Shown here: piece after piece, positions 1 to 28,277 of the stretch
Layout of the letters: each line of letters starts with the position of its first letter
Position numbering within the stretch: position 1 is the first letter of the stretch
Virus record (IMG/VR): IMGVR_UViG_3300005663_000171
Location: 1-28,277 of that record
DNA: 28,277 nt
Direction: 5' to 3' (one strand)
DNA from: a virus
Lineage: Duplodnaviria > Caudoviricetes
Translations under genes and position numbers: made by a program
Notes under the pieces: generated by a model
The model's input: the letters and a program-made list of their open reading frames with translations, nothing else
Databases searched by the model: none
What the model was told of the DNA's origin: nothing

Positions 1-2
1 AG

Positions 3-611
3 TTCAAAGAAGGCTTAGCCACGCAATACCAGGGTGTTCAATCACTGTTAGACCGACAATCTGGAAACCTGAAGGCAGCACGAGAGCAGGTGGACCGACA
101 GATCAAAGCCATGGAGGCTATGGGTATCGAGGTCACGCCGGCTCAGGCGGAGCAGCTAAAGCAAGACGAAGCAGTGCGGGCTCTGACGGCTGCTGAGGAG
201 GAAGGCCCCGACGGTAAGCCTGTCCAGCCAGGACAGAAACCCGCCGAGACCGCTCCTGCAGGTGAACAGACGCAAATGGGCAAACTGGCAATGGCCATGA
301 TGCAAGAGCAGGGTGTGGTGATTTTACCCACCGATATCGAGCTCGAGAAGATTGACCAAGAGACCAAGGATCCCAAGGTGTTCATGGACAGTATGCAAGA
401 TGCCATCGACGCCAAGATCCAGAGGCTCGCTAACCCAGACGCTACCGGCAACGGCGAAACCGAAACTGGTCCTCGGGTGAACCCGAGAGGTAAGGGCAGG
501 AAGGCCAACACTGTTCTGCCGGAGAAGACCCCGAGCGGAGCACGGACCGGCAGCCTGGACTTCCTACAGACCGGGTACGAAGAGTCAGACAAGTTCCCAT
601 CCGGGGAATAG
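3..611 (+). CDS. Putative capsid scaffolding protein (5'-truncated by window edge)
   Basis: The frame is open from position 3 to TAG 611. The product is helical, charged and Q/E/A-rich, and lies directly upstream of the major capsid gene. Confidence 0.6.
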   Translation, partial: FKEGLATQYQGVQSLLDRQSGNLKAAREQVDRQIKAMEAMGIEVTPAQAEQLKQDEAVRALTAAEEEGPDGKPVQPGQKPAETAPAGEQTQMGKLAMAMMQEQGVVILPTDIELEKIDQETKDPKVFMDSMQDAIDAKIQRLANPDATGNGETETGPRVNPRGKGRKANTVLPEKTPSGARTGSLDFLQTGYEESDKFPSGE

Positions 612-632
612 AACTGACCGGGAGGAAGGCAA

Positions 633-1604
633 ATGCCTTCGACACTAACACTTGCTGACTATGCTCAGCTTGCTCCCACCAATATCGAGCGGGGCGTCAT
701 TGACGTCTTCCGCAGAGAGTCATTCATCCTCGACAGCTTGGGCTTCGAGGCGGCTGGCGGATTGCAAAAGACCGTCATTCGATCGGCAGGTCTCCCAGCA
801 GTGGGATTCCGTAAGATCGGTGAAGGCTGGAGCTCATCCAAGGCTTCCTTCGAACCCATCACGGAGAGGGTGTTCGATCTCGGTGGCGACATCGACGTCG
901 ACAAGCTCTTAGTCAAGGCTGATCCATCCCAGATGGGGAAGCACACTGAGGCGTTCGTTACGGCGATCTCCTACGAGTTCAATGACTACTTCATCAACGG
1001 CAGTCCTATCGTGGATCCAGATGGATTTACGGGCATTTGGTATCGCCTCGTGAATTACCTGTCATCTCGACAGACTGTTAGTGGATCAGGGGTAGACATC
1101 TCTCCTAATGCGGGAGCTGGCCTAGCGGCCAACTTCGACACCGTGCTCGACCTTCTCGACGAGCTGGCGCATGTTGTTGATGGACATGCACCTGCGATGT
1201 TCGTTCTAAACGAGCAACTGTTCCTGCGACTCAACTCTGCATTACGGCAGAACGGGTTGTGGAGCCAGGATGAAAATTCCTTCGGCTTGCAGATCACTCG
1301 TTACGGCCCTTCGGGACCGGCGATCATCGATCTCGGCGTGATGGCGGACCAAGTAACTCAGATCATCGGGAATTTGGAGCATGATGCAGGCTCCGACTTC
1401 ACGAGCGGAGACGCTACATCCATCTATGCAATGCGCACAGGTGGAATGTACCTCAATGGACTGCAGCTCTATCCGATGGATGTGAATCCAATCGGCCTGC
1501 TGCAGGACGGGGTGACCTACCGCACCGTAATCGACTGGCCCATGGGGATCATGCACGAGAACCCTCGGGCACTGGCTCGAGCTGTTGGAATTGTGGCAGC
1601 CTAG
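633..1604 (+). CDS. Major capsid protein (HK97 fold, BPP-1 Bbp17-like)
   Basis: GGAGG RBS; 323 aa. N-terminus LTLADYAQ...VIDVFRRESFILDSLGF, IDVDK motif, and C-terminal YRTVIDWPMG...RALARAVGI are typical of this capsid family. Confidence 0.85.
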   Translation: MPSTLTLADYAQLAPTNIERGVIDVFRRESFILDSLGFEAAGGLQKTVIRSAGLPAVGFRKIGEGWSSSKASFEPITERVFDLGGDIDVDKLLVKADPSQMGKHTEAFVTAISYEFNDYFINGSPIVDPDGFTGIWYRLVNYLSSRQTVSGSGVDISPNAGAGLAANFDTVLDLLDELAHVVDGHAPAMFVLNEQLFLRLNSALRQNGLWSQDENSFGLQITRYGPSGPAIIDLGVMADQVTQIIGNLEHDAGSDFTSGDATSIYAMRTGGMYLNGLQLYPMDVNPIGLLQDGVTYRTVIDWPMGIMHENPRALARAVGIVAA

Positions 1605-1619
1605 TGAGGATGGGACAAA

Positions 1620-2072
1620 ATGTATGACACTAATCTCATGCTGCTAGACAATGCGGCTCTCGTCACCTCTGGTGGCGAGGTCACAGGTGCGTACCTGGAT
1701 CTATGGGAAGTGAACGCAGACATAGGCCCACAGTTCGATGCGTATGAAGACGCTACGCCTGGGACTGGACAGGTAGTTCGTCCGCTGATCTGGAACTTTA
1801 CCATTCACAGCGTCGGAACCGACGTAAGCGGTATCGTGGATATGAGACTGCAGTTCTCAGAAGATGGCACTGGAGCCGAAGAGGTAGAACATCGCTTCCC
1901 GGTCGTGGTCAACGCTGACCCTCCAGTGGTCGTCCGCCAGAGCATCTCAGTCCTAGCCCCGTACCGTTATGTGCGATACAGCTTCGGCCAAAGCACAATC
2001 AACGGCTCCGACAATATGGTGGCGAGTTTAGGTCCGACTGATGGTGGCGAGTACGCAAGTCCTGGCACCTAG
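1620..2072 (+). CDS. Capsid cement/decoration protein (Bbp16-like jelly roll)
   Basis: Immediately follows the capsid gene. MYDTNLMLLD N-terminus, LQFSEDG and RYVRY motifs, beta-rich 150 aa. Confidence 0.6.
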   Translation: MYDTNLMLLDNAALVTSGGEVTGAYLDLWEVNADIGPQFDAYEDATPGTGQVVRPLIWNFTIHSVGTDVSGIVDMRLQFSEDGTGAEEVEHRFPVVVNADPPVVVRQSISVLAPYRYVRYSFGQSTINGSDNMVASLGPTDGGEYASPGT

Positions 2073-2097
2073 TCAAGCAGCCAACCAATTGAATATC

Positions 2098-2140
2098 AAG
2101 GGCCGCTCCAGACGACGCAAAGGATGGTAGCGGCTCTTTC
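2098..2140 (+). terminator. Hairpin after capsid/cement genes, possible weak intrinsic terminator
   Basis: AAGGGCCGCT (2098-2107) pairs with AGCGGCTCTT (2129-2138), with an inner CCA/TGG pair and only a short U-run. Confidence 0.4.
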
Positions 2141-2156
2141 GATTCTGTCGTAGAAT
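2127..2156 (+). promoter_or_regulatory. Putative phage late promoter A (GTAGCG-N18-TAGAAT)
   Basis: Intergenic; same motif and spacing as 17262-17291 and 24022-24051. Confidence 0.55.
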
Positions 2157-2192
2157 ACAGGAACGAGTAGGCACCTTCAAAGGAGCAGTAAA

Positions 2193-2666
2193 ATGCCACA
2201 AGCGACACCTGGAGCACGGAAGCTAGCCAAGGAGCTAGGCGTAGATCTGGACAACGTGCAGGGCTCAGGCAAGAGCGGCTACATCGTGGAGGCCGACGTA
2301 AGACGGATGGTGGTCAACGCCCCCAACGGCAGGCCCGAGCAAGGACCCCCATTCACTCACGAGATGAAAGAAGACTTTGACGGGGAAGTCTACCCGGTAA
2401 GCGAGCTGTATAAGATGCGCTTCCGGCAGGACGATCCTGTCACCGGAGACATGGTGGGCGAGGATCTATTAGCGATCAGGCCCAAGGCGGCCGGCGGGAA
2501 GTTCCGATCCCATGACGGGGTACTGGGCTTCTTCGTAGCCGATCGAGGGTACTTCGGCGAGCCCGCAGAGGTCAAACCTAAAGACGAGCCCGACGAGACT
2601 GGGCACCGTCCCGCTTTATCGGAGCCTACAACTGACGCAGCAGACAGCTTCGCAGTATCCGAGTAG
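2193..2666 (+). CDS. Protein with N-terminal E3-binding (peripheral subunit-binding) domain
   Basis: ATPGARKLAKELGVDLDNVQGSGKSGYIVEADVRR matches the PSBD consensus (ASP.AR.LA.E.G.DL..V.G+G..GRI...DV). AAGGAG RBS. Confidence 0.8.
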   Translation: MPQATPGARKLAKELGVDLDNVQGSGKSGYIVEADVRRMVVNAPNGRPEQGPPFTHEMKEDFDGEVYPVSELYKMRFRQDDPVTGDMVGEDLLAIRPKAAGGKFRSHDGVLGFFVADRGYFGEPAEVKPKDEPDETGHRPALSEPTTDAADSFAVSE

Positions 2667-2679
2667 CTAGAGGTAAAGC

Positions 2680-3505
2680 ATGCAAGATTTTTGGGAACTG
2701 ACTCGAGATGTAGCCAGAGAGCTATACAAGGGCGGGCTGCATTCAGGTTACAGATGCCACAATTCCACTGATAGAAGGTGCGGTGGACGGCGGTACGATC
2801 TGGCTGCATGACGAGGACCCTCATGTGTCTCGGATCATCTCGACTCTGAGTGCGGCAGGGATAGTCACGTTCACCCCGCTAATCGCTGCGATGACTGGAG
2901 TCCAGGCATACACGATTTTTGGAAAAGTCCACAACCGATCGACGCTAAGAGATGCGGTCAACCGGGCGCTCCAGAACATCGGAGAGTTTGCAGAGTACGA
3001 CGAGTTCAGCTCTACCGGCCTCCAAGAAGATTACGACATCGCCACCCTATTGCCTAATGCCAATCGCATTATGTCGGTCGAGATATCGGCCTATTCAGAC
3101 CCCAGCACAGCGGACAACCCGGCCTGGATGATGCACTACGGCTGGACGCAATTTGGTAACACGCTGAGGTTCTTGACCGACCCCCCCATCTATGACGGGA
3201 CCGAGAACATTCGTATCGGATGGAATATCCCTCACCCCGCATTGACGGGTGACGCTAGCGAGATCCGGCGAGAGGTCAGCCCCCTTCGCTTGAAGTGGGA
3301 GGCCGTTGCCGAGGCATACATGCACTTGATTGGGCCTCGAGACTCCGAGAAGCTGGACGAGCAAACGCAGAATCTATACAACCGAGCATCTAAGACGGCC
3401 GGCAGGTATCCGGCCCATGGGAACCAACCGCTGCCCGAGCCCCAGCTATTTATGGGCGTGGGCTCTAGGGGTGGCGCCGCCATCAATCCCGACCTGCAGG
3501 TGTAG
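2680..3505 (+). CDS. Putative head-tail adaptor/tail tubular A-like virion protein, apparently frameshifted near 2745
   Basis: GAGGT RBS and ATG 2680 start MQDFWELTRDVARELYKGGLHSG in one frame (stop 2811). The long frame (open 2714-3505) continues TDATIPLIEGAVDGGTIWL...LRDAVNRAL. Position between the capsid and the large virion gene fits an adaptor. Confidence 0.5.
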
Positions 3506-3507
3506 CC

Positions 3508-6423
3508 ATGCCCGCCTACTCAATCGATGTCGGTCCAGACGTAGCAAACCCATCGCACCATATTGCCCTCGTGGCCGAGGATGGCAGTAAAATGGGCTTC
3601 ATTCTGTGCAACTCAATCGGCGAGCGCACAGCGACATCTATTGCAAGGGCTAACCTTCAAACCACCCCGGTCAAAACGTCCACTGGCGATAGCCAATACT
3701 CGGACGCCGAGCTTCCATTCGTTGTGTCTGCCCAGCAGAGTTACACGGGCGGGCTAGGACAAGAGCGGTTCGAGGACAATCGAACCAAGTACCACACAGG
3801 CTGTAGAGTGCAGAACGTCAACGGCAAGATGGTCTTGGGCCCACGTGAGCACTTTACGACAGGCTATCAACCGATGGTGATTTCTCAGCCAGCGCCAGGC
3901 CGATACCAATCCTACGCCGGTCGGATAGGGCGCATGAAGTGGACCCAGGGCGACGATCCTAATGCAATCTCCACTCTGTTCACCACAGAGGATGCAGTCA
4001 GCCCCGACTCTTTCTTTTTGTTTGGCAAGGCGATTGGTAGCAACACCGGGCCCGACGAAGACATAGACGCTGCGCACATCATCCATTGGGAGATCCGAGA
4101 CGATGATGCAGGCGGGTCCGAACCTGGAACACTGGTGGACTCGGGAGCCAGCAAATTCACCATTTACCCAGACGAGATCATGCGTTGGATGGATGTTTTA
4201 GAAGACGGCCTACCCAACCTTGCCGCTACTACAAATTACTGGCTGACTCTGTACCCTAACTCAAATGCAAGCGCAGACAACCATATTGAGCTGGGTTTTT
4301 GGCAGGATCCCGACGCCGGCACGTCTGTAATATCGTCCGATCTAGGGACAAACTGGGGCGCCTACCCCGACAGTGACCACCAGCTCATGTTTCGCATTGT
4401 GCAGGAAGACTTAGACTATACGGGTTGGTACTTCTTCTACCGTGAGCAGCTCTATTGGATAAGCCGACCCACAACGGGTGCGCCGACGCTCTTGATGAAT
4501 GGATGGCGAGGAGTCTGCGATGCCAACGACGCTCAACTAGGCAAGCTGCTAGACGCTACTCAAACAGGGTGGGCAGGCGATGCGGTAGTAGGGTGTGTGG
4601 TCTGGGTGTTCGCAGGGCCTGGTAGCGACGAAGAAACTCCTTTTCGTCGAGTGACAGCTAGCGTCAGTGGCGAGCTGACGTGTGATGGCAACTGGTTAGT
4701 TCCTCACACGATCGACACCGAGTATGTGGTACTGGGGGCTGACGTTTTCTTCCCGATCGCAACGTCGATCCCTCACCCACCGACTGGAAGGCCAGCAATA
4801 GGGGTAGGTGGTAGCCCGCCGCAAGACGATCAGGTGATAGCCTACATTCCTCAAGGGCACAGCGCCGGACCCATCTGGATGTTCCGGCAATACAACAACG
4901 CCGGTACATTCACTACACAGGATAAGAGCATCAACGATGCAACGGGCGCCGCCGGTAACTACCGCTGCAAGCTGATGATAAATGTGCAGGACGACACTAA
5001 GGGGCCCATCTTGGTAAAGCTGGAGGACAACAATGCCAGCGGTAGCACGGGGCTGGTGTCCGAGACCAGGAAGCCGGGAACCTGGACTGAGCAGCTAGGG
5101 TGGGGCGGCGACGAGTGGATGGGAGACAGCGAGCCGTCAAGCCTAGTGAGTGGCATAGAGTATGTGGACCCCCGTACTGATGCGAGAGTTGCGTGGGCCA
5201 CCAGCAGGGGAGAGTTGTTCGCAAGAGAAAGCGGAGAAATACCTGGTCTCTGGGCTTCGATCCTCCTACCAGAGCTCAAGGCGTTTGCATCAGAACGAAC
5301 AGGCAAGGCGGTTGCGGTATGGAATGCGTCGCTATTTCTGACGCTGGCAGGGGGCCTGCTTGAAAAGCTGAGCGGAAATCAGTTGATTGACGTAGGGCCC
5401 ACAAAGGACAAGGGACTGCCTCTTTGGAGGAGGGGAGAGATCGAGGCGCTAGCATCTTATCCTGGGCAACTATTTGTGGCGACATCTCCACCGCCCTCAA
5501 CGGGTACCTTCTCAACTATTACACGGCTGACGGGGCTCGACAGCCACGACCCAATCTATGAGAGCGGGCCGTGGCGGCGCATAACAGACATGATCGTGCA
5601 GCGTATGCCGGCCGAGCTTAGTTTCGTCGGAGTGAATAGCAGGCTCTGGTTTCAGGAGGGCACCGATCTTATGTGGGTTGACCTGCCCAACCAGGGTGCC
5701 AACCCATTGACCGACTCCAATTATCAGTATGCGGCGGAGGGCTACGTTGAAAGCAGCCGTATCTATGCCAATCTTGACGACAGACTCAAGGTGTATTCAT
5801 CACTCAAGGTAGTGTCCGACGGCTTGCAACCCGCAGTGGCAGATCCAGGGGGGCCGGACGGAACAGTTTGGATTGACCCAGAATATGAGGTGGACGCAGA
5901 CAATGGGGCCGGGTCGCTAACTGCCGTGTACGGCGGGCGAATCAACATCTCACCATCACATGAGGTTTATCTGACCAATTACGACAACGACGCAGTAGTG
6001 CCGGTGCGAGGCAGATACCTCAGAACAAGGCTCAAGCTCAACAGCATCCTTGACACAGTGACACCCGTAGTGCGTGCTACCCTGATCGAATCTCTCCTCG
6101 GCCTGCCGAATAAATACTCCTTTCGGGGCACGGTGTTGTTTGAGGACAAACAGCTTGATCTAAACAACAACCCATACACAGACGAAACGGCCTGGGAACA
6201 GGCCGGCAAGCTGCAGGAATATGCAGAGAGAGGGGAGGTCTTCACTCTCGAGTGTATATCGCCTACGCTGGACGGGGCAAAGGTGATTGTCTCACCAGCA
6301 GAGGTGGGGCCGCTGGCGGAGTCGACGGATTCAGTCACGACCGAGGAAGGGGTAGTTATAGAGCGCTTGCTAGGAACGCTCCCCATCATTCAGGTGATTC
6401 TGCCTGACCTCGGGTTGATCTGA
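3508..6423 (+). CDS. Large virion protein (tail nozzle / packaged-DNA stabilisation-like, beta-propeller-rich)
   Basis: 971 aa, beta-rich and W/G-rich; Q.SY.GG.GQ motif near the N-terminus; C-terminal GRYLRTRLKL...TPVV; follows the adaptor-like gene. Confidence 0.55.
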   Translation: MPAYSIDVGPDVANPSHHIALVAEDGSKMGFILCNSIGERTATSIARANLQTTPVKTSTGDSQYSDAELPFVVSAQQSYTGGLGQERFEDNRTKYHTGCRVQNVNGKMVLGPREHFTTGYQPMVISQPAPGRYQSYAGRIGRMKWTQGDDPNAISTLFTTEDAVSPDSFFLFGKAIGSNTGPDEDIDAAHIIHWEIRDDDAGGSEPGTLVDSGASKFTIYPDEIMRWMDVLEDGLPNLAATTNYWLTLYPNSNASADNHIELGFWQDPDAGTSVISSDLGTNWGAYPDSDHQLMFRIVQEDLDYTGWYFFYREQLYWISRPTTGAPTLLMNGWRGVCDANDAQLGKLLDATQTGWAGDAVVGCVVWVFAGPGSDEETPFRRVTASVSGELTCDGNWLVPHTIDTEYVVLGADVFFPIATSIPHPPTGRPAIGVGGSPPQDDQVIAYIPQGHSAGPIWMFRQYNNAGTFTTQDKSINDATGAAGNYRCKLMINVQDDTKGPILVKLEDNNASGSTGLVSETRKPGTWTEQLGWGGDEWMGDSEPSSLVSGIEYVDPRTDARVAWATSRGELFARESGEIPGLWASILLPELKAFASERTGKAVAVWNASLFLTLAGGLLEKLSGNQLIDVGPTKDKGLPLWRRGEIEALASYPGQLFVATSPPPSTGTFSTITRLTGLDSHDPIYESGPWRRITDMIVQRMPAELSFVGVNSRLWFQEGTDLMWVDLPNQGANPLTDSNYQYAAEGYVESSRIYANLDDRLKVYSSLKVVSDGLQPAVADPGGPDGTVWIDPEYEVDADNGAGSLTAVYGGRINISPSHEVYLTNYDNDAVVPVRGRYLRTRLKLNSILDTVTPVVRATLIESLLGLPNKYSFRGTVLFEDKQLDLNNNPYTDETAWEQAGKLQEYAERGEVFTLECISPTLDGAKVIVSPAEVGPLAESTDSVTTEEGVVIERLLGTLPIIQVILPDLGLI

Positions 6424-6866
6424 TGTATCAGTTTCCGGTCGCCAAAGCGGCGAAGTCCGCTAAGCAAGAGCGACAAAGAAAACTAAAAGACGACAAGTTA
6501 GAGGAGCGACTGCCGACCGTCATACAAGGAAAACCCGTCAACTCAGTGGAAGAAGCTCGCATTGCTGTCGGGTTGGAGATCTTGGGCTGGAGGTTCGTTT
6601 ATCAAAAGGCTTACTATGGTGGTCGGTCGACGGCAGGCGGAATCATTGTCGATTTTTTGGTCCTGACGCCGGGATCTGCCACGCCGCTCTTGATGCAAAG
6701 CCGTTATTGGCATACAATCAGGGACAGGCGAGCGAAGGACTTTTATCAGATTAGCCGGCTGAGCAGGATACCTAACTTGGCAAATCCAATCGAGATCTGG
6801 GATTACTCTGTGAGAACCATACAACAGACAGTTCGCACACTGGTAGCCGTCTTGGGAAACCCATAG
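6423..6866 (+). CDS. DUF559/Vsr-like PD-(D/E)XK nuclease-fold protein
   Basis: E.RIA..L...G..F.YQ...GG...VDF...YWH...KD...IWD pattern; start overlaps the previous stop codon. Confidence 0.55.
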   Translation: MYQFPVAKAAKSAKQERQRKLKDDKLEERLPTVIQGKPVNSVEEARIAVGLEILGWRFVYQKAYYGGRSTAGGIIVDFLVLTPGSATPLLMQSRYWHTIRDRRAKDFYQISRLSRIPNLANPIEIWDYSVRTIQQTVRTLVAVLGNP

Positions 6867-6909
6867 TGTCAAACAAAGGATACAGCTCAGAGCTACTGGA
6901 GGTGGCCTA

Positions 6910-7491
6910 ATGGAACAGGAAGAACCAACCAGCGTGCTACTCAAACGTCAAAGCATCGAGGATCCACAGAAGGAGCCCTGGAAATACCTCACCACACTGT
7001 TGTGCCCCCAGATAAACCTGTATCGGGCCTTGGCTGAGAAGGACAAGATTGTCGGCTCAGTGCTCGAGGTCGGTTTCGGGACCGGAGCTCAGGTGGTGCA
7101 GTATGCACACAAAGCAAACTATGTTGACGCCATCGAGGTCGGCATTGCGGCGGTGGCGTTTGCTAAGCTGGCGTGGCCCATACCCAGTGTGCACTGGCTC
7201 TATGGGGACATCTGCCTCTGGGACGCTCCGGATATGTACGACACCGTTCTGTGCTTCGAGGTGCTGGAGCACACGACAGATCCCGAGGCTGCCATCCGCA
7301 ACATGGCAGCCACGCTTAGACCGGGTGGCACAGCCCACCTAAGCGTGCCTCACAACGATCCCGGCGTTGAGCTGCACAAGTGGAGGTGGACGCCGGATGA
7401 TTTCAGGGACGATCTCCTGGTGTACTTCAAGCAGGTAAAAGTGAAGGCGTCCGGCCGTCTGATCTTTGCGGAGGCTAGTGCCAATGCTTGA
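6910..7491 (+). CDS. Class I SAM-dependent methyltransferase (small-molecule/glycan type)
   Basis: VLEVGFGTG motif I, YDTVLCFEVLEH, LRPGG...LSVP; GGAGGT RBS. Confidence 0.85.
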   Translation: MEQEEPTSVLLKRQSIEDPQKEPWKYLTTLLCPQINLYRALAEKDKIVGSVLEVGFGTGAQVVQYAHKANYVDAIEVGIAAVAFAKLAWPIPSVHWLYGDICLWDAPDMYDTVLCFEVLEHTTDPEAAIRNMAATLRPGGTAHLSVPHNDPGVELHKWRWTPDDFRDDLLVYFKQVKVKASGRLIFAEASANA

Positions 7492-7915
7492 CTGCATTGA
7501 GTGGGAGGGTGCCACGCAGGGGGACGGATACGGGGCAAGACGAATTGATGGAGTGTTGCATTCCGTTCATCGGCTGGCCTGGCAAGAAGCCAACGGACCA
7601 ATCCCTAGCGGCCTGCAAGTGCTACACCATTGCGACAACCCTCCCTGTCATAACCCCGACCATCTATTTTTGGGGACTCAGTCCGACAACATGAGAGATT
7701 GTTTGGCTAAGGGTCGGCACGCCTCCGGCCATATGGTTGGCGAGAACCACGGAATGTCCAAATTGACGGAGGAGCAAGTTCGATATATCAAAGAGATCAA
7801 GGTCACAAGGCCATACACGGGAGTGCTGGGTCGAGCCGCAGACGAGTTCGGGGTAGCAAGGGGCACGATAGACGCCATAAGAAGCGGAAGGAATTGGAAG
7901 CATGTTGGAGCTTAG
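7484..7915 (+). CDS. Free-standing HNH homing endonuclease
   Basis: CIEW.G...GYG...HRLAW...VLHHCDNPPCHNPDHLFLGTQSDNMRD, then GENHGMSKLT and an HTH tail. ATG 7484 overlaps the previous stop. Confidence 0.9.
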   Translation: MLDCIEWEGATQGDGYGARRIDGVLHSVHRLAWQEANGPIPSGLQVLHHCDNPPCHNPDHLFLGTQSDNMRDCLAKGRHASGHMVGENHGMSKLTEEQVRYIKEIKVTRPYTGVLGRAADEFGVARGTIDAIRSGRNWKHVGA

Positions 7916-8744
7916 TACTCGCACAGATATTAGTCGCTTCAACAACTCTCGGCCAGCCGACGACACGATCAGGCCGATAGACTTTCAGCGCATGGTCGAT
8001 CAGGGTGTTGACGGTGTTTGCGTTCGGAAGTCTATTGGACGTTTCCATGATCCGGCCTTCGAGATGAACTGGCAAGGAGCTGGAGATGCCGGACTCAGAC
8101 GCACAGTTTATTCCGTGCCTTATATCCGTTTCGACATAGGACCACAGCAGCTCGTGATGAGCACTTGGCCGAGCGGGGGCGTGTTCGACGGCAGAGTAGA
8201 CGACCCGGCCTGGGCTGACATAGAGCGCAAACACGACCTACCGCTGAGCGTAGCAATAGCCAGGACACTAGATTTTATGTACTCCATGAAAGACACTTTT
8301 GGGGAGTGCGAAGTGTACACCGGCAAGTATGTTTGGCAAGACTTCTACTCTCGCAGGCCGGGCTGGCACAAAGACTGGGCGCTCGTAATAGCGCAATATC
8401 GCAAGGATCTGTACTTGAAGGGCGTGGCTGCGGCAAAGGACATGGTAGCAAACCAGGTGATACATCCAAACGTGCCCGAGGGATGGTTGCGAGATCGCAC
8501 GGGCAACACGATTCCGTCAGAGCTGCGTTGGGAGCAGTGGCAAATTTTCGCAGACGGCGACAACTTGGGCAACGAGTATGGTTGTCCAAGCAGGGACATT
8601 GACATTAGCTTCCGCCAAGGCAAGCTACTTCCTCCGCCTCCGCCTGACGATAGCGCCCTAGAGGATCTTGTAGTATCGTTGAGAGAAGCCTGGGGCGTAG
8701 CAGGTGACGTTCTAACTGAGATTGAGGAAGAAGTCAGCGTATGA
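7902..8744 (+). CDS. Endolysin, GH25 muramidase
   Basis: DIS...IDF...GVDGV; ADIE (DxE); VYTG; IAQY; WQ; DID; poly-Pro linker to a short C-terminal helix. Confidence 0.8.
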   Translation: MLELSTRTDISRFNNSRPADDTIRPIDFQRMVDQGVDGVCVRKSIGRFHDPAFEMNWQGAGDAGLRRTVYSVPYIRFDIGPQQLVMSTWPSGGVFDGRVDDPAWADIERKHDLPLSVAIARTLDFMYSMKDTFGECEVYTGKYVWQDFYSRRPGWHKDWALVIAQYRKDLYLKGVAAAKDMVANQVIHPNVPEGWLRDRTGNTIPSELRWEQWQIFADGDNLGNEYGCPSRDIDISFRQGKLLPPPPPDDSALEDLVVSLREAWGVAGDVLTEIEEEVSV

Positions 8745-8995
8745 ATGGATCGTTGAAGCGAAGGGCGACAGCTATCTACGAAGGCAAATATCTGGCCGAC
8801 GACAGCGAGAAGCTAGATGTGCTGCTCGGTCTGACGCTGGATGTTCACGAAGTAGTCTCGGGCGAGGGCGGGCACGAGGAGCGCCTTGGAGTGCTGGAGG
8901 TATATCCGCAGACCCTCCGGCGTGTAGCGAAGCTCCTGATCGGCCTGGGCGCCCTAGCGGGTGCGGTAGTAGCGATCGCTGCACTTGCGGGTTGA
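8741..8995 (+). CDS. Small membrane protein (holin-like or lysis accessory)
   Basis: Overlaps the endolysin stop (ATGA); one C-terminal hydrophobic helix LLIGLGALAGAVVAIAALAG. Confidence 0.5.
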   Translation: MNGSLKRRATAIYEGKYLADDSEKLDVLLGLTLDVHEVVSGEGGHEERLGVLEVYPQTLRRVAKLLIGLGALAGAVVAIAALAG

Positions 8996-9019
8996 CACAC
9001 CCGCTAAGTATGGTATATT
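8992..9019 (+). promoter_or_regulatory. Sigma70-type early promoter TTGACA-N16-TATATT with extended -10 TG
   Basis: TTGACA 8992-8997, TGG then TATATT 9014-9019; upstream of the replication block. Confidence 0.7.
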
Positions 9020-9070
9020 CTCATTGTTGCAACATGAACAATCAGGCCGAGAACAAACCCAGAGGAACAC

Positions 9071-9979
9071 ATGCCACTAATATCTAAGATCCGATTGCGC
9101 TATCAGCGTCGTATCGGCTTTCCCGGCTACAGCCACCTAGAGCTGGAGATCGAGGAAGAAATTATCATTGAGGAAGGCGACACCCCCGAGTCTATCGAGA
9201 AGTTCGCTCTCTCCCGCATGGGGCTCGGCGTCAAGACAGAGATGCAGCCAGTGGTTGACCTTTACAGGACAGCGACGGGTGCAGTGCCAGTCGAGGTTAT
9301 CGACTCCCCGACCGACGCACTCAAAGCCGAGGCCGCAGCAAGTCGATCGGCTCGCGAGGCGAAGGAGAAGGCCAAGGCAGCCACAGGACAGCCCACCCTG
9401 GACGGTGTGCTTGACGAGCGCGAAGATCTGCCAACAGAGCGTGAGCCGGCCCGAGACATGCCAGTCTACAGCGAGGAAGGCAAGCGGATCCGGGGCATGG
9501 GTCAAAAGGCTTTCAAGATAGCAGAGATCAACGAGGCGTGGGAAGCGCTGGTAGCAGCAGAGATCGTGGACACCAAGCCGGATTACTCAAAAGGCGCAAA
9601 CCAAGATAGGCAGGACATCCGGGCATGGCTGAAAATGACTCCACTGGATCCTAAGTTTTCTAAGCCGGAGCTGGACATAGTGGTAGAGAGCTACGATAAG
9701 TGGCGGGGTCAGGGACTTACGACATCGGAAGCAATGTTGGAGGTAGGAAATGACTACATCGGAGTCTACGGATCAACTAGCGACGACAGCGATTCCAATA
9801 CTGGAAGCGGAAGTGAAGAAGCTGAGAGCGGCGAGGACGAAGATAAGCCAGTCGATCAAGGCGACGGAGGGACTGATCCTGATGTTGAGCCAGGAGAGTC
9901 CGGAGAACAGCCTGGAGGCGATAGCGAAGGCGACGGAGAACAGCCCGGAGGCGCCGAAGTCGAAGCCAAAACTGAGTGA
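9071..9979 (+). CDS. Hypothetical early protein with long acidic C-terminal tail
   Basis: GAGGA RBS; 302 aa; the last 76 codons overlap the next gene. Confidence 0.65.
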   Translation: MPLISKIRLRYQRRIGFPGYSHLELEIEEEIIIEEGDTPESIEKFALSRMGLGVKTEMQPVVDLYRTATGAVPVEVIDSPTDALKAEAAASRSAREAKEKAKAATGQPTLDGVLDEREDLPTEREPARDMPVYSEEGKRIRGMGQKAFKIAEINEAWEALVAAEIVDTKPDYSKGANQDRQDIRAWLKMTPLDPKFSKPELDIVVESYDKWRGQGLTTSEAMLEVGNDYIGVYGSTSDDSDSNTGSGSEEAESGEDEDKPVDQGDGGTDPDVEPGESGEQPGGDSEGDGEQPGGAEVEAKTE

Positions 9980-10277
9980 GCACCCAGCAATCCAGACCTA
10001 CCGGGACGTGTTCCACACGTACCCGAAGGTGCCAACCTACCCCACGATCATAGAGGCAGTGGGCGACAAGCCCGAAGATCTGGAGGTCTGGCGGGCGTGC
10101 TGCACCTTCTGGCTGGGTGTTGGCTGGAACCCCCAGAACATCACGGGCCAGCTCGAGCGCTTCAACCAAGAATGGCTGGACGCAGGACCGGGAGCGGCCC
10201 ATGAAGAAGTAATCGACGGCGTGCTATACAACGTCTATCCAGACGGGACACGAGAGCTTGCAACCGACTCTGATTGA
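9750..10277 (+). CDS. Replication initiator / DnaD-like domain protein
   Basis: GGAGGT RBS; N-terminal coiled coil; C-terminal HPAIQTYR...IIEAVG...W...W...GWNP.NI.G.L resembles DnaD-like domains; directly upstream of DnaB. Confidence 0.5.
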   Translation: MTTSESTDQLATTAIPILEAEVKKLRAARTKISQSIKATEGLILMLSQESPENSLEAIAKATENSPEAPKSKPKLSEHPAIQTYRDVFHTYPKVPTYPTIIEAVGDKPEDLEVWRACCTFWLGVGWNPQNITGQLERFNQEWLDAGPGAAHEEVIDGVLYNVYPDGTRELATDSD

Positions 10278-11535
10278 CCACGATGCTGAGCTGGCGCTGA
10301 TAGGTGCTGCCCTGATGGGCACCGTCTCGCCGGCAGGTCCCGAGGTATTCAACAACAGCCTGCACCGTGACATCTGGCGCCGGGTCAAGGAGCTGGAGCT
10401 ACGGGGCGAGCCGATCGACCTGCTCACTGTTGGAGAGCACAGCGCCGACTGGTACTCCACGCTGACCAAAGCAGCGGCGTCCGTTCCATCCCTTATGCAC
10501 GTCGACACCTACACAAGTAGACTGGGCGACCTAGCCGCCCGGCGCAGTTTCATTCGTGCGAGCGAGATTGCTGTAAAAGAGATCTACAACACCCAGGACA
10601 ACACCCTTGACGCAGTGCTGGGGCGGCACTACTCGAGGACGTCGGGCATAGCGCACGGAGATCTCGGGGGCGCCCGACTTCTGGATGTTGGCCATGTGGT
10701 AGACAGCACCGTGGCGGCACTAGCGGAACCGCAGGACGTGTGGGGCATTAGGACCGGCTTCAACGAGATTGACATCGAGCTGGGTGGGCTGCACCCTGGC
10801 GAGAGCCTGATCCTGGCCGGCATGCCTGGCGCCGGCAAATCAATGCTCACTACACAGCTATGCTTTCAGATGGCAGGAGTTGAATTCTGGCCCATGCAGG
10901 CGCTGTCCGACCCAGTGCCAGGGGCCATGTTTCAAATGGAGATGAAGGAGCCGGCCATCATACGGCGGGCAGCCTGTGGAATCGCACGAGTCAGCCAGCG
11001 CAGAGTGATGACCGGCAAGCTGGACGGTAGAGAGCAAGACAGGTTTATGGCCGCACTCGAGACCATCGCCAAGGCGCCTGTATATATCTCCGACCGGACT
11101 GACTGGGACACGCCCAGGCTAACGGTAGAGGTAGCCGGCCTCATGCGTGACCACGGCATTCGGTGGGTGCTTGTAGACTACGCCAGTCTCTTGAAAGATC
11201 AGTCGGAGAGCGAGATAGGGAGGGAGCGCAAAATATCCCAAGGGCTCGCAGACATGGCAAAGCTGGGGGTAGCAGTGATTGCAGTTGAGCAGCTCAACAA
11301 GAGTAAAAAGTTATACGGTAGTATACAAAAAGCATACGATGCTGACGTCATTCTAATGTTGACAGGGGTGGGCGGGAAAGACACACCAAAAGACAAGCGT
11401 CGGATCAAGGTCGAGAAGGCCAGGGAGGCAGACCGATCGCTCCAGTTCTACATGAAATTGGTGGGTGCGCAGAAGCGTTTTGAGCCATGGGAAGACGCAC
11501 CGGAAGTGGTGGACGTTGAAGAAGTCCCGTTCTAG
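10258..11535 (+). CDS. dnaB: Replicative DnaB-like helicase
   Basis: N-terminal DAELALIGAAL...F...HRDIW...PIDLLTV; TGF..ID..LGG; Walker A AGMPGAGKS; FQMEM; VDY; QLN; DAD; KAR. Confidence 0.92.
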   Translation: MQPTLIDHDAELALIGAALMGTVSPAGPEVFNNSLHRDIWRRVKELELRGEPIDLLTVGEHSADWYSTLTKAAASVPSLMHVDTYTSRLGDLAARRSFIRASEIAVKEIYNTQDNTLDAVLGRHYSRTSGIAHGDLGGARLLDVGHVVDSTVAALAEPQDVWGIRTGFNEIDIELGGLHPGESLILAGMPGAGKSMLTTQLCFQMAGVEFWPMQALSDPVPGAMFQMEMKEPAIIRRAACGIARVSQRRVMTGKLDGREQDRFMAALETIAKAPVYISDRTDWDTPRLTVEVAGLMRDHGIRWVLVDYASLLKDQSESEIGRERKISQGLADMAKLGVAVIAVEQLNKSKKLYGSIQKAYDADVILMLTGVGGKDTPKDKRRIKVEKAREADRSLQFYMKLVGAQKRFEPWEDAPEVVDVEEVPF

Positions 11536-11557
11536 GGAGGGCTGGTACGGCTGGAGT

Positions 11558-11794
11558 GTGGACAAACTGGCAGAAAGTAGCTATCTCGACCGGGTAATGC
11601 TATCATTCTGGGACGAAGCTCAGTACCACGAGTTCAACAAAAGACACCGAGGGCAGTACACAATAATCCACACCTTGAATAACCCGACAAACGAGAGGTT
11701 CCACGTCTGGGTGGAGAAGAACAAATCGGCATCGTGGGTGACAAACCACAACAAGGGACAAAGGAGCCACAGTGTCAGAGTCAAGAAAATCTAA
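11558..11794 (+). CDS. Hypothetical protein
   Basis: Fills the gap after dnaB; GTG start near GGAG; start uncertain. Confidence 0.45.
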   Translation: MDKLAESSYLDRVMLSFWDEAQYHEFNKRHRGQYTIIHTLNNPTNERFHVWVEKNKSASWVTNHNKGQRSHSVRVKKI

Positions 11795-12272
11795 ACTCAA
11801 GGTCAGCGAGATCGTCAGCCTGGCCGGGCTGCTCCTCGGCATTGTTGTCCTGCTGTCGATGGTTGGCATGCTTGTCGGCCCTCGGCTCTGGGAGATGTAC
11901 GGGCCTGCAACCCCTACGCATGAGCCTGAGTGGAGAGACATCCGGCAGATCTACACTCCCTCCGATACGATGGTGGGGTGTGTGGACACCACGCTGCAGC
12001 TAGGCCCTGCCCAAGAGAAGCTCTACTTCTACTCGGCAATGTCAGTGGCGCTGGAGATGGACCTGATACCCGGCATGAGCGAGAAAGAAAACCTTGATGA
12101 TTTCCGGGTTGCGTGGATCTGGAGCTCAGAAGAAGGGCTCAAGTACGCCCTAGTAGTAGAGGGTGCAGTGGCACTGGAATTTGAGCTACTGTGCACAATC
12201 CCCAACGAGGACAACAGCGGCCCCGGCTTGATAGTATTTGAATCCGTGGAGATAAAGACCCTTGATAGATAG
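11772..12272 (+). CDS. Hypothetical membrane-anchored protein
   Basis: AAGGAG RBS; N-terminal basic residues followed by a TM helix. Confidence 0.65.
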   Translation: MSESRKSKLKVSEIVSLAGLLLGIVVLLSMVGMLVGPRLWEMYGPATPTHEPEWRDIRQIYTPSDTMVGCVDTTLQLGPAQEKLYFYSAMSVALEMDLIPGMSEKENLDDFRVAWIWSSEEGLKYALVVEGAVALEFELLCTIPNEDNSGPGLIVFESVEIKTLDR

Positions 12273-13146
12273 AATCCTTGCTGTATTTTCAGACTTGCAT
12301 GGTGGACACAAGCTGGGACTGATGGTTCCAGGTACGAAGGTCGTCGACGAGAGCCTGGTTCAGACCGATTGGGGGGTGTTCACAGACACCACAGAGCGGG
12401 CGCTGCATCAGAATCCCGTGCAGGTCTTCCTAGCTGACACCTACCGAGAGCATCTAATCTGGCTGCACAAACTAGCCAATGGCCGACCCATTGACGTAAA
12501 GATAAATGGTGACATCACGCAAGGCCGGAAGTACGTGCGAGAGTGGGTGAGCACCAGGGAAGCAGATCAATTCACCATTGCCTACTACTTCCTAAAGATG
12601 CTGCTCGAGCTGCCCACCGTAGCGAGCTTCGGGTTCATCGCCGGCACACCCAGCCACGAGATGGAGGAGATGACAGCTCCGATAATCCTTCGTGAGCGGT
12701 TGCAGGCCGAGACCGAGATCCCCATAAAAATAGCCAACCACTCGCTCGTGACAATCAACGGCACTGTATGGGACATGGCACATCACGGCCCTATCCCTGG
12801 CGGTCGACGCTGGCTCGAGGGCAACGGGCTGCGCTGGTACATGAACGACATGCAGCAGCGTGAGCTCGATCTTGGCCGCACACCTCCGGACTGGGTGGTG
12901 CGCTCGCACTACCACACCCTGGCTCATGCAACATCTGACTATCGAAAGGCCACCACACTCTATAAGACGCAGGGAATCTTGACCCCTGGCTACACAGGGA
13001 TGGACGGCTATGGCCACCAGGCCACCCGGAGCAAGTACGAGGTACATGTAGGGATGGTAGCCTGGGAGATCGACGCCAACGGCAACACACAGCTCCGACC
13101 CAAATTCAAGATCATCGACACCCGACACAGGGAGGTAATAGAGTGA
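12262..13146 (+). CDS. Calcineurin-like metallophosphoesterase
   Basis: SDLHGG, NGDI, GTPSHE, AHHG and RSHYH metal-binding motifs. Confidence 0.8.
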   Translation: MIDRILAVFSDLHGGHKLGLMVPGTKVVDESLVQTDWGVFTDTTERALHQNPVQVFLADTYREHLIWLHKLANGRPIDVKINGDITQGRKYVREWVSTREADQFTIAYYFLKMLLELPTVASFGFIAGTPSHEMEEMTAPIILRERLQAETEIPIKIANHSLVTINGTVWDMAHHGPIPGGRRWLEGNGLRWYMNDMQQRELDLGRTPPDWVVRSHYHTLAHATSDYRKATTLYKTQGILTPGYTGMDGYGHQATRSKYEVHVGMVAWEIDANGNTQLRPKFKIIDTRHREVIE

Positions 13147-13451
13147 GCCAAGAGAGCATGTTTGCTGCCATCGAGAAGGTAATGGCAGAGCGGGTAGGAA
13201 AAACAGGGGGGTACACAGTACCCGACAAGGTACTAGACGTGCTGAGTGTGTCACCCGAGCCTATGTCGTCTAGGGAGATAAAGCTGGTGCTTATGAGGCT
13301 GAAACAAGCCCACAGTCAAACAACAATATCGACAGCCGTAGGAGGTCTGATAGACCTGGGCAAGATAGAGTTTGTGGGCAAGGCGCAAAGAACGGTCAGG
13401 CAAACGGTCCATACGGTCGGCGTCTACAGAGCAGTGACCAAAGATGCCTAA
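13143..13451 (+). CDS. Winged-helix DNA-binding protein
   Basis: VLDVL...PMSSREIK...TTISTAVGGLIDLGKIE followed by a wing. Confidence 0.6.
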   Translation: MSQESMFAAIEKVMAERVGKTGGYTVPDKVLDVLSVSPEPMSSREIKLVLMRLKQAHSQTTISTAVGGLIDLGKIEFVGKAQRTVRQTVHTVGVYRAVTKDA

Positions 13452-13758
13452 GAAGATCAAGACCACCGCAGCCGACCGTAAGTGGGCCAAGCTCATCAAA
13501 GAGCGGGACCATTGGGCGTGTCAGCGATGTGGAACTGTCTACCCAAAGAAGTCCCGAGGGTTACACGCCGCTCACATATTCTCCCGTCGATTCAAGCGCA
13601 CTCGCCACGACCCTATCAACGGGGTGGCTCTTTGCTTCGGCTGTCATGCACACTTCCACAGTAACCCGATAGAGTTTATGGCGTGGGCAGAGGAGCACCT
13701 GGGCGAGCGCACATTCAAAGAGCTGATGGGTAAAGCACGCAAACTTGCGGTCAACTGA
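13444..13758 (+). CDS. NinG/Rap-like HNH endonuclease
   Basis: IKERD..CQRCG...AAHIFSRR...TR.D..N..ALC..CH..FH.NP. Confidence 0.8.
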   Translation: MPKKIKTTAADRKWAKLIKERDHWACQRCGTVYPKKSRGLHAAHIFSRRFKRTRHDPINGVALCFGCHAHFHSNPIEFMAWAEEHLGERTFKELMGKARKLAVN

Positions 13759-13829
13759 GCCCCACGCCGGATTGCTTATGGGGACCCCGCTGCCTCGACC
13801 CAGCGGCCCATCGGTTCCGGCGTGCGGCT
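13758..13829 (+). other. Long imperfect intergenic hairpin (about 72 nt)
   Basis: Nested stems CACGCCGGA/TCCGGCGTG, ATGGG/CCCAT and CCGCTG/CAGCGG. Confidence 0.65.
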
Positions 13830-13840
13830 GAGAGGATCGC

Positions 13841-14101
13841 ATGGAAAACAACTTAGTACTTCAAGGACGCAAGACAGGAAACAAGCGCAAGCACATGAGC
13901 GTGCGCCAGCGTCTCAAGCACACCATAAGGGTAGCGGACAGTCTCAATCAGCTACTGGGTGCAGCCAACAGGAAGATGGTGGAGCAGCATGCAGAGATCC
14001 AGACAGCTCGCTACGCAGCCAAGTGGTATCGAGAGCGCTGGATATTCACGATGATTGCCCTCATCATAGTGTTCGGGGTGGTGGCTCTTGTCCTGGTCTA
14101 A
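13841..14101 (+). CDS. Hypothetical coiled-coil protein with C-terminal TM helix
   Basis: GAGGA RBS; hydrophobic C-terminus. Confidence 0.6.
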   Translation: MENNLVLQGRKTGNKRKHMSVRQRLKHTIRVADSLNQLLGAANRKMVEQHAEIQTARYAAKWYRERWIFTMIALIIVFGVVALVLV

Positions 14102-14333
14102 AGAAGACATAGAGCTATTGAAACAAAACACCGTCGAGGTCTGCCCGAATCCAGAGCGGACCATCATCCAATCCAAAAGGTTTGGGCTGGGGGTCTACGA
14201 CCCCTCGATAGGAGAGCTAGGTTTTCCGGCACAGAAAGTGGTGGTCATTCCGGCACTCCACGCCTTCTCGTACACAGGGCGGCCAGGTCACATCCACGAC
14301 TTCCGATTTCGTATATCACTCAACATGAACTGA
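14088..14333 (+). CDS. Hypothetical protein
   Basis: Fills the gap; TTG start; overlaps the previous gene. Confidence 0.4.
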   Translation: MSWSKEDIELLKQNTVEVCPNPERTIIQSKRFGLGVYDPSIGELGFPAQKVVVIPALHAFSYTGRPGHIHDFRFRISLNMN

Positions 14334-14340
14334 GGGTACA

Positions 14341-14577
14341 ATGGCGATCGATTATGCGGAGAGACTTGAGATGGCGATAACAAGCAAGACGGTGAGCAGG
14401 CTATACTTTGCAGCACTAGAACTACTGGAAGCCTTGGACGAAGCGGGAATAGCAGTGCTACCCGACGAGATAGTGTTGCAGGAGCCCGAGCTAGAGAGCG
14501 TGGAGAGACTGCGCACGGCCGTCGAGGCGTACCAGGGAGAGGAACTGACCAACAGTGGAAGTGACAATAAAGACTAG
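14341..14577 (+). CDS. Hypothetical protein
   Basis: GAGGG RBS; helical and acidic. Confidence 0.6.
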   Translation: MAIDYAERLEMAITSKTVSRLYFAALELLEALDEAGIAVLPDEIVLQEPELESVERLRTAVEAYQGEELTNSGSDNKD

Positions 14578-15127
14578 CGATATTGACACTTGGGATACAG
14601 GGGTGTCCGTAGGGACAGACCTGAAAGAAAACCTTGACACCGTACACATGAGCCTTGGGGTGCTAGGTCTGCATCTGTGCCCGATCAGGAAGGCCGGCGG
14701 CCAGGACCCAGAGAACCAAAGCCAGACCGTCACAGCATTAGCTAAGGCGATCGGCATTGATCGCTCGTGGCTCTCCAATGCAATATCAAATGCCCAATTT
14801 TATGCTGGGCACTACGAAGACGTCCCTCCACAGGCCACCATCGGACAGCTCAACCGAGGCCGCAAGCTGACGGGGTGGACAACCAAGCTCGACAAACCCC
14901 CAACCAAAACGCAAATCAAGAAAGCCATGAAGTACTTGGAGGGCGAGGTAGACGAGCCGGCCAAGGTGTCACCTACCGCCATAGCGTACGTGCGTGGCGC
15001 CAGGGGCAAGCTAGTCAGGGCGCTCGAGCACGATGACCCGCTAACACCCCAAGAAGTGACTAGCGTAGAGCAGGCTAAGGATGAGCTCGACATAGTAGAC
15101 AGCCACTACGAAAGCGAGGACGAATGA
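14555..15127 (+). CDS. Hypothetical HTH-containing protein
   Basis: TVTALAKAIGIDRSWLSNA HTH-like segment. Confidence 0.55.
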   Translation: MEVTIKTSDIDTWDTGVSVGTDLKENLDTVHMSLGVLGLHLCPIRKAGGQDPENQSQTVTALAKAIGIDRSWLSNAISNAQFYAGHYEDVPPQATIGQLNRGRKLTGWTTKLDKPPTKTQIKKAMKYLEGEVDEPAKVSPTAIAYVRGARGKLVRALEHDDPLTPQEVTSVEQAKDELDIVDSHYESEDE

Positions 15128-15225
15128 TGGGTGAAATGAGTCTGTGGATGCGCCTTAGAGGATGGGTTGCACGTTGCGTCTACCCCGAAATCTTCGAGTG
15201 GTACTACGAGAGCGAGGACGAATGA
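15105..15225 (+). repeat. 23-bp direct repeat pair (15105-15127 and 15203-15225)
   Basis: ACTACGA[A/G]AGCGAGGACGAATGA, one mismatch. Confidence 0.9.
15124..15225 (+). CDS. 33-aa mini-gene MMGEMSLWMRLRGWVARCVYPEIFEWYYESEDE
   Basis: GAGG RBS; ATGA start/stop coupling at both ends; below the ORF-track length cutoff. Confidence 0.55.
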   Translation: MMGEMSLWMRLRGWVARCVYPEIFEWYYESEDE

Positions 15226-15974
15226 AGGCTGAGAGAGTTCATCCTTTAGTAGAGCCACCAAAGAAAGGCGACAAGGAACCCGTCACCGACCTGGATCGCC
15301 AGATCTGGTGGTTTATGGGGCTGCCTTCCACGAACCACTGGCACATGACGAAGATGTGTATGCGGATCGCCAGGTGGACACCGACGCACTGGACGATGCT
15401 CGAGTCCCCGCCTCTCAAAGTCAACAGGCTTCGGCGGGAGATGATAAAGTTCTTTATGAAGAAGTCGAAGAACCCGAAAGACACACTGGTAATGCTGGAC
15501 ATTGATCACCTGCACCCCAACACTGTAGTAAAGGATCTGGTGGGCGACGGCCAGTTCCCGATACACTGTGCTCTGACCTTCAAGCGAGCCCCCACCCTGC
15601 CGGTTCCTATGGCGATGGACTACATCAACGGATGGGAATCGAGCCCTGCCATGTGCTCGCAGTTCACACCTGGCGAGGTCTTGAAGTGCGATCGAGGGGG
15701 CACAGGAGCAATAGCCATTCAGCGCCAGGTATTCGACGCGATCATAGCGCTAGGCTACCCCATTGAAAAGATGTTTATCTACAAAGACGGAGAGGACTGC
15801 GACAAGTGGTTCGCTCGACTGTGCACTCAGGCCGGGTTCAAGCAATATGTCAACACGGCAATCGAAAGCCCTCACTTCTCCGACGTGCCGGAATATATCA
15901 ACTCTGAAATGTGGGACAAGTGGGCAAAAGAGAAAGGACACGGAGGGATAGTCAGAGATGCTGAACATACATGA
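15222..15974 (+). CDS. GT-A fold glycosyltransferase (GT2-like)
   Basis: R...IK.F...LVMLDID (DxD); GTGAIAI.R.VF; GED..F...AGFK.YVNT.I...H. Confidence 0.75.
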   Translation: MKAERVHPLVEPPKKGDKEPVTDLDRQIWWFMGLPSTNHWHMTKMCMRIARWTPTHWTMLESPPLKVNRLRREMIKFFMKKSKNPKDTLVMLDIDHLHPNTVVKDLVGDGQFPIHCALTFKRAPTLPVPMAMDYINGWESSPAMCSQFTPGEVLKCDRGGTGAIAIQRQVFDAIIALGYPIEKMFIYKDGEDCDKWFARLCTQAGFKQYVNTAIESPHFSDVPEYINSEMWDKWAKEKGHGGIVRDAEHT

Positions 15975-16503
15975 GATCAGAAGGTATATTGGTGTCGTCG
16001 TACTGCTGGCGGCAATCGAGATCGTCGTACTGGCCGTGATGATGGCCGGGATATGGAGGTTGGCAGATGGAATGGAGAACACAAACACCGTTCTACTGGG
16101 TCCGGTCGGGGTATCTGGTGGATGCTGCATCCTACGGTGCGAAAACGCTGGCGAACCTGCGGCTGATGTACGATATCCTACAGTCACACCTACTCCTGCC
16201 GCTTGCCAGGTGGATACCGCAACACCGGGGGTCGCGAGTACAGATACACCCGATCAGCCCACTCCACAAGCGACTCCGACTTCAACTGCGTTACCCGAAC
16301 CTGAACCTACCGCTACCTCGGTGGCAACTTCATCGCCTGTTCCAAGCTCAACACCCAACCCTGACCCTGCCGCTACGAACGAGCCTGACCCTACGGCGAA
16401 ACCGAAGTGTAACCATGGCGGAGGCAATGGGTCCGAGGGCTGCGATCCAGGGCGAGACCCAACCCAGGCGAACAACGATGGAGACCACACACCTGAGCCA
16501 TGA
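15958..16503 (+). CDS. Membrane-anchored/secreted Pro/Thr-rich protein
   Basis: N-terminal TM helix; long PT/PS linker; C-terminal CNHGGGNGSEGCDPG. Confidence 0.65.
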   Translation: MLNIHEIRRYIGVVVLLAAIEIVVLAVMMAGIWRLADGMENTNTVLLGPVGVSGGCCILRCENAGEPAADVRYPTVTPTPAACQVDTATPGVASTDTPDQPTPQATPTSTALPEPEPTATSVATSSPVPSSTPNPDPAATNEPDPTAKPKCNHGGGNGSEGCDPGRDPTQANNDGDHTPEP

Positions 16504-16568
16504 AAATAGCATAAGGGCCGCCAGTCGCAGGGTATCTGGCTTAGCAATGCACTTGAGGGAGTTCGAGC

Positions 16569-16991
16569 ATGACCAAGTTCGATCCGCCAAACTTCATTAT
16601 CAAGAAGGGCTACGAGGATCAGGACCTCGGGCTCAAGGGCGGGCCAGTCAAGGAAGACACCCGGAGCTGGAGGGAGAAGGCCGGCAAGAGGCGGTCATTC
16701 GGGAGTCCCAGTGGCGGCTGGCCAGAGTTCGACAAGGGAGGTAACGTGGTAAAGAGACGAACGGATCCGGCGCCAGTAGAGAGCAAGACCCCCAAGGGTT
16801 ATGCGTATGTCTGTTTCCTCTGCGCTGATGAGGCCGGGATGGCTGATGAGTTCAACATCATGCAGTCGGCCCTATTGCTGGGCACCTGTGACGTGTGCGG
16901 CAAAGAGAACGTCAGTCGCATGGGCACAGAGGCGGCACGCTACCAGGCTCTGCTCGATCAAATAGGCATCGACAGTGGCGACACTGCCTAG
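16569..16991 (+). CDS. Hypothetical protein with CxxC...CxxC zinc ribbon
   Basis: CFLC and CDVC; GGGAG RBS. Confidence 0.55.
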   Translation: MTKFDPPNFIIKKGYEDQDLGLKGGPVKEDTRSWREKAGKRRSFGSPSGGWPEFDKGGNVVKRRTDPAPVESKTPKGYAYVCFLCADEAGMADEFNIMQSALLLGTCDVCGKENVSRMGTEAARYQALLDQIGIDSGDTA

Positions 16992-17265
16992 CGGTCGCTA
17001 CGTAATTGTCGACACGAGCGATGCGTACGTGCGGGGAGCCCTAGTAGACTCCCTGCGCTTCAAGGCCGAGCTCGACGACGGGGTATACCCGAAAGGGACT
17101 ATTATCGAGCACGTACTGAGTGGCAAGATTTTCGTGGTTGACATAACAGCCCAACTATACCCGTTCGGGGCACTTACAACGATACAGAAGGACCGAGCCG
17201 AGAGATACCGAGCGCAGCACTGGCCCAATCCAAAACATCGGCCCAAGCCCAGGCGCCGGAAGTAG
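16975..17265 (+). CDS. Hypothetical protein
   Basis: Overlapping GTG start; basic C-terminus. Confidence 0.55.
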   Translation: MATLPSGRYVIVDTSDAYVRGALVDSLRFKAELDDGVYPKGTIIEHVLSGKIFVVDITAQLYPFGALTTIQKDRAERYRAQHWPNPKHRPKPRRRK

Positions 17266-17291
17266 CGCCCACGTCGTACTTGTGCGATAAT
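17262..17291 (+). promoter_or_regulatory. Putative phage late promoter B (GTAGCG-N18-GATAAT, TG-extended)
   Basis: Intergenic, upstream of the holin-like gene; shared motif. Confidence 0.55.
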
Positions 17292-17318
17292 GGGCAGACA
17301 ACAAAAGGAGAGCGGTAC

Positions 17319-17960
17319 ATGGACACAATAGTAGGGTTTCTGCAATCACTTCCGAACGTGCTAGGTCCAGTCATCTCGACGGGTATGGGGCTCATCGTCC
17401 TAGATCTGGGGCTGGGAGTAGCAATCGCACTGCGTAAGGGTGTGTTCCAGTGGGAGAAGACCATTATCTTCTACCGCACCAACGTATTTCCCTTCGGTAT
17501 AGCGGCTATTGTCATTGCCGCTGCAGCGCAGTTTATCAGCGCAGATGTACTACCGGCATACCTCGCAGATCCAATCGCTGACCTGGGCACCCTGATAGGT
17601 GTGGGCCCCATGTTTGCTTACCTGGTATTGGGATCGATCATCCCTAATGTTCGAGCACTGGTGCTCGGCAAGTACAAGTGGGAGATCCAGTTCCCGGCCA
17701 TCGCTGCACTTGACGATGCAGACAAAGAGGCAGTACCGCAGCCATCAGAAGGATGGGTAGAGGCTAACGAGAAGGCGGCCGTGGCTCCAGCGTACGAGGG
17801 GCCATTGCCCGGAGCAGTGGTTGCAGCGTCATTGCCCGATGACGCAGTGGACATAGCTGCCTTGAATGAAGACGGCACGGCAGTCGACCGCTACGATCCA
17901 GAGACATTGAACCATGTTGGATCAGAGAGCGTCCCCCCAAAAGCTGGGGCGGATCTCTAA
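17319..17960 (+). CDS. Holin-like multi-pass membrane protein with acidic tail
   Basis: AAGGAG RBS; LIVLDLGLGVAIALRKGVF.W pattern typical of phage holins; three TM segments. Confidence 0.6.
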   Translation: MDTIVGFLQSLPNVLGPVISTGMGLIVLDLGLGVAIALRKGVFQWEKTIIFYRTNVFPFGIAAIVIAAAAQFISADVLPAYLADPIADLGTLIGVGPMFAYLVLGSIIPNVRALVLGKYKWEIQFPAIAALDDADKEAVPQPSEGWVEANEKAAVAPAYEGPLPGAVVAASLPDDAVDIAALNEDGTAVDRYDPETLNHVGSESVPPKAGADL

Positions 17961-17995
17961 GAACACGAGGTAAGCGCACCAAGTAGTGTGAGACC

Positions 17996-18046
17996 GTGGG
18001 CTCGGACGCCCCTTTGTCAGGGCCCGAGCCCACTCCAAAGGGAGGT
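17996..18046 (+). promoter_or_regulatory. Structured 5' leader with anti-SD potential
   Basis: Perfect 10-bp stem GTGGGCTCGG/CCGAGCCCAC; loop CCCTTTG is complementary to CAAAGGG, which overlaps the SD GGAGGT. Confidence 0.45.
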
Positions 18047-18050
18047 AGAC

Positions 18051-18383
18051 ATGAGACAAGTAGAACTAGAAGCAGTCATCGCAGGTGGCAGTGCCAATTC
18101 AGGCGGCATCAATGTCAAGGGAGCGATGGTCGTCGGGATCTATACCGACTCCGATTTCGCAGGTGCAGCCCTAGCAGCCGAGGTCTCCAACGACGGGGGA
18201 TCTACCTGGTTTGACGTACAGACAGCAGCCGGCGTCGATGTTTCAATCATCATCGGAGCCAGTGAGTTCTCTCGTTTGGATCCTGCTGACTGGGCCTTCG
18301 CTGAGACGCTACGCTTTGTGTCCGATGGGGCGCAGGGTGGCGGCACACCCTCTACCCTAACAGTCGTTGTCCTGGCAGACTAA
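18051..18383 (+). CDS. Small beta-sandwich protein, probably virion-associated
   Basis: GGAGGT RBS; EVSNDGGSTWF...LRFVS pattern common in small phage structural jelly rolls. Confidence 0.55.
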   Translation: MRQVELEAVIAGGSANSGGINVKGAMVVGIYTDSDFAGAALAAEVSNDGGSTWFDVQTAAGVDVSIIIGASEFSRLDPADWAFAETLRFVSDGAQGGGTPSTLTVVVLAD

Positions 18384-18385
18384 GC

Positions 18386-19024
18386 ATGATGATCAAAGCT
18401 AAGCGCCGAGAAGCTCAGCGGCGTTTGCTCCTGTTCTCGGGGGCACGGCCAGCAATCGCTTATGGCACCTTGCTATTCGTGGACCTATTCAACGACTCCG
18501 ACGGGGTGGGGCTAGACGCACACACACCCGACCTAGACCTGGCCGGCAACGGATGGGTTGAGCAGGCGGGCACTTGGGAGATCCAGGGTGACACACTTGA
18601 ATTGCAAGACCAAGTGGTGGCAGACTACGCTGCGACCGTAGACATTGACCGGACGACAGACTTTGAGGTTGAGTTTGAGATCACTCAGATATCCCTGATT
18701 GACCACAACATACAGCTACTCCTTCGCTATGTCGATTCGAGCAACCTGATTAGGCTACTTTTGTTCGAGGGTGGGGATTGGGATCTACAAGACACAGGTG
18801 GGGGGGACGGGCTATTTGCGAATGGAGCCGGCCTGCGCCTGGTAGTCGGCAGCGTGGTGAGGGTACGACTTGAAGCTAACACGTTCTCCGTATATCACAA
18901 CGATGTACTGCAAGGATCGGGCACGAGCTCATCGCACAGCGCAGCGACGACAATAGGGATCAGGGACAGAGACGTAGACGAGGTAGTACAGACTAGGTTT
19001 GATAACTTCATCGTGAGAGAGTAG
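18386..19024 (+). CDS. Concanavalin A/lectin-like beta-sandwich protein (possible virion appendage)
   Basis: F.D.F...L..HTPD...W....W.I...; RYVD..N; C-terminal RFDNF.V. Confidence 0.5.
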   Translation: MMIKAKRREAQRRLLLFSGARPAIAYGTLLFVDLFNDSDGVGLDAHTPDLDLAGNGWVEQAGTWEIQGDTLELQDQVVADYAATVDIDRTTDFEVEFEITQISLIDHNIQLLLRYVDSSNLIRLLLFEGGDWDLQDTGGGDGLFANGAGLRLVVGSVVRVRLEANTFSVYHNDVLQGSGTSSSHSAATTIGIRDRDVDEVVQTRFDNFIVRE

Positions 19025-19026
19025 AC

Positions 19027-19473
19027 ATGGCAGGCATCTTTGACAACTTCCTTGAGCAGCTTATCCCGGCCATGGGTTCAGGCATACGTCAGTGGAACAT
19101 AGGGACCGAGCCCATCAGGGACTACTTCAATCCCGTGCTCGGGTTGGGGGATCCGGAACGTCACAAGCAGCTTGTGTCGGCGCTGACGGGCGGACAGACA
19201 GCCAGGCAGGTACTACTGGGCGAGCTCGGAGATCTCAAGTTTCAGCAGGGCATCGATCAAGCCCTCGACGCAGCCGGTGGTATAGCCTCGTTTGTTGGTG
19301 ACATTCAGCCTGACATCCTTAGCTATCTCTTTCAGAAGCCCTACCCCTCCGAGGGAGAGTTTCGGGAGAGGCAAGGGCCTGGTCTTGGCCAGGCTAGGAA
19401 CCGCAGGGGCAGGAGAAAGAAAGGCACCCCACCTCCCAGCACCATACCTAACTACACACCGGGCAGAGCATAG
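19027..19473 (+). CDS. Hypothetical protein
   Basis: Co-directional, tightly packed ORF. Confidence 0.55.
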   Translation: MAGIFDNFLEQLIPAMGSGIRQWNIGTEPIRDYFNPVLGLGDPERHKQLVSALTGGQTARQVLLGELGDLKFQQGIDQALDAAGGIASFVGDIQPDILSYLFQKPYPSEGEFRERQGPGLGQARNRRGRRKKGTPPPSTIPNYTPGRA

Positions 19474-20096
19474 TGACCGTACCCAAGACACTTACTGACT
19501 ACGTAAAAAGGGGACCGTTCGATGAGATTGACACCCCCTTCTCCGCAGTAGACTACCTGATCCCGTCGCTGCGCAAGCTGGCCAAGTTCGATGGCTCCTT
19601 CATGCGAGAGCCCGTAATTTGGGAGAGTGCGCCCCCGAGAGATCGACCGAGTCTGCTGGCCAATCATCTCGAGCAGCGTGGCTTCTCAGTGATAGCCTTC
19701 TCCGGTATTGACTACTTCCAAGGTGCCCCCGACCGAGACAGCTTCGATGTGATAGTGACCAATCCTCCCTTCTCCCTCAAGGAGCCATGGGTGACGAGAA
19801 CCATGAGCTTCGGCAAGCCGTGGGCTCTACTACTACCAATCACTGCACTGGGCTGCAGGCGCAGCAATCTCAATGTCTACCTATCTGAGTGCCAGATCAT
19901 CCTGCCTCCCAGGCGGGTTGACTTCGTTGGTAAGAAGCGGCCATGGCAGTATGTAGCGTGGTACACCTGGGGGTTCAACCTGCCGGGTGGCAACCTGATC
20001 CCGGTCGACGACGATGGCCAACCGCTAGAACACAAGAGCTATCTTGACTCGGACCAAAGCGACAGTATGATTGTTGCATCTGAAACAATCAGATGA
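19473..20096 (+). CDS. DNA amino-methyltransferase (NPPF type)
   Basis: DE..TP..AV..LIP; IWE; DYF; IVTNPPFS.K; PWALLLP; RVDF. Confidence 0.8.
   Translation: MTVPKTLTDYVKRGPFDEIDTPFSAVDYLIPSLRKLAKFDGSFMREPVIWESAPPRDRPSLLANHLEQRGFSVIAFSGIDYFQGAPDRDSFDVIVTNPPFSLKEPWVTRTMSFGKPWALLLPITALGCRRSNLNVYLSECQIILPPRRVDFVGKKRPWQYVAWYTWGFNLPGGNLIPVDDDGQPLEHKSYLDSDQSDSMIVASETIR
20044..20071 (+). promoter_or_regulatory. Sigma70-type promoter TTGACT-N16-TATGAT
   Basis: Lies in the 3' end of the MTase gene, upstream of a small-gene cluster. Confidence 0.5.
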
Positions 20097-20404
20097 CATC
20101 TTACATCGAACGCACACCTAACCTAACACTCCTGCTTACTGCAGTTCTCGACTTCGGGGATGGCCCATTCGAGGACTGCATTGTGATTCAGGTCGAAGAT
20201 CGCCTCGGGCAGATCATCACCCCCGATCCAGAAGCAACCGAGGAGATGCAGCAAAGGATCGACGATAGGTTGCAACACTACAGCACCAAGAGGAGGCTGG
20301 ACAACGACATCCACGTGCTTCCCCTCCAGTCGGGCGACTGCACCCATGGGCTACCCAAGTTTGTTTGCACAATCTGTCAGCAGCCAGGAGGCGACTATGC
20401 CTGA
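20093..20404 (+). CDS. Hypothetical protein with C-terminal CxH..CxxC
   Basis: ATGA overlap; CTHGLPKFVCTIC. Confidence 0.55.
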   Translation: MTSYIERTPNLTLLLTAVLDFGDGPFEDCIVIQVEDRLGQIITPDPEATEEMQQRIDDRLQHYSTKRRLDNDIHVLPLQSGDCTHGLPKFVCTICQQPGGDYA

Positions 20405-20597
20405 CGCACCGGAGCCCGTGAACGCCAAGCAGGGTGGCATCTGGTATGCGCTCTACTTCAATGGCTACACCGACGACGAGATCTCAGCGTGGTTCGAGGA
20501 GAAGCACGGCTACAAGCCTAACGTCATCATTCACACGGGCGGTGGCAAGCTGGCCGGTCCACTGGCGTACGATCCAAAGGAGCCGAAGCATGACTGA
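20397..20597 (+). CDS. Hypothetical protein
   Basis: GGAGG RBS before ATG 20397. Confidence 0.6.
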   Translation: MPDAPEPVNAKQGGIWYALYFNGYTDDEISAWFEEKHGYKPNVIIHTGGGKLAGPLAYDPKEPKHD

Positions 20598-20850
20598 CAA
20601 ACTGAGCGCAAGTGAGCGCATGCATAGGTCGGCGCTAGACACTGACCCTGAAATGTTTATCGCTCTTAGTTCCGATGCTACACATGAATTGGCCGACGAA
20701 GTAGCCACCCTCGAACAGCGGGCGGAGTGGATGAAGCGTGTCCTAACAAGCATGGACAGTATTACTTGGATGCGTTGGGTCGAAGGCCCTTACTACGCAA
20801 CGGGCGACATGAACGAGCTTGAGTTTTTTCGAGCCCTCGCAGAGGAGTAA
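20590..20850 (+). CDS. Hypothetical protein
   Basis: AAGGAG RBS before ATG 20590. Confidence 0.6.
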   Translation: MTDKLSASERMHRSALDTDPEMFIALSSDATHELADEVATLEQRAEWMKRVLTSMDSITWMRWVEGPYYATGDMNELEFFRALAEE

Positions 20851-20854
20851 GACA

Positions 20855-21082
20855 GTGCCAACTAGAGCATCACTGCTAGCAGCAGGTCTGGATCCAGACG
20901 AGGCTCGAGCCAGGAAAGTGTGCTACGTGTGTGACGAGCCGTTGACCTCTGGCCTCTGTCAGCGTGACGAACCCACCCCCAAGGCAGCACGCAAGGGTGT
21001 GGTCCTGGGTGACAGACACCGGGCCTGTGAGCCCAGTGAGCACGCCGACAGCTCGAGGAAAGTCTACTTGGGGGTAGGCTGA
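20855..21082 (+). CDS. Hypothetical zinc-binding protein
   Basis: GAGGAG RBS; CYVC...HRAC. Confidence 0.5.
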   Translation: MPTRASLLAAGLDPDEARARKVCYVCDEPLTSGLCQRDEPTPKAARKGVVLGDRHRACEPSEHADSSRKVYLGVG

Positions 21083-21345
21083 TGGATCAAATCAAGACCC
21101 ACATATCGGGCATGGAGGTCGACGTAACCAAGGACATCTTTGCCAAGAACATCACCATTGACTTCTTTGCAGGAGGCAAGCAGAAGATAGGCTTCGTCAG
21201 GTTCAGCAAGATCACCGACGCTACCTACCTGTTCGAGCTCAACATCAAAGGCAAGAAGGTAGGCTTGAGCTACACCATTCCCCAAGAAGGCGTGGACACG
21301 AGCGAGTACGACGACCCAACCAGGCCCCCATACCAGGAGAGCTGA
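21082..21345 (+). CDS. Hypothetical protein
   Basis: TGATG coupling with the upstream gene. Confidence 0.6.
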   Translation: MDQIKTHISGMEVDVTKDIFAKNITIDFFAGGKQKIGFVRFSKITDATYLFELNIKGKKVGLSYTIPQEGVDTSEYDDPTRPPYQES

Positions 21346-21373
21346 TGGAGAGTAGACGACAGCGAGTACACGG

Positions 21374-21949
21374 ATGCAGCCCATCATGACGCTATCGATT
21401 GAGGATAGGGCAGAGCAACAGCCCTTTACTGTCGCAGAGAGCGGCTGGTTGCACGGAATATGGTACTGCAGTACAGCCTGGCAGAAGGCGAAGCTGCACG
21501 GGCAGTTCCCCGGCAACCTCTGGAAGCGCTTCCGCTCTCTGTTCCCCGACGTAGACGACAGCAAGCTGCTGCATCTGTGCTCGGGGACCGTTCAGACACC
21601 AGAGGTACGGATGGACATATCGAGGGAGTTCACCCCATCTGTGCAGGCCAACGTTGAGATGCTACCGTTCTCGGAGGGGCAGTTCGATCTCGTATTTATA
21701 GACCCACCATATTCAAAAGAGGATGCAGCCAAGTATGGGGTGTCGATGCTAAACAGAAAGCGGACGATGGCGGAAGCGAGGAGAGTGTTGGCGGTGGGTG
21801 GCAACCTGGCGTGGCTAGATGTTAGGTATCCATCCTATCGACGTAAGGACTGGGCGATATGGGGGCTGATCGGGGTGGTGACGGGCTTCATGAGGGTTGT
21901 ACGAGTTCTGTCTATATTTGAGAGACTGGCCGATGTCCCTACTGACTGA
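21374..21949 (+). CDS. DNA amino-methyltransferase (DPPY type)
   Basis: LHLCSG; DI; LPF...FDLVFIDPPYS..DA..YG; EARRVL..GG. Confidence 0.75.
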   Translation: MQPIMTLSIEDRAEQQPFTVAESGWLHGIWYCSTAWQKAKLHGQFPGNLWKRFRSLFPDVDDSKLLHLCSGTVQTPEVRMDISREFTPSVQANVEMLPFSEGQFDLVFIDPPYSKEDAAKYGVSMLNRKRTMAEARRVLAVGGNLAWLDVRYPSYRRKDWAIWGLIGVVTGFMRVVRVLSIFERLADVPTD

Positions 21950-22172
21950 GTTTGGTATCAAGATCCAGACACAGCCCCGTCCCTACTGCCGGGAGTGCGG
22001 CGGGCAGATGTACCTCCGCATACCCAAGCCCGACGCTGACTGGCAGGCCTTCTGGGGGTGTTCGGAATACAAGGCTGGGTGCGGCGGAAGCAGGAACATA
22101 GACCCACACACTGGAGAACCCGAGCACCATGCACAAGAATGGACCCAAGGAGTGACAAGCGATGGAGACTAA
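21933..22172 (+). CDS. Topoisomerase-type C4 zinc-ribbon protein
   Basis: CRECGGQM.LR...FWGCS.Y..GC.GSRN. Confidence 0.75.
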   Translation: MSLLTEFGIKIQTQPRPYCRECGGQMYLRIPKPDADWQAFWGCSEYKAGCGGSRNIDPHTGEPEHHAQEWTQGVTSDGD

Positions 22173-22701
22173 GAAATCTTACGAGAGACGGAACGAAGAC
22201 GGGGAGTGGGTGTCGGAGAGCTCGGGTGTCGAAAACTCGGCTTCACTGGTGGAGCCTGTCATCATAGCGGGCGACGAGTCAGGACCATCACCGGATCTGA
22301 CGGACGACTCGGGACCGTCGCTGCCATTGATTACGGCTGTGGAGGGGACAACATTCAGCCCCGCAAGGCAAGAGATTTTCAGCGATATATTCATGGAGCG
22401 TGAGCGTCAAGACGAGAAGTGGGGGCCAGTACCCAGGCAAAACCACACATTTGGAAGGTGGCTACAAATCCTTATTGAGGAGCTGGGCGAGGCGAGCGAG
22501 GCCAACCTAAACGTCGTGTTCTCGACCGAGACGGGCAATGATGTGGCGCACAGGGAAGCCGATGTAGACCACGAGCTCACCCAGGCAGCAGCAGTGCTAG
22601 TGGCCTGGCTCGAGCACCGGGCAGGCATACGAGAGCAGCAGGGGCCAAGCAAGCAACACCTGGCAGCAATCAGAGACGATCAGCAAAGGAGAAGCGAATG
22701 A
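22162..22701 (+). CDS. MazG-like nucleotide pyrophosphohydrolase
   Basis: ERERQDEKWG..QNH...W..IL.EELGEA...EL.Q.AAV.VAWLE. Confidence 0.8.
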   Translation: METKKSYERRNEDGEWVSESSGVENSASLVEPVIIAGDESGPSPDLTDDSGPSLPLITAVEGTTFSPARQEIFSDIFMERERQDEKWGPVPRQNHTFGRWLQILIEELGEASEANLNVVFSTETGNDVAHREADVDHELTQAAAVLVAWLEHRAGIREQQGPSKQHLAAIRDDQQRRSE

Positions 22702-22928
22702 AAGCATTACGCATGATGGTCGGGTTTATGTGTGGACTAACAACGATAGTCGCCGTGCTGTGGCTGCTATCGGTGCTGTGGCAGGCACCGATCTTGATAC
22801 TGGCAGTGGTTCTATTCCCTATCAGTCTGTTGTTTCTGCCCCTGGTGCCAACCATCCTCGCTGTGGTGCACACGTATGTCATCATCGCACTGGCGAGCCT
22901 AACGGTAGCCCTATTCGATGGCAGCTAA
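22698..22928 (+). CDS. Small very hydrophobic membrane protein
   Basis: AAGGAG RBS; almost entirely hydrophobic. Confidence 0.6.
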   Translation: MKALRMMVGFMCGLTTIVAVLWLLSVLWQAPILILAVVLFPISLLFLPLVPTILAVVHTYVIIALASLTVALFDGS

Positions 22929-23079
22929 GAAAGTACTGACTGAGAGAGTAGCGTTCTATCTGACCAAGAAAGAAGTGGTTGCCTTGAGGGCAGCAGCGCA
23001 GAGGGATTGCAGGTCGGTATCAAGCATGGCCCGTAAGCTAATCAGCGATGGCGTCAAGGAGCAGCAGCGTGGCCGCTAA
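22918..23079 (+). CDS. Ribbon-helix-helix (Arc/CopG-like) regulator, 53 aa
   Basis: Manual translation MAAKKVLTERVAFYLTKKEVVALRAAAQRDCRSVSSMARKLISDGVKEQQRGR shows the strand-helix-RS.S-helix pattern. Confidence 0.7.
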   Translation: MAAKKVLTERVAFYLTKKEVVALRAAAQRDCRSVSSMARKLISDGVKEQQRGR

Positions 23080-23416
23080 GAAGGGCACGAGCGAGGGGGT
23101 CAAGTTCCAGCTCCGCAAGGGACTATCGCTGAACAAGGGGTGCGAGGCAGCGGGGTACAGCAAGAGCACGCTGTGGCGCCAGCGCCAGGCAGATCCCAAG
23201 CTCGATGCTGAGATCAAGAACCTGATGGCGGGGCGTAAGCCGCTGAGGTCAACGCACCTAAATCTCACGGGAAGGGGCACAAAACAGGCACAAGGGGCCC
23301 AGGAATTCTGGGACAGGTGGAATGCAGCAGCCAAGAAGGGCAAGCTGCGCAAGGAGTTCGGGCTTCGCATAAACGATCGGCGCCCACCAGTCAGGAGGGT
23401 AATCGTAATCACATGA
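23069..23416 (+). CDS. HTH DNA-binding protein
   Basis: LRKGLSLNKGCEAAGYSKSTLWRQRQADP; AAGGAG before GTG 23069. Confidence 0.6.
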   Translation: MAAKKGTSEGVKFQLRKGLSLNKGCEAAGYSKSTLWRQRQADPKLDAEIKNLMAGRKPLRSTHLNLTGRGTKQAQGAQEFWDRWNAAAKKGKLRKEFGLRINDRRPPVRRVIVIT

Positions 23417-23592
23417 GTGGCGTCCGATATAAGGATTGCTACTGCCACACCTGCGATCGAGACATCCATCACTTGGGTATTGCAGGGCACCGAGCAGCAC
23501 ACCGTAGACGTCGAGAAGATTGCCGGATAACATTCAGCGACGGAAGGACATCTTATTATCGGTACTCCCGCATAAAGGAGGCAACGGCATGA
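23413..23592 (+). CDS. Small C2H2-like zinc-finger protein
   Basis: CHTC...H..AH; ATGA overlap. Confidence 0.6.
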   Translation: MSGVRYKDCYCHTCDRDIHHLGIAGHRAAHRRRREDCRITFSDGRTSYYRYSRIKEATA

Positions 23593-23930
23593 GAAAACTC
23601 AAGGCACTGGAGCACCACATATCGACAAACCGACTGGACGAGATGGGTGCGTGCGACCACTACATCGACCGCTTCGCCAAGCAGTTCCCAAAGTCAGTGA
23701 AGATCACGAGAAAGAACCTGCAGGCGGTAGCAAGATGGATCCCTGCTTGGTGGTTCGAGACTCAGTACCTGAGATTGAACGACAAAACCTACCACGATCT
23801 AAGTAGTCGGGCCTTTTACCTGTGTATAGATCGGGGCATTGAAGCGAGAACACCCGTGACCAGGGCGCACACTATCGAGCACAAGCGCATACGCATGGAA
23901 GTCCTGGCTGACTACCTCGGGCTGCCATGA
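23589..23930 (+). CDS. Hypothetical protein
   Basis: AAGGAGG RBS; L..MGAC...F...FP phage motif. Confidence 0.6.
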   Translation: MRKLKALEHHISTNRLDEMGACDHYIDRFAKQFPKSVKITRKNLQAVARWIPAWWFETQYLRLNDKTYHDLSSRAFYLCIDRGIEARTPVTRAHTIEHKRIRMEVLADYLGLP

Positions 23931-24021
23931 CCACCTACTCACGCCACGGTCGAGGATCTCGGACGGCTGGGGTTCGAGGTCGTATGAAGACTCAAAAAGA
24001 CTCGTCAGCCAAGCGCAGTAA

Positions 24022-24051
24022 GTAGCGACGAGTCGAGATACGTGCTACCAT
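24022..24051 (+). promoter_or_regulatory. Putative phage late promoter C (GTAGCG-N18-TACCAT, TG-extended)
   Basis: Intergenic, upstream of the tail-fibre locus; shared motif. Confidence 0.55.
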
Positions 24052-24052
24052 G

Positions 24053-24077
24053 GAGCCCTCAGACGAGGGCTCTTTTT
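24053..24077 (+). terminator. Intrinsic terminator GAGCCCTC-AGAC-GAGGGCTC-TTTTT
   Basis: Perfect 8-bp stem, 4-nt loop and T5 tract. Confidence 0.75.
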
Positions 24078-24079
24078 CT

Positions 24080-24457
24080 ATGGCGGAAGAAAAACTAATC
24101 ATCACGGAAGAGGATGCAAACAACGCTGTTGGCTTCCGCATTGATGACATAAAGGAGTTCGACTATGAGCTGCGTCAGAGCGGCGGAGGTACGACGCAGC
24201 TTCTCGTGCTAACGCTGGCCGATCGCACGGTGACGTTCAGTGGCGCCGAGGCTACGACGGTGTACGCCACGATCAAAGACTCGTTCAGCGAGGGCGGTGC
24301 AGATGCCTCGCCAGCGCCAATCGAGACCACACAAGCGAGCATAGATGTAGCGACGCAGTTGATAGCTGAACTGCAGAAGGCTCTATCAGCGGTGGCGGGT
24401 GGCGTGTTCATCCGGGTAGGGACTGACGGCACACCAATAGAGATGGACGCAAGCTAG
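24080..24457 (+). CDS. Stand-alone paralog of the tail-fibre N-terminal domain (125 aa)
   Basis: About 70% identical (88/125 by hand) to the N-terminus of the next gene. Confidence 0.75.
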   Translation: MAEEKLIITEEDANNAVGFRIDDIKEFDYELRQSGGGTTQLLVLTLADRTVTFSGAEATTVYATIKDSFSEGGADASPAPIETTQASIDVATQLIAELQKALSAVAGGVFIRVGTDGTPIEMDAS

Positions 24458-24710
24458 TGGCAGAAGAGAAACTAATCATCGTCGAGGAGGACGCCACGAA
24501 TGCAGTAGGTTTTCGTATTGACGACATCAATGATCTAACCTACGAGGAGCGTCAAAGCGGAGGGCTAGGTACGATCCAGCTACTAAACTTAGAGCTGGGG
24601 AGCGGCAAGAGGGTATCATTCAGAGGGGCCGAAGCAGTAACGGTCTACGCCACGATCAAAGACTCGTTCAGCGAGGGCGGTGCAGATGCCTCGCCAGCGC
24701 CAATCGAGAC
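24263..24710 (+). repeat. 65-bp identical direct repeat (24263-24327 and 24646-24710)
   Basis: TACGCCACGATCAAAGACTCGTTCAGCGAGGGCGGTGCAGATGCCTCGCCAGCGCCAATCGAGAC in both paralogs. Confidence 0.95.
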
Positions 24711-25773
24711 AACCCAGGCTAGCATACTGACACAGATGGAGCTGATAGATGACATGCGTGACGCTCTCTCGAGCGTGGCGGGTGGTGTATTCATGCGGAT
24801 CGGGACGGACGGAGTACCGCTGAAAGTAACGATAACCGGAATAGATCACAACATTCTCGACGGCGACGTACATGGCGACAGCGTGGCCGATGCTGTTACT
24901 CAGGGTTCGCTTGTCGTCGGAAACGCAACCCCGAAATGGGATGAACTTATTTTAGGCGCAGATAATGATGTCCTGGCCAGCGACGGATCGGATCTTGCTT
25001 ATGAAACGCTCGCTTCGCTTTTGAAAGCGACCCTATTGACCTCCGATGGGGATCTGCTTGTCAGGACTGGAGGAAACGTAACCCGATTGGCGGCGGGTGC
25101 GGCCGACGAGCTTTTAGCAATCTCCGGCGGAGATCCGACCTGGGTAAATAAGATCAGCCGTAAACAATTTATAACTAACTATCCGACCTATTTCAAAGAT
25201 TGGCGTGATTTAGTTGGTTTTACAGAGGCGCACTCAGGTACAGGTGCATTTACGGCCGGGTTTATGTTCGGAACGATCAAAACAGGAACAACACTAAACT
25301 CGGAAGGAATTATTCATTCAACCGATCACTTTTGGGTACTTACTGGCACGACAGCATTTATCACACAGTTGTTGACTAGAATAAATATTGACACTGTTGT
25401 TACTAATTCACTGATATGGATTGGCATGTTCGATAATCAAACTGCACCGACTGCAACCGAGGAGCATATAGGTTGGAAGATATTGAATGGCGATTTATTT
25501 GCTAGCTGTGGAAATGGATCAGATGGAAACTTAGAAGATACCGGAGTAGACATTGTGGCGTTTGGTACATATGACCTATATATAAAGAACACACCCAATA
25601 AGGTTGAATATTATGTCAGTAATGTTCTAAAGGCTACCTTCGAAACCAACCTACCTACATCGGGATTTGAGCTTCATATTACTTACTATGTGAAAACGAC
25701 GGATACGGTTAGTAAGCAGTTCAAAACATTTCCGTTCTGGCTGACACACGGACCTAATGTAGACTTTGACTAG
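24457..25773 (+). CDS. Tail fibre / receptor-binding protein
   Basis: GDL(L/I)V.......RL..G....L...G..P.W fibre repeats; AT-rich lectin-like C-terminal domain. Confidence 0.7.
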   Translation: MAEEKLIIVEEDATNAVGFRIDDINDLTYEERQSGGLGTIQLLNLELGSGKRVSFRGAEAVTVYATIKDSFSEGGADASPAPIETTQASILTQMELIDDMRDALSSVAGGVFMRIGTDGVPLKVTITGIDHNILDGDVHGDSVADAVTQGSLVVGNATPKWDELILGADNDVLASDGSDLAYETLASLLKATLLTSDGDLLVRTGGNVTRLAAGAADELLAISGGDPTWVNKISRKQFITNYPTYFKDWRDLVGFTEAHSGTGAFTAGFMFGTIKTGTTLNSEGIIHSTDHFWVLTGTTAFITQLLTRINIDTVVTNSLIWIGMFDNQTAPTATEEHIGWKILNGDLFASCGNGSDGNLEDTGVDIVAFGTYDLYIKNTPNKVEYYVSNVLKATFETNLPTSGFELHITYYVKTTDTVSKQFKTFPFWLTHGPNVDFD

Positions 25774-25850
25774 GGGCCGGCAGCACGCGATCATCGCACT
25801 AAAGGACAGGCTAAGCGGTACACTATTGAAATGAGACAACTGGGGGCCAT

Positions 25851-26060
25851 ATGAGCAAACACAAGAGAAGCAAGTTGACAGATCCGATGACCACAGAGAA
25901 GGCGGTAAGGTTGCTAGCAAAGCAGCGTGACGAGAGAGTCAAAGCGGTGCAGGTGGGCATACAGGAGCTGCTTGAAAAGTACGACTGCGCCTTGGACATG
26001 CGGATCACGTTGGGCAGCCAGGGGGTTGCAGGGAGCAGCATTGTAATTAGCCCGAAGTAA
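25851..26060 (+). CDS. Hypothetical protein
   Basis: GGGGG RBS; 69 aa. Confidence 0.55.
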   Translation: MSKHKRSKLTDPMTTEKAVRLLAKQRDERVKAVQVGIQELLEKYDCALDMRITLGSQGVAGSSIVISPK

Positions 26061-26110
26061 TTGTGTAGCTTGAAACATTAGCCGAGACACCATCCGGAAG
26101 GGTGTAAGCA

Positions 26111-26530
26111 ATGGCCAAGCAGCTAACGAGAAAACAGCAAAGACTATGCGAGATCATCGTCAGTCACCCCGAGTTCAGCCACGAGCAGGCTGCAGTTGAG
26201 GCCGGCTATCAGCTATCGGGCGCACGGGGCCGGGCATCCTACAACCTCCGCCAGCCCCATGTCCGGCGTTATATCGACGAGCTGCGCAAGATCCTACTGC
26301 CGGCACTCAACAGAGAGAACGTGGCATTCAGGCTGCAGGAGATTATCGAGATCCCACTTGAAGCCCACAACTTCAACCCCAACGCCAGGGTCAGTGCTGC
26401 TCGAGAGGTCGGGCGCATGTACGGATGGGGCAAGGAAGAAGTACACCACACACACGAGCTCGAAGGACTCGAAGACTTCACTGTTGTCTTTCACACAGAG
26501 GACGAGGTAGACGACGGTGAAAGCTCTTGA
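26111..26530 (+). CDS. terS: Terminase small subunit
   Basis: LT.KQ......AA..AGY...A...L..P.V...I.EL; directly upstream of terL. Confidence 0.85.
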   Translation: MAKQLTRKQQRLCEIIVSHPEFSHEQAAVEAGYQLSGARGRASYNLRQPHVRRYIDELRKILLPALNRENVAFRLQEIIEIPLEAHNFNPNARVSAAREVGRMYGWGKEEVHHTHELEGLEDFTVVFHTEDEVDDGESS

Positions 26531-27929
26531 CTTTCTCAAGCTAGCGAAGTTCACTCCGAAGCAGCTCATAGCATGGTGGAAGATCTATCCCGGCAGCGAG
26601 GGGAAGGGTAAGCGCTTCCTGCTATACGGCGGCGCCAGGGGAGGCGGCAAGTCACGCTTCCTACGATGGGCACTGCTCGGGCTGCTGATCTACTGGGGCA
26701 AGATCAATAAGCTCAAGGGCGTGAAGGTGGTGCTGTTCGCAGAAGACTACCCAACGCTGACCGACAGACAGATCGGCCCAATGCAAGACGAGTTCCCCAA
26801 GTGGCTGGGAGAATTGAAGCGCACCCAGGCAGACGGGCTCGGCTTCCACCTGCGACCCGAGTGGGGCGGCGGACACCTGCTACTGCGAAACATGGGTGAG
26901 GACATCAGCAAGTACAAGTCTGCAGAGTTCGCAGCTATAGCGATCGATGAGCTCACCTTCTGGGATTACAGCGAGTTCGAGATACTGCGTGGATCCTTGC
27001 GATGGGCTGGCATAGGACAGACTATCTTCCTGGCAGCCACCAACCCTGGAGGCAAGGGCCATCTGTGGGTGAAGGACCTGTGGATAGATAAGAAGCTGAC
27101 CAGGCACCCCGAGCTCGAGCCCATCTTTCAAACGTTCGACTTCGTGCAGGCTCTACCGACAGACAACCCCTACCTCGAGCAGACCTACTGGGATGACCTG
27201 GCTACACTATCCGAGCAGCTCAAGAGGGCGTGGCTGTACGGAGACTGGACTGTGTTTGAGGGCCAGGTCTTCACCGAATGGAACCCACTCATTCACACCT
27301 GCGATCCGTTCAACATCCCCGAGGACTGGCCGAAGTGGAGAGGCATCGACCCCGGCTACACGGCGCCGGCATGCACGCTATGGTTTGCAATGAACCCCGA
27401 GATGGGCAGGATCTATGTCTATCGAGAGGCATACGGGCCAGGACGCAGCGACGAGGCCATGGCCAAGGTCATAGCTGAGTGGAGCAGGGGCGAGACCTAC
27501 CAAATGAGCTACGCAGATGGGTCTCTATGGGTGGCATACAAGACTCAGCAAGCAGGCTACACCAGTGGGTACGATGTCTTTATGAGTCAGAAGCCACCTA
27601 TCCTTATGGAGCCTGGCAACAAACAGCGGATCAATGGCAAGCGCAAGGTACATGACGTGCTCGGCAAGCTCAAGGATGGCGGGCCAGGCGTCGTGTTCTT
27701 CAAGACCTGTGTCAACCTGATCCGCACGCTGCCGGCGCTGCCCTACTCCAAGAAGGCGGGCAAACTCGAGGACGTGGACACTGACGCAGAGGATCACGCC
27801 TATGACGCATTCAGGTACGGACTGACGAGACTAGCGCCCGAGAGCAGAAGGGGAGATAATGATAAAGCCGACCCAGACACAGCGAAGTGGGTGGCACAGC
27901 AAGAGCGACTAGCGGCAGCATTTGGATGA
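26517..27929 (+). CDS. terL: Terminase large subunit
   Basis: YGGARGGGKS Walker A; IAIDELT Walker B; ATNPGG.GH.WVK; DNPYL; GID.G; EDHAYDAFRY. Confidence 0.95.
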   Translation: MKALDFLKLAKFTPKQLIAWWKIYPGSEGKGKRFLLYGGARGGGKSRFLRWALLGLLIYWGKINKLKGVKVVLFAEDYPTLTDRQIGPMQDEFPKWLGELKRTQADGLGFHLRPEWGGGHLLLRNMGEDISKYKSAEFAAIAIDELTFWDYSEFEILRGSLRWAGIGQTIFLAATNPGGKGHLWVKDLWIDKKLTRHPELEPIFQTFDFVQALPTDNPYLEQTYWDDLATLSEQLKRAWLYGDWTVFEGQVFTEWNPLIHTCDPFNIPEDWPKWRGIDPGYTAPACTLWFAMNPEMGRIYVYREAYGPGRSDEAMAKVIAEWSRGETYQMSYADGSLWVAYKTQQAGYTSGYDVFMSQKPPILMEPGNKQRINGKRKVHDVLGKLKDGGPGVVFFKTCVNLIRTLPALPYSKKAGKLEDVDTDAEDHAYDAFRYGLTRLAPESRRGDNDKADPDTAKWVAQQERLAAAFG

Positions 27930-27950
27930 GCAGGTGTTTCGAGAGAAGGG

Positions 27951-27982
27951 CTGAACGACTGAACGACTGAACGAGAGAACGA
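27951..27982 (+). repeat. 8-bp tandem repeat (CTGAACGA)x3 plus GAGAACGA
   Basis: Read directly from the sequence, immediately before the AAGGAG RBS. Confidence 0.85.
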
Positions 27983-27995
27983 AAGGAGATCCACC

Positions 27996-28208
27996 ATGCA
28001 CACCACGATTACGTACTGCTACACCGACGGCAAGGGCAACGAGCAAGTGAACTATGTTTCTAACGAGCGGGGCGGAGGTCAGGTTGGTTACGACATTGAC
28101 GAGTTCACCGCCCGAGTCTGGATCAACAACGAGAACGGCAAAGAGACTACGGTGTTTCCGCTTAGCCGACTCGTGTTCATCCGGGCAGTAGTGGGCACAG
28201 GCGAGTAA
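27996..28208 (+). CDS. Hypothetical 70-aa beta-rich protein inside the inverted repeat
   Basis: Strong AAAGGAG RBS, ATG...TAA. Confidence 0.7.
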   Translation: MHTTITYCYTDGKGNEQVNYVSNERGGGQVGYDIDEFTARVWINNENGKETTVFPLSRLVFIRAVVGTGE

Positions 28209-28277
28209 CGAGAAGGTTCAGCCCTTCTCTCGGAGCACTCGGATGAGATGGTGGATCAGGCACATACTGTGGGCATG

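Follow-up and report, generated by a model that had tools for sequence, protein, structure and literature searches.

A phage gene enclosed by complementary arms forms a portable cassette at unrelated genomic sites

What separates the large terminase gene from its downstream neighbour in this phage genome, and do the complementary arms that enclose the intervening gene work in RNA or in DNA? The window analysed here (28,277 nucleotides) is the whole phage contig, whose end falls shortly past terL; the stretch runs on, identical, into a complete 45-kb record (G001, stretch L002). A first-pass annotation had described a gene looped out by a long stem directly after terL, and the elements it named are present: a perfect 17-bp inverted repeat, an extension of 6-7 pairs that uses G-U, a triple-repeat spacer, a strong ribosome-binding site and a 70-aa ORF inside the stem, a flanking direct repeat with a spacing of 317, and a competing hairpin (GAGAAGG/CCTTCTC, 28210-28229). 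We find that this insert is a portable cassette, in which one gene and its complementary arms occur at unrelated sites and are absent from a relative. The features of the locus are as follows.

26517..27929, plus strand: terL, large terminase gene (PHROG 2, E 6e-34)
27918..27930, plus strand: left copy of a 13-nt repeat, the 3' end of terL including its stop codon; single in the empty allele
27926..27970, plus strand: mini-ORF of 14 codons, starting at an ATGA overlap with the terL stop and spanning the whole 5' arm
27933..27956, plus strand: 5' arm of the long stem, from helix search and sequence comparison
27944-27956, plus strand: inner 13 nt of the 5' arm, the core common to sites, from stem comparison
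27951..27981, plus strand: GAAY-repeat leader, (CTGAACGA)x3 and then a fourth GAAC
27982-27988, plus strand: Shine-Dalgarno sequence of the cargo gene, AAAGGAG, in the loop, read from the sequence
27996..28208, plus strand: cargo ORF, 70 aa, of a new family of small acidic beta-barrel proteins
28210..28229, plus strand: alternative local hairpin of 7 bp, its loop starting UUCA, mutually exclusive with the long stem
28216..28239, plus strand: 3' arm of the long stem, including GGAG (28232-28235) 7 nt ahead of the next start codon
28235..28247, plus strand: right copy of the 13-nt repeat, its first 5 nt forming the outermost stem pairs
28243..28277, plus strand: start of a conserved 28-aa ORF that continues in L002 (5727-5813)

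The two arms form an uninterrupted helix of 24 bp (27933-27956/28216-28239; 21 Watson-Crick and 3 G-U pairs), in which the perfect repeat (27940-27956/28216-28232) is extended by seven pairs, four of them Watson-Crick and three G-U. A chance origin is ruled out by 60 dinucleotide shuffles of the window, whose longest helices reached 12-17 bp; the runner-up helix elsewhere in the window measures 14 bp. Because the folding energy of the entire region is ordinary (z -1.4), the signal is the helix and not the overall fold. An assembly artefact is ruled out too, because the complete 45-kb record, the diverged relative L086 and contigs from a second study (run X4) all show the same arrangement. Four other long-range helices of 18-21 bp were seen in 537 kb around relatives of terL (L036 2956-3185, L005 3033-3229, L027 4792-5328 and L037 900-1846); those of L036 and L005 enclose loops of 160-190 nt and lie upstream of terL.

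The insert comprises 317 bases, and its GC content (0.549, versus 0.53-0.60 in neighbouring windows) is not unlike that of the phage. Its 5' arm begins 3 nt after the terL stop codon. The mini-ORF, which is presumably translated, carries a frame through this arm that is also present in L086. The three CTGAACGA copies occupy 27951-27974, the first being the inner end of the 5' arm, and the leader is complementary to the GTTC that opens the 3' arm. The copies of the flanking repeat lie 317 apart and match at 13 of 16 positions, a level that 2% of random pairs attain.

That the sequence is an inserted cassette, as the first-pass annotation supposed, is borne out by L003, whose terL is 81% identical: it holds one copy of the 13-nt repeat and no 317-bp insert, so that this single empty allele (n = 1, from a relative and not a sister genome) sits exactly at the predicted repeat. 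In L003 a 34-aa ORF starts in an ATGA overlap with the terL stop; over 28 residues it is 71% identical to the ORF beginning at 28243 in the window. Set beside the arrangement in the window, this indicates that the insert splits a stop/start overlap, an arrangement described as tightly translation-coupled (PMC10666635).

The identity of the next gene differs from what had been proposed. The ATG at 28248, first taken as its start, lies in the wrong frame and opens only 18 aa (15 aa in the empty allele), and the supposed packaging gene is replaced by the conserved 28-aa peptide starting at 28243. In the empty allele this ORF shares bases with the terL stop; in the filled allele it runs into the start of the next large gene, and its GGAG, 7 nt upstream, lies within the 3' arm. 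The 610-aa gene that follows is a putative portal gene by position only; a Pfam search of it returned no name. The target-site pattern was found in 64 stretches, among them the filled and the empty site (L135 and L137). In run X5 (record 12; L002 5386-5752) the terL-portal interval has yet another allele, the third, with 492 other letters, and L003 also has about 380 extra nt with a 97-aa ORF ahead of the portal-position gene; this interval is an insertion hot spot.

Flanks were examined for four of the 31 family proteins (window, L086, L087 and L153). L086 represents the same site as the window in a close phage, L087 (72%) carries the cassette between portal-like and MuF-like genes, and L153 (62%) carries it among small unknown genes of a complete phage (G002). 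The enclosing stem is retained at all three distinct sites with flanks (window/L086, L087 and L153), and the duplex energy between the DNA before and after the ORF was equalled by 2/1496, 2/1494 and 0/232 control positions. L087 and G002 match in blastn only over the 265-nt core from arm to arm (L087 831-1095, 72%), G001 and G002 gave no match, and G001, G002 and L087 were otherwise unmatched among the stretches compared. This unit has therefore moved between unrelated phages. Its size is about 265-340 bp, with one copy per complete genome in both complete genomes.

A further copy was seen in run X5 (record 13; L002 5451-5593), where a close homologue is preceded by a single CTGAACGA repeat and a one-base variant of the 5' arm; only the 5' side, with 30 flanking letters, is visible, and the upstream letters are unrelated, so this is probably a fourth site. 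Immediately past the cassette in L087, a 54-aa ORF lies between the copies of a perfect 16-nt direct repeat (1127-1142 and 1291-1306) that contains a Shine-Dalgarno sequence, a stop and a start; this ORF is likely another small insert.

The stop of the upstream gene lies 3 nt before the 5' arm in the window and inside the arm in L087, and in L153 the upstream gene reads through the arm and overlaps the cargo start. The cargo stop precedes the 3' arm by 4-9 nt, and this arm contains the next gene's Shine-Dalgarno sequence in the window or its start codon in L153; in L087 the next gene has its own Shine-Dalgarno sequence outside the stem. No sigma-70-like and no terminator-like sites were found at the three sites, with a sigma-70 model that may not fit the host. 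ARAGORN found no tRNA or tmRNA genes in the four loci, and Rfam returned no rRNA or other family, its one match (E 2.6) being due to chance.

Comparison among sites, with stem pairs numbered from the gene outward, revealed that the first 13 pairs are common to them. Between the window and L153 the stem covaries, four of these inner pairs being changed on both sides in a compensatory manner, and L087 and L153 are identical over them except for one C-G to U-G change. The sequences of pairs 14-24 are unrelated between sites, yet 11, 9 and 10 of the 11 pair; the outer stem is unrelated on the 3' side in all three pairs of sites and on the 5' side in two of three. Conservation therefore resides at the inner, gene-side end, and the termini are not conserved. 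Because synonymous sites between cassette sites are near saturation (pS 0.73-0.97; pN 0.16-0.31), these comparisons indicate that the stem and the cargo protein are both under selection. Between the window and L086, the non-coding part of the cassette differs at 1/100 nt, versus 72/600 flanking third positions (p = 1.5e-4).

The three leaders, 47, 22 and 29 nt long, contain 4, 3 and 5 GAAY motifs, versus a background of 0.005-0.016 per nt in the loci, and at all three sites the repeats are complementary to the GUUC that opens the 3' arm. Also at all three sites, part of the 5' arm is copied in the few bases that separate the cargo stop from the 3' arm, which lets the 3' arm fold locally; the resulting hairpin is present at each, although each instance is marginal alone (control fractions 0.06, 0.04 and 0.07). 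Its loop starts UUCR, which we take to fit the YUNR U-turn of RNA recognition loops.

When the 5' arm was blocked in silico, predicted opening of the downstream start rose only modestly, from 0.18 to 0.34 and from 0.08 to 0.36, at two of the three sites, whereas in L087 this start became slightly more closed (0.44 to 0.33). For the window, these predictions preferred another alternative to the long stem over the local hairpin. Within the ORF, none of 34 predicted pairs showed two-sided change across four sequences, and thus no conserved RNA structure was detected there. Kink-turn, hammerhead and hairpin-ribozyme cores, compared by eye with remembered motifs, did not fit.

Successive protein searches with the cargo gave 4 matches, then 21 (with four long spurious ones removed) and then 18; 31 proteins were aligned. 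The rejected proteins (P0019, P0020, P0022 and P0025) are long and repetitive, with short spurious matches, and a GTDB match (L156) spanned 21 residues only and was not recovered by the profile. The family was found in none of 5 and none of 49 further viral records (mostly fragments) and in no annotated phages, and a search of viral contigs with P0032 gave no match. No convincing Pfam, PHROG or PDB-sequence family was identified, and Atlas feature matches were all under 0.9. The distant member P0009 has an N-terminal extension reading RMNERMN, and so reads the end of the ORF upstream in L153; since read-through of the GAAY-repeat leader yields RMNERMN, P0009 may have the same leader.

AlphaFold produced a six-strand all-beta model (pLDDT 91 and 94), whose best structural match (Z 5.5) is an unrelated protein. 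Likeness to SH3/Sm-like barrels (Hfq, LSm/Gemin, WYL and Rof) is weak and generic (Z 3-4.5; Hfq Z 4.0). Foldseek returned nothing at E 0.001 against the PDB and one match against viral models, an uncharacterised 68-aa phage protein (E 5e-4, TM 0.77), and the model also resembles numerous uncharacterised phage proteins of small size. The aligned proteins form a new family with a small beta-barrel fold.

Between the window (27996-28208) and L086 (2501-2713), the cargo ORF has 7 non-synonymous and 1 synonymous codon changes, versus 23 and 68 in 600 codons of the flanks (Fisher p = 9e-4). In this one pair, such a pattern suggests either recent transfer with diversifying selection or constrained synonymous sites, and the excess of amino-acid changes hints at a host-facing role.

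How, then, do the arms act? We favour, tentatively and just short of calling it probable, a reading in which they pair in the operon mRNA as a ribosome-gated stem processed by RNase III. The evidence pointing to RNA comprises conservation on the gene side, an outer stem that varies but still pairs, the excess of G-U over A-C on the coding strand (6 versus 2), the lack of a detected promoter, and the position of the neighbours' translation signals on the arms. Considered jointly, the RNA-level readings are reasonably probable.

In the proposed sequence of events, the cassette, presumed promoterless, would be carried on the host operon transcript, and ribosomes leaving the upstream gene would enter the 5' arm and open the long stem. 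The 3' arm would then fold into the local hairpin, leaving the transcript intact and freeing the start of the next gene. Without such ribosomes the stem would close, nucleated by pairing of GAAY with the GUUC loop, and the closed helix of 15-24 bp would be cut by host RNase III. Cutting would free the cargo as a separate, end-paired mRNA, like a released rRNA intervening sequence (IVS). In this scheme the cassette would need no enzyme of its own and would likely spread through rare recombination between short matching sequences.

Several observations temper this ribosome-gated reading. The wobble bias is not significant (p = 0.14), and single-stranded DNA hairpins tolerate G-T too. Covariation does not separate RNA from DNA, because the arms of DNA inverted repeats also change together. 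RNase III recognises mostly shape, so that strict sequence conservation at the inner end needs a further cause. Cutting the late mRNA between terL and the next genes could also be harmful. The in-silico blocking of the 5' arm bore the gating out at two of the three sites only, and modestly, and the Shine-Dalgarno sequence of the next gene in L087 stands clear of the stem.

A bolder version of the ribosome-gated reading, which we consider unlikely as a whole, would make the cassette an mRNA counterpart of the rRNA IVS: a minimal, enzyme-free mobile unit with two-state RNA ends that excises itself as a stem-closed, possibly circular, mRNA. Such a unit would land at any gene junction of a phage operon and preserve translational coupling across the insert, its spread aided by the cargo protein or by the element's own 5' end.

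The principal alternative, possible though doubtful, is a non-autonomous DNA element moved in trans, whether a mobile insertion cassette (MIC) or MITE with a passenger gene, or a substrate for a site-specific recombinase or for one acting on single-stranded DNA hairpins, with the arms as enzyme-binding sites and the direct repeat as a crossover core or duplicated target. Sharp ends mark the unit, as the arm-to-arm match between L087 and G002 illustrates, its 13 strictly conserved base pairs would suit a binding site, and the 13-nt flanking repeat is single in the empty allele. L087 is likewise flanked by a repeat (13/16, 1% of controls); this one, however, lies off the stem by 10-20 nt whereas that of the window overlaps the arm, and L153 has none, its best match being equalled by 36% of controls. 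Transposons keep conserved bases at their outer ends, the reverse of the present pattern, in which inner ends are conserved and outer ends differ per site.

An enzyme could be supplied by the host, and G002 encodes a tyrosine integrase; no transposase, recombinase, integrase or reverse transcriptase was matched among the G001 proteins scanned, which covered part of the small ORFs. The integrase gene of G002 itself contains a 16-bp perfect inverted repeat (29183-29480), within the shuffle range. The single copy in each of the two complete genomes also speaks against a DNA element, as does the search for the same arms around other genes. The first-pass annotation had suggested looking for alternative cargo in this stem. 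Arm patterns, found in 3, 2 and 21 stretches of viral contigs, revealed no such arms around a different cargo: pairing extended beyond the pattern in the window's phage and L153 alone, and L082 and L083 lack a family ORF. The stem travels with one protein family.

The cassette resembles MICs and MITEs, as they are described in PMC6542083, in having a passenger gene within inverted repeats, no transposase inside and a flanking repeat at two of three sites. It is unlike them in its unconserved outer ends, apparently non-uniform duplication (13 nt in the window, off the stem at L087, none at L153), single copy and wobble pairs in the arms; only the inner 13 bp are shared, and the lack of conserved termini counts against this class. 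In integron attC sites, the L box and stem lie inside the R box. The cassette shares with attC cassettes and phage CALINs (PMC9892861) complementary AAC...GTT motifs, hairpin formation and a small phage cargo gene. Its AAC/GTT, unlike theirs, sits at the inner, gene-side end with 13 or more conserved pairs outside; nothing pairs inside it (G-G, A-A, unpaired), there is no array, and the empty-site junction falls at the stem base, more than 18 nt from GTT. With the crossover motif at the wrong end, an attC cassette is ruled out.

Less plausible still is a self-regulating RNA-protein module, in which the cargo, as a putative Sm/SH3-like RNA-binding protein, would bind its own GAAY repeats or inner stem and so set its own translation or that of the next gene. 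The weak likeness of the beta-barrel to Hfq, LSm/Gemin, WYL and Rof folds (Z 3.5-4.2) is consistent with this idea, as are the enrichment of GAAY in the leaders relative to the loci and the residues W42, R58, Y32 and R63, which are invariant or nearly so in the family alignment. Stem type also tracks protein type, the window and the X5 copy sharing one and L087 and L153 the other, although common descent would also explain this. Against the module, purine-rich leaders are ordinary open ribosome-loading tracts, and the fold searches gave nothing in the PDB above Z 5.5 or at a Foldseek E of 0.001.

The charge of the family bears on the same question: 27 of the 31 proteins are net acidic, and a general RNA binder is therefore less favoured. 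Because the family is acidic and close copies are rich in amino-acid changes, a host protein is a likelier target of the cargo than the stem is. There is precedent for Sm-like proteins with a protein target, Rof binding Rho (PMC11018626); for the cargo this parallel is a lead only.

Spread through RNA appears very unlikely; here the stem-closed RNA would be excised, might become circular and would re-enter at a target that pairs with its 5' end. The outermost five pairs in the window join the element's first bases to the duplicated target, a G-U among them has become a G-C through a single substitution in the right copy, and the window and L153 match at 9 of 10 positions just outside the core (1.7% of controls). 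L087, however, lacks the 5' outer match, and no reverse transcriptase, ribozyme or Rfam family was found. All insertion sites lie at gene ends in the sense orientation, but such sites are those at which any insert would survive selection. An invertible segment that flips the gene on or off, which the first-pass annotation had entertained, is scarcely credible despite the 17-bp perfect inverted repeat, since the cassettes in the window, L086, L087 and L153 are all co-oriented with their neighbours, contigs of five runs (which drop rare forms) hold no strand-change joint, and inversion would even out the one-sided wobble pairs.

Among known systems, the closest in build are the ORF-bearing IVSs of 23S rRNA in Coxiella and Leptospira, described as horizontally acquired elements of a few hundred nt with no known mobility enzyme and with a terminal stem of 24-28 bp whose loop contains a small ORF; in Coxiella this stem has 28 bp and RNase III cuts it in the middle (PMC4990558). 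The cassette differs from them in lying between phage protein genes at unrelated sites instead of in an rRNA helix, with no Rfam match, and its ORF has a strong Shine-Dalgarno sequence, is under purifying selection between sites and encodes an unrelated beta protein.

Like phage morons (PMC2920897), the cassette adds a single gene between two adjacent ones and occurs in phages of more than one kind; in the window's phage it separates terL from the portal-position gene, and L003 lacks it. Unlike morons, it has no detected promoter or terminator, its GC is near that of the flanks, and it carries a conserved long-range stem that does not figure in the moron description drawn on here (PMC2920897). 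The cassette is thus a moron in behaviour and an IVS in build. With the PeSL cassettes of T4-type phages (PMC2839356), it shares small conserved non-coding elements that bound swappable genes without a dedicated enzyme; those are described as direct-repeat promoter and terminator units in arrays, whereas the cassette has one inverted pair, one gene family and no detected promoter. A search of open-access literature listings returned no description of such a stem-enclosed cassette.

The entry of genes into coupled phage operons is usually explained by a promoter and terminator of their own. The cassette gene appears instead to bring a conserved enclosing stem, and with it the unit has reached three unrelated locations. 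Should the stem act in RNA, it would represent a natural way to insert a gene into a polycistronic message and would extend the IVS design from rRNA to mRNA, in about 300 bp that can be tested whole. If the arms are DNA sites, the cassette would be of more modest interest, as a new non-autonomous phage element of small size. In either case its cargo represents a new family of small phage proteins, with a hint that their amino acids change rapidly.

Other features were seen elsewhere in the window and in the complete record. A 135-aa ORF (24050-24457) repeats, in diverged form (73-79% DNA identity), the N-terminal part of its neighbour, a 438-aa ORF (24457-25773). An intergenic hairpin at 13746-13841 has 26-nt arms, 81% complementary and 44 nt apart, and a 47-nt direct repeat (15088-15134 / 15186-15232, 77%) extends from the end of one gene to the start of the next. 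Upstream of its capsid genes, G001 encodes a protein that has a ddrB-like ParB domain and is at least 3210 aa long (L177 10-9639).
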